Source: a virus
Lineage: Duplodnaviria > Caudoviricetes
IMG/VR virus record: IMGVR_UViG_3300036762_000065
Location: 64,001 to 128,000 of that record
Direction: 5' to 3' (one strand)
DNA length: 64,000 bases
Both the position numbers and the translations under genes were made by a program. Each line of letters starts with the position of its first letter. Within the stretch, counting starts at the first letter, position 1. Under the pieces are notes generated by a model. It did not search any database. It was not told where the DNA came from and saw only the letters and a list, made by a program, of their open reading frames with translations. This document shows positions 1-64,000 of the stretch, one piece after another.

Positions 1-107
1 GTGATATAATTCTTGATGTGTACGCCGATCCGGTTATACCAGCAAAACGTATACACTTGACTGCTTTTGTCAATCCAACAGGTTCGCGCTTTACCGAAGG
101 TTCATAA
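1..107 (+). CDS. 3' end of a tail sheath protein paralog (partial)
   Basis: Frame starting at nt 3 reads DIILDVYADPVIPAKRIHLTAFVNPTGSRFTEGS*, closely matching the C-terminus of the sheath at 32465-34057 (DVMLDVYLDPVLPAKRIHLNA). Confidence 0.85.
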   Translation, partial: DIILDVYADPVIPAKRIHLTAFVNPTGSRFTEGS

Positions 108-122
108 TAGGAGCTATACGAA

Positions 123-770
123 ATGGCAGAATTACGTCTTGAACAATTAATTGAGGATTGCGAGCGAATTTCCAACGTTCGCAATTTAGATACAAATAAT
201 CCTATAGTGTTACGTTTAAGCCACCCTACAAATGCAACTGTGCATGTGTTGGTGTGTGCTTTGCGCGAACCTTCTGATCTTGTATTACCTATTAACGTAA
301 CTTGGTTTAACCTAAATCCTCAGTCTGTGGATTATAGACAGGCTATGCGTAGAGTTAGTAAAGATCCTGATGTATCGGCGAATATGGACCACACTTGGGA
401 GAAGGTTTATCAGTACGATGATGTGTTTGGACTTCAAGAATACGATGCGACAGATACATTACTACTTACAGACAACACAGCTATACCTCCAGCACAACCG
501 ACAGTTTTAGGTACTGCTAGATTGTCTGTTCCTGCTGCTGTATCGTCTAACCCGATAGTAGTCGGTGACAACGATCCTAGACTGTCTGATGCTCGTATTC
601 CTACCGCTCATAATCACGTACAAGAACCGGCACAACAGTTAAAGACTTCTGTAGGTACTGTTACTATAAGCGGTTCGGCAGCTCCTGTTGCCGGTATGTC
701 CTTGATTGCTATTAGTGCTAATCAAGCCGAGTGGAGACGACTACGTACTTCTGATATTGACAATTCCTAA
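123..770 (+). CDS. virion structural protein, paralog of the N-terminal domain of the giant Ig-repeat protein
   Basis: GGAG RBS; shares RNL..NPIV, LP.NVTW, DY..A.RRVS and NP.VVGDNDPR..DAR.P..H.H with the next ORF. Confidence 0.75.
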   Translation: MAELRLEQLIEDCERISNVRNLDTNNPIVLRLSHPTNATVHVLVCALREPSDLVLPINVTWFNLNPQSVDYRQAMRRVSKDPDVSANMDHTWEKVYQYDDVFGLQEYDATDTLLLTDNTAIPPAQPTVLGTARLSVPAAVSSNPIVVGDNDPRLSDARIPTAHNHVQEPAQQLKTSVGTVTISGSAAPVAGMSLIAISANQAEWRRLRTSDIDNS

Positions 771-791
771 TCGGGTTATTTGGAGATCAAC

Positions 792-3700
792 ATGCCTCAA
801 GCATTAGCTACTTTTATCAACAATGCTATTAGTATTGCCGATAAAAGAAATCTTGCAAAAGAAAACCCCATTGTTGTTACTATTCCGCAAACAAATGCTG
901 AAGAGATAATTACTGTAGTATCTTTCATGGAACCTAATCACGTTACATTACCATTTAACGTGACTTGGATTGTGGCAGACCCTGCATCAAGTGATTACAA
1001 ACGTGCTCTTAGGCGCGTTTCTGCATTACCGTTTGGCGGAAGAAGAAACACATGGGCCACATTAACCGTTTATCAAGACATTCTTGATGAGCCTCAATTC
1101 TATGATCGTACTGCAACCTTCAGTTTAGGTGAAGTAGAAACAACAGGTGTTTTACCAGCTACAGCTATAGCTAGAGGTGTGTTTAAACTTCTTCAAGCCG
1201 ACACAAACGATGCTCAAAATCCTGTGGTTGTTGGAGACAATGACCCTAGAATGACCGATGCTCGTATGCCGGTGCCACACGGACATCCTCTGTTGCCCGC
1301 TATTGCTCTTGAAGGGTCTAGCGGCATCAATGATTTCTACGTGACAATATCTGACAGTGCTCCGCCTACTCCTGGCCAAGCACTTATGATAACCGGAACA
1401 GGTACTCAACCTAATGAGTATAAAGGTATTTGGCGAACTGTAGTAGCTGCCGATATTGAGTATGACGGTCCGACTTTTGATAGCTTGACCATCAACGGAC
1501 CTTTAGTTCCTGTAGAAGAGTTACAGCCTGTTGTGTTTAGCGCAGACGCACACTTCTCCGACAGTACAATGCAGTTGAATGTGCCTTGTACTTGGAGTAT
1601 CATTGCCAATGGCAGTGCTGCTACAATTAGTGCAACAACAGGTACGTTGAATAGTGCTGATATTGTAGGTGATCAGGTTGTACGTGTGCAAGCTCGTTAT
1701 TTGCATCCTGAAAGCGGGCAGGTTAGAATACAGACATTTGATCTTACAATATTGGATGTAACTGTTGCTAAGACACTCGTTTCTATTGCAATACAGGGAC
1801 CTGCTGATGTTAATGAGAACTCACAAGCTTCCTATACTGTAATTGCAACGTATGATGACAATTCAACAGCAGGCGTATCACCTGATACATTTACAAGTAG
1901 TAACTCCGGTGTAGGTTCTTTTGCGTCAGGTACCGGCGTTCTTACTGTACCTGAGCTACTTGCTAACCAAAGTACAACTTTAAGTGCTGCTTACACAGAA
2001 AACGGGGTTGCGCGTTCTGCAACAAAGACAGTTACAGCACACGATTTGACTGTATATCCTCAATCTGCTGTTATCAACGGACCTACAAACGTACCTGAAA
2101 ACTCCACAGCAACCTATACTATGACAGTTACGTTTACTGATCTTAGTAGTCAAGTTGTTGCAATTTCTAACTGGGCTTCAAGTAATTTGAATGCAGGTAC
2201 TATAAATGCAGTAAGTGGCGTATTGACAACTCCTGTAGAAATGGGAGCAGATGAGGCATCGACAATATCTGCAAGCTATACTAACGCAGGACGAACTGTT
2301 AGTGCTACGCTCAATATAACTTCTTTGGATACTACAAATTATCCTGAAAGTGCTACAATTATAGGCGCTACTTCAATTGATGAAGGCAGTAATACAACTA
2401 CCTATCAACTGGAAGTTACGTTTACAGATAACACTACTGCAATTGTTCCTGTTGCTAATTGGACGTCTACCGATACCGCATTAGCAACGATAGACAGCGT
2501 TAGCGGTGTGCTTACAAGTGCTGCCAACATTAAACCTAGCGGAACAACCACAATATCTGCATCTTATACTGCCGAAGGGCGTACTGTAAGTGCAACCGAA
2601 GATGTTATTGTTAACGATACTACAAACTATCCTGTCAGTGCGCAGATCGTAGGTAGTGGAAGTATGAATGAAGGTACTGTGCAGAACTTGATTTTGCGCG
2701 TTACGTATCTTGATAGTAGTGTTGCTGATGTTGTTACCAATAACTGGAATTCAAGCAATCCTGCTGTAGCAACAGTAGATTCAGCCACTGGCATACTTAC
2801 AAGTGCTGCCAACGTTATAGGTAATCAAAATACTCAAATTACATGTAGTTATATCGAGCACGGGGAGCAGGTCACTCCGACAGCCTTGAGTGTTAACATT
2901 ATTGATATTACAGCATATCCTGTAAGTGCAGTTATTGAAGGTCTAAGTACCGTATCGGAAAGCACGACAACTACATACCAGTTGCGAGTTACTTTCGACA
3001 ACAGTACAAACAGTATTCAACCTGTATCAAACTGGGCTATCGACAACGGAGCTGCGGGAACAATTAACGCTTCTACAGGTGTGTTTAATGCAGCACCTGG
3101 TCTGCTGTCTAATGAACTTGCTAATATCACAGCTAGTTATACATTAGATGGTAATACAGTAAACGCAACGAAAGCTATAACAGTAACCGATGATACGGTT
3201 TATCCTGCGTCTGCGGTTATTTTGGGCGCTAATACAGTAGACGAAACAACAACTTCTGTATATCAAATGTCTGTTACGTTTACAGATGCTACCGTACAGA
3301 CAGTATCAATCTCTAACTGGGCAGTGGACAACACAGGCGCTGCTGGTATTAATGCTAACACCGGCTTACTGTCTGCATTGGATGTTGTCGGAGATAAAGC
3401 AGTAAACATTACAGGCAGCTACACTGCACAGGGCGTTACTGTCAATGCTACCAAGCTTATTACAGTCCGTGACTTGACAGTGTATCCTGTAAGTGCTGCT
3501 ATTATAGGTAATGCTACGGTAGCAGAAGGCTCTAGTGCAACATACCAGATGCAGGTTACTTATGATGATGCCTCTACTGCTATTGTAGGTATTACAAATT
3601 GGGTGTCTGATAATCTGTCACTTGCTACAATTAACGCAACGACAGGAGTTCTTCAAGCTACTGCAAACGTTGTCGGCAACCAAGTTGTTAATATAAGTGC

Positions 3701-6700
3701 TAGTTACACACAGAACGGAGTGACCGTAAATGGCACTACTGCAATTACTGTCTCGGATACCACGGCGTATCCTGTAAGTGCTGTGATTGTAGGGAACGCT
3801 TCCGTTGCAGAAAGTACAAGCACAAGTTATACCTTGTCTGTCACATTCTCGGATATGTCTGTTTCTACAGTGACAGTATCAAACTGGGCTATCGACAACG
3901 GAGCAGCAGGAACAATTAACGCTTCGACCGGTGTGTTTGTTGCGGCAGCAAATAATACGAAAGTAGATATTGTTGGGAACGTCTCCTGTAGTTATACACT
4001 AGATGGAACTACAGTTACACCAACTCCGTTGGCAGTGTCGGTTATTGACACTACGGCGTATCCTGTATCAGCACGTATAGTAGGACCTGCGGCAGTTGCA
4101 GAAGGTAGCGCATTAGAAACGTACTTGTTTGAAGTTACCTTTAGCGATGCAAGCGTAGTTAATCGTAACATAACCGACTGGGCTTCAAGTAATCCTACTG
4201 CCGGTACAATAGTATCAACAACAGGAGCATTCACTGCTGCAACCGATAATCCTTATGATGAAGTTACTCAGTTAAGCGGTAGCTTTACAGAGAACGGAGA
4301 CACTGTTACGGCTACTTTAGATGTTACGGTTACTGATGTTACAGTATATCCTGCTTCATTAGCTATCATAGGCTCTACTGTTGTTAACGAAAGTGACGGT
4401 ACTGTGGCATATACTGCACAGGTAACGTACATTAATAGTTCAACTGCTATTGTTAGTGTAACAGACTGGGCTATGACCGGCTCTGCGGCTAACGTAGGAA
4501 CAATTAACGCAACTACTGGTGTGTTGACACTACCTACTGATGTTGTAGGCGATCAAAGTTCAACCTTAACTTGTAGTTACACAGAGTTTGGCATTACTGT
4601 CAACGCCTCTCAAGTTATTAATATTGTCGATGATGTGTTGAAACCTGTATCTGCTGCTATTACAGGACCTGCTACAGTTGATGAGAATGATGTAGGTTCA
4701 TATGTATTGACAGTTACCTACGATGATAGCTCCACTGCCGTTGTAAGTGCTACAGACTGGGCCTCAAGTAATGGAGTTGCAGGAGCAATCGTTGCAACAA
4801 CAGGAGCCTTCACAGCTAATACCGATGTGCCTAGTAATCAAGTTACTAACTTGACTGCAAGTTACACTGAAAACGGAGTTACTGTCAACGCTACATTGCC
4901 TATTACTGTAATTGATACCACAGTCTATGTTGTTAGTGCCCAGATACTAGGTACTGCTTCTATGGACGAAGGGGATTCGGCAACGTACCAGTTGCAGGTA
5001 ACTTATCAAGATACATCCACAGCTATTGTTAGTGTAACAGACTGGGCTTCGAGTAATCCTACAGCAGGAGCAATTAACGCGACAAGTGGTGTGTTTATTG
5101 CAACTGCGGATGTTACAGGCAATCAGAGTACAACACTGACAGCTAGTTATACAGAAAATTCTGTTACTGTAACAGGCACTCGTGTTATAAACGTACTTGA
5201 TACAACCAACTTGCCTGTGTCTGTTGCTATTACAGGACCTGCTACTATTAACGAAAATGAAGTTGCCAGTTATGTTGCTACTGTAACGTATCAAGATGCC
5301 TCAACTGTTGTGCAAACAACTAGCGTGTTGGGTAACTGGACAAGAACAAACGCGCTATCAGGTAACATCGGTAGTAACACAGGTCAGTTTGGCGCAATCG
5401 AAGTTGCAGGTAATCAAGCTACTGATATAACATTTACTTTTACTCAGTACGGGCAGACAGTCAATGACACTATTTCTATTACTGTTGTGGACGTTGTGCC
5501 AGTGTCTCTGGTTATATCAGGCCCAACGACAGCACTTGAAAACGGACCTAATGTCAATCTCGTTGCTACTGTTACTTATAGCGATTCCTCTACTGCTGTT
5601 GTTACCAACGCAGCAACTTGGGGAAGTTCTAATGTATCTGTTGCCTCAGTAGGAACTTCTACTGGGGTTGTTGTACCGTCGTCTAATGTTGTCGGAGACC
5701 AGCCTGTTGTTATAAGTGCTTCGTTTGTATCAGATGCTACAACAGTAAACGCTACGTATAACATGACGGTAGTAGAATCAGTTAAACGTCCTGCGTCTAT
5801 TGAAATTACTGGACCTGCTACGGTTAACGAAGGCTCAAATACAATTAACCTTGTAGCTACCGTAACCTATGATGATGCTACTACAGCAATTGTAACATCA
5901 TCATCCTCGTGGGTAAGTGCGAACAACGGTGTTGCAACTGTCGGTGCTGCTACAGGCGTTGTAACTTCAACAGATAATGTTGTTGGCGACACTCCTGTGA
6001 ATGTCTCCGTTAGTTACACTGAAAACGGTGTTACTGTTAATGATACGTATGCTGTTACTGTAGCGGAAGCTATACTGAGGCCGGTTAGTGTTGTTGTGTC
6101 TGGACCTACTACTGTCAACGAAGGTTCAAATACAATTAACCTTGTAGCTACCGTTACATACGATGATACTTCTAGCGTTATCACAACTGCTAGTGTTAAC
6201 GGTACGTGGACATCAGATGCCCCTGCAATTGCCACAGTCGGTGCTGCTACAGGCGTTGTTACAAGTGCGTCAAACATTGTCGGCAACCAAGTAGCCAACG
6301 TAACTTATAGCTACACTGAAAACGGTGTTACTGTTAATGATGTATACGCAATAACTGTAGCGGAAGCTATACTAAGACCTGTTAGTGTTGTTGTGTCTGG
6401 ACCTACTGTTGTTGCAGAAGGATCAAACACGATCAATCTTGCAGCTACCGTAACGTATGAGGATGCGTCAAGTGCTGTTACTACAGCCAGTGTTAATGGT
6501 GTGTGGGGAAGTTCTAATAACAGTATAGCTACCGTTGATTCTAACGGACTTGTAACAAGTGCTTCTGATATTGTCGGCAACCAAGCTGTTAACATAACTT
6601 ACAGTTACACTGAAAATGGAGATACTGTTAACGACACTTACTCCATTACAGTTACCGAGGCAATCAAGCGCCCTGCTTCTATTGCAATAACCGGTCCTGT

Positions 6701-9431
6701 TACAGTGTCGGAAGGCTCGAACACAATTAACCTAGTAGCTACCGTAACATATGATGATGCAACAACATTAGACGTTACTACTGCAAGCACATGGTCATCT
6801 TCAGACAATGCAGTGGCTACAATCGGAGCAGCGACCGGCGTTGTTACAAGTGCTAACAGTGTTATAGGTAATCAGCCTGTTGACATATCCATTAGTTATA
6901 CAGAGAGCGGCGTTACTGTCACTGATACTTACTCAATAACAGTAACCGAAGGAGCATTAACTCCAGTTAGTGTTGCTATTACTGGACCTATTACTGTATC
7001 GGAAGGCTCGAACACAATTAACCTTGTAGCTACCGTAACCTATGATGACACTTCAACTGCTGTTGTTACTACAACAGGAGCATGGACAAGTACAAACAGT
7101 GCAGTCGCTACAATAGGAGCGTCTACTGGTGTTGTTACATCGGCATCTAATATCGTAGGAGATCAAGCAGTATCTTTCGACTTTAGTTACACGGAGAACT
7201 CTGTTACTGTTAACGCAGTACAGCATAACGTTACTGTAGTGGAATCTATACTGAGGCCCGTTAGTGTTGTAATTACAGGACCTGCTAGTGCAGACGAAGG
7301 TAGTGTAGCAGGTAATTTTGCTGCTACAGTTACTTACGATGATACTTCGACCGCTGTTGTTACTACAACAGGAACTTGGTCATCAGACAACGTTGCTTTA
7401 GTTGTAGTTCCATCTACAGGTGCTTATACTACTGCCCAAAACGTTGTAGGTAATCAGTCGGTTACAGTGACATTTACCTACACTGAAAACGGAGCTACTG
7501 TTAATGATACTCATGCGTTTACGGTTAACGAAGTTGCCAAGACACCTGTTAGTATTGCAATAACAGGGTCGGCTACTGTGAGTGAAGGGGCAAACACAAG
7601 TCCTTTAACTGCTACTGTAACCTATGACGATGCAACAACATTAGACGTTACTACAACAAGTACATGGTCGTCAGGTACGCCGGCTGTTGCTACAATCGGT
7701 GCATCTACTGGACTTGTAACAAGCGCATTGGACATTGTAGGTAATCAACCTGTAGTTCTTAGCGTTAGTTATACTGAGAACGGTCAAACTGTAAACAACA
7801 CGCACAACATGACTGTTGTTGAGGCAATTAAACGTCCGACAGCTATCACTATTACTGGACCTACTACTATTGCAGAAGGCTCGAATACAGCCAACTTAAC
7901 CGCTACTGTAACTTATGATGACGCAACAACAGCAAACGTTACAGTATCTAGTGCGTGGACATCGGATGTTCCTGCAATTGCAGCGGTAGGGGCAGCGACC
8001 GGTGTTGTTACAAGTGCTTCGGATATCATAGGCAATCAGGCGGCAGTAATCTCTGTTAGTTATACAGAAAACTCTGTCACAGTTACCGATACACATAACA
8101 TGACTGTTACTGAGGCGATTAAACGTCCAGTTAGTGTTGCTATTACAGGACCTATTACTGTTAACGAAGGCTCAAATACAATTAACCTTGTATCAACTGT
8201 AACGTATGATGATGCGACAACCTCTGTTACTACATCAAGTGTTAATGGTACTTGGGGAAGTTCTAATAACGGTATTGCAACTGTAGGAACTACAACAGGT
8301 GTTGTTACAAGTGCTAACAGTGTTGTCGGAAACCAAGCTGTTACTATCAACTACAGTTATACGGAGAACGGACAGACAGTTAATAGCAGTCATAACATGA
8401 CCGTTGTTGAGGCAATTAAACGTCCGTCATCTATAGTGATTACTGGACCTACTTCAGTCAATGAAGGCTCAAATACAATTAACCTTGTAGCTACCGTTAC
8501 TTATGACGATAGTACTACTGCTGTTGTAACCTCCTCATCTACATGGACTTCATCAAGTCCTGTAGTTGCTACAGTCGGAGCCGCGACAGGTGTTGTTACA
8601 TCTGCATCTAACGTGCTAGGTAATCAGGTAACTACTATAACTGTTAGTTATACAGAGAGCGGTCAGACGGTTAACGATACTCATGTTGTAACTGTAGTAG
8701 AGTCGATCAAACGTCCTGCTAGTGTGGTAATTACAGGGCCTACTGCTGTTGACGAAGGTTCAAATACTATCAACCTAGTAGCTACCGTTACTTATGACGA
8801 TAGTACTACTGCTGTTCGTACAACAACAGGAACATGGTCCTCTAGTAACAATACCGTTGCAACTGTAGGAGCTTCTACAGGAGTACTTACAAGTGCTGCT
8901 GATGTGGCGTCCAACACTAACGTCACTATCACATTTAGTTATACGGAGAACTCTGTGACTGTTAACGATACTCATGTTGTTACTGTTAATAATGTTACTG
9001 TCACTATACCTAAAGCTAGATTCGGCTATGGTATATTTGCAGGCCCTAACTTAGATCAGAACGGGTTTACAGGCCCTCAGAGCATTATGGATACAGTCCT
9101 GACAAGTCAAGTAACAGACAACGTTGACATGGTCACTTTCTTAGGAGCAGGTGGTGATGGTTCTACTACATACGGCTACTTTGCATATCCTGTAGAACTT
9201 GGATTGTTAGCACAAAGTGAGTTCCAAGATACTTCAAATTTGTTTACCGGAGGATGGGAAGGTATTGACGGTCCGTTTGATGCTGCGGTGCCTTATGTTA
9301 ACTGGACGCCGGACGGACCTAATATAGTTAGTATGAGTGACGGCAGTGGCGTAAGAAATTGGTACATCTATCGTACTGATTTCCCAATTCAAAATCTCAC
9401 GTTCCGTGTTATTAATTGGCCAAACGTTTAA
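792..9431 (+). CDS. giant Ig-like (Big_2-type) repeat virion fibre/whisker protein
   Basis: ATG 792 follows GGAG; 26 repeats of about 97 aa (S..I.GP..V.E...ATVTYDD...W.SS...ATV...TGV...SYTENG.TV); Thr/Val/Ser-rich; aromatic C-terminal cap (YGYFAYP...GGWEG...WYIYRTDFP). Confidence 0.85.
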   Translation: MPQALATFINNAISIADKRNLAKENPIVVTIPQTNAEEIITVVSFMEPNHVTLPFNVTWIVADPASSDYKRALRRVSALPFGGRRNTWATLTVYQDILDEPQFYDRTATFSLGEVETTGVLPATAIARGVFKLLQADTNDAQNPVVVGDNDPRMTDARMPVPHGHPLLPAIALEGSSGINDFYVTISDSAPPTPGQALMITGTGTQPNEYKGIWRTVVAADIEYDGPTFDSLTINGPLVPVEELQPVVFSADAHFSDSTMQLNVPCTWSIIANGSAATISATTGTLNSADIVGDQVVRVQARYLHPESGQVRIQTFDLTILDVTVAKTLVSIAIQGPADVNENSQASYTVIATYDDNSTAGVSPDTFTSSNSGVGSFASGTGVLTVPELLANQSTTLSAAYTENGVARSATKTVTAHDLTVYPQSAVINGPTNVPENSTATYTMTVTFTDLSSQVVAISNWASSNLNAGTINAVSGVLTTPVEMGADEASTISASYTNAGRTVSATLNITSLDTTNYPESATIIGATSIDEGSNTTTYQLEVTFTDNTTAIVPVANWTSTDTALATIDSVSGVLTSAANIKPSGTTTISASYTAEGRTVSATEDVIVNDTTNYPVSAQIVGSGSMNEGTVQNLILRVTYLDSSVADVVTNNWNSSNPAVATVDSATGILTSAANVIGNQNTQITCSYIEHGEQVTPTALSVNIIDITAYPVSAVIEGLSTVSESTTTTYQLRVTFDNSTNSIQPVSNWAIDNGAAGTINASTGVFNAAPGLLSNELANITASYTLDGNTVNATKAITVTDDTVYPASAVILGANTVDETTTSVYQMSVTFTDATVQTVSISNWAVDNTGAAGINANTGLLSALDVVGDKAVNITGSYTAQGVTVNATKLITVRDLTVYPVSAAIIGNATVAEGSSATYQMQVTYDDASTAIVGITNWVSDNLSLATINATTGVLQATANVVGNQVVNISASYTQNGVTVNGTTAITVSDTTAYPVSAVIVGNASVAESTSTSYTLSVTFSDMSVSTVTVSNWAIDNGAAGTINASTGVFVAAANNTKVDIVGNVSCSYTLDGTTVTPTPLAVSVIDTTAYPVSARIVGPAAVAEGSALETYLFEVTFSDASVVNRNITDWASSNPTAGTIVSTTGAFTAATDNPYDEVTQLSGSFTENGDTVTATLDVTVTDVTVYPASLAIIGSTVVNESDGTVAYTAQVTYINSSTAIVSVTDWAMTGSAANVGTINATTGVLTLPTDVVGDQSSTLTCSYTEFGITVNASQVINIVDDVLKPVSAAITGPATVDENDVGSYVLTVTYDDSSTAVVSATDWASSNGVAGAIVATTGAFTANTDVPSNQVTNLTASYTENGVTVNATLPITVIDTTVYVVSAQILGTASMDEGDSATYQLQVTYQDTSTAIVSVTDWASSNPTAGAINATSGVFIATADVTGNQSTTLTASYTENSVTVTGTRVINVLDTTNLPVSVAITGPATINENEVASYVATVTYQDASTVVQTTSVLGNWTRTNALSGNIGSNTGQFGAIEVAGNQATDITFTFTQYGQTVNDTISITVVDVVPVSLVISGPTTALENGPNVNLVATVTYSDSSTAVVTNAATWGSSNVSVASVGTSTGVVVPSSNVVGDQPVVISASFVSDATTVNATYNMTVVESVKRPASIEITGPATVNEGSNTINLVATVTYDDATTAIVTSSSSWVSANNGVATVGAATGVVTSTDNVVGDTPVNVSVSYTENGVTVNDTYAVTVAEAILRPVSVVVSGPTTVNEGSNTINLVATVTYDDTSSVITTASVNGTWTSDAPAIATVGAATGVVTSASNIVGNQVANVTYSYTENGVTVNDVYAITVAEAILRPVSVVVSGPTVVAEGSNTINLAATVTYEDASSAVTTASVNGVWGSSNNSIATVDSNGLVTSASDIVGNQAVNITYSYTENGDTVNDTYSITVTEAIKRPASIAITGPVTVSEGSNTINLVATVTYDDATTLDVTTASTWSSSDNAVATIGAATGVVTSANSVIGNQPVDISISYTESGVTVTDTYSITVTEGALTPVSVAITGPITVSEGSNTINLVATVTYDDTSTAVVTTTGAWTSTNSAVATIGASTGVVTSASNIVGDQAVSFDFSYTENSVTVNAVQHNVTVVESILRPVSVVITGPASADEGSVAGNFAATVTYDDTSTAVVTTTGTWSSDNVALVVVPSTGAYTTAQNVVGNQSVTVTFTYTENGATVNDTHAFTVNEVAKTPVSIAITGSATVSEGANTSPLTATVTYDDATTLDVTTTSTWSSGTPAVATIGASTGLVTSALDIVGNQPVVLSVSYTENGQTVNNTHNMTVVEAIKRPTAITITGPTTIAEGSNTANLTATVTYDDATTANVTVSSAWTSDVPAIAAVGAATGVVTSASDIIGNQAAVISVSYTENSVTVTDTHNMTVTEAIKRPVSVAITGPITVNEGSNTINLVSTVTYDDATTSVTTSSVNGTWGSSNNGIATVGTTTGVVTSANSVVGNQAVTINYSYTENGQTVNSSHNMTVVEAIKRPSSIVITGPTSVNEGSNTINLVATVTYDDSTTAVVTSSSTWTSSSPVVATVGAATGVVTSASNVLGNQVTTITVSYTESGQTVNDTHVVTVVESIKRPASVVITGPTAVDEGSNTINLVATVTYDDSTTAVRTTTGTWSSSNNTVATVGASTGVLTSAADVASNTNVTITFSYTENSVTVNDTHVVTVNNVTVTIPKARFGYGIFAGPNLDQNGFTGPQSIMDTVLTSQVTDNVDMVTFLGAGGDGSTTYGYFAYPVELGLLAQSEFQDTSNLFTGGWEGIDGPFDAAVPYVNWTPDGPNIVSMSDGSGVRNWYIYRTDFPIQNLTFRVINWPNV

Positions 9432-9441
9432 CTTAACTCTA

Positions 9442-9469
9442 TAGAGGCTTGAAATATAGCCTCTAGTTT
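9442..9469 (+). terminator. probable intrinsic terminator hairpin
   Basis: tagaggct/agcctcta stem after the stop of the giant ORF; only a short T run follows. Confidence 0.45.
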
Positions 9470-9489
9470 AATTATTTGGAGATTTACCA

Positions 9490-10245
9490 ATGCCTATTAC
9501 ACTTAGTTCTTTTTTACTACCTGCGGCTTCCGTACCGTTTTTGTCAGAAGATATACATTTACGTGGTGGTTTTATGACAGTTGCGGATGCGGCTGCTCGG
9601 GATGCATTACACTTAGCTAAACGCAAGAAAGGTATGATAGTTGTCACACAAGATACAGGAGAGTGGTGGACAATCGGCGACAGTATTAATACGTGGGAGC
9701 CTGCGGATCTTTCTAGTAAGCTGAGTCTCGGTGATGGATTTTCTGTAGATGGTTCAGGCAACATAGTCTTTGACGGTGCTGATGTTGCTACAGAAGGACA
9801 AGTATTTACCAAAGTAGGAGGCTCTTTAGTCTGGGCAGATGCTTCCGGAGGTGGCGGCGGGTTTACACCTACACGTACAACTATTATTGAAGCTACAGGT
9901 TCTTTGTCTCAAGATCAATCTGAAAATATTGATTTTGCAGGAGCTGGTAACGTTGCTATGATTATCTCGCTCACAGTAAATCAACCTGATATATTGGTTG
10001 AGTGTTTTTCTAATAGTGCGCGAACTTCATCAAACCCTTATAGTTTTCTATCGAGAACCGGGCATTTGACGGACGATGGTACGAGTCTGCTCGAAGACTT
10101 AAGTACTCAGTATAATAGGCGTTATGCATTTGTTGTTAATGATGAGTTAGGTAACGGGCCTAAGTATTACTTTAAAGTAACGAATAAAGGCGCAACCCCT
10201 GTTAGCACATCTGTTAGTATAAACTTTTTAATTTTGCAGCCTTAA
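9490..10245 (+). CDS. virion/tail fibre-associated protein
   Basis: GGAG RBS; GG..TVAD.AARDAL...RK.GM.V.......WW motif typical of phage fibre N-terminal modules; Gly linker; structural gene context. Confidence 0.6.
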   Translation: MPITLSSFLLPAASVPFLSEDIHLRGGFMTVADAAARDALHLAKRKKGMIVVTQDTGEWWTIGDSINTWEPADLSSKLSLGDGFSVDGSGNIVFDGADVATEGQVFTKVGGSLVWADASGGGGGFTPTRTTIIEATGSLSQDQSENIDFAGAGNVAMIISLTVNQPDILVECFSNSARTSSNPYSFLSRTGHLTDDGTSLLEDLSTQYNRRYAFVVNDELGNGPKYYFKVTNKGATPVSTSVSINFLILQP

Positions 10246-10259
10246 TGTAGGAGTTTGTA

Positions 10260-12950
10260 ATGGATACACTAAAGTTCAATCCTATTACAGAAGTACCTAC
10301 GTCTGACATTGTTATTTCTGAAACTATTATTGTTTCTGGTCTACCTGGTCCGACAACTGTAACAGCTTTTGATGTTAATGTAGGCTTAGCTGACGGGGCT
10401 TCAAACACTTCCACAACTACTATAGCTGCCGCCACTTCAGATACAGTACCTTACACTATAACTGCAAACGGTAATGAAGTCGGGTATGAGGCATACAAAG
10501 CACTAGACGGAGACGAATCAACAACTTCTTGGTCTTGGTTAGGTGCTGCAGGTGATGTAAATGCATCGGCATATCTGCATATTGATTTAGGTAGACCTAG
10601 ACTTATAAATAAATACAGACTAAAAGGTGCAGGTTCTCCTGAAATATCAGGTCCGCAAAACTGGACTCTGTACGGTAGTAATAACAACAGTACGTGGGTA
10701 GAATTGCATGTCCGTGCTAATGGCAGTCCTTTGGCAAATACGTTTACACCTTATTTTACTTATGCGACTCCTATAGTTGGCTATCAATTTTTAAAACTAG
10801 AGATAACCAAACATGGTACTGCGGGCGTTACTATACATGAATTGCAGCTTATTGAGGACACTGCTGCGATACTTGCTGCTGCCGGGGAAGGCATTATCAT
10901 AGGACCTTATGGAATTCATAACACTTCCGTTACTCCTATAGCTCCAGCAACTTCAAATACAGTTCCTTATACTATAACAGGCGATGAGATAAATGCTCTA
11001 AATCCTAAGTGGAAAGTGTTTGACGGCAATAGTGGACAGGATATGTGGGCAGCATATCCGGCTGATCCTGTTTTGAGAGAGCCTATAGATTTAACTATTG
11101 ATTTAATAACTCCTCGTGTTATTAATAAATACAGGGTTAGAGGATATCCCGTACTTCAACCTGCCTACCCAGTATACGAGTGGTCTCTATTCGGCAGTGT
11201 CGATGGCATTACGTGGATACAGGTTCACACTCATAGAAAAGAGTCTTATTATTACCATGAGTGGAGCCCTTATTTTACTTTTGCTGCACCGGAAGCAGGC
11301 TTTAGATATTTTAAAATATCATGCTTGGACTACGGTATTGAAGGAGCTTCTTTCAACGAGATAGAATTGATTGAACATACTTCTTTCACTGCGGAAGATT
11401 ACAGCCCTCAAATTCTTATTGTAAATGGATTAGAGGCCGGGGCAAACGCTGTTGTAAATAACGGGGATACGTTGGCAATAAGAACAACCGCGTCCTCTAT
11501 TCCTCATACCTCTGTATTTACAGCGATTGATTTTTTAAACTATAAGAAAACTATTCTTGCTGTACAAACAGATAGTGTCGATCAATTAGGTACGGATCCT
11601 GCATTACTATACAGCTTACCGTTTGAATTCACTTATGCTAATGTAGCGCCAGCTAATCAACTACTTGTAATAGACAATCCGTTAACTCAAAACAACGTAG
11701 GATCGGCGTTCTCGATAGTAGATAATTATAGTCCTGGCGGAGGCACATTTAATAACAGTCAACCTTACGTGTTTGTAGCTGATTACTTCGGCAATAAAAT
11801 ACACAGGATTGACGTTGTTACAAACCTTGTTGTACAGACTATAAACGTAACTTCTCCTTACGCGATTAGCAGTACACCAATTTCCGCACCAACAGCTACA
11901 GAAATTACACACACTGTTGTTGCTTGTCCTGATACGAATAGAGTTAACATTTACACAGGTGAAACCCATGTACTTATGCACTCAGTTGTTGTTGGGAATA
12001 AACCTGTCGCAGTATTAGGAGCTCCTACAACAACCGTAGGAGATTTTAGTTTCTATGTTGCCTGTTTCGATGACGATACTGTTGAGTTTTGGACAAGTGT
12101 ACAAGGAGCTATGCCTACAAAGACAAAGACCTACACATTTGCAGTTAATTCAGGACCTGCGTTCTTAACATTGACAGATACTCTTGTTTGGGTATCATTA
12201 GTGAAAAGCAGTGAGGTATGTAGTTGTGTGGTTGCATCCGCTACTGTAAATACACCTATAGCCATGGCTGCTGTGCCTTGGAGCATAGTGTGTAGTGAAA
12301 CTCACAGTTACGTTGCGCTGCCTTCTGCAAGTAAAGTAGCGGCTATCCAAATAGATAATAGTGCTGTTGTAAATATTAATGTAGCGGATGAACCTTCATT
12401 CTTATTGCTATTAGATGCGTCTTTGTTTGTATTGGCTTTCAGTAGCGGTGAAATCAATAGGTATGATATAACTACACCTACAACACTAACGTATAGTGCT
12501 ACTTGGACAGGTCGAAGATTAGGAATGTCGTTTACTGCAAACAGTGATAACACCAAACTGTACGTAGCAAATCTATATGAAGATAGTCCTAACAGATGGA
12601 TAACATTCGACAAAGACCCTGATAATTTTGATTTAACTGACCTTACGAATCAAATTGCAGACACGGAAGTTATTTCAAACACTGTTGTTATAAGTGGTAT
12701 AACCGATACAGCACCTATGGCAATACCTGATATATTCGGACTACGGATAATTAAGAACGGTCTTGGTGTAGGTACAGAAACAACAATAGTTAACGGTGAT
12801 ACTATACGTATAGCTGTTACTACTCCACTAGCTAACGGACCTATAAGTGTTCCAATTATGTTTGATACATTTTGGGAAATCTGGGAAGTTGGTATAGACG
12901 GAGCTTTGTTGTCGAGAACTAGAGTTAGCGGCTATTTAGGCGGTGGTTAA
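10260..12950 (+). CDS. tail fibre/receptor-binding protein with two F5/8-C (discoidin) domains and a YVTN-like beta-propeller
   Basis: Two copies of K..DG...W...L.IDL..PR.INKYR...W.L.GS.....W; downstream YV.D/A...V..I propeller-like blades. Confidence 0.75.
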   Translation: MDTLKFNPITEVPTSDIVISETIIVSGLPGPTTVTAFDVNVGLADGASNTSTTTIAAATSDTVPYTITANGNEVGYEAYKALDGDESTTSWSWLGAAGDVNASAYLHIDLGRPRLINKYRLKGAGSPEISGPQNWTLYGSNNNSTWVELHVRANGSPLANTFTPYFTYATPIVGYQFLKLEITKHGTAGVTIHELQLIEDTAAILAAAGEGIIIGPYGIHNTSVTPIAPATSNTVPYTITGDEINALNPKWKVFDGNSGQDMWAAYPADPVLREPIDLTIDLITPRVINKYRVRGYPVLQPAYPVYEWSLFGSVDGITWIQVHTHRKESYYYHEWSPYFTFAAPEAGFRYFKISCLDYGIEGASFNEIELIEHTSFTAEDYSPQILIVNGLEAGANAVVNNGDTLAIRTTASSIPHTSVFTAIDFLNYKKTILAVQTDSVDQLGTDPALLYSLPFEFTYANVAPANQLLVIDNPLTQNNVGSAFSIVDNYSPGGGTFNNSQPYVFVADYFGNKIHRIDVVTNLVVQTINVTSPYAISSTPISAPTATEITHTVVACPDTNRVNIYTGETHVLMHSVVVGNKPVAVLGAPTTTVGDFSFYVACFDDDTVEFWTSVQGAMPTKTKTYTFAVNSGPAFLTLTDTLVWVSLVKSSEVCSCVVASATVNTPIAMAAVPWSIVCSETHSYVALPSASKVAAIQIDNSAVVNINVADEPSFLLLLDASLFVLAFSSGEINRYDITTPTTLTYSATWTGRRLGMSFTANSDNTKLYVANLYEDSPNRWITFDKDPDNFDLTDLTNQIADTEVISNTVVISGITDTAPMAIPDIFGLRIIKNGLGVGTETTIVNGDTIRIAVTTPLANGPISVPIMFDTFWEIWEVGIDGALLSRTRVSGYLGGG

Positions 12951-12976
12951 ATAATTGATTTCATTTGGAGTTTTAC

Positions 12977-14395
12977 ATGTCCAATAAATTTATAGTAGAA
13001 GCTGCTGTAGAGTTCGATCCTGCTGATTATATTTGGCGCAGATACAAAGGAACTCGGCGTAAGACCTACAAGAAAAAACACCACATACACGACGTTGTGT
13101 TAGAGGATGGTGATATTTACGGAATAAGGCAGACTAGAAGTAGAACTCCTAGTTATCAAATGCGATTATTGAAAGAGCAAAACATACCTTACAGGAATTT
13201 CACTCAAAAAGAAATTGAAGCACTAGATAAAGTCAGTAGGGCGTATACCGGCAAGATTATTGTTGAAGGTGTACAAGAAGGCAGACAAAGAAGAAACCGT
13301 AAATTAACACCTGAGTCTATTACAGAACCTAACCGACTCAAAGATGTTATGTTTACTCCTAGAAAGGTGCCAAAAGAGACACTTGTAGTAGACAAGTCTT
13401 ACTACCAATGGCGTAAGATGTCGTCTGGAAGTACCCCTATCAAAATAACAGCAAAGAAGAGCGGTAAAGTAATATGTGTTATCAGTGCAGGTGATATAGT
13501 CGGGTTACGTTTTGTCAAACCTTCCTTTGGCGGCTATATAATACTACCGGACGGGCAGAGAAGGCAGATTCATTCTGATACGTATGCTGCGATTATAGAA
13601 GCAGCTAAGATCCTTCCTACAAGATACCAAAGAACTGGTTTAATTGATGTTAAAGAAGTCAAACAGGTTGTCAAGAAAGAAGACAAGGTTAAGCCTGTTA
13701 AGATAAATATTGTTACCAAACCTGTTTTGAAAGTGCCTGTAGAAGAAGCACCTATAAAACGTAAGTACGATATAGATGAGGATGAGATTGACATACTCGA
13801 ACAGGTTAAAAAGACACACCGTGCTGTTCGTAGTGTACGTAGACAAATTGCCAAAGAAGCTCCTGAAATTTTCGATGCACCTGATGAGTTTGAAGAAGAA
13901 GATGAGGATTCGGTTGCACCGGTAGCAGAGGACAATGAGTTTGACGACAACTGGTTAGACGGTGACGACGATGATGATTTTGAAGAAGAAGAGCCTTCTA
14001 CTGATGAACCTGATGACGATGAACCTGACAGTGAAGAAGGTGCTCCAGGTGAAGATGAGCCTGAGGATGACGATGATTTAGAGGCATTAGTTGATTCTAT
14101 AGCACAAGGTGATGTTGTTAGATTTAAACAAGCTCCTGCCAAAGAGTTTATTTTCTTGCATGAAGAACCGTTAGAACGTAATCCAAATATTGTTGAATTA
14201 TTTTTCCACGAGCGTACAAAGAACGATGATGATACTATGTACAGAGTTCGTGTAAACACAAAATACACTATGAGAGATTTCAAACAAGACGGCGCGGAAA
14301 TAATAGAAACAATTGACGATGATGAGGAGCTGAAGGAATTGCAAAATGCAGTTGACTTGGCTGATATTAAACCAATGTCTTTCTTTAAAGGGTAA
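12977..14395 (+). CDS. phage protein with a basic N-terminal half and a long Asp/Glu-rich tract
   Basis: ATG 12977 after GGAG; long ORF in the structural region. Confidence 0.65.
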   Translation: MSNKFIVEAAVEFDPADYIWRRYKGTRRKTYKKKHHIHDVVLEDGDIYGIRQTRSRTPSYQMRLLKEQNIPYRNFTQKEIEALDKVSRAYTGKIIVEGVQEGRQRRNRKLTPESITEPNRLKDVMFTPRKVPKETLVVDKSYYQWRKMSSGSTPIKITAKKSGKVICVISAGDIVGLRFVKPSFGGYIILPDGQRRQIHSDTYAAIIEAAKILPTRYQRTGLIDVKEVKQVVKKEDKVKPVKINIVTKPVLKVPVEEAPIKRKYDIDEDEIDILEQVKKTHRAVRSVRRQIAKEAPEIFDAPDEFEEEDEDSVAPVAEDNEFDDNWLDGDDDDDFEEEEPSTDEPDDDEPDSEEGAPGEDEPEDDDDLEALVDSIAQGDVVRFKQAPAKEFIFLHEEPLERNPNIVELFFHERTKNDDDTMYRVRVNTKYTMRDFKQDGAEIIETIDDDEELKELQNAVDLADIKPMSFFKG

Positions 14396-14458
14396 TATTA
14401 TCATGGACATCATTTAAGTTACTGTAAATACGTATAAACACAACATCGGTCCAATAAA

Positions 14459-16450
14459 ATGTCTAAACCTACACTACCAACAAACGTTTCTTTACGTAAA
14501 CTTAAACTTAATGACTCCAACGAGATTAACGACTACCTTGAAACTTTAAATCGTATACAGGTAATAGGGTTAGCAGAATACCTCGACTATAACTACCACA
14601 CTCTTAATAAGAGTCTTGTAAGTGATGAAGCATATGATATAGTACGCGATCATATTACTGCTAAATGGCCTAAGTCCCTCTATCTAAAGAGGGTAGGACA
14701 CGCTGTTGTAAAGCGTAAAGGAGTTGTTGAAGTACAGTTACCTGTTCCTATGCCTAGTATGGACAAGATAAAATCTGGCAACGGAAGCGTTGCCAAGTTT
14801 ACTAACAATGCTAGAGGCACGTATGTAGTAAGTGACAAACTAGACGGTATAAGTTTAGAGCTTATGTACACAAACGGGGTGTTGACAAATGCGTATACTA
14901 GAGGTAACGGCATCAAAGGTCAGGACGTTAGCGGAGTTATAGCTGCGTTAGACTGCCCTAAGAAAATAGCTATTCGTAGTACGTTTATTGTACGCTTGGA
15001 GTTTCTTGTGCCGACAAAACACTTCAATGAGAACTACAGTAAGCACGAAGGTAAAGGAGACTTCGCTACAGGCAGAAACATGGGAGGAGGTCTACTATTA
15101 CGTAATGAACCTAGCGCAAGAGTAAAATCTTTCCACTGCGTAGCTTATGGTATAGTAGGAGGTAAAGGCTCTAGTGATCCTATATCTAAGCAATTAGCTA
15201 CATTAAAGCAGTTGAAGTTTCGTGTAGTCGCGTTTAAGAGAATAAGCGGTATATTGGACGATGCTAGGCTCACTAAGATTCACGACCTACGAAAGAAAAA
15301 GTCTATATACGATATAGATGGTATAATCGTTGCCAAGGACATAGCCGCTGCTCCTACTAGATCGAATCCTAAACACGCTAAAGCATTCAAAATAAACAGT
15401 ATAGCCAATTCTAAAGTTGTTTCTATTACTAAAATCGAATGGCGTAAAAGTAGGCACGGTAAATGGATTCCTCGCATACACATTGACCCTATAATTCTCG
15501 GAGGTGTTGAAGTACAGCACTTAACAGGACATAATGCTTACTATATAACTCACGGATTTAAGTATCAAGACAGAGCTAAAGGATTACCAGTTCGTCCTAT
15601 GAATGTAGGTACACAGATTCGCGTTATACGATCTGGTGATGTTATTCCTTATATTATGGAAGTAGTCAAACCTTCTCGAACAGCATCCGTTCCAAGTTCT
15701 CCTTATACACAAGACCCAAATGGCGTACACTATCTGACAGGTAACTTAGAAAACGATGAAGACGTAGTGTTAAAGAACATCATTCACTTCTTTAATGCTA
15801 TGGAAATAGAAGGAGTTAAAACAGGGGTTGTCAGTAAGTTAAGGGCCGCAGGATACCGCACTATAAAGAGTATTATAAACGCTAGTGCTTCTGACTTCAT
15901 GGAGATTGAAGGCTTCCAACAACGTAGTGCAGTAAACCTTGAGAAGAGTATACAAAAAGGACTTAAAGAAGCAAACTTTGTACGTACAGCAAGTGCTAGT
16001 TGTGTCTTCGGAGATAAGATAGGAACTAGAAAGTTACAAGAGCTTATAGATCACTACCCTAACATAATGGACATGGCGAAACTGCCTAAAGAAGAGTTAG
16101 CTACAAGAATAAGGGAAGTCCGTATGTTTGCCAACCTGTCTGATAAAATAGCAGAAGGACTTCCGAAGCTTGTTAAGTTTGTTGCTGCGCACGGTATAGT
16201 TATAAAGAGAGATAAAGGACCAGAATCTACTAAATTAGCCTCTCTGAGTGTGTTGTTCACTTCTGTACGAGATGCTGATCTTGCAAAACATATAAAAAAC
16301 AATGGAGGAAAATTAGCAGGTACAGTAAAACAAGCTAATTTACTCATAACAAAAGAAGGAGCTTCTAACAATAAAACCGAACAAGCTGCTGAATTAGGAA
16401 TACCTGTAATGACCGTAGACCAGTTTAAACGTAAGTATAAAATAAGGTAA
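14459..16450 (+). CDS. ligA: NAD-dependent DNA ligase
   Basis: SDEAYD (domain Ia), KLDG adenylation motif, TRGNG..G.DV, DIDGIIV, AFK, OB fold (IRSGDVIP), HhH repeats and a C-terminal BRCT-like domain. Confidence 0.93.
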   Translation: MSKPTLPTNVSLRKLKLNDSNEINDYLETLNRIQVIGLAEYLDYNYHTLNKSLVSDEAYDIVRDHITAKWPKSLYLKRVGHAVVKRKGVVEVQLPVPMPSMDKIKSGNGSVAKFTNNARGTYVVSDKLDGISLELMYTNGVLTNAYTRGNGIKGQDVSGVIAALDCPKKIAIRSTFIVRLEFLVPTKHFNENYSKHEGKGDFATGRNMGGGLLLRNEPSARVKSFHCVAYGIVGGKGSSDPISKQLATLKQLKFRVVAFKRISGILDDARLTKIHDLRKKKSIYDIDGIIVAKDIAAAPTRSNPKHAKAFKINSIANSKVVSITKIEWRKSRHGKWIPRIHIDPIILGGVEVQHLTGHNAYYITHGFKYQDRAKGLPVRPMNVGTQIRVIRSGDVIPYIMEVVKPSRTASVPSSPYTQDPNGVHYLTGNLENDEDVVLKNIIHFFNAMEIEGVKTGVVSKLRAAGYRTIKSIINASASDFMEIEGFQQRSAVNLEKSIQKGLKEANFVRTASASCVFGDKIGTRKLQELIDHYPNIMDMAKLPKEELATRIREVRMFANLSDKIAEGLPKLVKFVAAHGIVIKRDKGPESTKLASLSVLFTSVRDADLAKHIKNNGGKLAGTVKQANLLITKEGASNNKTEQAAELGIPVMTVDQFKRKYKIR

Positions 16451-16454
16451 GACT

Positions 16455-17345
16455 ATGATACTGCAAAAAAATGTAACCGATATAAACAACGCTATTCGGA
16501 ATCTAACTAAGCTGCATATCCAAGAACGGTTGCAAGATACGTTGGACATACCACCGCTTTCTGAGACTGCAAAGCAGATTATCAGTTTACGCACAAGCCC
16601 AAGTGCTTCTGTAGAGAAGCTTAGTGCCATTGTTGAGATGGACCCGAGTTTAAGCGCACAAATAATAGGATGGGCTTCCAGTGCATACTATGCTGCTCCT
16701 GGAAAGATAAATTCTGTACACGATGCTATTGTTCGTGTTCTAGGTTACGACTTTGTATTGAACATTGCAAGCGGTATTGCTATAGGAGGTTCTTTACGTG
16801 TAGCAAACCAAAAAGAATATTGGTTGAAAGCTGTGTGGACAGCTACACTGGCCGATAAACTAGGTACTATTATTTGTCGTACGGACAAGGATTTCGATAA
16901 GAGTGTGTGTTATTTGGCGGGACTGTTGCACAACTTCGGATACCTTATTGTTTGTCATGTGTTTACAGCATACGCAAACTCCATTCAAGACAGAATGAGT
17001 CTAAGTGGAGAGGATAGGGAAACTATTGAGCAAGATATTCTTGGCGTAACAGGCAACCAACTAAGTAGTTCTTTATTGCACGAGTGGGGATTGCCTGAAG
17101 TAGTAACTTTAAGCATAGCTCACCAGAACGATCCGCTATATGTTAACGGGTATAGTACTATAAGCAGGTTATTGAATGTCAGTGTGCAAATACTGAAAGA
17201 ACGTGGACTATACGAAGGAGAGTCCTGTGATTACTCCGAACTACTGGAACAATTAAATATAGATAGAGAAAGTGTAGATAAGATAATGGAATCTCTGCTT
17301 GAAAAGGCCGAAGGTATTAATAAAATCGCAAACGATATGATATAG
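16455..17345 (+). CDS. HDOD domain protein
   Basis: IPPLS, DPSLSAQII..ASS.YY, I.SVHDAI.RVLG and YLAGLLHNFG motifs. Confidence 0.9.
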   Translation: MILQKNVTDINNAIRNLTKLHIQERLQDTLDIPPLSETAKQIISLRTSPSASVEKLSAIVEMDPSLSAQIIGWASSAYYAAPGKINSVHDAIVRVLGYDFVLNIASGIAIGGSLRVANQKEYWLKAVWTATLADKLGTIICRTDKDFDKSVCYLAGLLHNFGYLIVCHVFTAYANSIQDRMSLSGEDRETIEQDILGVTGNQLSSSLLHEWGLPEVVTLSIAHQNDPLYVNGYSTISRLLNVSVQILKERGLYEGESCDYSELLEQLNIDRESVDKIMESLLEKAEGINKIANDMI

Positions 17346-17356
17346 AGGAATTAAAA

Positions 17357-17569
17357 ATGAAAGTACCAGTAAGACCGAGAAACTCAATCGAAAGCACATC
17401 GAGCGCATTACAAGACCACTATCAGAAATTCTTTATGCAGAAGTTATCTAAGTACGGCGCAGACTCGCCTGCATCCTTAGACAAGGACAAGTTGTCCGAC
17501 TTGTTTGAGGAGATTAAAAAAGAATGGCCGGCAGAAAGAGCATCGTTTGAGAAAAACCAATCTGTATAA
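17357..17569 (+). CDS. small phage protein, possibly internal to the head
   Basis: GAGG RBS; short helical YQKFF..KL.KYG..SPA.L...F..I..EW domain preceded by IESTS. Confidence 0.6.
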   Translation: MKVPVRPRNSIESTSSALQDHYQKFFMQKLSKYGADSPASLDKDKLSDLFEEIKKEWPAERASFEKNQSV

Positions 17570-17584
17570 TTAGCGGAATAAATT

Positions 17585-18715
17585 ATGAGTAAGGTAGCAA
17601 TATACACAATTGCAAAAAACGAATCCAAACATGTTGATCGCTGGTATGAAAGTGCTAAAAGTGCTGACGGTATTTTTGTACTTGATACAGGAAGCACTGA
17701 TAATACTTTGGAGTGTTTGGCAAAACATAAGGATATAACTGTATTCACTGCTGAATTCACACAGTTTCGTTTTGATCTTGCTCGTAATTTTATTCTTAAT
17801 CAAATACCGGAAGACTATGACTGGTGTGTATTTTTAGACATGGATGAAGTGTTTGAAGAAAATTGGCGCGAGTTATTGGAAGAAGAGATTACAACAAATA
17901 CCACAGCTACCTGTTTCAACGTGTTTTTTGTTTATTCACGTACACCTGATGGGTCTCCTGACACAACTTATATGCGAACAATGGTACACAAGAACGCATT
18001 ATATGATTGGTACTATCCTGTACACGAACTTCTTAAGTGTAAAGGAAGATCGGTCGAAATAGATACAAGTATAAAGGCATTCCATTTACCAGATGTTTCT
18101 AAGGAACGTACTCAGTATTTACCGTTGTTGGAACTCTCTGTACAAGAGAATCCAAACTCTTCAAGGGCATGTCAATACCTCGCAAGAGAGTATATGTACG
18201 ATAAACAATACCAACGTGCCCTTATGTTTTTCCAGAAACATATTAATATTGAAGACTCTCCTGTATTACGAAGTGAGTCACTTAGGTACATGGCAGAGTG
18301 CAATGTTAGTTTAAATCAAAACAAACTTGCAGAATGTTGTTATTTACGTGCTATAGCAGAAGCTCCTAGCCATAGAGAACCTTGGGGAGATTGTGCTGAT
18401 TTTTACCACAGAGTCAAAGACTACGAGTCGTGTTTAGGAATGGTTAGTGGCATGTTACGCATACATGATATGCCACTAGATTCTGTTATACGTAAAGATG
18501 CATACTATAGTTCTTGGCCTTACCATATGGGTGCTGTGTGTTACCATAACTTAAAAGCCACAGAACTAGCGGTTGAGTATATTAAAGAAGCTCACAACTT
18601 AAGTCCTAATAACCCTTATGTGCTGTCTGACTATGTTACAATAACTAAGACTTTGCCTAGTAATATCAAAATTCAAGGTGTCCGACATGAAGAAAATACA
18701 GATACAGTTGCATGA
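17585..18715 (+). CDS. family 2 glycosyltransferase with C-terminal TPR repeats
   Basis: IAKNE, LDTGSTDNT, F..ARN, LDMDE (DxD), VHE motifs; TPR-like helical C-terminal half (YLAREY, AIAEAP.HRE). Confidence 0.9.
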   Translation: MSKVAIYTIAKNESKHVDRWYESAKSADGIFVLDTGSTDNTLECLAKHKDITVFTAEFTQFRFDLARNFILNQIPEDYDWCVFLDMDEVFEENWRELLEEEITTNTTATCFNVFFVYSRTPDGSPDTTYMRTMVHKNALYDWYYPVHELLKCKGRSVEIDTSIKAFHLPDVSKERTQYLPLLELSVQENPNSSRACQYLAREYMYDKQYQRALMFFQKHINIEDSPVLRSESLRYMAECNVSLNQNKLAECCYLRAIAEAPSHREPWGDCADFYHRVKDYESCLGMVSGMLRIHDMPLDSVIRKDAYYSSWPYHMGAVCYHNLKATELAVEYIKEAHNLSPNNPYVLSDYVTITKTLPSNIKIQGVRHEENTDTVA

Positions 18716-20162
18716 GAGTACATCAAAAGGCGCACCTAGTTCCCGATATAAGCCGGCTAAGTATAAACCTACAGACGGCTCAAAAAACCTAGAACGTAAG
18801 CTGGGAGAGAAAGAATTTTTAAAGCTCGCACAGGCGCAGAAGCTTAGGTATTTAAAAGCTTTCCCTAATTCTAGTCACCGCTTTTTGATGAAAGATGCTC
18901 CTGAAAAGAACAAGCACTTTGCAATAAAGAAAAAGGCTTTCAATAAACCGAAGCAAGATATTGTTGTACATGACAATAAGTTACCTGCAACAATAAAGAT
19001 AAAGCAGCAAGAGCGAGATAGAGACCAAGCCGCTACTGAGGAACAAGAGTATAAAAAGGACTTCAAGAATTTCATTAACAGAGAGTCTGTAGGAGCTATC
19101 CAAAAATTAAATCCTAAAGATTTAATGGTTGCAGGTAACACAATACGAAATAACGTTCCTCAGATATCTACTGCGGTCTACGATGCGTTTGAAAATAAGA
19201 GCGGTATCTTTGAAGCAGGATTGAGTTCTGTGCAAAAGATATTCAACGGTGAAAAGATTGATCCTAAAGAACGCAAATCAGCTACTCAAGTTATGGCTAC
19301 AGTAGCCAAGTATGCAATGCTTGCTGCCGGTATTGCTATTCTTGCTACCGCTGCCGCTCCTGCTGCTTTCATTGTTGCTCGCATGATGCACGAAAGCTGG
19401 GGTTCTTTGGACGAAGCTAGTGGCGACAAAGCTATTAGAGACAAGAAGAGAGCGGACAAGAAAGCCGCTAAAGAAGAGATAAGACGTTTAGAGGAAGAAG
19501 CAAGAACGCCGGAAGAACGATATGAAGAAGAGAAAGCTAGAATAGCAAAACTTTTAAATAGCGGTAAATTGAGCCAAAGAGCTTTTGAAAAAGCTATGGA
19601 GAAAGTTGAAGACGATTTCGCCGCAGATAAAGAAGACTATGAAGACAACAAGCGAATGCGGGAGCGTGGAGAAATCCCTAAACGTAAACGTAAAAAGAAA
19701 GTTGAGGATTATGTAGAAGCCGCTACTTTATACGAAGCTATAGACGACCCTGTTTCCGTGACATTGAACAATTTAATTGTAGGTGTCGGAGATTTCATAA
19801 CACACATGGATTTAGATGAGTTGAAAGAAAGGGCTGGTGGCACATTTAAAGGCATGGCCTCAAACAACAGTTATATGTCTGCAATTGTACGTAATGTGTG
19901 TATACAGCATGATTGTTATTTGCCTATTCAAGATATAGGTATAGGACTGCACGGAACTTGTCACTCTAATGATATAAATAAATGGTTGTCTGATCTAAGG
20001 GATGTATTTAACGCACACGGCTATACATTTATAGAACCTGATGCTACAACTTGTACTATAAATAAAGGTAGTTTGTATAAATCGTATAGGTCGGAACTAA
20101 ACGAGACAGTTTCATTCACTTTCAATAGACAATCTCGACTGTTTGCCATAACCTATAACTAG
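18687..20162 (+). CDS. probable internal virion protein with a hydrophobic segment and charged coiled coil
   Basis: ATG 18687 after AAGGTG; leader MKKIQIQLHESTS; hydrophobic AMLAAGIAILATAAAPAAFIVA; K/E-rich helices. Confidence 0.6.
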   Translation: MKKIQIQLHESTSKGAPSSRYKPAKYKPTDGSKNLERKLGEKEFLKLAQAQKLRYLKAFPNSSHRFLMKDAPEKNKHFAIKKKAFNKPKQDIVVHDNKLPATIKIKQQERDRDQAATEEQEYKKDFKNFINRESVGAIQKLNPKDLMVAGNTIRNNVPQISTAVYDAFENKSGIFEAGLSSVQKIFNGEKIDPKERKSATQVMATVAKYAMLAAGIAILATAAAPAAFIVARMMHESWGSLDEASGDKAIRDKKRADKKAAKEEIRRLEEEARTPEERYEEEKARIAKLLNSGKLSQRAFEKAMEKVEDDFAADKEDYEDNKRMRERGEIPKRKRKKKVEDYVEAATLYEAIDDPVSVTLNNLIVGVGDFITHMDLDELKERAGGTFKGMASNNSYMSAIVRNVCIQHDCYLPIQDIGIGLHGTCHSNDINKWLSDLRDVFNAHGYTFIEPDATTCTINKGSLYKSYRSELNETVSFTFNRQSRLFAITYN

Positions 20163-20170
20163 GAGACTGT

Positions 20171-20530
20171 ATGCCAAGAATTTCATATCGTTGTTTACCT
20201 AACCAACGCCATAAACCTATCGCAGAACGAACGCACTGGGACGTAATGTACGGTAAAATTAAAATAGGTTCAATATCAACAGACGGCAAAGATATATCAG
20301 AAGACAGGTCACACTCTTTACGTATATGGAAAGCTAAACTTATCACCGGATTTAATGCATTCGAGTTTCCACATGCAGATAACGATGACATTAAGGACGA
20401 GCCTTACTTTGTCACGAACGATAACGAGTTTGATGAGCACAACCTGGAACTTTTAAACCCTTTGTATATGACTATGGCTGAAGCTAGAAAGTTTATTGTA
20501 GGGGTTTTTAAAGATAAAAACATGAAGTAG
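20171..20530 (+). CDS. hypothetical protein
   Basis: AGGAG RBS, 119-aa ORF. Confidence 0.6.
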   Translation: MPRISYRCLPNQRHKPIAERTHWDVMYGKIKIGSISTDGKDISEDRSHSLRIWKAKLITGFNAFEFPHADNDDIKDEPYFVTNDNEFDEHNLELLNPLYMTMAEARKFIVGVFKDKNMK

Positions 20531-20962
20531 TTGTGGTATATTACGCTGTATAGCAATGATGTGCAATGGAATATAATTACTGACTTATGTAAATATAAAA
20601 TAGGCGTTGCTTCTGGATATTCTTACGGTAATGAATTCGACAATACCGACTGCTTAAAATCCACTGTCGAGGCAGTTACTTTGGAAGAGCAGAATTTAAA
20701 GAAGTTGTTGGCCAAAACTATAGACATTACGTTTATGGACGACACTGCCGCAACATACTTGATTAGAAAAAATCTAAACTCAAGCAGTAAGTTAATTAAA
20801 TTAGGAACTAGACAACCTTTAACATCGTTGAGTGTACATCTCGTTTGCTCTAAGAATAACACCTCATGTTATAATGTTATCCGTAAGTTTAATGAAGGAC
20901 TGCGTATACTTAACGCTGACGGCACTATAGATTCCATAGTACGCAAATCGTTAGTATATTGA
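20531..20962 (+). pseudogene. C-terminal fragment of a family 3 (amino-acid) periplasmic solute-binding protein
   Basis: IGV..GYSYG.EFD, EQNLKKLL...ID, HL..SK and FN.GL..L..DGT...I match SBP_bac_3; the signal peptide, the N-terminal lobe and a clear RBS are missing. Confidence 0.6.
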
Positions 20963-21009
20963 AAAATACTAATTTTATTGTAACACAAACCAACGCCAGG
21001 AAATTACAA

Positions 21010-21534
21010 ATGAAAATATCTTTAGATTTAAACGGCTATGAGTCTGATTCTGCCGAAGCTTTAACTAGAGACGAAAAATCTCTACAAACTGCAATTACAA
21101 GGCTCGCCCGCTACAAAGAAAAAATAGCTGCTACTGTTACTAGAATACGTACACTAAAGTCAAAAGTAAAAGCTGCCGGACGTAGCGGCAGAGTAGCTGC
21201 TAAACCAAAAGCCGGTAAAGCTCCTGCTGCTAAACCAAAAGCCGGTAAAGCTCCTGCTGCTAAACCTCTCAGCAAACGAGGAGCAGCTCAAAGAGAAGCC
21301 GTTAAAGCTCCTGCTAAAGCTCCTGCTAAACCTGCTGCTGATGCTAAGTCACCTGCTCAGGTACACAGAGAACTTGTCCAGAAGTATGCTGCGTTGAATA
21401 AACGTGTGGAAGCAGCATACAAACGAAAGGATTACATTAAAGCTAAAAAGTTAAATGCTCAACTTGTTGAGTTGAATAAAAAGGTTAAGGCTGCGATGAA
21501 GGCAGATATGGAATCTCGTGTAAGCAAAAAATAA
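21010..21534 (+). CDS. Lys/Ala-rich basic (histone-like) protein, possibly a head DNA-binding protein
   Basis: ATG 21010 after AGGA; AAKPKAGKAP repeats; leader MKISLDLNGYESDS. Confidence 0.7.
   Translation: MKISLDLNGYESDSAEALTRDEKSLQTAITRLARYKEKIAATVTRIRTLKSKVKAAGRSGRVAAKPKAGKAPAAKPKAGKAPAAKPLSKRGAAQREAVKAPAKAPAKPAADAKSPAQVHRELVQKYAALNKRVEAAYKRKDYIKAKKLNAQLVELNKKVKAAMKADMESRVSKK
21196..21266 (+). repeat. 30-bp tandem repeat (about 2.3 copies) encoding AAKPKAGKAP
   Basis: gctgctaaaccaaaagccggtaaagctcct twice, then gctgctaaacc. Confidence 0.9.
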
Positions 21535-21561
21535 ATAAACCGAAACATTTAAGGTAACACT

Positions 21562-22311
21562 ATGAGCCACATGCAATCTATAAGTTTTTCTTTAGGTCAA
21601 AAACCAACAGAGCTTCGCGGAATCAGCGGCAAATCTAACTCTATTAATCTAAACAAAGAAGTTACAGGAGCCTCTGAAGGTCGAACTATAGATGCTAATA
21701 TGTGGCTTCCTCGTGCAGCCGAAGTATACCAGATAAGTCCTAAGCTTTCTGATTATATACTTGTTCCTGTACCTAGTCTTATAAGTGATATAAGTAATAC
21801 AAACGGCGACTCTGTTTCTAAAGCAGAGTTGCTTCGCTTTCATCCTGATCAAGGCTGTCTTGCATATCAAACGTGGAAAGGGAAGCCTACCCATGTAGAA
21901 CACGCCAATAAGGATATAACTAAAGCTAAAGGAATTATCCTTGACGTTTTCTTACGTCCTATGGCTAGATATCACGGAAACCATGTTAAAGTTATAAAGC
22001 TCCTTGCATTTGATAGAACTAAAGATGAGACTCTTTGCAATAACATACTTGAGCGTAAGGTAAATACATACAGTTTAGGTATGTGGTTCAAGAGTTACAC
22101 CTGCACAATATGTAACAATCAAGTAGGTCAAAACTTCGGGCGTATGTGTGTACATACAAAACCTAGAAAACCTATCTATCAGCAACCGGATGGTAAATTG
22201 GCTTACAGACAGTGTGAGAATATCATAGGTTTCGAGACCTCTGTAGTATTGGACCCTGCATACGTAGTAGCCTTGTCCGATCATTTGATTGATGTTAGTA
22301 AATTTGCTTGA
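21562..22311 (+). CDS. candidate prohead (head maturation) protease with a Cys/His metal-binding insert
   Basis: N.NGD, GKPTHVEH (candidate catalytic His), KG.ILD, YSLG (candidate catalytic Ser), CTIC...C.H and ETS.V.DPA, resembling HK97/herpes-fold phage proteases; lies upstream of the scaffold and capsid genes. Confidence 0.6.
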   Translation: MSHMQSISFSLGQKPTELRGISGKSNSINLNKEVTGASEGRTIDANMWLPRAAEVYQISPKLSDYILVPVPSLISDISNTNGDSVSKAELLRFHPDQGCLAYQTWKGKPTHVEHANKDITKAKGIILDVFLRPMARYHGNHVKVIKLLAFDRTKDETLCNNILERKVNTYSLGMWFKSYTCTICNNQVGQNFGRMCVHTKPRKPIYQQPDGKLAYRQCENIIGFETSVVLDPAYVVALSDHLIDVSKFA

Positions 22312-22318
22312 TACTCCT

Positions 22319-22756
22319 ATGATACAGATTCAGATATCTTTGTCTGCTAATGAATTGAAGGTTGAATCCGTTGTTGAGAATATGTACAAGGAGCTCCGCA
22401 GTACAAGAACAGGTAAAAGCTCTTGTCACACGCGAACTATAGCCTACATAAAAGAAAAACCTTGTATAGATTGTCAAATAGTTATCACATACGCACCTGA
22501 TGTTAGGAATGAAGGTAACGAATTTGCTGTACATTCATTTGTAAAAGAAAATGCAACAGATACTATTGAGTTCGACAGTCAGCACGGAACTATTAGAAAT
22601 AACATTTATTACAATACAGAAGTAATAAAATCAAAAGGTAAGGAGTATAAAATACCCAGACAGCATTTAATGAAGCACTCCTATAACCTAGATATTTCTG
22701 CGTTTAAGGCAGCTAAAAGTGCTGCCGAAGCTGTATCATTATTAAGAAAGACTTAA
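22319..22756 (+). CDS. hypothetical protein with MIQIQISLS leader
   Basis: ATG 22319, in frame with the ORF-track call. Confidence 0.6.
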   Translation: MIQIQISLSANELKVESVVENMYKELRSTRTGKSSCHTRTIAYIKEKPCIDCQIVITYAPDVRNEGNEFAVHSFVKENATDTIEFDSQHGTIRNNIYYNTEVIKSKGKEYKIPRQHLMKHSYNLDISAFKAAKSAAEAVSLLRKT

Positions 22757-22836
22757 CATCCGCTCCGAATTAATACTCCGAGGTCACCGCTCGTTACTTC
22801 CCTTATGCGGTTTTTCTAAAGCACCCTGTAGTATTG

Positions 22837-22923
22837 CGCTTATTTTACGGGACAGACTATGCCGTCCCAGCAATATAGTTTTTGTACAACTACACGCACC
22901 GTACAATTACCGTAAAATAAGCG
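22837..22923. repeat. perfect 14-bp inverted repeat enclosing smaller stems
   Basis: cgcttattttacgg (22837-22850) / ccgtaaaataagcg (22910-22923). Confidence 0.8.
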
Positions 22924-23089
22924 TCCCTCTCTATTTTAAACTGCATAAAAAATCCTTCTTATTTTTTCTTATTTTTCCTGTTTTTCTTAATTTATACTTG
23001 AATTTGATAAAATGTTTTTTATATTCGTTTTGTCTATTTGCGACCTTACTCGGTCGTCATTTAACCTAACTCCATCCTAGGAGATTGAA

Positions 23090-25483
23090 ATGTCTAAGAC
23101 CCGAACAAACGACACCAAAACAGTACTTAGAGGTATCGTAGTTGCCGGGAACTCACGACAAGATGTTGAGGAGAACTATCGTTCAGTAGTAACTGGAGTG
23201 TCTGTAAAAGCACTACAGCCTGAAGATAATTCTTTCACTATTTTAAGCAACGCCGATGCCGACATTAGTTTATTTAATCCACTTACAGGTATGTTGGATT
23301 TAGTAACCGCAAGTGACGATTTAATTGGTCGTATGGAATTCCTAGCTTCTGATAGTGAACAAAAAGTTACTGCCTTCTACTCGCTATGTAGCGACAGTGA
23401 AGGTAACGGCTGCAACTCTCATCTTATCGCTGATGACCCTGAGCTACTGAAACATTGCCCAGTATGTGCATCAACATTAAAAATGTTGGATGAAGATGAT
23501 ATCAATGAACTACTTAGTAGTTCAAGTGACGATGAAGACGATGATTGTCCTGATTGCTCCGAAGATAGTATTATTTCGGTTGCCAATTCGTATGAGGAAG
23601 CCCAAGAAGCCTACTACGAACTTGTATCAGGTACGGCAGAACCGTTTGGAATTCGTTGCGAATACGCCACAATCCTGTCAAATGTAGACTCTTCTGAGTT
23701 TTCACACAGTCCATTTACATCAAAAGCTAGTGCAGATGTTGATTTGGATGATTTTGACACAGAAGCTATTGCTAGTGCTGGAGCTGGAGAACAAACTGCC
23801 AACTACTATGTATGTGCAAACACAGAAGGTTGTGGTAAACATATTATTTCCAGTTCAGATAATCCTGTATTCTGTCCTTCCTGTTCTTCCGGTCTCATTG
23901 AGCCTGAAGATGATCCTGAGGCGATTGCTTCTGATAAGGAAACTGAGTTGGGTAAGGAGGATGCTATTAATACTCTGTTAGGCGAGAAAGGCAACATAGT
24001 TGCAGTTGCCGCTACTGCAAAAGAAGCAAAAGCTCAATTTATCAGTCTATCAAGATTAGAAAACGATGATGTTCATACATATGATTGCGAAGGTACTGTA
24101 GTCGCATCTAATATTGATAACTCGGAGTTTTCCTTCAGTCCTTTTGACGGTGAATCCGTTTCAGAGGTTGATGTTTCTGATGACTTTGAAATTGAAATCA
24201 TTGCATCCGGTTCCAAGCAAAATATCGAAGCGCATCATTACGTATGTTCCGCAGATGATGAATGCGGTATGCATATAGTTGCTTCTGTAGAAGTAGAAAG
24301 CTGCCCTTCATGTTCTTCCGGCCTTATTGAGCCTGAATCAACTTCTTCCGACGATGAAGAGGACGATTACGATGAAGAGGATGAAGAGGAAGACTTTGAA
24401 GACGATGACGAAGATGATGACGATGACGACTTCGACTCTGAGTCTGCTGCCGAAGAAGAGGAATATATAAACTCTTTATCTTCCGAAGACCTCGATGATT
24501 ATTTAGACTCTTTATCTTCGGATGACGAGGATGATTCTGACGATGACGAGGATGATTCTGACGATGACGAGGATGATTCTGACGATGACGAGGATGATGA
24601 TGATGGTGATGATGACTCGGACAATACCTTATCAGTCTCTTCTGTAAAATTCAAGTCTTCTAAGAGAAAGCCGGAAGACTCTACCGTTGCTGTTAGCTTG
24701 TTGTCTATCGCATCTTCCTATGAAGAATACGATGCAGCTAAACTTGAAGTATCTTGTGCAGGTACAATCCAAAACGAAACAACTTGGATTGCATTTTATG
24801 ACGGAATGCCTGTAGCAAAAGCCACAGCGTCTAATGCACTTAAGCATTCTGATATCTTCAATAAGCCTCTGTTCGGTAACGCCTTCTTAGCTACCGCTAA
24901 AGAAAATTCCGTGCAAGAAGCTTTAAGTGCTTTCGGCTTTAAAGAGTTTTGTCCTGAGTTTAACGTGGAATCACACGTTGAAAACGAGATAGCTACTCAG
25001 GTAGAAGCCAAAGTTAAAGATGTTGAAGATAAGCATCAAACAGAATCTAATGATTACAATGAACGTATGCAATCGGCGCTTGCTACTGCTGCTCAAGGTA
25101 TCAATAGAAACTTCTTCAAAGGTATCGTTAACCCTAACCCTATTAAGACAGCACTTGCTTCAAGTTTGGCAGCCGCTGGTTTACGGGAGCCGGAAGCTAT
25201 TATAGCTAAAGCCTTTGCAGATCATTCGGACGCATATCATAAGAATTTGATTAATAAAGCTTCGGAAATTGTAGCTAAGTCTATTGAAATTCAAAATGAA
25301 CTTGCGGAAGCCGTTGCCGGTAGTAACCCAAGCACAAATACTGATACTGTTGTCCCTATAGGCACCCCTGCTAAATTACCTACGCAGAAACCTATGGAAT
25401 CAACATCGTCTGTATCTTCTGGGGAAAAACCTGCATTCTCTCGTATGGATGCAATCCTGGCTGGCTTAGGTCAGCGGAAATAA
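23090..25483 (+). CDS. acidic prohead core/scaffolding-like protein with three Cys-rich repeats
   Basis: AGGAG RBS; three modules ending C...GC..H...CP.C; Asp/Glu tract; helical C-terminus; sits just upstream of the capsid genes. Confidence 0.65.
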   Translation: MSKTRTNDTKTVLRGIVVAGNSRQDVEENYRSVVTGVSVKALQPEDNSFTILSNADADISLFNPLTGMLDLVTASDDLIGRMEFLASDSEQKVTAFYSLCSDSEGNGCNSHLIADDPELLKHCPVCASTLKMLDEDDINELLSSSSDDEDDDCPDCSEDSIISVANSYEEAQEAYYELVSGTAEPFGIRCEYATILSNVDSSEFSHSPFTSKASADVDLDDFDTEAIASAGAGEQTANYYVCANTEGCGKHIISSSDNPVFCPSCSSGLIEPEDDPEAIASDKETELGKEDAINTLLGEKGNIVAVAATAKEAKAQFISLSRLENDDVHTYDCEGTVVASNIDNSEFSFSPFDGESVSEVDVSDDFEIEIIASGSKQNIEAHHYVCSADDECGMHIVASVEVESCPSCSSGLIEPESTSSDDEEDDYDEEDEEEDFEDDDEDDDDDDFDSESAAEEEEYINSLSSEDLDDYLDSLSSDDEDDSDDDEDDSDDDEDDSDDDEDDDDGDDDSDNTLSVSSVKFKSSKRKPEDSTVAVSLLSIASSYEEYDAAKLEVSCAGTIQNETTWIAFYDGMPVAKATASNALKHSDIFNKPLFGNAFLATAKENSVQEALSAFGFKEFCPEFNVESHVENEIATQVEAKVKDVEDKHQTESNDYNERMQSALATAAQGINRNFFKGIVNPNPIKTALASSLAAAGLREPEAIIAKAFADHSDAYHKNLINKASEIVAKSIEIQNELAEAVAGSNPSTNTDTVVPIGTPAKLPTQKPMESTSSVSSGEKPAFSRMDAILAGLGQRK
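24521..24597 (+). repeat. 21-bp tandem repeat (3+ copies) encoding DDEDDSD
   Basis: gatgacgaggatgattctgac three times, plus a partial copy. Confidence 0.9.
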
Positions 25484-25531
25484 CCCCATTTTTTAGATAA
25501 AAATCTTAATATGCCCCAGGAGGGATTGTAC

Positions 25532-26215
25532 ATGATTAATCAAAAATATACTCGTATCTTTGATACCGAGCACCACAACGTAGAAACTGCTGCAAGTATT
25601 CCTGATGAAGGTATTGCGTTAGTTTTCGTTAAAGAGAATGACCTTACTGTTGTTACTCAAAGTAAGGGTGTTGCAGGTGAAGTTTTTGCAGGAGTTTCTC
25701 TTGCTCGTAACACACCTCCGTTGTTCGTACCATTCGTGTATGAAGGTGTTGTGGACTCAGCCTCAGGTCTTGAGTTGCCGCGCACTCCAATTACAGGTCA
25801 GATCCTTGTTAGGGTTGACGGCGCTGCTGCTACTATAGTTGCAACAGTACCTGCTTCTGCAAGCGAAGTTCAATTAGTAGATAAAAACCTAACATTCCAC
25901 GCTGCTGCTAACGGTAAAACTTTGGCTGTACAGTTCATGTATGAGCCTACTGTAACAGAAGCTCGTCAGTATAAAGGTGATGTTGCTGTTGGCGGACTGT
26001 CTGCTACTGCACAAGGCGTTATCGGCGTTATCACACGAGGTACTGTGTCTACTACTTACTTTAATGCTGCTGATGATTGGACAGGTGCTCTTTCTGTTAA
26101 GCTCGGTGCTGACGGTATGTTCACTGTAAGCGGCCCCGGTGAAGTAGTTCCTAACTGTACAGTTATGTCTTCGCCTAGTGCAGGTAACCCAACCTTAGGT
26201 TTACGAATTGGTTAA
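25532..26215 (+). CDS. head structural protein (decoration/minor capsid candidate)
   Basis: ATG 25532 after AGGAGG; beta-rich; directly upstream of the major capsid gene. Confidence 0.6.
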   Translation: MINQKYTRIFDTEHHNVETAASIPDEGIALVFVKENDLTVVTQSKGVAGEVFAGVSLARNTPPLFVPFVYEGVVDSASGLELPRTPITGQILVRVDGAAATIVATVPASASEVQLVDKNLTFHAAANGKTLAVQFMYEPTVTEARQYKGDVAVGGLSATAQGVIGVITRGTVSTTYFNAADDWTGALSVKLGADGMFTVSGPGEVVPNCTVMSSPSAGNPTLGLRIG

Positions 26216-26268
26216 TAAGCCATTTTTGTCTACGCTATAAATTTAATTGAATTTTCGGAGAAACATAT

Positions 26269-27360
26269 ATGAAATCCAATACACAAGGCGCCAGAATGGT
26301 TCTTGCTAACGGCGACCCAATTACCGAACTGCGTTTGGGCAAATCGCACTCTAGCGCACTCGACCAAAAAACTGGCGAGTTTAACGCACACAATACAAAA
26401 GAACTTTTGCAACAGATCAGTGGATTGATGCAAGCGGTTGCTAACGGTCAGGTTGTTGAAGACACTATGCAGTCTGTTAGTTCTTCTGATGAGCGCCGTG
26501 AACTTCTTGCGAGTGCCATGAACGATGAAACAGGACAACAGTGGGCAGCACTTGGTGCAGGTCTTGCTAGACAGATCAACGAGCAAACTGACCGTGAAGG
26601 TTTCTTGCGCCGTATCTGTAGCGGTAATACGTTACGTCAAGGCGAAATTGCACGTATTCCAATGCCACAGCATGATACGTTTGCTGTAGTAGCAACCACA
26701 GCATCTAACATGGGCTACCAGACTATCCGTCAGCGTCTTTTTACTCCTGATGAGTTTGAGATTCAAGCTAACGTTCGCGTTGAAGCTTTGGACATCGAAC
26801 AAGTTAACGGTGATCTTTTGGAAAACGCTTACAACGACGGTCTGCAAGCTATTATGGTTGCAGAAGATCGTCTATGGAGACAAGCTGCGGATATGACTGT
26901 CGGTATCACTAACGATCTGGAATTGATCGCAGGCGAACTTACAACTAAGTCATTAGGTAACTTACGTCAAGCTGTAAGCCGTTGGAATTTACCTGCAACT
27001 ACTGCACTGATTTCAAATGATTTCTGGTCAGACATTATTGGAAGTAACGACTTCGCTACATTCCTTGATCCTATTACAAAATATGATCTTGCTATGAACG
27101 GTCAGTTGGGTACTCTAGTAGGTCTGAGTTTGATCACGGATGCTTTCCGTCAGCCAAACCAGAAAGTACTTGCTCCTGGTGAAATTTACATTCTTGCAAG
27201 TCCTGAAAATCATGCATCGTATACTACCCGTGGCGGTATCCGGTCTACTCCTACTACTGGAGCTAACCAAGGTAACAGCACACGCGGTTGGTTTATGTCA
27301 GAACCGTTTAGCTTTGTACTCGCTAACAATCGTTCTGTAGCAAAAGGAAAACGTATCTAA
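26269..27360 (+). CDS. major capsid protein
   Basis: 363 aa; GGAG RBS; HK97-fold-like features (helix AYNDGLQAIMVAEDRLW, GQLGTLVGL.LITD, GEIYIL); followed by a strong terminator; follows the scaffold gene. Confidence 0.85.
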   Translation: MKSNTQGARMVLANGDPITELRLGKSHSSALDQKTGEFNAHNTKELLQQISGLMQAVANGQVVEDTMQSVSSSDERRELLASAMNDETGQQWAALGAGLARQINEQTDREGFLRRICSGNTLRQGEIARIPMPQHDTFAVVATTASNMGYQTIRQRLFTPDEFEIQANVRVEALDIEQVNGDLLENAYNDGLQAIMVAEDRLWRQAADMTVGITNDLELIAGELTTKSLGNLRQAVSRWNLPATTALISNDFWSDIIGSNDFATFLDPITKYDLAMNGQLGTLVGLSLITDAFRQPNQKVLAPGEIYILASPENHASYTTRGGIRSTPTTGANQGNSTRGWFMSEPFSFVLANNRSVAKGKRI

Positions 27361-27387
27361 CAAATACGTTTTTTAAAGAACAAAATG

Positions 27388-27423
27388 AAAGCAGGGTAGA
27401 TCAGCGTCCTCCCTGCTTTTTTT
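27388..27423 (+). terminator. intrinsic terminator
   Basis: aaagcaggg...ccctgc followed by T7. Confidence 0.8.
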
Positions 27424-27447
27424 ACGTCTAGTTAATGCAGGAATTGT

Positions 27448-27741
27448 ATGAAAATACAAATATCATTATGCGGCAAGGTAGTCAATAATAAGAAACATAG
27501 GTATAATCTTCCTGTCTCTAAAAAACACAGCCCGGAAATAAAAGAACTTCTTGCACAACTAAAGGACGTTCGCGCATCTATAAAAGCTATAGGTAGACAC
27601 ATAGCAAAAGGTAATGAATTTATACATATACGCATAGGCTATAAAAAAGACACACCTATAAAAACATTGCAAAAACAAGAACAAAAGATCATTTCTAAAC
27701 TTCACGCTTTAGGTTTGGATGTAAACCTTTTCAAGGGATAA
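27448..27741 (+). CDS. small basic protein with MKIQISLC leader
   Basis: AGGA RBS; Lys-rich, 97 aa. Confidence 0.65.
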   Translation: MKIQISLCGKVVNNKKHRYNLPVSKKHSPEIKELLAQLKDVRASIKAIGRHIAKGNEFIHIRIGYKKDTPIKTLQKQEQKIISKLHALGLDVNLFKG

Positions 27742-27796
27742 GTTAAACACAACAGAATTTAATAATTTAATGTATAATCAACCAGTTAGGTGTCCC

Positions 27797-28369
27797 ATGA
27801 GCGAACTCAAAGATATGTTAGCACTGTCTTTTCTTGCGTTTAAGCAAGGTAAGTTTGATGAGGCGTCTAAGTTTTTTGTGTCTGCAATGGGCATGGAAGG
27901 CTTGGATACTTTCATAAGTGAAATAACAAATAATCCCCCTGTTGCAAAAAATGTTGTAAATGTACCAAACACCGAAAATACGTTTGCCCCTTCATTATCA
28001 GGTACAGACGATATTGATACTATAGTGTCTAGGGTGTCTTCTATATTTGAAGCTAATGCTAGTTCTTTGTACGACTTAGGCGATTACGAGGAAGAAGCTA
28101 GAAGTTCGTTTGAAGATGACGAAGACGGTACTGTACTTTCTTCGGAGGAGTGTTGTGGCAATGCTCCGTGTAAGCGCACAGCAAGCGGTACTTGCCCTGT
28201 ATATAACCCAGAACCTGAAGAGTACGAGAACAAAGAAGAAGAACCTGAGAGCGATGAAGATTTTGTTCCTGTAACTATACAGTTAGATGAACTAGATGAC
28301 AATAGTGTGGTTGTTGCAACAGGATATATCAAGTTGAAACCTATAGGTCATGTAAAACTTAAATTGTAG
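27797..28369 (+). CDS. acidic head-associated hypothetical protein
   Basis: ATG 27797 after AGGTG (the ORF extends back to 27770); acidic, with a Cys cluster. Confidence 0.6.
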   Translation: MSELKDMLALSFLAFKQGKFDEASKFFVSAMGMEGLDTFISEITNNPPVAKNVVNVPNTENTFAPSLSGTDDIDTIVSRVSSIFEANASSLYDLGDYEEEARSSFEDDEDGTVLSSEECCGNAPCKRTASGTCPVYNPEPEEYENKEEEPESDEDFVPVTIQLDELDDNSVVVATGYIKLKPIGHVKLKL

Positions 28370-28376
28370 GTGATTT

Positions 28377-29045
28377 ATGGACAATGAATTAAATTTCAAT
28401 CTATTGTCAGGAACCCAGTACGCTAACACGCCACTCTATGCTAGTTTTCTTGGCCTAAGACAGACGTTTGCAAAGCATTTGGGTATTAGTTCAAATATAC
28501 CTATAATTACACACAACAACCAAAAAGCTATATTACGCAAAGAGCGTAATTCAAGCTATCCTTATGCGTACATTCTATTGAGTGGTCTTAAAGTTGTTAG
28601 AGACCAAGAGCCTAATAAAAGTATTGCACGTAGAGGTAGCCATATATCTACACAATCCGCTACTAATGCAACAGTAGCCAAAGGGTATTTGTTTAAAGCG
28701 GAAATAAACTTTGAACTACACTGGCTGCACAATCAGATAACCGATGTAATTATGTTTATAGAAAAAATGTCTATACTAGGTGCAATAGACGCATTTACAT
28801 TCAATGTCACTGTGCCTAATGTGCCTGAGTGGGTAGCAACTGTAGAACTTCCTGACGGAGAGATAGCAATACCTCGTGCAGAACTCGATGACCCCGCTGA
28901 ACCGGGTGCAATGGACATTGCAATTCAGATGGTTCTAAAGACTAGAATAGGTATTGTTAAAGATGTTCCAAAAGTAAACAATCAAGGTCTAGTTACACAA
29001 ACTGTCGGTGTAGGTAACTCCTCTACAGGGGAAATTGAATCGTGA
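28377..29045 (+). CDS. virion structural protein (neck/tail-completion candidate)
   Basis: YPYAYI motif and alternating beta pattern; located between head and tail genes. Confidence 0.5.
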   Translation: MDNELNFNLLSGTQYANTPLYASFLGLRQTFAKHLGISSNIPIITHNNQKAILRKERNSSYPYAYILLSGLKVVRDQEPNKSIARRGSHISTQSATNATVAKGYLFKAEINFELHWLHNQITDVIMFIEKMSILGAIDAFTFNVTVPNVPEWVATVELPDGEIAIPRAELDDPAEPGAMDIAIQMVLKTRIGIVKDVPKVNNQGLVTQTVGVGNSSTGEIES

Positions 29046-29302
29046 AAATCCAGATAAGTTTATCCAATCAAGCAGCTAAGAACAATATAAAAACACAACG
29101 TATGCAAATAAAAAGTCTGAGGGACAGACTGTCTCGGGTACGTGATGTTATGAAGCGGTTGCGAGAAAGGAAAAAAAGATTTGAACAACAGTATGAACAA
29201 CAGTCAGAAGCAATAAACGTTAAAATACAAAACATAGAACAAGCCATAGAACGTAATCAAAGTAGAATAGCTAAAAACAAACAAGAGGTGGATACCAAAT
29301 GA
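29042..29302 (+). CDS. small basic coiled-coil protein with MKIQISLS leader
   Basis: GTG start overlapping the upstream stop; heptad pattern. Confidence 0.65.
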   Translation: MKIQISLSNQAAKNNIKTQRMQIKSLRDRLSRVRDVMKRLRERKKRFEQQYEQQSEAINVKIQNIEQAIERNQSRIAKNKQEVDTK

Positions 29303-30771
29303 AATTTAGACCTCTTTCAAAAACAGTAGTTACTGAAATACGAAGTTTTGTTGTAGACTCTGTTTCTAAAATAGGTCTGTATAGACAAACTGTATCTGCT
29401 CCTATAGATTTAGCAAAACCGCTAGACGACAAAGATTTCAATATAAGTGCAACGGAGTTTCTTGATATTCAAGATGCCAGTGTACTACTAGCAATAAGTT
29501 GTCCGGAACCTATCCGTGCTATATTTACCGGCTCAGGTCCTGTTGTAATAACACCTCCTGTAGTTACCCCTATACAATACCACACAGCTACACTCACTAC
29601 AGAAAGTTTTGTTGAAGCAGGTAACCCTATTTCTGTAACAATATCTGATGTGGACCTAGAGCAAGTTGTCTCTTCTATCGGTGCTGTTGTTTATAACACA
29701 GATTCAGGCGAAACTGAGCATGTGGAGTGCTTTAGGCAAATAGACGGCACTTACACAGGCACACTAGACACAGTTAACAGTAGTGTTGTCGGCACAAACT
29801 TCGATAATTCTATGAGTTGTGTTTTAGGCCAAACGTTACATGTTATATATAGCGACCCGAAGAGTAGTGCAGGCGTAAGAGAGAACGTAACTAATATTGT
29901 TACTGTTCTAAGCCCTACAGAAACCGCAGTAATAGAAACAAGGGATTTCGTATCTATATCAAAACCTGTGCCTATCACTATACACGATAAAGACGCAACA
30001 TCACCGACTATACCTATATCTGTTCGCAATCTTATTACAGGTGAGCAAGAGATTTTGAACGCTTCGCTTATGGAAGCAGGAAAGTATACCGTAAGTTGTG
30101 CTACAAAAGTGTATAACGGAATATCGTTCGACAGTGTTGACGGTGCTCTTGGTGTTCTAATAGGTCATCAGATACAAATAGATTATACTGACACTAGAGA
30201 CATAAACAACTCTACTTCGGTTGTAAGTAAAATAGTTGATATTGTTGGAACTGTTACAGAGGTAGGTTCAATTGATGTGGCAACCACAGTAACCATTGAT
30301 ACTGCTCTTATGTTGACTATAAACGACTACGATCTTGTAGGACAACAGTTGAGCGTTACTGTAAGTAATATAGCCAGCGGCGAGTACGAGATAGTTACAC
30401 TTAATGAGACTGTATTCGGTAGTGGTGTGTTTAAAGGTAACTTGCCTGTAACAACACAAACTTCAGGAGCTAACTCAGACGGTGCTTTACTGGCAGCGGT
30501 AGGCAATAGACTACGTGTTGTGTACGTGGATGTCGGAGGTTCACTAACGACTGTGGAGAAGTTTGTAGACGTTGTTGATGTGGTTATTCCTGATGATCCT
30601 ACCCCGACTCCTGATCCTACCCCGACTCCTGAGCCGGAAACCGTAGAAGCTACAGGCACTATTGAGTTTTTAATAAACGGCTCGTTCTTCTTGAACGGCA
30701 CGTTCAACGGTACTATCCGCCTAGTAGGTTTAAATCAAGAACCAACACGTTGTAAGGTGATCTTGTCATAG
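29299..30771 (+). CDS. virion structural protein with three beta-sandwich repeats and a PT/PD linker
   Basis: Three copies of I.D.D...V.N..SGE.E...G.Y/F.G.L...G..L...Y.D; DPTPTPDPTPTPEP linker. Confidence 0.65.
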   Translation: MKFRPLSKTVVTEIRSFVVDSVSKIGLYRQTVSAPIDLAKPLDDKDFNISATEFLDIQDASVLLAISCPEPIRAIFTGSGPVVITPPVVTPIQYHTATLTTESFVEAGNPISVTISDVDLEQVVSSIGAVVYNTDSGETEHVECFRQIDGTYTGTLDTVNSSVVGTNFDNSMSCVLGQTLHVIYSDPKSSAGVRENVTNIVTVLSPTETAVIETRDFVSISKPVPITIHDKDATSPTIPISVRNLITGEQEILNASLMEAGKYTVSCATKVYNGISFDSVDGALGVLIGHQIQIDYTDTRDINNSTSVVSKIVDIVGTVTEVGSIDVATTVTIDTALMLTINDYDLVGQQLSVTVSNIASGEYEIVTLNETVFGSGVFKGNLPVTTQTSGANSDGALLAAVGNRLRVVYVDVGGSLTTVEKFVDVVDVVIPDDPTPTPDPTPTPEPETVEATGTIEFLINGSFFLNGTFNGTIRLVGLNQEPTRCKVILS

Positions 30772-30780
30772 GATAATGTT

Positions 30781-32340
30781 ATGATTAAAATATGGATTTC
30801 TCTGTCAAAAAACATCTACAACCAAGATGAGATAGGCCAACAAATAACTGACTTACAAGCAAGGACTACCAACCAACGTGTTAAAACATGGTTGAAGAGC
30901 AATCTTCGCAAGTATCTTTTAAATGAGTACGAACACACAAAACCTGTCCGTCGTGGAAAAGCAAACGATCCTGAATGGGTAAATAGTGCTATCCAAAAGA
31001 AAGACCTGTTTAAGATTGACTTTAAGTCGCGTCAATGGTCTGCCTTCCGTATGGACCTAGAGCACGCCATTTCTTATCTTGAAACAGTACGTGACCCATC
31101 ACGAGTATCAGTACCTCTTGCTATCAAAGGAGGCGTTGACTTACTCGAACAGGAAAATAAAAAAGCCTCTTCCGATGAAGACCTAGAAGGAATAGAAGTA
31201 CTCCATAAGTTTCCTGATGGTTATACCTTTGTTAATGTTGTTTCCAAACAAGCACTACAGCGAGAAGGAAAGTTGATGCAACATTGTGTAGGCCAAGAAC
31301 AACAAGCATACATAAGAAATGTAGCCAAAGGAACATTACAAATATGGAGTTTAAGAGACAAGAGTAATAATCCGCACTGTACTATAGAATACATACCTAA
31401 GACAAAGAAAATAAATCAGATTAAAGGGAAGCAGAATAACGGCGTAGTTAGCAAGTACGTTCCTTACGTTAAAAAAGTCTTGGAAATAGCTAAGAAAAAG
31501 AAGATGGTAACTGAAATAGAAGACCTTATTAATATAGGTATGGTTGAAGTTGAAGGCAATTGGTATGATATACATAACCTACCTCCTGGTTTAAAAGTAG
31601 AAGGTGATTTAGATTTAGAAGACTTACAAATTAAAGTATTACCGGAAGACTTGGAAGTAGGTGGTAGTTTAAATTTAGCAGGTACACAAATTACATCCTT
31701 ACCTGAAGACTTAAAAGTAGAAGGTGATTTAGATTTATCAGATTCAAAAATTACAGTCTTACCGGAAGACTTGGAAGTAGGTGGTAGTTTAGTCTTAAGA
31801 AATACACAAATTACATCCTTACCTAAAGGTTTAAAAGTAGGTGGTAATTTAGTCTTAAGAAATACACAAATTACATCCTTACCTGAAGGTTTAAATGTAG
31901 GTGGTAATTTAGATTTATCAGATTCAAAAATTACAGTCTTACCTAAAGGCTTAAATGTAGGTGGTAATTTAGATTTATCAGATTCAAGTATTACATCCTT
32001 ATCTGAAGGTTTAAAAGTAGGTGGTACCTTAGATTTAATAGGTACAAAAATTACATCCTTGCCTGAAGACTTAAATGTAGGAGGTAGTTTAGTCTTAAGC
32101 GATACAAAAATTACAGTCTTACCTAAAGGTTTAAATGTAGGTGGTAATTTATGGCTAAGAAATACACAAATTACATCCTTACCTGAAGACTTAAAAGTAG
32201 GTAGTAGCTTATCCTTAGAGGATACAGATATTACAGTCTTACCTAAAGGTTTAAAAGTAGGTGGTAATTTAGTCTTAAGAAATACACAAATTACATCCTT
32301 GCCTGAAGACTTAAAAGTAGATGGTAGAATAATTTCCTAA
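30781..32340 (+). CDS. PcfJ-like domain fused to a 20-aa leucine-rich repeat array, with MIKIWISLS leader
   Basis: L.REG.LMQHCVG, IWSLRD..N.PH.TIE and INQIKG.QN motifs; about 12.5 repeats of LP.(D/G)L.V.G.L.L....IT. Confidence 0.8.
   Translation: MIKIWISLSKNIYNQDEIGQQITDLQARTTNQRVKTWLKSNLRKYLLNEYEHTKPVRRGKANDPEWVNSAIQKKDLFKIDFKSRQWSAFRMDLEHAISYLETVRDPSRVSVPLAIKGGVDLLEQENKKASSDEDLEGIEVLHKFPDGYTFVNVVSKQALQREGKLMQHCVGQEQQAYIRNVAKGTLQIWSLRDKSNNPHCTIEYIPKTKKINQIKGKQNNGVVSKYVPYVKKVLEIAKKKKMVTEIEDLINIGMVEVEGNWYDIHNLPPGLKVEGDLDLEDLQIKVLPEDLEVGGSLNLAGTQITSLPEDLKVEGDLDLSDSKITVLPEDLEVGGSLVLRNTQITSLPKGLKVGGNLVLRNTQITSLPEGLNVGGNLDLSDSKITVLPKGLNVGGNLDLSDSSITSLSEGLKVGGTLDLIGTKITSLPEDLNVGGSLVLSDTKITVLPKGLNVGGNLWLRNTQITSLPEDLKVGSSLSLEDTDITVLPKGLKVGGNLVLRNTQITSLPEDLKVDGRIIS
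31575..32335 (+). repeat. 60-bp tandem repeat array (about 12.5 units) encoding LRRs
   Basis: tt(a/g)(a/g)a(a/t)gtag recurs every 60 nt from 31591 to 32311. Confidence 0.95.
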
Positions 32341-32464
32341 AGAATCTTAGCGTGTAGTCTAATATCTCATATAGATTCTAATTTACATAAAGAATGTACT
32401 GTTGCGTATCTCACCTTCGCAGTAGTCTACCGTATTTAAGGTGAGTTAATTTGGAGGTTGAAAT

Positions 32465-34057
32465 ATGCCGTTAAATAACGGAAATTCCAGCTCTGCTGGT
32501 GTGTACACAGGAGAACGTGACAACTCAGCCCGCGCTTCCGCGATTGCAACCTCTATAGGTGGTATCGTCGGTCCAAGCAATCGCGGACCTGTGGGTGTCC
32601 CTACACTAACAGTAGACAACGAAGACTTTAGAAACAAGTTCGGAGCACCTGATCCTACACTAACTTTCATGCACTTATGTGCAGAGGCCTTCTTACTAGA
32701 GAGTAGTAGACTAATGGTAACAAGAGTTGCAGTTAATGCAAAGCTTGGAGGCATCAAGGTAACTACTGTAAACAATTTCTCACAAACCAGTGCTGTGCAA
32801 GAAGGACTTGACAGTCCGGAAGATATTTTGTTCGATACTATGGATATTATGTATTTTTATGCAGAGAATCCGGGTAATTGGAACAATAATCTTCGCGTAG
32901 TTCTTTATCCGGATACGAACGATTTAACCGGTGATCAGTTTATTCTGAATATCTATGAAGGCACTAGCCAAGTTCCTGTCGAAACATATAAAGGCACAGT
33001 GTTCGATAAGCTTGACGGATACGGCAACCAATTGAGTATTGAAAATCAGTTGGCTGAAAACTCAGGTCGAGTTCGTGTTCTTATTAATGAAGGACACCCT
33101 TCTCTTGTAGCTAACCCTAAAGTAAATTTGATCAACGCGGTTACAAGCGGGAGCTTTACACTAGGCTCTAACGGAGATACTGTTACCAACAGTGATATCA
33201 TAGAAGCTTGGGATCTTTACGAAGACCCTGAAGAAGTTACTGTGAACATTCTAATTAATGCCGGATACACTGACCCTAGTGTACAGTTGAAGATGGCAGA
33301 AATCTGCGAACAACGAGATGATTGTTTTGCTGTGTTGGATATGCCTAGTGACCAACAGGAATCACAAGCTGCTATCAATTACAGACGCAACACCCTTAAC
33401 TTAAACAGTAGTTATGCCGCAATCTATTCGCCTGATCTTAAGGTTAGAGACACTGCAAATTCTAGGGATATATACATTCCTCCTTCAGGGCACGTTGCTG
33501 CTGCTTATGCTCGTACAGATAATGTTGCCGCATCTTGGTTTGCACCTGCAGGTCTTAACAGAGGCCAACTTGACGTACTTGGCGTTAAGCATATTTATAA
33601 ACAAGGACATAGAGATGCGTTTGATGATAATCAAATAAATCCTGTTCGATTTATGAGTGGCCACGGCATAGTTATTTGGGGACAAGAGACATTACAAGCA
33701 CACAAAAGTGCCATGTCGAATATCAACGTGCGCCGACTTCTTATGTTGTTGAAGAATAGTATACGAAACGGAGTTGAGATTGGTGTTTACGAACCTCATG
33801 ATGAATTCTTAAGAGTCCAATTGCGTACAATAGCAGAGAACTTTTTGAATCCTATTAAACGTGGTCGAGGGTTATATTGGTTTGAAGTTATCTGTAGCGA
33901 TAAGAATAACACTCCGGAAACAATTGCAGCAGGCGATGTTATGCTCGATGTGTATCTGGACCCTGTACTTCCAGCTAAACGAATTCACTTGAATGCTATT
34001 GTACCTAAAACTGGCCAAATCAAATTCGCCCAAGAATTAATTAACTCAGAAGGTTAA
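32465..34057 (+). CDS. tail sheath protein
   Basis: SAGVY..E.D, GPVG.P, A.NPG.W.N, SSYAAIY.P, PPSGHVAA..AR.D, WFAPAGLNRG, INPV, WGQ.TL, INVRRL. Confidence 0.95.
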   Translation: MPLNNGNSSSAGVYTGERDNSARASAIATSIGGIVGPSNRGPVGVPTLTVDNEDFRNKFGAPDPTLTFMHLCAEAFLLESSRLMVTRVAVNAKLGGIKVTTVNNFSQTSAVQEGLDSPEDILFDTMDIMYFYAENPGNWNNNLRVVLYPDTNDLTGDQFILNIYEGTSQVPVETYKGTVFDKLDGYGNQLSIENQLAENSGRVRVLINEGHPSLVANPKVNLINAVTSGSFTLGSNGDTVTNSDIIEAWDLYEDPEEVTVNILINAGYTDPSVQLKMAEICEQRDDCFAVLDMPSDQQESQAAINYRRNTLNLNSSYAAIYSPDLKVRDTANSRDIYIPPSGHVAAAYARTDNVAASWFAPAGLNRGQLDVLGVKHIYKQGHRDAFDDNQINPVRFMSGHGIVIWGQETLQAHKSAMSNINVRRLLMLLKNSIRNGVEIGVYEPHDEFLRVQLRTIAENFLNPIKRGRGLYWFEVICSDKNNTPETIAAGDVMLDVYLDPVLPAKRIHLNAIVPKTGQIKFAQELINSEG

Positions 34058-34069
34058 TCGGAGACTACT

Positions 34070-34606
34070 ATGCCAAAACCAACGTTAGATAATGTCCTTG
34101 ATGTAAAGGACCCAATGCTTAATGATAACTATGAGATTATTTTTCCTAAGATTCCGGGCGGAAGTAATCAACGAGCGTTGCATATTCAATGCAAAACTGC
34201 TATCAAGCCTGGTACTACACTAGCTGAAATCGAAATTGAATTGTTCGGTCATAAGGTAATGCATGCCGCACGAAGAACTTGGAGCAACGAAATGTCGCTT
34301 GAGTTCATCGAAGACAGAGACGGTACTATTACACACGAGTTGGAATTGTGGGCAGAGGAAATCCGTGCGCGTACTTCCCAACACGGTCAGTTCAAAGCAG
34401 ATTATGCTGTTGATGCTCAATTCAACATCTACGATCAGAACGGTAAGAAAGCTATGGAGTATAAGATTACAGGTTGCTGGCCTTCCCAGGTTCCTGACTT
34501 GTCTTTCGACGGCTCTGGAGGTTCTGCACAGACTCTCGGTGCATCGTTTAAGTTTGACCACGTAGAACGTATTGATAAGAAGCAAAGCGGCACGTTTGCA
34601 TCTTAA
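34070..34606 (+). CDS. tail tube protein (T4 gp19-like)
   Basis: Follows the sheath gene; PG......E, F.E, Y...G.WP..V..L.FD pattern. Confidence 0.85.
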   Translation: MPKPTLDNVLDVKDPMLNDNYEIIFPKIPGGSNQRALHIQCKTAIKPGTTLAEIEIELFGHKVMHAARRTWSNEMSLEFIEDRDGTITHELELWAEEIRARTSQHGQFKADYAVDAQFNIYDQNGKKAMEYKITGCWPSQVPDLSFDGSGGSAQTLGASFKFDHVERIDKKQSGTFAS

Positions 34607-34629
34607 TATGTTGTTTAGTATATAAAGGG

Positions 34630-34664
34630 AGCCTGCCTTGGTCGACTAGGGCGGGCTTTTTTTT
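34630..34664 (+). terminator. intrinsic terminator
   Basis: agcctgcc...ggcgggct followed by a T tract. Confidence 0.85.
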
Positions 34665-34675
34665 GGGAGAATTGC

Positions 34676-35185
34676 GTGACTACAGTTTCATTAGATGACT
34701 TTATAACAATGACAACAGGGCCTGAGAATGAGCCTATGTTAGATTTCTATTGGATTTGTACTAAACTTCCAGGACACGATCCTAGATACGTAGAGAGTAT
34801 AAGTATGCCTTTTCCAAGCTTTTCTAAAAAAGAAGGTTTATTTGGAGCAGGTGCTTTTTCTTACTATCCCGGGTTCTCTGACATAAGTGCTTTTGACATA
34901 GTGCTATATGAAGATCAGCAATTGAGTACAGTAAAGTGGCTTAAACAGTGGTCCGAACGTATCCGGAACCCTAACACAGGTGCTTTCTATTTGCCAAGCT
35001 TCTACAAAGAAGATATAGAAGTAGAATTACAAAACACACAAGGTAAAGTAATTGCCCAAGCCATATTGAAGAATGTGTGGCCTACAGAAAAAGGCAATTG
35101 GGATTTAAAATATACAGGCACAGGCGAACGACTAAATGTGCATCAAAATTTCAGTATAGATAGTTTAGTGCTAAAGTTTTTATAA
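34676..35185 (+). CDS. tube-fold baseplate/tail tube initiator protein
   Basis: Paralogous pattern to the tube protein (YED...W...I...G.F...Y..D, NVWP, L.Y, F..D). Confidence 0.65.
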   Translation: MTTVSLDDFITMTTGPENEPMLDFYWICTKLPGHDPRYVESISMPFPSFSKKEGLFGAGAFSYYPGFSDISAFDIVLYEDQQLSTVKWLKQWSERIRNPNTGAFYLPSFYKEDIEVELQNTQGKVIAQAILKNVWPTEKGNWDLKYTGTGERLNVHQNFSIDSLVLKFL

Positions 35186-35201
35186 CACAAGAGGAATAAT
35201 A

Positions 35202-35987
35202 ATGTACACATTCGATGATAAGCAACTGCCTAGCAGATTAAGCAAGTACAATATAAAAGAATTAAATATGGATATGTTTAAGTTTAAACAGCTTTCTAAA
35301 CTATCCAGTGCAATGACAAATAAACACTTGGGCCAAATGGTAAGTGCGTTAGGTGACGTTGTTAAAAATATAGACGTTAATGAATTAACACAAGGAGACT
35401 TCTATTATTTATTGGCATACCAGCGTATATGTGCTTACAGTAAGCCTATCTACTGCCATTGGAAGTGTCGCGGTGATATGTACAAAGACATTGATACGAA
35501 TGCAATGTACACACCACACCAGATTGAATCTCTTGTTAAAGAATATGAAAGCGCGGATGCAGATGTAAAAGCAACGCTGCCGAATCCGGATGCGATTAAA
35601 ATTGAAACTCTTGTATGCGACCACAGTAATTCGTTGCCTATAGTTCTTGACGACCTTCAAATTGTTTTTCTCGAGGATATTGTTCTTGATGAACGTCTTG
35701 ACGTACCGCGTGCGAATACATTAGCCGATGCCAATGTGTTGAAGAACGATCCTGAATTAGGCCAGATAGTACCTGCTGCTATGTGGATAAAAGAAGGCAA
35801 TACACTTGCCGATAAGATAGAAGTACTTAAATCACAAAACGACTTGAAATTGTTTGAACTGGCGCTACTCGCATCTACTACTATACACCACGGTGTTAGA
35901 AATAGAGTAGATAAGAAATGTACGGTTTGCAATACGTTATCTACTCACATATTTGAGATTACTCCTTCAATATTTTTCTTGGTATAG
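35202..35987 (+). CDS. baseplate hub assembly/tail chaperone (T4 gp26-like), paralog 1
   Basis: LPS...Y, LT.GDF.YLL...R, HGV and CxxC; upstream of the tape measure gene. Confidence 0.6.
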   Translation: MYTFDDKQLPSRLSKYNIKELNMDMFKFKQLSKLSSAMTNKHLGQMVSALGDVVKNIDVNELTQGDFYYLLAYQRICAYSKPIYCHWKCRGDMYKDIDTNAMYTPHQIESLVKEYESADADVKATLPNPDAIKIETLVCDHSNSLPIVLDDLQIVFLEDIVLDERLDVPRANTLADANVLKNDPELGQIVPAAMWIKEGNTLADKIEVLKSQNDLKLFELALLASTTIHHGVRNRVDKKCTVCNTLSTHIFEITPSIFFLV

Positions 35988-35991
35988 TGTC

Positions 35992-36990
35992 ATGGAAATA
36001 CCTAAAGAGATAATCAACGATGCTAGGTATCTCGACATAGGTGATTTACCTACAGGTTACGCACCTTACAAAGAACTTGGATTGAAGCAGATATATTTAA
36101 GACCGTTCGTTGTAAAAGAGTTACCTCTGATACACTTAGGTTCTAAAGCTAAAGTGGGAGGTCTTTCAAGCATACTACGTGCTGTTAATATGGTAGCCTC
36201 TTGTGACATATACTGTTTAACTGACGGGGATTTTGAATTCCTACTCGCTTGGCTTAGACGTAACTCATACCCTACAAGTCCTATGTTAGTATCGTGGATA
36301 TGCAAAAAGACAAACGTTGTCGAAAAGGAAACAAGGAAGTTTATTCTTGAGCAAGAAGCTAAGTATTTAACTGAAACGGATATGCGTATACATAACTACG
36401 AGTATGAACTTTGTGATGCTGAAAACAGTACCATTGTTCATAATGCCAAAGTTCTTGTAGATACGTTAGACGATGATTGCCTTTATATTAAGTACGATGA
36501 TATAGATTTTGCTAGGGTAAATACTTTAGTTGAGTATGATACCCTAATAGAATCCGATCCTAGTATATCAAAAGTTGCGGACCTAGCGCGTTGGGTAAAG
36601 GCAGGCAATACACTAGCAGAAAAAATAGAAATACTTGAAAGTTCTGATATTGATTTGTATGAACGGATTGTAGAAACACAAAACATGTTTAAACACGGTA
36701 TTCGTGAATCAATGTCTATGCAATGCAGGGTGTGCCGCAACAAGGTAGAGCATACATCTAAGCCTAATTTAAGATCGTTCTTTTCTGACAACACAGAAAC
36801 AGACATATACAACATACAGTATGGACTTATGTCTGAATTTGGAGTTGCTCCTGATGATGATATGCCTATAAAGAAACTATTGTATCACCACAGTTGTTTG
36901 GCCAAAGATAAACAAGATGAGAAAGAACGCAATGCTCAACAAGCGGCTGCAAATAAAGTACGTAGACCTACCTATAACCATAATAGGTGA
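35992..36990 (+). CDS. baseplate hub assembly/tail chaperone, paralog 2
   Basis: LPT...Y, RPF.VKE, LT.GDFEFLL..LR, W.K.GNTLA.KIE.L shared with paralog 1, HGI and CRVC. Confidence 0.6.
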   Translation: MEIPKEIINDARYLDIGDLPTGYAPYKELGLKQIYLRPFVVKELPLIHLGSKAKVGGLSSILRAVNMVASCDIYCLTDGDFEFLLAWLRRNSYPTSPMLVSWICKKTNVVEKETRKFILEQEAKYLTETDMRIHNYEYELCDAENSTIVHNAKVLVDTLDDDCLYIKYDDIDFARVNTLVEYDTLIESDPSISKVADLARWVKAGNTLAEKIEILESSDIDLYERIVETQNMFKHGIRESMSMQCRVCRNKVEHTSKPNLRSFFSDNTETDIYNIQYGLMSEFGVAPDDDMPIKKLLYHHSCLAKDKQDEKERNAQQAAANKVRRPTYNHNR

Positions 36991-36995
36991 TTACA

Positions 36996-39900
36996 ATGGC
37001 AAGTAACGATCACATTTTAGATGATATGAGGGAAATGGCTCAACGTTCGTATGCGGAACGTCAAGAAGCTCCTTCTATGATGCAGGATTCTGTACTAGGT
37101 TCCGAGCAATCAGGTCTACCTTTCGAGAAAAATAAGCTTGCGAAGTCCGTCCAAGAGGCTAATGCAGATAAACCTGACGTTGAGCAACAAACGGCCGGTG
37201 ATAAGCAAATTGTCAATTCCCAATACATGTCGGCTCAAGAGATTGTTAGTAATAACGACAATAACACCGACAATATCGTTAAAAATGCAGATCAAAATAA
37301 TGACCAGTTAGAATCTAAGTTTGATGATTTGAATAAATCGTTAGTCAGTGGATTTGATGCTGCTAAACAACGAGATGGAATGCAGCTAAAGGTTGCTGAA
37401 AAGCAACTTACTACCATGAAGTCCTTATATGATGAGATATATAGGGAAAACCATAAGATTGAGCCTACTATTCTCAAGTCAGAAGATAATTCATTGTCTT
37501 TGACTGAGATGCAAGCCAAGTTAGAGCAACAACGTAACGAAGAAAAACCTAGCATAGCAGGCATTATTGCAGACGTTGCAGGAGTTCTAGGAGGTGTAGG
37601 AGCAGGTGTGCTAGGAAGTCGTCTTGGAAGATCCCGACCTCCAGTTCCTCCCGGGCCGGGTCCGAGACCTCCAGTTCCTCCAGGCCCTGGTCCGAGACCT
37701 CCAGTTCCTCCAGGGCCCGGACCAAGACCTGTAGGAGGTGGTAAGTGGGGTAAAGCACTTACTGTTGTAAGTGGTGTACTCGGTAGTATGTACGTAATGG
37801 GTGCTCTTGACAATGACGACACGGTTGATGGTTACTTAAAAGGACAAGAAGATGATGTAGATGCCGATCTTACAAAGGCGTCTATGCTACAATCTGCTTA
37901 TAGCGGAAAAACTTCTTCTGAAGAATACACTGCTTACATACAATCGGCGGGACGTAACGAGGACCCATCAGGTATTAGTGCGATAGATGGACTTGCTATT
38001 GCTGGTACAGGATATATTGCGAAAAAAGCCCTTGATAAATTCGCACCTAATTCTACAGCAGGATTGAATGCTAGGCTTGATGCTGTATCAGAAAAAGCAA
38101 ATGCAATTAAAGCTAAGGCAGCGGAGAAAGCTGCTGCTGCAAGAGCCGCTGTTAATAATTCTGCTCCTGTACGTACAGCCACAAACGCTGCAAACTCTGT
38201 TAGAAATGCAGGTACTAGCGCACTAAACTATGCTAAAGGTTTGGGTTGGAAGGGAAAATTAGCTGCCGGTGTGTTAGGCGGTATCGGACTTTATAAAGGA
38301 ACTGAATATTTAAAAGAGTCTGCTATAGAACATAGAAAAAATTACGACTTAAACGATAGAGTAATTGATAAAGGTCGTGATAGCAGTATAGAGTATGGTG
38401 AAGAAACACGTGAGAATATACGTAGGCGAAAAGAAGGACTTCCTGAACTAATAGGACAAGAAGCTATTTCTTTTCGCAGCGGTATTACACTGCAAAATGG
38501 ATTTATGCCAGATCCTAGAACTGGGTATCCTTTAAAAGGTTTTTCAAGAGACTATCAAATAGCTAGGCTAATGACAGACCCTAGTGCGTTTGCTGCTATC
38601 CAAGGAGGGGCTACTGTAGATGAAGTGTTAGGAGGCAACGCACAGTTATATTTAGCTAAACAAGGGTTAGCCCCGACACCTACAAATACAAACAGTGCTT
38701 CTAATGTAGCGCGTAGTTTACTGTCTACTAATGTACCTAAGACAGAAGCTCAGATGTACAACGCACCTGAATCTGTAATTCATTCAAGTGCGGACTTTGA
38801 AGAGTATGATCCTAACTTACAAGTTGATGTTAGTCCTGTTGCACAACCTATACAAGCAGGTTTTGGTAATGTCGAAACTGTTGCACAGCCTGTACAAGCA
38901 GGTTTTGGTAATGTCGAAACTGCGGCAGCTTCTGTAGCTACGGCTGCTATCGTTGGCAAGTATATAAAAAGTAAGACTGCGCCTAGTGACGGAGGCACCG
39001 CTAGACCTAGAGTAGATACAGTTCGTCCAGACACTCGTTCAATAACTGATGTTGTTAAAAACAGTGTAACCAAATTAGCCGATGCCTCTGCTAATGTTGT
39101 AGAGTCTGTAAAGACAAGTCAACGGCTCGGCCCTATTGTACAGAATACCATTGCTCAAACTACTGCAATGGTACAGTCTATTAAGCCTATGTTGGCAACG
39201 GCTTCCGAAGTAAGTAAGTCTGTAGTAGATAACACAAAGAACGTAGTACAAAAAACAGGAGAAGTATTAAAGCCTGTTTCAAGCAAGATAGGATCAGCTA
39301 CAGATGTAGTTAAATCTAAGATGCCTAAAAATATGGGGCTAAAGGCCAACGCTGCACTTACTGTCGGGTTTGCCGGAGTCGAAGCATACGATATTATCAA
39401 CGATGAGACTTTAGACACTGCAACTAAAGCCAAAGAACTTGCTAAAGTAGGAGGAGGTACAGCAGGTAGTGTTGCAGGTGCTGCTGCCGGTGCTGCTGCC
39501 GGTGCGGCTGTTGTAGGCGAGATAGGTGCTGTTTTAGGATCGTTCTTCGGACCTGCCGGAACTGCTGTAGGAGGAGGAGTTGGTGCCACTCTCGGAGGTA
39601 TAGGCGGAGGTATATTTGGAGGCATGTACGGTTATGAAGCCGGTCAAGACATAACAGAAGTTATATCTACAGGGATATCTGATATGTTGGACAGCATGGG
39701 CATAGCTGATATGGTAGGACGCGCTGTTGCGATTCCGATGGCTATATTTTCAGAAGACGCAAGAGACGCATTAACCTCAGACTTCAATAATAACATACTT
39801 CCAAGTATTTCTGATTTAGGTAATTCTGTTGCTGATTTCTTCGGATGGACAGATGAGGCACAAAAAGAACTTCCAGATACAGATAAGTTGTCTACGCAGG

Positions 39901-40784
39901 CAGCTGAAGTTGCATCCGTTCCTGTGATAACAACTTCAGGTAATGTGCAAAAGACTACGTACCCTGACGGTAGTGTTTCTTATGAAGTTGATCAAAATTC
40001 ATCCGATATACTGGATGACGTTTCTACAGGATCGCCTTTACCGACAGAAGTCTCTGTAAAAACTAAGCAGACGGCTATGCATAACATACAGAAAGGTATG
40101 GATGTAGATAGGGATGTTCAAAACACAAGTAAGTTGAACCTTGCGCTGTTGGCATCAAACAATGCAATCACAGATAAAGATAAACAAGAAGCTAATGCTG
40201 AGGTCCGATCTATTGCACAAGATAAGGTAGTACAGAAGGCAGTACAATCAGGCACTGTTGCTAACATGATATTACCTACTGCATTTAAAAACAACATGAT
40301 AGACAAAAACTCTCCTGTGTCTAAAGTAGGTGAGCCTGTAAACGTAATGCACGAAAGTGTGGATATTGGAACTCCTGAGACTGGTCTGATATCAGAACCG
40401 TTTATTGAGAATAGCCCTGTTTCTAATTACATACAACAGGCAGGAAACATAGGTACTGATTTTAGTACAAAATACAGTGAGCCAGAGAATCAGATTAGTG
40501 CGGTACCTAGTAGTGCAACAAGTACCTTAGAAAAATCCGGTTCTACAGAAGCACGTCCTGTACTTGAGACTCCTGCATCTAGGCAAAAATACGAATCTGT
40601 CTCAAAAGTTATGATGATAGAGCCTAAAGTACAGAAGAGTAAGAGCACCAATACAGACATAACACGTAATGGACAGACTAAAGGAGGTGTTACACATTCG
40701 GTTAGTCAAAAACCTACGTTAAGTAATTTATCTTCTACTCCGCTTGACTTCGGACTTCCGTTATTGAACACAGGATATATCTAG
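36996..40784 (+). CDS. tape-measure-like tail protein
   Basis: About 1260 aa; helical and Ala/Gly-rich, with Gly-zipper hydrophobic segments (GAAAGAAAGAAVVG...GGGVGATLGGIGGGIFGG); lies between the chaperones and the baseplate genes. Confidence 0.7.
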   Translation: MASNDHILDDMREMAQRSYAERQEAPSMMQDSVLGSEQSGLPFEKNKLAKSVQEANADKPDVEQQTAGDKQIVNSQYMSAQEIVSNNDNNTDNIVKNADQNNDQLESKFDDLNKSLVSGFDAAKQRDGMQLKVAEKQLTTMKSLYDEIYRENHKIEPTILKSEDNSLSLTEMQAKLEQQRNEEKPSIAGIIADVAGVLGGVGAGVLGSRLGRSRPPVPPGPGPRPPVPPGPGPRPPVPPGPGPRPVGGGKWGKALTVVSGVLGSMYVMGALDNDDTVDGYLKGQEDDVDADLTKASMLQSAYSGKTSSEEYTAYIQSAGRNEDPSGISAIDGLAIAGTGYIAKKALDKFAPNSTAGLNARLDAVSEKANAIKAKAAEKAAAARAAVNNSAPVRTATNAANSVRNAGTSALNYAKGLGWKGKLAAGVLGGIGLYKGTEYLKESAIEHRKNYDLNDRVIDKGRDSSIEYGEETRENIRRRKEGLPELIGQEAISFRSGITLQNGFMPDPRTGYPLKGFSRDYQIARLMTDPSAFAAIQGGATVDEVLGGNAQLYLAKQGLAPTPTNTNSASNVARSLLSTNVPKTEAQMYNAPESVIHSSADFEEYDPNLQVDVSPVAQPIQAGFGNVETVAQPVQAGFGNVETAAASVATAAIVGKYIKSKTAPSDGGTARPRVDTVRPDTRSITDVVKNSVTKLADASANVVESVKTSQRLGPIVQNTIAQTTAMVQSIKPMLATASEVSKSVVDNTKNVVQKTGEVLKPVSSKIGSATDVVKSKMPKNMGLKANAALTVGFAGVEAYDIINDETLDTATKAKELAKVGGGTAGSVAGAAAGAAAGAAVVGEIGAVLGSFFGPAGTAVGGGVGATLGGIGGGIFGGMYGYEAGQDITEVISTGISDMLDSMGIADMVGRAVAIPMAIFSEDARDALTSDFNNNILPSISDLGNSVADFFGWTDEAQKELPDTDKLSTQAAEVASVPVITTSGNVQKTTYPDGSVSYEVDQNSSDILDDVSTGSPLPTEVSVKTKQTAMHNIQKGMDVDRDVQNTSKLNLALLASNNAITDKDKQEANAEVRSIAQDKVVQKAVQSGTVANMILPTAFKNNMIDKNSPVSKVGEPVNVMHESVDIGTPETGLISEPFIENSPVSNYIQQAGNIGTDFSTKYSEPENQISAVPSSATSTLEKSGSTEARPVLETPASRQKYESVSKVMMIEPKVQKSKSTNTDITRNGQTKGGVTHSVSQKPTLSNLSSTPLDFGLPLLNTGYI
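37635..37730 (+). repeat. 30-bp tandem repeat x3 encoding RPPVPPGPGP
   Basis: (c/a)gacctccagttcctcc.gg.cc.gg.cc. three times. Confidence 0.9.
38838..38922 (+). repeat. 42-bp tandem duplication encoding VAQP(I/V)QAGFGNVET
   Basis: gttgcaca.cct.tacaagcaggttttggtaatgtcgaaact twice. Confidence 0.85.
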
Positions 40785-40793
40785 GAGAATGTT

Positions 40794-41489
40794 ATGCCAA
40801 AAGTATTACAAGGTTTTTCTGCACAGACTACAGGTATAGAGCGTCCTGTGCGTCCTGAAGTCGGTAGGATTTATGAAGCTGTAATGTCTGTAGAAGGAGA
40901 TACGGATGCCGAGTCTTGGACACTAAGAACTCCTTTGCCTCAAAACTACTCGTTTAGTTTAAGCTCAGAATATAACAATCCTTATAATCAGCCTATTTCA
41001 GAAATTGCTGGTGGAGGTAATGCACGTTTGGCAGAAAGTGCTCTTACACTAGCTTCAGGACACACTTCTCAAAATAAATGGCTAAGTGCCGCTACTTGGA
41101 GTGGTGGTTCAGAGTTCGCCATTGAAATCCCGTTTGTGCTTCAAGCTTACACAGACCCCGTTAAAGAAGTACTGATACCTATGAAAAGACTGTTAAAGTT
41201 GGCTGCGGCCGGCGAGTCTATATTAGGATCTTTAACTTCACCAGGTCCTCTGCCTAATGTTGTAGGAGAGCGTGATTTTAGAGGTACTGTTATTACTATA
41301 GAAATAGGTAAATTCTTTAAGATGACCCCGTGTATAGTTACGAGCGTTACTGAAGATTTCGATACTCAAATGGATGAGTTTGGTAGTCCTATAGGCGCTG
41401 TTGTACGAGTGCAGTTTAAATCTTTCTGGACATGTACTAAAAATGATTTGGATGATTATTTCCTTCCTTCTATAGGTAATAATAAATGA
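40794..41489 (+). CDS. baseplate/tail-tube junction protein
   Basis: Follows the tape measure gene; LP..Y, W.G, I.IG.FF...C.VTSV...FD...G.P..A.V.V.F pattern. Confidence 0.6.
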   Translation: MPKVLQGFSAQTTGIERPVRPEVGRIYEAVMSVEGDTDAESWTLRTPLPQNYSFSLSSEYNNPYNQPISEIAGGGNARLAESALTLASGHTSQNKWLSAATWSGGSEFAIEIPFVLQAYTDPVKEVLIPMKRLLKLAAAGESILGSLTSPGPLPNVVGERDFRGTVITIEIGKFFKMTPCIVTSVTEDFDTQMDEFGSPIGAVVRVQFKSFWTCTKNDLDDYFLPSIGNNK

Positions 41490-41821
41490 CTTACGGATAT
41501 ATGGAACGTGCGGCACACATAGTTGTTGATGAACTTGGCATTGACCCTCTTAGAGACAAGTCGTGGGAGGCTATACAAAAGATAACTTCTTATAGTGAAC
41601 ATATTGTAGATCAGTCTGAAGAAAATAACCTACCGCTTATTGCTAACAAAGAATACAGAGACTACCGATTATGGTGGATAATATTAGCGTACAACGGCAT
41701 AGCAGATTCATTTAGTGTAAAGTCAGGACAAGTACTGAAAATCCCCAATCAAAATTCTGTTACTTCTGTCCTTGTAAATACACAAACAGAACTTACGGAA
41801 ATAAAAACAGTTTCAATATAA
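41486..41821 (+). CDS. LysM-like baseplate wedge protein (gp53/P2 X-like)
   Basis: L.LIA.K.Y.D..LWWIIL.YNGI.D.F....G..LKIP. Confidence 0.8.
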   Translation: MTYGYMERAAHIVVDELGIDPLRDKSWEAIQKITSYSEHIVDQSEENNLPLIANKEYRDYRLWWIILAYNGIADSFSVKSGQVLKIPNQNSVTSVLVNTQTELTEIKTVSI

Positions 41822-41832
41822 GTGAGTAGTGT

Positions 41833-43428
41833 ATGTCATCGGCAATTTTACACGTTGAAGGTTTAGCTTATTGCGAACTTGCTATAGAGAATAGCATACC
41901 TCCGCCTTCTATAAATCTAATTGATGAGATATCAATTTACGACGGTTTCGGTATCGCTTGTCCTGTGCTTGAACTGTCTTTGTACGACCCTAGTGGTTCT
42001 CTTGTAAGTGACTTCGGATTTACTGATGCCACATTAATTTCAATTACTATGTCTAAAAACAATAGTAATCCGAAGAAGAGGACATTTAGATGTTGGGGTT
42101 GGCGCAGAGAGATGGTAGGCTCTGGCCCTGTAGTTAAAGTTGTTGCAATACTCGATGTTCCTAAATATAGTGCAGGTAGTTACTGTGAAAGTTTTAGCAA
42201 GCAAACTAGCAGTGCTGCATTGGCATCCGTTGCAGATAAGTCAGGTTTAAAGTCAGACGTTGATCAAACAGTAGATGCAATGACCTGGTTGAATATAAAC
42301 CAGACCCGCAGTTCTTTTTCTGAAGATGTGGCTATGCGAGGACGCATTAGTGCCGGTAGCTGCATGGCTCGTGTTCTTACAATGGATAAGAAACTTCGAT
42401 ATAAAGACATTATAAAAGTAATAACCGGAAGCCCTAAAGTAAGTTTCTTACTTAACGTAGATAAATCTGAGGCAAGTGCTTCCCCTGTACATGTGAGAGA
42501 AGTAGAACACTTATCAGGCAGTGGTCTAGTAACACACTGGATGAACTACGGATGGAAACAATACGAACACGATCTTAGCGGCGTCCAAAAATCCGATCTT
42601 AGTGCTAACGCTCCTGTTCTAGGCTCAAGGTTACCTATAAATTCAGAAGTAGGTTCAATGTTTGATAACGCTAGGGTTACGTACACAGGGTTTGATCCGG
42701 GAACTGCGCCTAAGCCTGAATCTAATCTACACAAAGATTACGAAAAGGCACTGTATCAAAATTTAAGATTTCTAGCTTTGTTTAGCGAGCGTATGCGTAT
42801 ACTGGTAGACGGTAATGTAGAAGTAGAAACCTTTGATTGTTGCGAGTTCAAACAGAATGATTATGATGGACAAAATTTCAACCAAAATAAAACATTCAGC
42901 GGCAAGTACATAGTAGGCGGACGTAGCGTAAAGATAAAGAGCGGACATAAGTATCACGAGGTGTATGATCTTTATCGACCTTACATAAATGAGAGTGGTA
43001 AGACTAAAACAAAAGCACCTGCACAAAAGAGTCCTAGCGCAAACGACGGATCGGTTACTGTTCCGGAGTCTTATAAACCCCAGCAAGGAACTGTCGCTGC
43101 TGCTACAGAAGTTGAGGCTCATAAAACACCCGCAGTAAGGCCGAACGCTCCTGCTATAGAGACAGCCGCAACTATGTTGAGTGCATTGGCCGAGTTTGAT
43201 AGCCAAACACCTAAGATACCTACTGTACCTGCAGCAAAACAGAGTCAACCTGTAGCTACTGAAAAGCTACAGACTCAAACTAAAATACGAGAGTCTGTAG
43301 CTGCATTAAACACCGGGCCTCTTGCGGTACCTGCATCAAACACTACGCAACGAGAACTTAATCAAATGTCTTCTACGGTTAAGCTTAGTTCTAGTTCCGC
43401 ACAAGAGATATTCAACGAAGGAGAATAA
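41833..43428 (+). CDS. baseplate hub protein (gp27/VgrG-like) with a low-complexity C-terminus
   Basis: Position in the baseplate cluster; L.L.D, D.M.WL..NQ, SGKYIV motifs. Confidence 0.55.
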   Translation: MSSAILHVEGLAYCELAIENSIPPPSINLIDEISIYDGFGIACPVLELSLYDPSGSLVSDFGFTDATLISITMSKNNSNPKKRTFRCWGWRREMVGSGPVVKVVAILDVPKYSAGSYCESFSKQTSSAALASVADKSGLKSDVDQTVDAMTWLNINQTRSSFSEDVAMRGRISAGSCMARVLTMDKKLRYKDIIKVITGSPKVSFLLNVDKSEASASPVHVREVEHLSGSGLVTHWMNYGWKQYEHDLSGVQKSDLSANAPVLGSRLPINSEVGSMFDNARVTYTGFDPGTAPKPESNLHKDYEKALYQNLRFLALFSERMRILVDGNVEVETFDCCEFKQNDYDGQNFNQNKTFSGKYIVGGRSVKIKSGHKYHEVYDLYRPYINESGKTKTKAPAQKSPSANDGSVTVPESYKPQQGTVAAATEVEAHKTPAVRPNAPAIETAATMLSALAEFDSQTPKIPTVPAAKQSQPVATEKLQTQTKIRESVAALNTGPLAVPASNTTQRELNQMSSTVKLSSSSAQEIFNEGE

Positions 43429-43429
43429 C

Positions 43430-44332
43430 GTGGCTAAAGTAAAAGTATTGTCTATGGAACGTTATTCTAAAAACATGGCCGATCCGTTAGAGCAGACTAT
43501 TGAAAGTGTTATTTCAAATACAACGGCAAGCACATTGAAGAAGGGCGATTTACTTGGTGATGTACAAACAGGAGGCTTCTTTAAAAAGGATTTAGATACA
43601 AACAATGTAATGCTAGATCAAAGTGTTGATACAGATACGATCATCACGGAAAGCAAACAACAAGAAAATGCTGGAATGTTATTCTTGAAGCAAGCATCTT
43701 CCAACACTATATCACCGTCTAATGTTATGTTCCATCCGCGAAAAGTTGCTGAGTTCTTTGAGGAATTTGCTGATATTGATCCTAGTGATTTTCTTATGAG
43801 CAAAGGAGCAGAGGCATACATTAAAGTGTTCGGCACTATGACTCCATCAGAAGCCTCTTCTAGCCTAAAGCAATTAGCTATACTGGCAGCTAGTGTCAAA
43901 GATAAGTTTGATGAGGATGAGGTTATAACAGACGCATTCCTTACCGATTCTACAAATGAAAATACTTATGTTCTCGATATAAAGTACGGCGACCCCCAGT
44001 ACACTCCTATAGTAGAGACATTAGTTTCCGTAGACACATACGCTCCTAATACAGGATTTAAAGACAGTGTTAAGACAGTTGTTTCTAAAAGAAAAATAAT
44101 GGAATGGTCTGATCTGTATAGAATAGGTAATTCACTACACAACAAAGAACTTCCTGTTGCAGAACTTGGATGGGACTGGCCGTTTGATTTTCCACAACAC
44201 AAGCCTGAGATAAGTAAGCATTCAAAAGCATTAACTAAAGTACCTGTCAGCAACGCCGCTTTGGAATCTGTTAAACACGCATCGTCAGAACCTATTAAGT
44301 TTGCTAATTTATTTAGCAGTACTGATATGTGA
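43430..44332 (+). CDS. hypothetical tail-associated protein
   Basis: GTG 43430 after AAGGAG, immediately after the hub gene stop. Confidence 0.55.
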   Translation: MAKVKVLSMERYSKNMADPLEQTIESVISNTTASTLKKGDLLGDVQTGGFFKKDLDTNNVMLDQSVDTDTIITESKQQENAGMLFLKQASSNTISPSNVMFHPRKVAEFFEEFADIDPSDFLMSKGAEAYIKVFGTMTPSEASSSLKQLAILAASVKDKFDEDEVITDAFLTDSTNENTYVLDIKYGDPQYTPIVETLVSVDTYAPNTGFKDSVKTVVSKRKIMEWSDLYRIGNSLHNKELPVAELGWDWPFDFPQHKPEISKHSKALTKVPVSNAALESVKHASSEPIKFANLFSSTDM

Positions 44333-44342
44333 TTTCCAGGCA

Positions 44343-44388
44343 GGTAACAAGGAAGTCACCGATTAAAACTTGAGGGCATGGAAGCTCT
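44343..44388 (+). promoter_or_regulatory. two ANGGAN-loop hairpins (CsrA/RsmA-type binding sites)
   Basis: ggtaac-AAGGAA-gtcacc and agggc-ATGGAA-gctct. Confidence 0.45.
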
Positions 44389-44434
44389 ACTTTTATAGTG
44401 TAAATAATATTCTCAAACACACAGGAGAAATATC

Positions 44435-44791
44435 ATGATTGCAAAAGTCGTTAAAAATGTCAAAAAAGATGTAGCAGATAGTGTAGATGCTAACGTTACT
44501 GCTCACACCGAAGCCAAAGCCTATGTCGAGTGTTTTGCATTCAACATTCAGGTTAAAAAAATCTCGTATAGAGAAGTACATGAAGGTGATGCGCCTATAC
44601 ATAGAGAATTTATGTCTGAGGATTATATGGATATTCAGGTTTCACTACCTTCTGACAAAAAAATACCTAGTATAGAAGATGCATTAGTTATTGCTAACAA
44701 TTGGATTAATGTACACACAACGCAATTGGTATCGTTTACTATAGTAGGTGTGGAGTTAATCACATCAAATACAATAATCACAATCGCTTAA
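44435..44791 (+). CDS. hypothetical protein
   Basis: AGGAG RBS; TGTAAATA motif upstream. Confidence 0.65.
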   Translation: MIAKVVKNVKKDVADSVDANVTAHTEAKAYVECFAFNIQVKKISYREVHEGDAPIHREFMSEDYMDIQVSLPSDKKIPSIEDALVIANNWINVHTTQLVSFTIVGVELITSNTIITIA

Positions 44792-44805
44792 TTATATACT
44801 TGTGA

Positions 44806-44842
44806 TTACACACATGTGGGAGGCACTCCCACATGTGTGTAA
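44806..44842. repeat. perfect 17-bp inverted repeat with a GCA triloop
   Basis: ttacacacatgtgggag-gca-ctcccacatgtgtgtaa. Confidence 0.9.
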
Positions 44843-44851
44843 GGGAACAGA

Positions 44852-45082
44852 ATGCAGAATCTTACTACGCAAATTCAAATCTTGTTGGCAGATGCGAACA
44901 AAAGAGCTTACTTAGCTGAACAGAAAGCGGCGTCTTTGTTAGATGCATTTATATGCCTACGTGAGGCTATTGAAGAAGAAGGTTACGATGTTTATGTAGG
45001 CAATGAACATAAGCCGTTATACACACAAGAAGAAATATATGACGAACTTATAAAACACTTTAACAGGCTTAGCGGACCCTAA
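44852..45082 (+). CDS. hypothetical protein
   Basis: ORF with an AAGGGA RBS in a co-oriented gene run. Confidence 0.55.
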   Translation: MQNLTTQIQILLADANKRAYLAEQKAASLLDAFICLREAIEEEGYDVYVGNEHKPLYTQEEIYDELIKHFNRLSGP

Positions 45083-45098
45083 CTGTGAAGAGTATTCT

Positions 45099-45410
45099 AT
45101 GAATACCTATTATCGTGCCCGAAACGGCACTCTATTTGTTATTGGTCGTTCTTTGTATGACGGACTTCTTATATTTAGACCTATTAATTGCAGTACGAAT
45201 GATACCATTTACGTTAGAGATATTGTAGAGTTTGTTCGCTGGTATGATTCATTAATTAGAGCAGAGGTTCCGAAGTTTTTTGAGAAACGCGCTAAGGTTG
45301 CTGTGGTAGAATCGACCGCATCTCATATATCTGAATTGATTTCCGAATTTGAGTGTACAACTATAAATTTAAATAGCTTGATAGGTAGATACGGAGTTGA
45401 CTGGCAATGA
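45099..45410 (+). CDS. hypothetical protein
   Basis: ORF in a tightly packed gene run. Confidence 0.5.
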   Translation: MNTYYRARNGTLFVIGRSLYDGLLIFRPINCSTNDTIYVRDIVEFVRWYDSLIRAEVPKFFEKRAKVAVVESTASHISELISEFECTTINLNSLIGRYGVDWQ

Positions 45411-45706
45411 AGAGTTTTTTAGAGCAAACAGGACTGTTTGAGCAAGTTATATCTATATCGCATTTTGCACCACATCCTGTTTTTGTCAAGCAAGATAATA
45501 ACACAGTATGCCCTGTTGAGATTATTCTAACTGCACCTACAGAAATAAAGCTGAGAAAAAAAATCATAGAAGCGCGAAATAGACTTACTGCATCTAAGGT
45601 TTATTTAGTTGTTAGGCCAATCACACGCAGAAAAGAGTCCTGTAGCATACGTGCTACTTTTTTAGGTTCGGATTGTTTTTTAACATTAAAAGAAGAGGGT
45701 AACTAA
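45407..45706 (+). CDS. hypothetical protein
   Basis: ATGA overlap with the upstream gene; GGAG RBS. Confidence 0.55.
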   Translation: MKSFLEQTGLFEQVISISHFAPHPVFVKQDNNTVCPVEIILTAPTEIKLRKKIIEARNRLTASKVYLVVRPITRRKESCSIRATFLGSDCFLTLKEEGN

Positions 45707-45961
45707 ATGAATGTTGTTTCGCACACCGGTATTTTAGGCCAAATAAACAATGCTATAAATAACGCCACTTCCTATATTAAACATATTGAAATAACAGGCG
45801 CAGAGATGGCAGAATTGCTTGCTGACCCTATGGTAAAAACATATCAAGGTAAGTATTACGGATCAGAAGAAATTCCTGTGATTACACAGATGGATAAGGT
45901 TAAAGAAGGAGAACTTCCTAGGTGGTTGTTTTATAGAGGTGTACGTATTATAAAAGTGTAA
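45707..45961 (+). CDS. hypothetical protein
   Basis: GAGGG RBS; abuts the upstream stop. Confidence 0.55.
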   Translation: MNVVSHTGILGQINNAINNATSYIKHIEITGAEMAELLADPMVKTYQGKYYGSEEIPVITQMDKVKEGELPRWLFYRGVRIIKV

Positions 45962-46041
45962 ATTTTTTATAATACACACTTGACATCAAGAAGGTTGGAA
46001 GAATTCTTCGCGAACCTATATAATAATATAAGGGTAACCAT

Positions 46042-46368
46042 ATGCATAATTCGCCAGATTTCGCACCTACAAGTGCGAAATTTAAACAAATATATGTAGA
46101 CGATAGAGATAAACAGACTTACATGTATTTGCCGAACGCAAACAACGTATTAGGTTGGCAAATGTTGCCGAAGAAGGGAAGCGTTTGGAAACACAACGTT
46201 AACGACACTCTGTATGTGGTGCGTACTGTAGGCAAGTCTAATTTAGAAGTAGATATAGAACGATATAATGAATTTCCTATTTACATAACGTACAGAGATA
46301 CCGTAACTTGGCATGTCTGGACAAGACCTTTGCACTTATTTTTAGACAGATGTTCCCCACACTCATAA
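46042..46368 (+). CDS. DUF1653-like small SH3-fold protein
   Basis: G..WKH...LY.V...(V/I).Y......W.RPL..F pattern. Confidence 0.55.
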   Translation: MHNSPDFAPTSAKFKQIYVDDRDKQTYMYLPNANNVLGWQMLPKKGSVWKHNVNDTLYVVRTVGKSNLEVDIERYNEFPIYITYRDTVTWHVWTRPLHLFLDRCSPHS

Positions 46369-46378
46369 GAGGCATTAA

Positions 46379-47104
46379 ATGAAATCGTTGAATTTTAAAT
46401 TTTCAGAAGCACAAGCTAAACAACTTATAGAGCACCAAACACAAGCTAATGATGTTATGGCAGGTGATTGGGTACACACGGACAGTAAACAGCTTGCTTA
46501 CTATAGAGCAGCTTATATTGAACTTAGTGAAGCTCTTATGGAAATAGGTTACAAATGGTGGAAAAAGGAAGAACCTGACACTAAGAAAGTATTGTTTGAA
46601 CTTGTTGACGCTCTTCACTTTGTTATATCTGACCACATTAGATATTTTACAAAGAAACACAGAGACAGTGATCGCGCGGCTTCCTTTCTAATGAATTCTT
46701 TTATCAACATATATGAACCTGCTGTAGAACACATAGGAGTCTACGCAAACAAGGTTAGTTCTATACAGACTTCCGAGCTTACCTTACAAGATTTGTGTGA
46801 TCAGGCAATTTATAGCACTATCAAAGAAGGTCGTGCTTCTATAAATTGGCTTGCCGTGTTGTTTGAACGACTTGGCATTTCAAACAGTCAAGTTGTTTAC
46901 TACTATCTAGCCAAGAACACACTAAATAAATTTCGTGATGCTAACGGTCAGAAAGAAGGTACATATATTCGTAAGTGGAACGACAAAGATGATAATACTT
47001 ATTTGTATTCTTTTGTTGATTCTGCTATAGAAAACCAAACCGACATAAACGTAGATGATATATGGAATTATCTGGAAACTTCATACGAAACTGTTAAAAA
47101 TTAA
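46379..47104 (+). CDS. dut: dimeric all-alpha dUTPase (dUTPase_2 family)
   Basis: E..E....GYKWWKK, ELVD.LHF..S, Y..KN.LN.FR..NG.K.GTY...W...DN. Confidence 0.9.
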   Translation: MKSLNFKFSEAQAKQLIEHQTQANDVMAGDWVHTDSKQLAYYRAAYIELSEALMEIGYKWWKKEEPDTKKVLFELVDALHFVISDHIRYFTKKHRDSDRAASFLMNSFINIYEPAVEHIGVYANKVSSIQTSELTLQDLCDQAIYSTIKEGRASINWLAVLFERLGISNSQVVYYYLAKNTLNKFRDANGQKEGTYIRKWNDKDDNTYLYSFVDSAIENQTDINVDDIWNYLETSYETVKN

Positions 47105-47145
47105 ACACAGGTAAACGCGGGGTACTGCCCCGCTAGGCTATTGTT

Positions 47146-47673
47146 ATGGATGTTGTAGAGTTCCATAAAAAACACACCTCATTAAAGTTGATAGTAGGAA
47201 TGCTTATCGGTTATATGGTATTTCCTATTCTTTTGTTGCCTATGATAACGCAACACAGTCCTTTTGATCTTATGTTTTACTATAGTCCGAGTACCATGTT
47301 AGAGCATATGTCTAAAATGTCAGAACATGACAGAATACAATACGTTATAGGATTATGTACAATTGATGTTCTATATCCTATATACTACTGTACACTTGCT
47401 GCAATGACTCTAGCATTTCTACTACAAAACACAAACCTACCTAGTGACATTATACTAATCGTGTATTTCATAGGTATTGTGGATTTACTGGAAAATATAG
47501 CTATAGTAACAAGCTTACTCACATATCCTCATTCTCCTATGTTTTCTATGTATGCAGCAGGTTTATTCACAGCATCAAAGTGGATTTTGTTTTCTATTAT
47601 AGGCGCATTTATTTTATACTTAATTTTTTTACGCAAGGAAAAAGCACATGTCCAAGAAGAAAGTGAAAAGTAG
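47146..47673 (+). CDS. integral membrane protein (about 4 TM segments)
   Basis: Several hydrophobic segments; D..YP..Y, D.LEN and T..KW pattern. Confidence 0.7.
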   Translation: MDVVEFHKKHTSLKLIVGMLIGYMVFPILLLPMITQHSPFDLMFYYSPSTMLEHMSKMSEHDRIQYVIGLCTIDVLYPIYYCTLAAMTLAFLLQNTNLPSDIILIVYFIGIVDLLENIAIVTSLLTYPHSPMFSMYAAGLFTASKWILFSIIGAFILYLIFLRKEKAHVQEESEK

Positions 47674-47962
47674 TGCGTTGCAAGAGGCTATTCGTATTGC
47701 TAAGGCAGGGAAAACCGTATGTATAATGAGTACAGAACTTCCGAAGTCTAATACTTATATAACGAAGTTTAAGCAGGATAACGTATCTGAGGAAGTAGTA
47801 AACAGAATACGGTTAAACACTGTAAACGTGTTGCAGGATAACATGACTATTAGTGGTATTGTAGGTGCTGATTGTTGTATACTAACTAGAGGATTGCAAC
47901 AGTACGAATCCTTGTTTAAGAAACTGTTTTCTGATAAGTTCGATGAGATAATTTCAATGTGA
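47648..47962 (+). CDS. hypothetical protein
   Basis: AAGGA RBS; overlapping gene run. Confidence 0.55.
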   Translation: MSKKKVKSSALQEAIRIAKAGKTVCIMSTELPKSNTYITKFKQDNVSEEVVNRIRLNTVNVLQDNMTISGIVGADCCILTRGLQQYESLFKKLFSDKFDEIISM

Positions 47963-48360
47963 AGTGCATTATACCGGTAAATAACATGCTACACCTTAAT
48001 GAAGAAGAACGGTTGATATTACGCACGTTATGGCATAAGTTAGATGACCAGTTTTTCAAGTTTATGTACAATGATTTATTTAGATTAGACCCTAATACTA
48101 AGAACTTCTTTACCTGCGTTGACCTAGGAAACATGTTGAGAAGCGGTTTAAAGCGTATATTGGAAGGTGTTGCTGAACAAGAGCAGTTTACAGAGCTGGG
48201 AAAAATGCATAAATCTCTAGGCATAGATATTATAGCGTTTAAGTTTATGCGTGTCTCGCTCCTCAATGCTTTTATCTATACCAAAGAGTTTGAGTTGAAG
48301 GAAATAGATGTGTGGTTAAAGGTTTTCGATTATGCAATTGAATCTATGTGTATGGAGTAG
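47959..48360 (+). CDS. single-domain globin
   Basis: A-helix L...W, B10 Tyr in MYNDLF..DP.TK.FF (CD1 Phe), proximal His in LGKMH..LGI, H-helix W..VFD. Confidence 0.75.
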   Translation: MKCIIPVNNMLHLNEEERLILRTLWHKLDDQFFKFMYNDLFRLDPNTKNFFTCVDLGNMLRSGLKRILEGVAEQEQFTELGKMHKSLGIDIIAFKFMRVSLLNAFIYTKEFELKEIDVWLKVFDYAIESMCME

Positions 48361-48363
48361 TAA

Positions 48364-48765
48364 ATGGATCCTTCTATCATAACAGGTCATAAACATATTG
48401 ATGATCAACATAGACACCTATTAAACACTATCGAATACTATAACGTATCTTGCGATTTTAATGATGTTGTTGGTATAGATCGTGTATTTAACCAGTTATT
48501 GCAATATATTGAGTACCACTTCAAGTATGAAGAAATACTTTACTCTGATATTCCTGAAAACGAAAACCATATGCTAATGCATAGATTGTTTGAACACCGC
48601 GTAAATGTATATAAAGAAAAATTTGAAGAATCAGATAGCAAGGAACTGCGCAAGGAATTTTCTTTATTTTTACATAAGTGGCTAATAAACCATATATGTA
48701 AAGAAGACATAGCTTCTGTTGCGTGGGTAAGAGAGAATCAACCGGATAAGTTTAACGAGGTGTAG
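48364..48765 (+). CDS. single-domain bacteriohemerythrin
   Basis: TG...ID.QH..L, HF..EE, H...H and WL.NHI..ED: a complete di-iron ligand set. Confidence 0.92.
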   Translation: MDPSIITGHKHIDDQHRHLLNTIEYYNVSCDFNDVVGIDRVFNQLLQYIEYHFKYEEILYSDIPENENHMLMHRLFEHRVNVYKEKFEESDSKELRKEFSLFLHKWLINHICKEDIASVAWVRENQPDKFNEV

Positions 48766-48767
48766 TA

Positions 48768-49112
48768 ATGGACAGTAAGCAAGAAGTTGATGTGTCTTAT
48801 TTAGTAGAACGAGTTGATTTTCCTGTATTAATTGTTCGCGGTGAAAATCAATTCGCAGAAGTTTTTAAGACTACTCAGAATTTCGTCAACTGGGCGCGAA
48901 AGCACAAAACATTTGTCCTTTATTTTGCTTTTGATAGCAATGTCACGGATGAATTATTTAAAACCATTAGATCCCCTTATATTGTTAGGCCGATCTACAT
49001 AGGTTATATTACACAAGACAAGAGAGAGCATGTTATATTGCGGTATGTAGATGCTATGCGCAAACAGTATGGTCCTATTAATATTCTCGATATAAAAGAT
49101 GTAGTTTTATAG
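48768..49112 (+). CDS. hypothetical protein
   Basis: GAGG RBS. Confidence 0.55.
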   Translation: MDSKQEVDVSYLVERVDFPVLIVRGENQFAEVFKTTQNFVNWARKHKTFVLYFAFDSNVTDELFKTIRSPYIVRPIYIGYITQDKREHVILRYVDAMRKQYGPINILDIKDVVL

Positions 49113-49120
49113 GAACACAC

Positions 49121-49612
49121 ATGAAATTAAACAACCTACTCAAGTCAAAAATAACTAAGAAAACTATTGTCGCGTATACTGACGGTAGTTGTATAGGTAA
49201 TCCTGGGTATGCCGGTTGGGGTGTTTATTTACACAGAACAAAGAACGGAAAGGGCCAGTCTCGTAGGCTTAGCGGTTCCCATCCTTGCGCAACAAACAAC
49301 ATGATGGAAATGCAAGGTGCTATCGAAGCATTGAAAGCGACTAAAAAGAACAATCACTTGGTTGTGTACACCGATAGTAAGTACGTGCAAAAAGGTATTA
49401 CTGAGTGGGTGTTCGGATGGGAAGCAAAGAACTATCGCAATGTAAAAAATGCCGACATGTGGAGAGAACTTAAAGCACTTACGGCAGGCAGACATATAAC
49501 TTGGCGTTGGGTAAAGGGGCATAGCGGCGTTGAAGGCAACGAGATAGCAGACAAACTTGCACGAACTGCCGCAGAAGATATACGAGATGCCGATATATGC
49601 AACGAACACTAA
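49121..49612 (+). CDS. rnhA: ribonuclease HI
   Basis: YTDGSC.GNPG..GWG, TNN.ME, TDS.YV..GITEW, VKN.D.W, WVKGHSG..GNE.AD.LA. Confidence 0.96.
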   Translation: MKLNNLLKSKITKKTIVAYTDGSCIGNPGYAGWGVYLHRTKNGKGQSRRLSGSHPCATNNMMEMQGAIEALKATKKNNHLVVYTDSKYVQKGITEWVFGWEAKNYRNVKNADMWRELKALTAGRHITWRWVKGHSGVEGNEIADKLARTAAEDIRDADICNEH

Positions 49613-49648
49613 CATTCATTTTATTAAATAACCTTATAAGGATACTAT

Positions 49649-49774
49649 ATGTCTAGTGCAGTTGATCAATTCGGTAAAGCACTTGCCTGTACACCCAACT
49701 ATTTAATCGTAGGTACACCTGCCTAGGATGAAGGCGGTACTCAGAGTGGTGTTGCACATAAATTCTCATTATAA
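49649..49774 (+). pseudogene. single FG-GAP-like repeat remnant with an internal TAG
   Basis: Translates as MSSAVDQFGKALACTPNYLIVGTPA*DEGGTQSGVAHKFSL*; AAGGA RBS. Confidence 0.55.
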
Positions 49775-49863
49775 GGAATAACTATGTTTATCAATCTAAT
49801 TATAGGAGTAAAGCTTTATATAAATAACTTTGAATCAATGTTAAACTCATAAGGCGGTGACTG

Positions 49864-50178
49864 ATGCAAGCGAATAACGTGGTTTCTATAAATTCTTTTT
49901 CTATAAACAGAACATTCAAGACAAGCAACTTTCAAGTTTGTATATCCAAAGAACGTCGGCGATTCAAAGGGGAATTTCGAACGGTATTTGAAGCAAGAAT
50001 ACACTTGAGAGCAGGTCGTTCTACAGAAAGAAAAACGTTTTTTAATATGAAGCCATTATGTAGCGGCATTAGTTTGTTAAGTCCTAAACTTGCTGTCAGA
50101 GAAGCATCAAAAACTTACAGAAAACTACACTCAATTATCAAAAAAGTAAACATAAGAGAAAGTAGACAAGAGGATTAA
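49864..50178 (+). CDS. hypothetical basic protein
   Basis: ORF abutting the next gene. Confidence 0.5.
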   Translation: MQANNVVSINSFSINRTFKTSNFQVCISKERRRFKGEFRTVFEARIHLRAGRSTERKTFFNMKPLCSGISLLSPKLAVREASKTYRKLHSIIKKVNIRESRQED

Positions 50179-51039
50179 ATGAAAAAGATTTGCATATATC
50201 ACGGCAATTGCGCAGACGGTTTTGCCGGTGCGTGGGTAGTAAAACAAAAGTTCGGGGAAGATGTTTTGTTTTATCCAGGGTTTTATTACGAACAGATACC
50301 TGATGTTAAAAACAAGGACGTTATAATTGTAGACTTTAGTTATAAGCTAGATGTGATGTTAGGTATTTGTAGAGATGCAAATAGTGTTGTTATTATTGAC
50401 CACCATAAGAGTGCTATAGAGGAACTCGAAGGTATCAATAACGTCATGGACAATATCGAGCTTGTGTTTAATACACAATACTCAGGTAGTATGTTAACCT
50501 GGGATTATTTCTTTCCTAATGAAAAATGTCCTATTTTGTTGGAGCACATACAAGATAGAGATTTGTGGCAATTCAAATTGAAAGGAACAAAAGAAATTCA
50601 AGCCTGTGTATTTTCTTATCCTTATGAGTTTTCTGTATGGACAAAACTCATGAATAGTAATATAGAAGATTTGTTTGAAGAAGGTGTTGCGATAAGTAGA
50701 AAACAATCAAAAGACATAAAGGAATTTTTAGAGCACACTAAGCACGAGTTGTACATAGACAAGCAAGTTGTACCTGCTGTGAATGTTCCTTATACTATGG
50801 GATCGGATGCTGCAAGTATACTTGCGTTAGATGCACCGTTTGCCGCTTACTACTTCGATACAGGAGAACATAGAGTATTTGGATTACGCTCTATTGTTGA
50901 TACAGGAACTGATGTACAAGCAATAGCAGTTAAGTACGGAGGCGGAGGGCACGAAAATGCAGCAGGGTTTAAAGTACCGTTATCAGAATTAGATCAGTTT
51001 AAGTTACCTGTATTGATACCGGAGCCGGAAACAGTTTAA
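50179..51039 (+). CDS. DHH/DHHA1 family phosphoesterase
   Basis: YH..C.DGF, VDFS, IDHH, QDRDLW, LRS and GGGGH..AAGF. Confidence 0.92.
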   Translation: MKKICIYHGNCADGFAGAWVVKQKFGEDVLFYPGFYYEQIPDVKNKDVIIVDFSYKLDVMLGICRDANSVVIIDHHKSAIEELEGINNVMDNIELVFNTQYSGSMLTWDYFFPNEKCPILLEHIQDRDLWQFKLKGTKEIQACVFSYPYEFSVWTKLMNSNIEDLFEEGVAISRKQSKDIKEFLEHTKHELYIDKQVVPAVNVPYTMGSDAASILALDAPFAAYYFDTGEHRVFGLRSIVDTGTDVQAIAVKYGGGGHENAAGFKVPLSELDQFKLPVLIPEPETV

Positions 51040-51055
51040 ACACACTTACTTAACT

Positions 51056-51079
51056 GGGTAGCTTTTGCTGCCCTTTTTT
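51056..51079 (+). terminator. intrinsic terminator
   Basis: gggtagc-tttt-gctgccc followed by T6. Confidence 0.8.
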
Positions 51080-51125
51080 ACGGCTCCTAAACGCTCCCGG
51101 CGCTCAAAACAAGCACCTGTGAGCG

Positions 51126-51154
51126 TTGTAAAACGGTATCGTATGTGTTATACT
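51126..51154 (+). promoter_or_regulatory. sigma70-type early promoter
   Basis: TTGTAA-17 nt-TATACT with an extended TGTG element, directly after a terminator. Confidence 0.65.
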
Positions 51155-51266
51155 AAAAGCGTAGAAACGTCAAAACCATGAATTCAATATATCGGTACCG
51201 ACAGTAAGAAACGTTCGGTTGGTACCGATTTTAAGTAACATTCAATTAAATATTCGGAGATTTACT

Positions 51267-51875
51267 ATGACTACTTCAACTGTTAAAGCTACTAACGCAA
51301 TCGACACTATCAAACTTGTTAACAGAAAAATTCGATTGAACTCAGGCGCGTTGGAAAAAATCACTTTCGCTAGTAGTCGTTCCGTGCGTACCGAAAGCGG
51401 TACGAGAATACTTGTTAAGAATGTTAAAGCGGTCGGCAGAAGCTTACGTGAATTACCAAGTGCGCCAGTTGTTGCTAAGAAATCAACTACAGGAAAAACT
51501 GCAATGACTGCAAAAACAACTGCGAAGGAAGTTGTAACTGCTCCTGTTGCGAAGAAAGCTCCTGTTGCGAAGAAAGCTCCTGTTGCTCCAAAAACACCAG
51601 TTATCACTAAAGCGCAAAAAGCAGAACAGGTTACAATCGCATTTAAAGAAGCGGCTGTTGCAATGCGTACCCAGCAACGTCAAGCAACATCATTGTTAAA
51701 CAAACAAGCTCGTTTAACTAAGCAGCAAATGGAATTGAGTGTTGCTGCTAAACAACTGGTTGCTAAAGAAACCGCTTTGTTTGAGGCTATGGAAGCAATT
51801 ACAGAAGCACATAAGGCAAACAAAACCATTACTGTTGCAATGTTCCGCAAGCTGAAAAAAGCAACACTAGCATAA
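51267..51875 (+). CDS. Lys/Ala/Thr-rich histone H1-like protein
   Basis: ATG 51267 after GGAG; APVAKK repeats (18-bp unit, 51540-51586). Confidence 0.7.
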   Translation: MTTSTVKATNAIDTIKLVNRKIRLNSGALEKITFASSRSVRTESGTRILVKNVKAVGRSLRELPSAPVVAKKSTTGKTAMTAKTTAKEVVTAPVAKKAPVAKKAPVAPKTPVITKAQKAEQVTIAFKEAAVAMRTQQRQATSLLNKQARLTKQQMELSVAAKQLVAKETALFEAMEAITEAHKANKTITVAMFRKLKKATLA

Positions 51876-51890
51876 ACTTTTTGAAATAAT

Positions 51891-51915
51891 ACGGCGCTTT
51901 CGGGCGCTGTTTCTT
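51891..51915 (+). terminator. intrinsic terminator with a UUCG loop
   Basis: acggcgct-ttcg-ggcgctgt-ttctt. Confidence 0.7.
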
Positions 51916-51928
51916 ATTGGAGATCATC

Positions 51929-52219
51929 ATGGCCCGTTCAACTAAAATCAACGTAGTTTTGTCAAACATTTTCAAATATGAATTCACACTATCTAACGGC
52001 ATTTTGCAGGAAGCGTTTGGTCTTGACGCAAATAAAAAACACCTATTTACAGGCAACACTGTTTATACGATGTTGAGAACAAACATGGTTGATTTTGTTC
52101 GTGCTATGGGGATACGCCAAACGTATTTTTTAATTGAAGAAGTTAAACAGTGTATTGATATATCAGGCGATGAATTAAACTCGTTTGATATCCTTATGCA
52201 TATAACGTTTTTTGAGTAG
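51929..52219 (+). CDS. hypothetical protein
   Basis: ATG after GGAG. Confidence 0.55.
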   Translation: MARSTKINVVLSNIFKYEFTLSNGILQEAFGLDANKKHLFTGNTVYTMLRTNMVDFVRAMGIRQTYFLIEEVKQCIDISGDELNSFDILMHITFFE

Positions 52220-52250
52220 AACTCACTGACAACAAATAAGGTAGGGTAAT

Positions 52251-52385
52251 ATGAAACTTTGTTCTATAGAAGGTTGTACAGGTAAAGGTCATGCTAAAGG
52301 TTTATGTCGTGAACATTATAAGGACTATAAGAGTAAGCGTTCGGATAATGTTGTAAAATTTTCCAGTGTTAAACGTAAAACCTGA
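52251..52385 (+). CDS. 44-aa C-x4-C-x9-C-x2-H zinc-finger microprotein (not in the ORF track)
   Basis: MKLCSIEGCTGKGHAKGLCREHYKDYKSKRSDNVVKFSSVKRKT; AGGTAGGG upstream. Confidence 0.7.
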   Translation: MKLCSIEGCTGKGHAKGLCREHYKDYKSKRSDNVVKFSSVKRKT

Positions 52386-52412
52386 AACTAATATCAATAG
52401 AAGGAAATAGAA

Positions 52413-52793
52413 ATGCTAGTTAAACAACACATGTATAAAGTTATTGAGTCCCTGCGTAACGACAAGGACTATCAATATTTCTCTTTAGAGGATGTTGATG
52501 AAGAAGGTCAGGAAACTCACATTTTTATAAACAAGGAAGTCGCAGTCTGTATAGACCTATGTTTAGATACAGGCAGTGTTTCTATGGAGACAATAGAACC
52601 TGTTAAAAGGAAACGTGAACTAGATGCGGACACTAGACTGTTGGAAGAAGAATTAAAACATCTAGGTATGATTAAAGAAACACGACCTAAATCTAGGTGG
52701 TATCATCTTGTTAAGAAATATGACCTATTGTTCGATACTTATACAGATTATCCCAATATCAATGCCTTGGTAGAGTACCTTATTAATCCCTGA
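52413..52793 (+). CDS. hypothetical protein
   Basis: AAGGA RBS. Confidence 0.6.
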   Translation: MLVKQHMYKVIESLRNDKDYQYFSLEDVDEEGQETHIFINKEVAVCIDLCLDTGSVSMETIEPVKRKRELDADTRLLEEELKHLGMIKETRPKSRWYHLVKKYDLLFDTYTDYPNINALVEYLINP

Positions 52794-52806
52794 ATAGGAA
52801 ATTATT

Positions 52807-53226
52807 ATGAGCATATCAAATGGCCCTGTAAAAACTTTACCCGGCACAGTACATAAGTCTACTTCTGCAACTTGCGATTTTTGTGATGAGCCTTCTGTAT
52901 GTAGCATTCAAGGAGAAACAGATTCGTTTGGGGCAGAGTACAATGATGTTTGTGCCACACACAAGGCAGAGTTTGCCGAATCTAAAATTGAAGGTATGTG
53001 TGACTTCTGCAAAAAAGAGGATGATGACTTGTGTGTTACCCGCGATCCCGATGAAGGTCAAGCAGGTCCTGTATATTATGTTTGCGGCCCTTGCATAACA
53101 AAACAACGTGAGGCTATTGCTAAAGAACTGGCACAAGAAGACTACGGCGAGTATGAGGAAGAATATTATGAAGATGGTGGTTATGAAGAATGGTTAGACG
53201 AATGCAATGAAGAGGAATTAAAGTGA
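52807..53226 (+). CDS. Cys-rich zinc-binding protein with an acidic tail
   Basis: CDFC twice, CATH and CGPC; E/D/Y-rich C-terminus. Confidence 0.65.
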   Translation: MSISNGPVKTLPGTVHKSTSATCDFCDEPSVCSIQGETDSFGAEYNDVCATHKAEFAESKIEGMCDFCKKEDDDLCVTRDPDEGQAGPVYYVCGPCITKQREAIAKELAQEDYGEYEEEYYEDGGYEEWLDECNEEELK

Positions 53227-53296
53227 AATTTATTGCATCGGCACGTACAAGTAACTGCGTGCCGGTTAAATATTGTAAATAATAGATAATGAGGAA

Positions 53297-53782
53297 ATGA
53301 CTATGAACTATATTGTAACTTTAAAGTATTTACCAACCGCAGACGAATTGGATGCAGAACTATTAACCGCAGAATTATTAGTTGAATTATTTGGGGGTAA
53401 TAAGAACGTAGTGGGTTCTATGGAAGAAAGTAAGGATGCAGTTTATGTTGACGGTTGGTACTTACCTACTGACGCTCCGTGGTTGAGCATGAGTCAAAAG
53501 GATAGCGATGCAACGTTAATAGCAAAAGCAGTAACACGGATAATGGAACGCTATGAAAATGGCTTTGATAAGCAAAAATATGACCAAGCAGTCGAGAATA
53601 ATCCTAACTCCCTTATTTCACGTACTCCCTTTTATACAGTACCTAAAATTGATATACTAGGCGAGGTCTGCAAGGAACTTAGCCTTGATAACCAATTACA
53701 AACGTTGATCGGTATGTTGATAACAGAAATACCCCGTGAAGCTACCCACTGGGCTAGTGACTGGAACGATGAGAGTTTCTAA
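53297..53782 (+). CDS. hypothetical protein
   Basis: GAGG RBS; TGTAAATA upstream. Confidence 0.6.
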   Translation: MTMNYIVTLKYLPTADELDAELLTAELLVELFGGNKNVVGSMEESKDAVYVDGWYLPTDAPWLSMSQKDSDATLIAKAVTRIMERYENGFDKQKYDQAVENNPNSLISRTPFYTVPKIDILGEVCKELSLDNQLQTLIGMLITEIPREATHWASDWNDESF

Positions 53783-53819
53783 CACACCACTATAATTGTA
53801 AACGAATGAGGTAATAGAA

Positions 53820-54140
53820 ATGAATAATGTACCGCAGTTAGACTTATCAAAAACATTCACTGAAGACGATGTGGCTAATTTTATATCCCAACTCGATGAT
53901 AGCGATTACAGGCAGGTTCGAGTAACAAAAGAAGGAATGGCTTATCTGAGTTCGGAATCAACTATGGGTATAGGTACACAAGTATCGGACAAGAGTATGT
54001 TATTTACTTTAGAAATCTGGTGCCGAGGAACCAAACATGTAGGTACTGAGGCAGCACAAGATCAAGATTGGGTAAAGTTTCTAACCAAGTCCTTACGTAA
54101 TTATATGAAACACCCAGAACAGTGTGAACAGGATAAATAA
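53820..54140 (+). CDS. hypothetical protein
   Basis: GAGG RBS; TGTAAAC upstream. Confidence 0.6.
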   Translation: MNNVPQLDLSKTFTEDDVANFISQLDDSDYRQVRVTKEGMAYLSSESTMGIGTQVSDKSMLFTLEIWCRGTKHVGTEAAQDQDWVKFLTKSLRNYMKHPEQCEQDK

Positions 54141-54240
54141 CATGAAGACCTTGAGTGTCATTGATACAGCAAAACATTCTAAAGCAGTACTAACTATGTC
54201 TATACTATCACACTTAAGGACCTAACACGCAGGTGGTACT

Positions 54241-54504
54241 ATGAACAATGAAAACAAACTAGATCAGGCTATTATGGCAGCCTATCACCTAAGTGATAAG
54301 ATAGTGTCATATGATACACAGGTCATGAATGAGATAGCAGAAGGTGCCTATGAATATGAACTACGTGTTTTAATGTTTGTAAACGCCAACAATAAAATAC
54401 CTTATAAACTAAAGCAACTAGAGGATGCTCACATAATAGGTGTAACTAAAGAATTTAGGTCTGTTATCTTTAGAGCCTATGCAAAGAAACTTATTAATAC
54501 TTAA
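54241..54504 (+). CDS. hypothetical protein
   Basis: AGGTGG RBS. Confidence 0.55.
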   Translation: MNNENKLDQAIMAAYHLSDKIVSYDTQVMNEIAEGAYEYELRVLMFVNANNKIPYKLKQLEDAHIIGVTKEFRSVIFRAYAKKLINT

Positions 54505-54567
54505 GGTGACTACAGTTATCAGACAAGAAAGTTGCAATTGTATGTATAATAGTATAAGGGGTAAATA

Positions 54568-54945
54568 ATGAAAAGACAACCAGATTTTTGTAACCCGCAA
54601 CAACTTCATCAGCGTATACCAGAACTTAGATATGATAGAGGCGCTCATAAAGAACCAGGGCCTGAACAAGAGCACGGTACAGTTAAGGTGTGGACAAAGG
54701 AAGAGATAGCAGGTGTTAGTGCAGTCTCTAATAAGATAGCCACCCCTGTCTTTGTACGTAAAGCTATAACAGACCTGGGTCGTAATGTAGAGCTTAACTA
54801 TAAATACAGCAAGCATTTTATAAAGGGGATTATATTTATAGAACTTAACGGTATGGTTGTATTTAGAGGTGATATTGAACGTACTGAGTCCGAAATACAA
54901 GAACTCATAGCAGAAGCACTAAGTCCGAACAAAATATTATTGTAA
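54568..54945 (+). CDS. hypothetical protein
   Basis: AAGGGG RBS. Confidence 0.55.
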   Translation: MKRQPDFCNPQQLHQRIPELRYDRGAHKEPGPEQEHGTVKVWTKEEIAGVSAVSNKIATPVFVRKAITDLGRNVELNYKYSKHFIKGIIFIELNGMVVFRGDIERTESEIQELIAEALSPNKILL

Positions 54946-55093
54946 ATTATATGCGGCTGTAAATGAAATACAAATCAAATATAGTGCTAAACACCATAGT
55001 TACTGAATATTTGTGTGATGTTATTGATTGCAGTGGTGAGCAAGCTAGGTTATAGTAAGTAACAGAAAGAATCTTAAATAAAAAAGGTATATA

Positions 55094-55345
55094 ATGTTTG
55101 CAAGAAAAATAAGCATGACCCCAACAAAGTTGGAAGTAGGTATAAAGATAACTACCTATATTGATGACGATGAGCGCCAAGTAATAGTAGATATGTTAGG
55201 TACAAAGGTAGCTTATGGTTTTGATGAACTCATCAAAGAAGCACCAGATGCTTTCGAGACCTGCGCTTCTTTGAGGGCTTACGCGCACAGTAAGTTTTTA
55301 CTGGCAATTGCAGAGAAGGTAGGTGAACTTACGTCCTGTCTGTAA
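55094..55345 (+). CDS. hypothetical protein
   Basis: AAGGT RBS. Confidence 0.55.
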   Translation: MFARKISMTPTKLEVGIKITTYIDDDERQVIVDMLGTKVAYGFDELIKEAPDAFETCASLRAYAHSKFLLAIAEKVGELTSCL

Positions 55346-55389
55346 ATAATACAGTAGGTGTATTAAAACGGTCTGTACATGATAAATAA

Positions 55390-55587
55390 ATGGGAACTAA
55401 AATGGAAATAAATACTATAGGTAAAGCATTCAATACAGCTATTGATTTTTCAATAACCATAGACAAAGAATACCCAGGCTCTGGTATAGAGTTCTTGAGG
55501 TTGTGGCGCGAAGGGAGCTGGTCTGAAATTAAAAAGGAGTTTCCTGAATTCGACTTGGATTCAGTACAGGCTTTCTTAGTAAGGTAG
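55390..55587 (+). CDS. hypothetical protein
   Basis: FLRLWREG.W.EI..EFPEF small phage-type domain. Confidence 0.55.
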   Translation: MGTKMEINTIGKAFNTAIDFSITIDKEYPGSGIEFLRLWREGSWSEIKKEFPEFDLDSVQAFLVR

Positions 55588-55622
55588 TTATGGCCTTATA
55601 TAAACACTAAAGGTTAATAAAT

Positions 55623-56159
55623 ATGAACAAACGTCTAGTGGAACATGTGTACGACTATGTAACCTTAAATAGACCTACATTAGAGAATGTAGCAGGCAAT
55701 CTACTAACAAGCACCCTTATGCTCTATATAGAGGAAGGTGTTGGTATATTAATACTAGATACACCTTCCTCTATATTGGAATATGTTAAGTACTGCGTTA
55801 GTAAGGCTGACGGTAGGGATGAAGGGCCTAGATCAGTAGCTAGGACTAAGGTATACAAACAAAGTGCTAGTGTGACAATACAAAAAGGTATGAATTTATT
55901 AGAGTTTAACGTCAAGGTCTCTACACAAAAGAAACGTGCAGCCTACAGATTTAAAAAGTACCTAGAGTCATTCAACCTAGAGACTAAGAAAGTAGAAGAT
56001 TTTGTTTATAAGGCGAAGCAAATGAACTTTTCGAGGTTAGTCAAGGAAACGGCGGTTCAAATACAACAAGGTACTGATACTGAAAAAGTATTGGCCGACT
56101 TTGCCAATATACTAATGTCTAATCCTAAGAAGTATTGGACAGAGAACATACCTACGTAA
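55623..56159 (+). CDS. hypothetical protein
   Basis: AAGG RBS. Confidence 0.6.
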   Translation: MNKRLVEHVYDYVTLNRPTLENVAGNLLTSTLMLYIEEGVGILILDTPSSILEYVKYCVSKADGRDEGPRSVARTKVYKQSASVTIQKGMNLLEFNVKVSTQKKRAAYRFKKYLESFNLETKKVEDFVYKAKQMNFSRLVKETAVQIQQGTDTEKVLADFANILMSNPKKYWTENIPT

Positions 56160-56172
56160 ACTAAGGATTCGT

Positions 56173-56475
56173 ATGCGTGTAAGATACAGGTATTTAAAAA
56201 GTAGTAAAGCCGCGGCAATAGATTATATAAATGAGCACAAACAATCAGGAACAGATACAGACTTAACTATTTGGCTAATACGTAAATTGAAGTTGAGCCA
56301 TATATCTATAAACAATGAAGGTAACTTTGAAATTGCTAAAGCCGATTATGCAGTGTCTAGGCTATGGCTGAAGATTCCAATACCTATAGACAAGTACCCT
56401 TGTATGTATATGCCTAAGGGGTTTATGTTTACTAACAGATTTACTTTCCGTAAGCATAATAAATCGGAGAATTAA
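56173..56475 (+). CDS. hypothetical protein
   Basis: AAGGA RBS. Confidence 0.55.
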   Translation: MRVRYRYLKSSKAAAIDYINEHKQSGTDTDLTIWLIRKLKLSHISINNEGNFEIAKADYAVSRLWLKIPIPIDKYPCMYMPKGFMFTNRFTFRKHNKSEN

Positions 56476-56476
56476 C

Positions 56477-56923
56477 ATGACCCGAGTTAACACACTAGAT
56501 CCTAAGTATCTTCTTGACCAACACTTATTAGCTGAGTATAAGGAGATAACAAGAATCTTTGGTTATTCCAGAGATTATGGGCATAGGCTTAGTACTAATG
56601 ATATTCCAAATGAGTATGTTTTAGGAACAGGTCATGTTAAGTTCTTTTCCAATAAACTTAAGTATTGTCTATATAGGTATAAAAAACTCCAGTTAGAATT
56701 AACTATACGGGGGTTCCAAATAAACCCAGTTTCCTTAAAGGACTTATGTGAGGGTATAGACAAAAGACTATTCGAGTACTGGACACCAGGCGCTAAAGCT
56801 CGCATAACCTGTGCCGATAGAATAATAGATAGGCTTACAAACACTAAAGCACCTTTAAAGTATAAGTCAGAACTGATTAATTTAGATGAGGCTATTGATA
56901 TTACTTATAAAGGTTTATTGTAA
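56477..56923 (+). CDS. denV: pyrimidine dimer DNA glycosylase / T4 endonuclease V
   Basis: MTRVN (Thr2), L.DQHL.AEY.EI.R.F (catalytic Glu), Y.LGTGHV.FF..KL.Y...RY..L..E...RGF. Confidence 0.93.
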   Translation: MTRVNTLDPKYLLDQHLLAEYKEITRIFGYSRDYGHRLSTNDIPNEYVLGTGHVKFFSNKLKYCLYRYKKLQLELTIRGFQINPVSLKDLCEGIDKRLFEYWTPGAKARITCADRIIDRLTNTKAPLKYKSELINLDEAIDITYKGLL

Positions 56924-56989
56924 ATAGTAGTAGTAGTAGTAGTGTAAAATGAGTAAATTCCCACTACACAATAACTATTGGGGTTCAAT

Positions 56990-57235
56990 ATGTACTTGCA
57001 AAAACTTAAGCTATTATTCAAATACGGGCCTGAACTGGAAACCTTGCTAGAAGACTTGAAAAGGAAAAAGGAGCAGGAAGAATTTAAATCAAAGGCCGGA
57101 GTCTTAAACCTTTGCTATGCACACAGGCAGGAGGAGTACCGTAGTCATTATTCGACTCACAATTGCGACTACTGTAAACTAGAGGCTAGGATTATAGAGT
57201 TAGAACAGGCCCTAACGAATTCTGTAAACAAATAA
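56990..57235 (+). CDS. hypothetical protein with Cys/His motifs
   Basis: ORF with C..H...H...CDYC. Confidence 0.5.
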   Translation: MYLQKLKLLFKYGPELETLLEDLKRKKEQEEFKSKAGVLNLCYAHRQEEYRSHYSTHNCDYCKLEARIIELEQALTNSVNK

Positions 57236-57255
57236 TAATGTAAATAGGTGTTGTT

Positions 57256-57642
57256 ATGGAAACAACTAAAAAAATTGTTTGTATGTGCTGCAATGCGCTT
57301 TTTGTAAACACTGTAGATAATTTTATACCTATATGTACTTTTTGTAAGGTACAGATAAAAGAATACCGTGTGGTGTTTAGTACTGTCTGTAAAGGTTCAA
57401 TACCGACACTGTGCTCAAAGACAGAATCGTTTGTTGAAAATCCTGATGCGCCTATAAGAGTAGCTTTGCCTGTAAGTACGCCTAAGAAACGTATAAGGGC
57501 GGAAGTACCGGTAAAATCGCCTACGCATACGTACGGAAAAAAGAAAAGTAAGATTGTCTATAAAAAAGCATGTGATTTATCTATAGACAAGTCTGATATA
57601 GATAAATCGAATTGTAATAAATTTTTATTAGGTAAACGTTAA
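57256..57642 (+). CDS. hypothetical zinc-ribbon protein
   Basis: CMCC...CTFC; AGGTG RBS. Confidence 0.5.
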   Translation: METTKKIVCMCCNALFVNTVDNFIPICTFCKVQIKEYRVVFSTVCKGSIPTLCSKTESFVENPDAPIRVALPVSTPKKRIRAEVPVKSPTHTYGKKKSKIVYKKACDLSIDKSDIDKSNCNKFLLGKR

Positions 57643-57658
57643 TATACGGGGATAAAAA

Positions 57659-58075
57659 ATGATTGATGCATTGTTATTATTGAACTTAGCAAAACTCGTT
57701 GAAAAGACAATAGAGCAAGAGGAGCCTGATTTAGAACGTTTGAAAGAAGGCCTTAAAGTTATAAGGTCTGCTTGTGCTGTGGATAAGTTTAGCGATCAGC
57801 ATGTCCAACACATAGGTCTAAGTGTAGGTAAGTTGTTAGTAGATAGCAATACAAGTAGTGGGGTGTTTATAACAGACACAGAAACAAATGCAACATTTCG
57901 ATTTGAGCCGAGCGCAGGTTCCGTTACCTTGATATTCAGTAACGATATTTTTGCTAGGCCTTTGACTGTAAACGGGTTAAGTGCATTTAAACTGTCCAAA
58001 CTGTCGAGTAGTGAAGAACTTAAAGATAGACTTAGATTTTTAGAACGTAAAGTAAGACTATGCTCCCAAAACTAA
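57659..58075 (+). CDS. hypothetical protein
   Basis: GGGGA RBS. Confidence 0.55.
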   Translation: MIDALLLLNLAKLVEKTIEQEEPDLERLKEGLKVIRSACAVDKFSDQHVQHIGLSVGKLLVDSNTSSGVFITDTETNATFRFEPSAGSVTLIFSNDIFARPLTVNGLSAFKLSKLSSSEELKDRLRFLERKVRLCSQN

Positions 58076-58082
58076 ACAACGT

Positions 58083-58400
58083 ATGACTGTAAATAAAATA
58101 ATAAAGGGCTTAACTATGTGTTTGACTGATATGCGAGAAATTGACCTTAAAGATATCATATTTCTAACAGAGCATGAACTTAAAAGGTTTGAAGGAAGCG
58201 TTTCTAAAGAAATTCTTATTATGCGCATAAAGAAAAAAGAGATCCTGACTAAAACGTCAAATGTAGAATTGTTGAAGTTGAAAGAAGTAGGTAACACTGT
58301 AACAAATTTGAACAGGTACATGGCTGCTACGTCTAAGCGCAAATTAGTACAAGCAGTTAAAGACCATTACTTAAATATAGGCCTTGAGGGCGTATCGTGA
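58083..58400 (+). CDS. hypothetical protein
   Basis: ORF in a co-oriented gene run. Confidence 0.5.
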   Translation: MTVNKIIKGLTMCLTDMREIDLKDIIFLTEHELKRFEGSVSKEILIMRIKKKEILTKTSNVELLKLKEVGNTVTNLNRYMAATSKRKLVQAVKDHYLNIGLEGVS

Positions 58401-58636
58401 AAATTAGTAGTGGAGTAACTACGGACAATAGCTCTAAACGTGAACTTAAAAAACGTAAGGTCAAGGAACACAACGAAGCGTATGCTGAAAGTAAGAAACC
58501 TAAACCTATTAAGGCAATAAGTAAAAAAGCAAAAGACAGAGCCATTACATTAATGTTATTGTCAAGTGCTCTTTCTGTAGACAATAGGTTTTTAGACATA
58601 TACAAACATAAATACACTAAGGAAAATAAGTTATGA
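58397..58636 (+). CDS. hypothetical basic protein
   Basis: GTGA overlap; GAGGG RBS. Confidence 0.5.
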   Translation: MKISSGVTTDNSSKRELKKRKVKEHNEAYAESKKPKPIKAISKKAKDRAITLMLLSSALSVDNRFLDIYKHKYTKENKL

Positions 58637-59163
58637 AAACTCCGGAGATTAACCAAGACTACACACAAAAGATTAAAGAACGTTTTAAATATATTATGAT
58701 TGATCTTTTACCAGCAGATCAACTAGACGCATACATACAGAATGAGGTAAACGCCTTCTTCACAGACACAGATGCCAAGTTTACCATAACAGAAAAGACA
58801 GAACGTGTCTATAGCAGCAACAAAATAGTTAGAGAGTTTGGTGTTTCTTGTTCACCGTTCAGATTACTTATTTGGCAAGAACTTAATACTCTTGTCATGG
58901 CCAAGATAAGAGAATTAACGGAGTCTAATGAACTAAAGGCAAGCATCTACAGCAGTATAGATGATACCGGGTATGTTGAATACGAGGAAGCGTTAGGTGA
59001 CCGTTGGGAGAAAAAGTTGGAAGCCCATATACAAACATTAGCCAAAGACATGTTTAGATCAATGTTTACACAGGCTGTAATGACAGCAAAGGAAGAAACT
59101 GTCAAAGAAATACAGAATCATGCTAATCAAGAACACGGCGGCTCTTGGCATCAACGTACATAA
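58633..59163 (+). CDS. hypothetical protein
   Basis: ATGA overlap; AAGGA RBS. Confidence 0.6.
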   Translation: MKTPEINQDYTQKIKERFKYIMIDLLPADQLDAYIQNEVNAFFTDTDAKFTITEKTERVYSSNKIVREFGVSCSPFRLLIWQELNTLVMAKIRELTESNELKASIYSSIDDTGYVEYEEALGDRWEKKLEAHIQTLAKDMFRSMFTQAVMTAKEETVKEIQNHANQEHGGSWHQRT

Positions 59164-59178
59164 AACTTGGAGACAATA

Positions 59179-59763
59179 ATGAGTATTAAACCTGATAAAT
59201 GGATAATTGATCAGTGTGTTAAAAACAACATGATTGAACCTTTTGTTAAGAACCAGGTTCGTTACAAAAATGATTCTGACATTGACCTAAGTGAGAAAAT
59301 CATAAGCTACGGTGTATCCAGTTACGGTTATGACGTAAGGTGTGACCGACATTTTAAAATATTCACTAACATCAATAGCGCAATCATTGATCCTAAGAAC
59401 TTCGATGAACGTAGTTTTGTCGATCACGAAGGTGACTATTGCATCATACCGCCAAATAGTTTTGTTTTGGCCTCTACAGTAGAACGATTTAAAATACCGA
59501 GTAACGTGCTAGTCGTGTGTTTGGGTAAAAGCACCTATGCACGTTGCGGTATTATAGTAAATGTAACCCCTTTAGAACCGGAGTGGGAAGGTCATGTAAC
59601 TCTGGAGTTCTCTAATACAACAACATTACCGGCTAAGATATATGCTAACGAAGGCATTGCTCAAATGCTTTTCTTCGAGTCGGATGAGCAGTGTGATGTT
59701 ACTTATAAAAGTAGAGCGGGTAAGTATCAAGGCCAGTCTGGTGTAACTTTACCTAGGACCTAG
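59179..59763 (+). CDS. dcd: dCTP deaminase
   Basis: [68 protein letters not shown]. Confidence 0.96.
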
Positions 59764-59812
59764 ACTGTCTTATACTAAAGATAATAAACATATTGTAAAC
59801 AAGGTGGTTATT

Positions 59813-60205
59813 ATGGGCGAAGTATTATCTAAATTCAAAGCTGCTAAGTTAAGTCCGTTTAAACGGTCTATTGATTTATGTGTGTCAACATTAAGTACTG
59901 ATGAAACTACTGTTTATGCTATTGGCGATAATACCATACCTAAATATAAAAGCGTTTGTGGTCTAACTATATCACCAACCGAATTTATACTAAGTAGTCC
60001 GCGAGGACCGCTAGCCGCTAAACTGATTGCGCAAAAACTATCACATAGACTAGGTAGGCTAAGGAAGGGTTTGAGTTCGGATTACAAATATGCCGGTATA
60101 ACTTACAAACAAGTCCGATTAACTGCAAATAGAGAGCTTATTCAAGTTGTATTCTCCATAATACTTAGTAGGTCGCCTTGCGTGTTAGCCGATTACTATA
60201 AGTAA
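59813..60205 (+). CDS. hypothetical protein
   Basis: AAGGTGG RBS; TGTAAAC upstream. Confidence 0.55.
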   Translation: MGEVLSKFKAAKLSPFKRSIDLCVSTLSTDETTVYAIGDNTIPKYKSVCGLTISPTEFILSSPRGPLAAKLIAQKLSHRLGRLRKGLSSDYKYAGITYKQVRLTANRELIQVVFSIILSRSPCVLADYYK

Positions 60206-60226
60206 TAATACACATTGAGGTTATGT

Positions 60227-60472
60227 ATGAAACGTATTATTCGAGGTATTATTTTATTCTTTCTGCCTGGATTAATTTTGATTAGATTAGTAAAGCAAGA
60301 GTCGCAGAGTATTCAACATAGTTTCTACATATTGTTATTGGTTCTTCTTGTGTACGCAGGTAGCACCGTAACATCTAGGATGTCAGATGTTATTTTAGTG
60401 TTGTTAGTAGACTATGTACTTTTAGCACTTGCTATATATAACCATGTTCAACATAATGGTTATATGGAGTGA
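60227..60472 (+). CDS. small membrane protein
   Basis: Three hydrophobic segments; GAGG RBS. Confidence 0.55.
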   Translation: MKRIIRGIILFFLPGLILIRLVKQESQSIQHSFYILLLVLLVYAGSTVTSRMSDVILVLLVDYVLLALAIYNHVQHNGYME

Positions 60473-60530
60473 AGTAAATAAAAACTGTAAATTAAACATG
60501 TTGTATAACAAACCACAAAAGGAAAATAAA

Positions 60531-60953
60531 ATGAAAGTAACAATTAATGCAGAAATGAAAAAGCACGTTGTCTCAACAATTAATGCTTTGTCTAAAGACA
60601 TACAAACTTTAGGTACTATTGCTAAAGCCACTGCACAGGACATTGCTATTGTTCAACAACAGACTGCGGAAAAAGTAGCAACAGTAAAACTAGCTGCACG
60701 TTTGGTTGATGATCTTCTGAAGTTGGCAGCAGGCGGGCGTCCGTCCACTGCCTTGCTTTCTTCCGGACTGATAACACTTGCAAATACCGAAGAACCTGCA
60801 AAGACTAAAAAAGCCAAGCCAAGTGCAGAGGTGAAAAAGTCAAGCGGTCGAAAAAGTGCAAAGAAGTCTGAAGGTTCTACTGCAAAGCGAGCGAAAACTA
60901 CAGGCACTAAAAAATCTCCTAAAGTAGACAGTACTAAGGCAGCTTCTGTGTAA
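60531..60953 (+). CDS. protein with a Lys-rich histone-like C-terminal tail
   Basis: ATG 60531 after AAGGA; K/S/A/T-rich C-terminus. Confidence 0.65.
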   Translation: MKVTINAEMKKHVVSTINALSKDIQTLGTIAKATAQDIAIVQQQTAEKVATVKLAARLVDDLLKLAAGGRPSTALLSSGLITLANTEEPAKTKKAKPSAEVKKSSGRKSAKKSEGSTAKRAKTTGTKKSPKVDSTKAASV

Positions 60954-60958
60954 TAGTA

Positions 60959-60985
60959 AAAAGGGCAGTACAATACTGCCCTTTT
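60959..60985. terminator. intrinsic, potentially bidirectional terminator
   Basis: aaaagggcagta-caa-tactgccctttt. Confidence 0.8.
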
Positions 60986-61002
60986 CTCTAAGGATAAACT
61001 AT

Positions 61003-61329
61003 ATGCTTAGATACATAGTTATTGAACTGAAAACAAAGGAATGGCAAAGAGAGGTACCTATAATTTTTCCTTGTGTTTTGAACGATAGGGAAATGTTTAG
61101 TATTATTCGTGAATTTTATGGACACCACAGTAGTGATGTTAAATGTGATATAGCGCGATCTTCCAGAACGTGTAAATGTGTTTCTGCAGGTTCTGTATAC
61201 ATACAAGACAGTACGTTTCATTGTAGCGGAGAAAGTGAAATATTAGGCTTAAGGTCTAGAGGAGATGTAGACGGTAGCTTACTTACCGACTACTGTAGAA
61301 GAAATGATATCGGATTTATAGGTAAATAA
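61003..61329 (+). CDS. hypothetical phage protein
   Basis: YIV...E.PIIFP...VSAG......C.GESE.L...SR...D pattern; AAGGA RBS. Confidence 0.6.
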   Translation: MLRYIVIELKTKEWQREVPIIFPCVLNDREMFSIIREFYGHHSSDVKCDIARSSRTCKCVSAGSVYIQDSTFHCSGESEILGLRSRGDVDGSLLTDYCRRNDIGFIGK

Positions 61330-61330
61330 C

Positions 61331-61561
61331 ATGAATGTAACAAATTGGGACGGTGTTGAATATAGTTTAGATGATATTGAGAGCATGGTAAAGGATGCAC
61401 ACGATAACTGTGTGTGCATAAAAGACTATATTGACGGAGATAATGGTACCACTAATGCAATTATAATGTCCTTAATATCAATAATAAGGGAGTTAGAAAA
61501 ACAGAATGAAATTGATATCGAAGACCGAGTTCGACAATCTGAGAAACAACAGCAAGCATGA
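61331..61561 (+). CDS. hypothetical protein
   Basis: AGGT RBS. Confidence 0.5.
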   Translation: MNVTNWDGVEYSLDDIESMVKDAHDNCVCIKDYIDGDNGTTNAIIMSLISIIRELEKQNEIDIEDRVRQSEKQQQA

Positions 61562-61635
61562 GTACGACACAAACGTTAGCGGCAATAAACACGTTGTAAA
61601 AATATTCAGCTATTGCTGTATTGACATCCTTAACG

Positions 61636-62151
61636 TCATAAGAAAGTAACGTTACCGAACAATCCTCCTATTGTAGGGAGTTCGGTAACGTTAACATGCT
61701 GCAAACACTCTGCTTTTTTCATGTATGCCCAATTCTTTGGCAACATTACCCTTTCTCCTCTTGAGTTCAGAAGTAACAGCATGAAGCGGTAGCCTTTCTT
61801 ATGGCAAGCTATTGCTTTTGCGCAAGTCATCGACCATCCTCGTTTCTTATTGTGAACGAGTCCTAGAGTATGTACTGATTTTACTTCAACAATCAATCTG
61901 GCCTTTGGAACATACATATCAGGGAAATAGTCCCTAAACTTTCCGCTATACTTATAACGTATCTTAAACACACCGTTTAGTTCACACTCACACTTTATAT
62001 CCTGAGGCATGAACTTCAATACTTCTGTAAGGTAAGTTAATGCCTGTCTTTCATACCCTTGAACAACTAGCTCTCGGCCATGGAAGTTGAAGGTGTGCTG
62101 TTTGAATTTCTTAAACTGCTTTTTCTTTCTATATGTACGCACACCTAACAT
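61636..62151 (-). CDS. PD-(D/E)xK (TnsA-like) endonuclease
   Basis: QGYE...YFPD.Y......IVEVKS...AKA.AC..KGY.F. Confidence 0.75.
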   Translation of the reverse strand: MLGVRTYRKKKQFKKFKQHTFNFHGRELVVQGYERQALTYLTEVLKFMPQDIKCECELNGVFKIRYKYSGKFRDYFPDMYVPKARLIVEVKSVHTLGLVHNKKRGWSMTCAKAIACHKKGYRFMLLLLNSRGERVMLPKNWAYMKKAECLQHVNVTELPTIGGLFGNVTFL

Positions 62152-62154
62152 AAA

Positions 62155-62688
62155 TCACCCTATACTAAATGCTTGCTGTCTGTTGTTTGTATTGCTCCAG
62201 CTTATATGTACCCAACCACTAACAGGGTCATTTGCCTTAGCGAACTCCCTTATTAGCTGATCATACTTTAAGTTTTCTTTACACCAGTCAAATAGTCTAT
62301 CGTTATATACGCCAGATATTTCTATATCAGCAGCTTGGCCTAGAGGGTGGCTCTTGCGTTTAAAATAAATTGCCCAACTTACTTCATTTATCGGCATGTT
62401 TTGTTTTACGCACCAACGAGCGAAGCTGCTTCTAACGTTATCTTTATTCCAACAAATAACTTTTTCCAGTTCTTCTCCTCTGTACCAACTTTGAGGTCCG
62501 AAAGAGCCAAACTCTTTTCTTATAGGTTCTAGGCAATTGTTTGCAAGAGCACTTGCATTTTGGATAACAATATCATTCTTGACATCATTATCAATGTCCA
62601 TTCTGTCGGCAGTACTGCTACGTACAAGCTCATAGTAATAAAAGTTGTCTGATAGTTTTAATTTACGGTCGTACATAGTATGCCTCAC
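62155..62688 (-). CDS. peptidase M15A-family endolysin
   Basis: LS.NF...EL.RS.TA.R..IDN, LEPIR..FG, S.YR, H..GQAADI, DQLI.E and WVHIS zinc-peptidase motifs. Confidence 0.85.
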   Translation of the reverse strand: MRHTMYDRKLKLSDNFYYYELVRSSTADRMDIDNDVKNDIVIQNASALANNCLEPIRKEFGSFGPQSWYRGEELEKVICWNKDNVRSSFARWCVKQNMPINEVSWAIYFKRKSHPLGQAADIEISGVYNDRLFDWCKENLKYDQLIREFAKANDPVSGWVHISWSNTNNRQQAFSIG

Positions 62689-63155
62689 AGTGTTACTATA
62701 CCTATAGTAAGTAGCAGAATAATGAATTCATAAAACATTGATCTATTATTGTGTGCCCACTCTTCATACCTACGTTGATTCTCTGCCTGTGCAAACTGCT
62801 GGGCAAGTATGTTAGCCTTTTGTTGTTCTAGTGTCACCATTTCTGCAATACTATTACGTTCTCGTATGAGTGCATTGTGTGCATCTACACCTTCCGCAAG
62901 TGCCTTAGTATTGGCATTTGCTGCTATAAAAACTTTCTTTAAATCATCAAGTCCGTCAGATGTATAAGCGGCGTAGGTAGTTCCATCTTTTTGAATTGCT
63001 ATAGCGTGAGGTTTGCTAGGAACTACAACAGCGTTTAATTCTACAAGTTCTAACTTAGGTATTTGTGTTATATCACTTACGGGAGGTTTTATAGGTGTTG
63101 GAGAACAACCTACAGTAAGAAAAATAAACAACAATAGAATGATTTTAGTTGACAT
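62685..63155 (-). CDS. lipoprotein spanin candidate with a C-terminal TM segment
   Basis: Signal peptide with lipobox TVG-C17; coiled coil; hydrophobic C-terminus FIILLLTIGIVTL. Confidence 0.65.
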   Translation of the reverse strand: MSTKIILLLFIFLTVGCSPTPIKPPVSDITQIPKLELVELNAVVVPSKPHAIAIQKDGTTYAAYTSDGLDDLKKVFIAANANTKALAEGVDAHNALIRERNSIAEMVTLEQQKANILAQQFAQAENQRRYEEWAHNNRSMFYEFIILLLTIGIVTL

Positions 63156-63164
63156 GATGTATAC

Positions 63165-63527
63165 TCACTTAAGTGGGTTAGCATCCCGACGCGCTTCTCT
63201 TAAGGCTTGTTCCCGCAGTTCAAGTAGGCTAACTTCATCTTGGTCTGATCTAGGTGCTTTGTTGAATACGCTATCAATTATATAGCCTATAGCTGCGAAC
63301 TCTTGCGGGCTTGCGTTCGGGTTAAATAATATAAGGCTAAGATAACTAAACGCTCCTACACCAAGTGCTAGTTTAGTTCGCGCTTTATTTTCAAACAAGT
63401 AGCGTTTCCAGTGTATACCATCCGATATGCTTTTCTTAACTACGTGTATTCCGAATCCCATTGCTATATAAGCAAGAGACAGTATAAAAGTTTTAAACAT
63501 TGTTTGGTATTCAACTAAAAATTCCAT
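63165..63527 (-). CDS. holin candidate
   Basis: 120 aa with 2-3 TM segments and a charged C-terminal tail, inside the lysis cluster. Confidence 0.5.
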   Translation of the reverse strand: MEFLVEYQTMFKTFILSLAYIAMGFGIHVVKKSISDGIHWKRYLFENKARTKLALGVGAFSYLSLILFNPNASPQEFAAIGYIIDSVFNKAPRSDQDEVSLLELREQALREARRDANPLK

Positions 63528-63540
63528 AATGTTCTCCGCA

Positions 63541-63906
63541 TCAACTTACATCATTATTCCAATCATTTATCTTTTTGGCAATATCATCGTCTTTGTTGTT
63601 ATCAACATTTTTTAGGCTTTGATTGCCGGACTCTAAGGCTTTTTCTGCTTTTTCTGCTTTTTCTGTATACTCAACACGATCTGCCTTAGCACTATCATCC
63701 AGGCGATCTACGGACCTGTCCAGGCGTTCTACGGCCGGGTCTGCGGTGTTAGTTTCGCTAGGTTTTGTACGTGTTATGAATACGTAGGCGACTATAAACA
63801 ACACTCCTATTGCACCGAACATCAGATACGCCTTCAACTTATTTGTTAGTGTGGTAGCGTCTTTAACATCTGCTTTGGCACTGTCTAAAGCATCATGTAA
63901 ATTCAT
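63541..63906 (-). CDS. inner-membrane coiled-coil protein (i-spanin-like)
   Basis: Single TM segment (aa about 27-44) followed by a charged coiled coil. Confidence 0.5.
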   Translation of the reverse strand: MNLHDALDSAKADVKDATTLTNKLKAYLMFGAIGVLFIVAYVFITRTKPSETNTADPAVERLDRSVDRLDDSAKADRVEYTEKAEKAEKALESGNQSLKNVDNNKDDDIAKKINDWNNDVS

Positions 63907-64000
63907 AGGATATCCTTATGCTTAAGGTTTCTTTGTTTCATCTCTAAATCAGTAAGGTCACGCAATCGCAACAAGTCCTTACCGGATAGATCATGTAAAC

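Follow-up and report, generated by a model that had tools for sequence, protein, structure and literature searches.

A PcfJ-LRR fusion protein with a genome-wide leader peptide, encoded by an accessory gene in the structural block of a PaBG/Lu11-like jumbo phage

Phages inject proteins along with their DNA, and to our knowledge the injected cargo is mostly unknown outside T4, P1, N4 and the phiKZ group. A gene in a 64,000-nucleotide stretch of DNA (the window) from a 242-kb uncultured jumbo phage, a PaBG/Lu11-like myophage with a complete genome of 241.7 kb, raises the question of whether such a cargo is encoded beside the tail sheath gene. Its product combines a short leader, a PcfJ-like domain and an array of LRR units; the original prediction had described it as a recombination-diversified binding protein that may be packaged and injected. 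With moderate confidence we favour a modular cargo protein, in which a leader, a GNAT-like PcfJ enzyme and a target-selecting LRR are joined in one accessory gene inserted into the block of head and tail structural genes. The 9-residue N-terminal peptide, present on at least 10 otherwise unrelated late proteins, would carry the protein into the prohead in the manner of the T4 capsid-targeting sequence (CTS), the head maturation protease would clip it, and on infection the mature protein would exit the capsid together with the DNA. The PcfJ-like module, a probable enzyme, would then modify the partner it binds, perhaps through acyl transfer, the target being chosen by the concave face of a 12-unit solenoid and most plausibly being a host protein.

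Table 1. Positions of the PcfJ-LRR gene, its parts and relevant neighbouring genes in the window.
Feature	Position	Strand	Basis
Whole gene, 519 aa (P0001): leader, helical N-domain, PcfJ/GNAT-like core, LRR array	30781..32340	+	ORF call
Leader peptide MIKIWISLS (aa 1-9), probable capsid-targeting propeptide	30781..30807	+	
N-terminal subdomain, mainly helical (aa 10-137)	30808..31191	+	Secondary structure, alignment
PcfJ-like core (aa 138-265), GNAT-like alpha/beta fold (predicted)	31192..31575	+	Pfam PF14284, conservation, VIA-align, Foldseek
LRR units, 12 x 60 bp / 20 aa	31591..32310	+	TRF, unit dissection, LRR fold, FlrP match
Terminal partial unit LKVDGRIIS (C-cap) and stop codon	32311..32340	+	In-frame unit cutting
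Conserved structural-block gene, PaBG_00077 orthologue	29299..30771	+	BLASTP E 2e-24, full length; synteny
Tail sheath gene, downstream limit of insertion	32465..34057	+	Pfam, PHROG; 55% identical to PaBG sheath
86-aa basic ORF, leader MKIQISLS; insertion relative to PaBG and Lu11	29042..29302	+	
97-aa basic ORF, leader MKIQISLC	27448..27741	+	
145-aa ORF, leader MIQIQISLS, directly 3' of protease gene	22319..22756	+	
Head maturation protease, candidate leader-removal enzyme	21562..22311	+	phrog_18299, E 1e-98

The 519-residue ORF is intact, its ATG being the first start, three codons after an in-frame stop, and the gene is single-copy in the genome (Table 1). In PaBG and Lu11 the sheath gene lies only 51-53 nt after the orthologue of the upstream structural gene. 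The PcfJ-LRR gene is an accessory insertion missing from these cultured relatives, which is new here. PADLOC found nothing. The GTAGTCTA repeat of the downstream intergenic region is not enriched (10 copies versus 7.4 expected), and the predicted RNA fold of that region is not significant (z -1.75). The AF2 model of the whole protein has a pLDDT of 92.8 and a pTM of 0.79. The helical N-terminal subdomain begins with (R/K)N(I/V)xN, a motif found family-wide; this part was scarcely covered in the fold searches and no fold is given for it.

LRR proteins are recognized by tandem LxxLxLxx(N/T)x(L/I) units, which stack into a curved solenoid with a parallel β-sheet on its concave face. The 20-residue repeat array seen in the original prediction is borne out. 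Tandem Repeats Finder gives a period of 60 bp with 12.3 copies and 77% matches (31591-32326), and cutting in frame yields 12 complete units followed by the 9-residue stub. The unit consensus is LKVGGNLxLxxTxITSLPEx, in which the framework L, V, I and P do not vary between units and entropy is highest at positions 6, 8, 10, 11 and 13. Positions 8-11 read, in order, DLED, NLAG, DLSD, VLRN, VLRN, DLSD, DLSD, DLIG, VLSD, WLRN, SLED and VLRN, exactly the list of variable residues given beforehand. In the AF2 model each unit contributes a regular short strand, and the residues that vary most occupy the x positions of the xLxLxx strand, which face outward, in agreement with the fixed framework and variable strand positions that had been proposed.

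Several comparisons indicate that, as modelled, the C-terminal half genuinely forms an LRR solenoid of the bacterial 20-residue class. Foldseek matches this half to LRR structures (E 1.5e-5), and its closest solved relative is Vibrio FlrP (PDB 8z5u chain 0), to which it is 38% identical across 163 residues (rmsd 1.6 A, E 6e-30); the two share the unit LxVxGxLxLxxTxIxxLPxG. A phmmer search with the array finds SlrP (E 2e-8) and SspH1 (E 1e-5). None of the Pfam LRR models exceeds its gathering threshold (LRR_4 reaches 25.3 bits, cut-off 27), so LRR membership is assigned from the structure and the FlrP and SlrP matches and not from Pfam. These models capture the subtype poorly. FlrP itself is a 199-residue, Sec-exported, stand-alone LRR protein that acts as a flagellar rod spacer (bioRxiv 10.64898/2025.12.04.692373); it differs from the phage protein in having no PcfJ domain, phage context or leader of the ISLS kind.

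The same LRR class, with its LP motif, is found in the type III effectors IpaH/SspH/SlrP and XopAC/AvrAC. The NCBIfam scores are far under the family cut-offs (SlrP, 57.6 bits versus 1113; SspH2, 27 bits versus 1243) and cover the LRR part only, and the XopAC match is likewise at the LRR level; the protein is therefore not a member of the SlrP, SspH or XopAC families. IpaH/SspH/SlrP join the LRR to NEL and XopAC/AvrAC join it to Fic; neither domain occurs here, and Pfam finds no NEL E3 ligase (PF14496) in the protein. Rhabdochlamydia fuses the very same LRR subtype to NEL E3 ligase domains. What would be shared is the logic, in which the LRR picks the target and an attached enzyme modifies it. 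In the phage protein, unlike the type III effectors, the enzyme-like domain is N-terminal, reversing the order, and the proposed delivery is by the capsid instead of a secretion system.

The PcfJ-like identity given in the original prediction also holds: PF14284 matches residues 138-225 with 51.1 bits (cut-off 25, E 1.7e-13) and recognizes 43 of 44 aligned homologues. Across these 44 proteins (24-54% identity) E162, G171, Y177, S190, R192 and T201 are invariant and H168, C169, D193, P198, H199, E203, Q213, G216 and Y226 nearly so. Among the closest known systems are PcfJ of the Enterococcus faecalis plasmid pCF10 and the PF14284 family, whose description includes no GNAT-like fold, LRR fusion or leader. 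We found no functional study of the family in the literature. The plasmid tblastn search with the core gave just four weak matches, and the N-terminal half has no match at 0.9 or more in the ESM Atlas.

GNAT proteins have a β1-α1-α2-β2-β3-β4-α3-β5-α4-β6 core, in which motif A (Q/R-x-x-G-x-G/A) in the β4-α3 loop binds the CoA pyrophosphate. The PcfJ core looks like a GNAT acyltransferase in its predicted fold, a likeness that is new here. With residues 139-265 as the query, the best 50 chains in VIA-align are all GNAT-fold, led by HAT1 (Z 8.6, rmsd 3.2, 112 residues), and the weak Foldseek matches of the core are almost all GNAT. The predicted topology, β-α-α-β-β-β-α-β, resembles that of superfamily members such as yeast HAT1 (1bob) and phage Rac. 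At the strand-4/helix-3 junction, the place of motif A, Q213-x-x-G216 is at least 90% conserved, with K, Q or N at the last (G/A) position. The differences from GNATs are considerable: the VIA-align scores (Z 6-8.6) are close to the background that the tool gives with unmatched models, core identity is 3-11% with no sequence-profile match, helix α4 is not predicted between strands 5 and 6 (254-257 and 260-263), and the conserved His-Cys pair is not standard in GNATs. No acetyltransferase Pfam family is found at E<=1 in any of the 44 homologues, so catalysis may be absent or of another kind. Phage GNATs are known to modify host RNAP, GNAT domains occur in injected polyvalent proteins, and Rac is an acetyltransferase (PMC7824862). 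The conserved E/D/E/K residues could also suggest a PD-(D/E)xK nuclease, a reading that was rejected because the top structural matches include no nuclease fold.

These features bear on a further reading, in which the PcfJ module performs no catalysis and serves as a scaffold or adaptor, and the LRR sequesters or bridges a host factor, whether the protein is packaged or not. The missing match to any enzyme family at the sequence level, the incomplete fold with its middling Z-scores and the purely structural role of FlrP as a rod spacer would all suit such a binder. However, some fifteen polar residues that stay invariant or nearly so over homologues this divergent are typical of an active or ligand site, and the PcfJ module stays constant while the C-terminal modules beside it are swapped. 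We judge a pure binder to be possible but somewhat unlikely, and regard the module as a probable enzyme.

The leader is a genuine genome-wide tag, as had been suspected for MIKIWISLS. The pattern I-x-I-[ST]-[LIV]-[SAC] occurs within the first 10 residues of 10 ORFs of at least 60 residues, where 0.06 are expected; sharing was scored by pattern counts against a six-frame background, an automated BLOSUM test being too strict for degenerate leaders. Past the leader these ORFs have no similarity, and they are mostly small, basic and scattered over the genome. They use differing codons for the shared peptide, which is thus conserved at the peptide level. In the AF2 model only residues 1-5 are disordered (pLDDT below 50), outside the fold. 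Fold and homology to leaderless bacterial proteins begin at about residue 10, and the leaderless chromosomal homologues of bacteria start right after the leader, at a conserved xN(L/I)xN. The putative cleavage site is placed solely by where homology and structure start. The protease gene lies about 9 kb upstream of the PcfJ-LRR gene; Pfam Peptidase_S77 has no match in the genome, but the control also gave none.

PcfJ relatives bear the leader of their own phage, across three different leader systems. In one contig (L023) the PcfJ protein begins MKLFVSLS, as do four neighbours in like manner; in a T4-like contig (L013) ten ORFs, two PcfJ-LRR paralogues among them, begin MK(F/L)xx(Y/F)LxE against 0.011 expected; and in a third (L066) eight ORFs including the PcfJ protein begin MWY(K/R). 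This comparative evidence points to capsid loading, and the ISLS peptide is probably a non-T4 leader class that has the role of a CTS in PaBG/Lu11-like jumbo phages. Since it carries this presumed loading tag at its N-terminus, the protein probably enters the host together with the DNA. We speculate that it might there serve in anti-defence or host takeover, as the original prediction had proposed.

In T4 the internal proteins IPI, IPII and IPIII and the enzyme Alt carry a CTS that is cut off by the prohead protease gp21 (PMC9026906, PMC5694885). The jumbo phage resembles T4 in that a short N-terminal peptide is common to unrelated, often small basic proteins, that a head protease is encoded nearby and that the cargo set differs between relatives. 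Alt is a precedent for a packaged enzyme that modifies the host, and the leader of the PcfJ-LRR paralogues in T4-like contigs, MKFxNYLLLE, closely resembles the T4 CTS. Unlike these, the leader class of the present phage, M-x-K-I-Q-I-S-L-S, ends in Ser, whereas the T4 CTS has L/I-x-E and T4/phiKZ-type sites have Glu; the phage is PaBG/Lu11-like, and the cargo would be a 57-kDa PcfJ-LRR fusion. We found no paper that combines an LRR with a capsid-targeting sequence.

The peptide might instead serve translation, stability or localization of a late intracellular protein, for example one that acts in superinfection exclusion or host shut-off. Such a protein would not be packaged. The leader is unlike characterized CTS and cleavage motifs, and a conserved leaderless homologue in the ordinary chromosome of a gut bacterium shows that the PcfJ module would also work outside virions, independently, in the cytoplasm or after secretion. 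However, three unrelated leader systems tag mixed proteins in phages that have a head protease, one of them closely CTS-like, and both the conservation of amino acids and not codons and the disorder of the leader outside the fold argue against this reading, which we consider improbable.

A second alternative that dispenses with capsid loading is a virion-surface or tail adhesin, whose LRR binds the host envelope and whose leader serves particle assembly. The gene is flanked by a structural gene and the tail sheath gene, and in a further contig (L012) its counterpart lies between baseplate wedge and tail proteins; a tail-associated role would fit this setting too, as a counter-point to packaging. 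FlrP, moreover, binds the periplasmic flagellar rod, and weak structural matches in BFVD include a 'structural protein' of PA5oct. On the other hand, PaBG and Lu11 lack the gene at this position, which argues against a core tail part, the leader is common to scattered small basic proteins and not to tail proteins, the L013 paralogues are found with small tagged genes close to a gp32-like gene and not with tail genes, and a fibre would not be expected to hold a conserved enzyme-like domain. We give the adhesin little credence and retain the capsid cargo as the preferred reading.

PcfJ is a very common phage domain (IMG/VR has at least 499 confirmed stretches and BFVD many entries), and it repeatedly bears the local leader of the capsid-loading type. 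The PcfJ-LRR protein is a concrete candidate for an enzyme that is injected and modifies the host, and it suggests a first way to approach the function of PF14284. We would extend this tentatively, and consider the extension unlikely, to PcfJ-LRR proteins and PcfJ proteins with other modules as widespread, undescribed virion-delivered effectors: GNAT-derived acyltransferases that a fast-evolving LRR directs to a host protein and that any local leader system takes into the capsid. If true, they would be for phages what LRR-enzyme effectors are for type III secretion, and would join T4 Alt as a second type of enzymatic cargo. In large PcfJ proteins of IMG/VR (900-1450 residues), Pfam recognizes no co-domains.

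It remains to ask how the array came about. Every DNA sub-block quoted in the original prediction is present, and Leu is indeed almost always TTA, with 45 of the 50 array codons (90%) against 31% genome-wide and 24% in the N-terminal half of the same gene (binomial p 5e-18); this bias reflects recent common ancestry or homogenization of the units and not codon choice. The longest exact repeat within the array is 63 bp and k-mers of 71 or more never recur, which makes an assembly artefact unlikely. When units are cut into four blocks, the block haplotypes combine non-concordantly, and among 300 informative site pairs 146 show incompatibility. Neighbouring sites give a lower pairwise homoplasy index than is seen under permutation (5000 site permutations, p<0.001 with windows of 3 and 5 sites), so the mosaic is real. 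Not all block variants are recombined sub-blocks, as had been supposed: some apparent swaps are point mutations, such as VLSD in unit 9, whose AGC/GAT codons derive from the AGA/AAT of VLRN, DLSD having TCA/GAT. The retained differences sit mainly on the concave face, where codons have a dN of 0.69 compared with a framework dS of 0.19, in line with the predicted contrast between variable and framework positions.

Relatives with about 90% identical N-terminal halves differ in repeat number by exactly 5. Diversification by recombination is thus upheld insofar as blocks are exchanged and repeat number varies among relatives, but an active or programmed system is not indicated. Programmed hypervariation, be it a DGR, silent-cassette antigenic variation or a system like the lamprey VLRs, would maintain a repertoire within the phage population and could draw on the mosaic blocks and the variable repeat number. 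Against it, RVT_1 is absent from the complete genome (the control search was positive in 3 of 14 genomes). Searches with units and whole array by blastn and tblastn gave only chance matches outside the gene, with no donor cassette, template repeat or second array copy in the genome. The comparison of homologues also has a second side: in seven 90%-identity clusters the full-length relatives are all of equal length, and their substitutions are scattered points, not shuffled arrays. The exact protein occurs on three contigs in a cluster without any variant. We consider programmed hypervariation highly improbable. With no donor cassettes or reverse transcriptase and with arrays kept in near-identical relatives, ordinary recombination among the units of the array, through unequal crossing-over and gene conversion, accounts for its changes. 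Close relatives of the locus were found neither by megablast against GenBank phages nor by an exact 28-mer search of metagenome contigs, and the sheath protein as a query gave no close relative in IMG/VR, in each case among records that may leave out near-identical ones. In CPR bacteria, PcfJ has been located upstream of a DGR variable region (PMC5758913). The shuffled array is mechanistically ordinary, and what is distinctive here is that the LRR is fused to PcfJ and that the leader is of the ISLS class; DNA-homogeneous arrays occur at the C-termini of PcfJ proteins in many lineages.

The PcfJ-LRR gene is an intact ORF of 519 aa whose start is the first ATG past an in-frame stop. Within its repeat array, the four-residue variant of each unit and the DNA sub-blocks quoted in the original prediction are all present, and Leu is indeed almost always TTA (45 of 50 codons, against a TTA share of 31% genome-wide and 24% in the gene's own N-half). 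The longest exact repeat in the array is only 63 bp, so mis-assembly is unlikely.

Features of the window and of compared DNA stretches (prefixed L)
Feature	Position	Strand	Remarks
Histone-like basic protein	20959-21534		Ala/Lys/Pro-rich, repeated AAKPKAGKAP
Head maturation protease	21562-22311		phrog_18299, E 1e-98
Leader ORFs, head-tail module	22319, 27448, 29042, 30781
Acidic protein	23090-25483		797 aa, very acidic; phrog_20988 (labelled 'ATPase')
Major head protein	26269-27357
Gene with PaBG/Lu11 orthologue	28377-29045		E 3e-33
Conserved structural-block gene	29299-30771	+	490 aa; PaBG/Lu11 orthologue, E 2e-24
18-bp perfect tandem repeat	30594-30632
PcfJ-LRR gene	30781-32340	+	leader ORF
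LRR array	31591-32326		60-bp unit, 12.3 copies, 77% matches (Tandem Repeats Finder); in frame, 12 complete 20-aa units + 9-aa stub, consensus LKVGGNLxLxxTxITSLPEx
Tail sheath gene	32465-34057	+
63-bp tandem arrays	L043:11412-19818		up to 33 copies
MWY(K/R)(I/L/F)A ORFs	L066:4885-15410		eight ORFs in 20 kb
MWY(K/R)(I/L/F)A ORFs	L062:7598-11230
CTS-like tagged block	L013:6801-18264		contig shared with L016
Bacterial PcfJ-LRR locus	L096:10001-17801		Acetobacter sp. CAG:977

When every unit was cut into four blocks, the block haplotypes joined non-concordantly across units: after VLRNT+QITS, for example, come LPKG, LPEG or LPED, and after KITV come LPED or LPKG. In a compatibility test 146 of 300 pairs of informative sites were incompatible, and adjacent sites were more compatible than under 5000 permutations of site order (PHI p<0.001 with windows of either 3 or 5 sites). 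Block versions that are 8 of 15 bases apart are each found identical in three units and are therefore copies, not convergent mutations; the closest relative of a unit is frequently non-adjacent (5-12, 10-12, 3-6, 1-3). The predicted shuffling of sub-blocks is thus genuine, but some swaps are point mutations. VLSD of unit 9 is written with AGC and GAT, one step each from the AGA and AAT of VLRN, and not with the TCA of DLSD; this is convergence via point mutation, not a recombinant. By repeat position, the breakdown that had been proposed, framework codons have a dS of 0.19, concave-face codons a dN of 0.69 and the remaining variable codons a dN/dS of 1.85. The TTA excess, the low framework dS and the high concave dN indicate that the units are young or homogenised copies whose differences are kept at particular residues.

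An AlphaFold2 model from a 44-sequence alignment (pLDDT 92.8, pTM 0.79; below 50 at residues 1-5 only) predicts an LRR solenoid for the C-terminal half, as anticipated, which Foldseek matches to Leptospira LRR proteins (E 1.5e-5), then SHOC2, YopM and IpaH. The closest solved relative of the array is Vibrio FlrP (38% identity over 163 residues, E 6e-30), which shares the LRR unit and serves as a flagellar-rod spacer in the periplasm; the LRRs of SlrP, SspH1 and IpaH follow. Each unit of the model has a short strand at L7-x8. Entropy is highest at the alternating outward positions 6, 8 and 10 (with 11), which places the variable residues at xLxLxx as predicted. The concave face of an LRR is the side formed by the outward-pointing strand positions, and from the register these positions would constitute it.

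No reverse transcriptase was found in the genome by a profile search whose control was positive, and array-like DNA or protein does not recur elsewhere in it. Full-length members are equal in length within each of seven 90%-identity homologue clusters (aa × members: 705 × 15, 702 × 8, 709 × 4, 474 × 3, 474 × 4, 448 × 2, 376 × 3) and differ by scattered point substitutions. In bacterial clusters these are ∼ 1.5–2 times as dense in the array as in the rest of the protein; the arrays of phage clusters have none or sparser ones. With no reverse transcriptase, no donor copy and only scattered substitutions within clusters, programmed hypervariation of the array is highly improbable, and none of the three lines revealed a dedicated diversification mechanism. 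Comparison of homologues nevertheless bears out part of the claim that the protein is diversified by recombination, since relatives do differ by whole repeats: in the nearest clade, N-halves ∼ 90% identical carry arrays exactly five repeats apart (474 versus 376 aa), and a 335-aa cluster member has a still shorter array and a divergent C-terminus. DNA-homogeneous arrays with a period of 60, 63 or 120 bp end PcfJ genes C-terminally in many independent IMG/VR lineages. Over longer distances, change arises inside the tandem array by gene conversion and unequal crossing-over of the ordinary kind.

On a 96-kb viral contig (L043), a PcfJ gene is followed downstream by ∼ 8 kb filled with a very large region of LRR-type repeats. 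Two contigs of nearest-clade phages (50.5 and 48.3 kb) encode full-length P0002 and P0126 together with second PcfJ-LRR copies (P0162, P0157, P0122 (190 aa)) truncated inside the PcfJ core and ending ...SLRDSGNGHVES.

Pfam matches PcfJ at residues 138-225; we found no functional study of the family in the literature and, for the N-half, no sequence homologue with a solved structure. Residues 1-270 folded alone reach a pLDDT of 92.2. Foldseek gave weak matches only (E 0.02–0.2), nearly all GNAT acetyltransferases, and an independent structural aligner (48,161 representative chains) returned the GNAT fold in all top 50 rows, spanning residues 139-265; the best match, HAT1 (rmsd 3.2 Å, 112 residues), has a Z of 8.6, near the tool's stated background. 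In the model the strand-helix order is compatible with GNAT as far as α3-β5. GNAT motif A binds the CoA pyrophosphate, and conserved Q213-x-x-G216 occupies its place. Unlike canonical GNATs, the model lacks α4, and motif A ends in a residue other than G/A. None of the 44 homologues searched was matched by an acetyltransferase profile, and we consider it possible, if rather unlikely, that the protein is a non-catalytic binder; some fifteen polar positions vary little or not at all among homologues that are 24–54% identical. We read the module as enzyme-like and putatively GNAT-derived, with acyl transfer as the leading guess.

In ten ORFs of 60 aa or more, read from the first start, the first 10 residues include I-x-I-[ST]-[LIV]-[SAC] (0.06 expected from the six-frame background). 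These ORFs, mostly small and basic, encode the peptide with different synonymous codons and show no similarity past it. Leaderless bacterial homologues begin exactly at a conserved xN(L/I)xN, directly after the leader position, and in phage homologues clade-specific peptides precede this motif. The PcfJ protein shares its peptide with four neighbours on L023 (191 kb; MK-h-x-V-S-L-S), ten ORFs carry MK(F/L)xx(Y/F)LxE on the T4-like L013 (0.011 expected), and MWY(K/R) is found on eight ORFs of L066 and three of L062, PcfJ proteins included. The bacterial start, the clade-specific peptides and the peptide common to PcfJ protein and neighbours are new for the studied protein. The T4 capsid-targeting sequence (CTS) is the established model for such shared peptides (PMC9026906, PMC5694885). 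That the protein acts late inside the cell and stays unpackaged seems improbable.

The MWY(K/R)(I/L/F)A peptide is a third shared type, unlike both the T4 CTS and the ISLS leader. The L013 block is dense (12 kb); of its ten ORFs, five are small genes in tandem and two encode PcfJ-LRR paralogues. A large PcfJ subfamily of 818–887 aa (L031, L033, L034, L037, L052, L065) has a T4 CTS-like start such as MSNFYSKWKQYLQE or MKFYKKWKGFLNE and, after it, AKVLRNINI, whose RN-I-x-I/N motif also opens the mature N-domain of the studied protein. An internal Met (start near 21010) in the histone-like ORF gives MKISLDLNG, a variant resembling the leader; the product may be a packaged DNA-binding protein. The protease starts MSHMQSISFSLG, including a leader-like I-S-F-S-L motif that could be an autoprocessing site.

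The window covers bases 64001-128000 of a phage genome of 241,706 bp, which is complete and has direct terminal repeats. By tail sheath identity, the nearest cultured relatives of this phage are PaBG (Pseudomonas, 55%), NCTB (51%) and Lu11 (Pseudomonas, 44%). In PaBG and Lu11 the tail sheath gene follows the structural-block orthologue after 51–53 nt, and the orthologue of 28377-29045 directly abuts or overlaps the structural-block orthologue. Because these orthologues directly adjoin, the PcfJ-LRR gene and the 86-aa leader ORF at 29042 are insertions in a conserved block. No PcfJ-LRR is detectable in PaBG or Lu11, and its absence there argues against a core structural role; we give little credence to a tail-associated adhesin, the neighbouring tail sheath gene notwithstanding. 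The acidic protein, scaffold-like in its placement between protease and capsid genes, contains a pair of ∼ 190-aa internal repeats, both carrying CPxC...CPSCSSGLIEPE motifs; a long Asp/Glu tract and AVSLLSIAS are also present in the protein. The product of the 18-bp repeat is a Pro/Thr/Asp linker, PTPTPDPTPTPEPE, close to the C-terminal end of the structural-block protein; the linker is shorter in the PaBG orthologue.

We lean towards leader-tagged cargo: the leader would take the protein into the prohead and be clipped off, the mature protein would be delivered along with the DNA, and the LRR would bind a host protein on which the PcfJ module would act. This domain logic has precedents. Rhabdochlamydia has fusions of this LRR subtype to NEL E3 ligases, similar LRRs occur in the T3SS effectors SlrP, SspH and XopAC, CPR bacteria have PcfJ upstream of a DGR variable region (PMC5758913), and there are known examples of phage GNATs and of injected polyvalent proteins (PMC7824862). 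Taken separately, capsid-targeted cargo, LRR-enzyme effectors and recombining tandem repeats are nothing new; the LRR-PcfJ fusion, the predicted GNAT-like fold of the PcfJ module, a leader of the ISLS class in a PaBG/Lu11-like phage and the way PcfJ proteins co-vary with three leader systems appear undescribed.

The leaderless 705-aa homologue of Acetobacter sp. CAG:977 is encoded in an ordinary stretch of chromosome, and its conservation is high (70 cluster members, 705 aa in all members listed). An ankyrin-repeat gene follows its gene after 22 nt, and a C39-peptidase ABC exporter with its HlyD partner lies ∼ 2 kb further on; the locus may be a secreted-effector neighbourhood of a gut bacterium.
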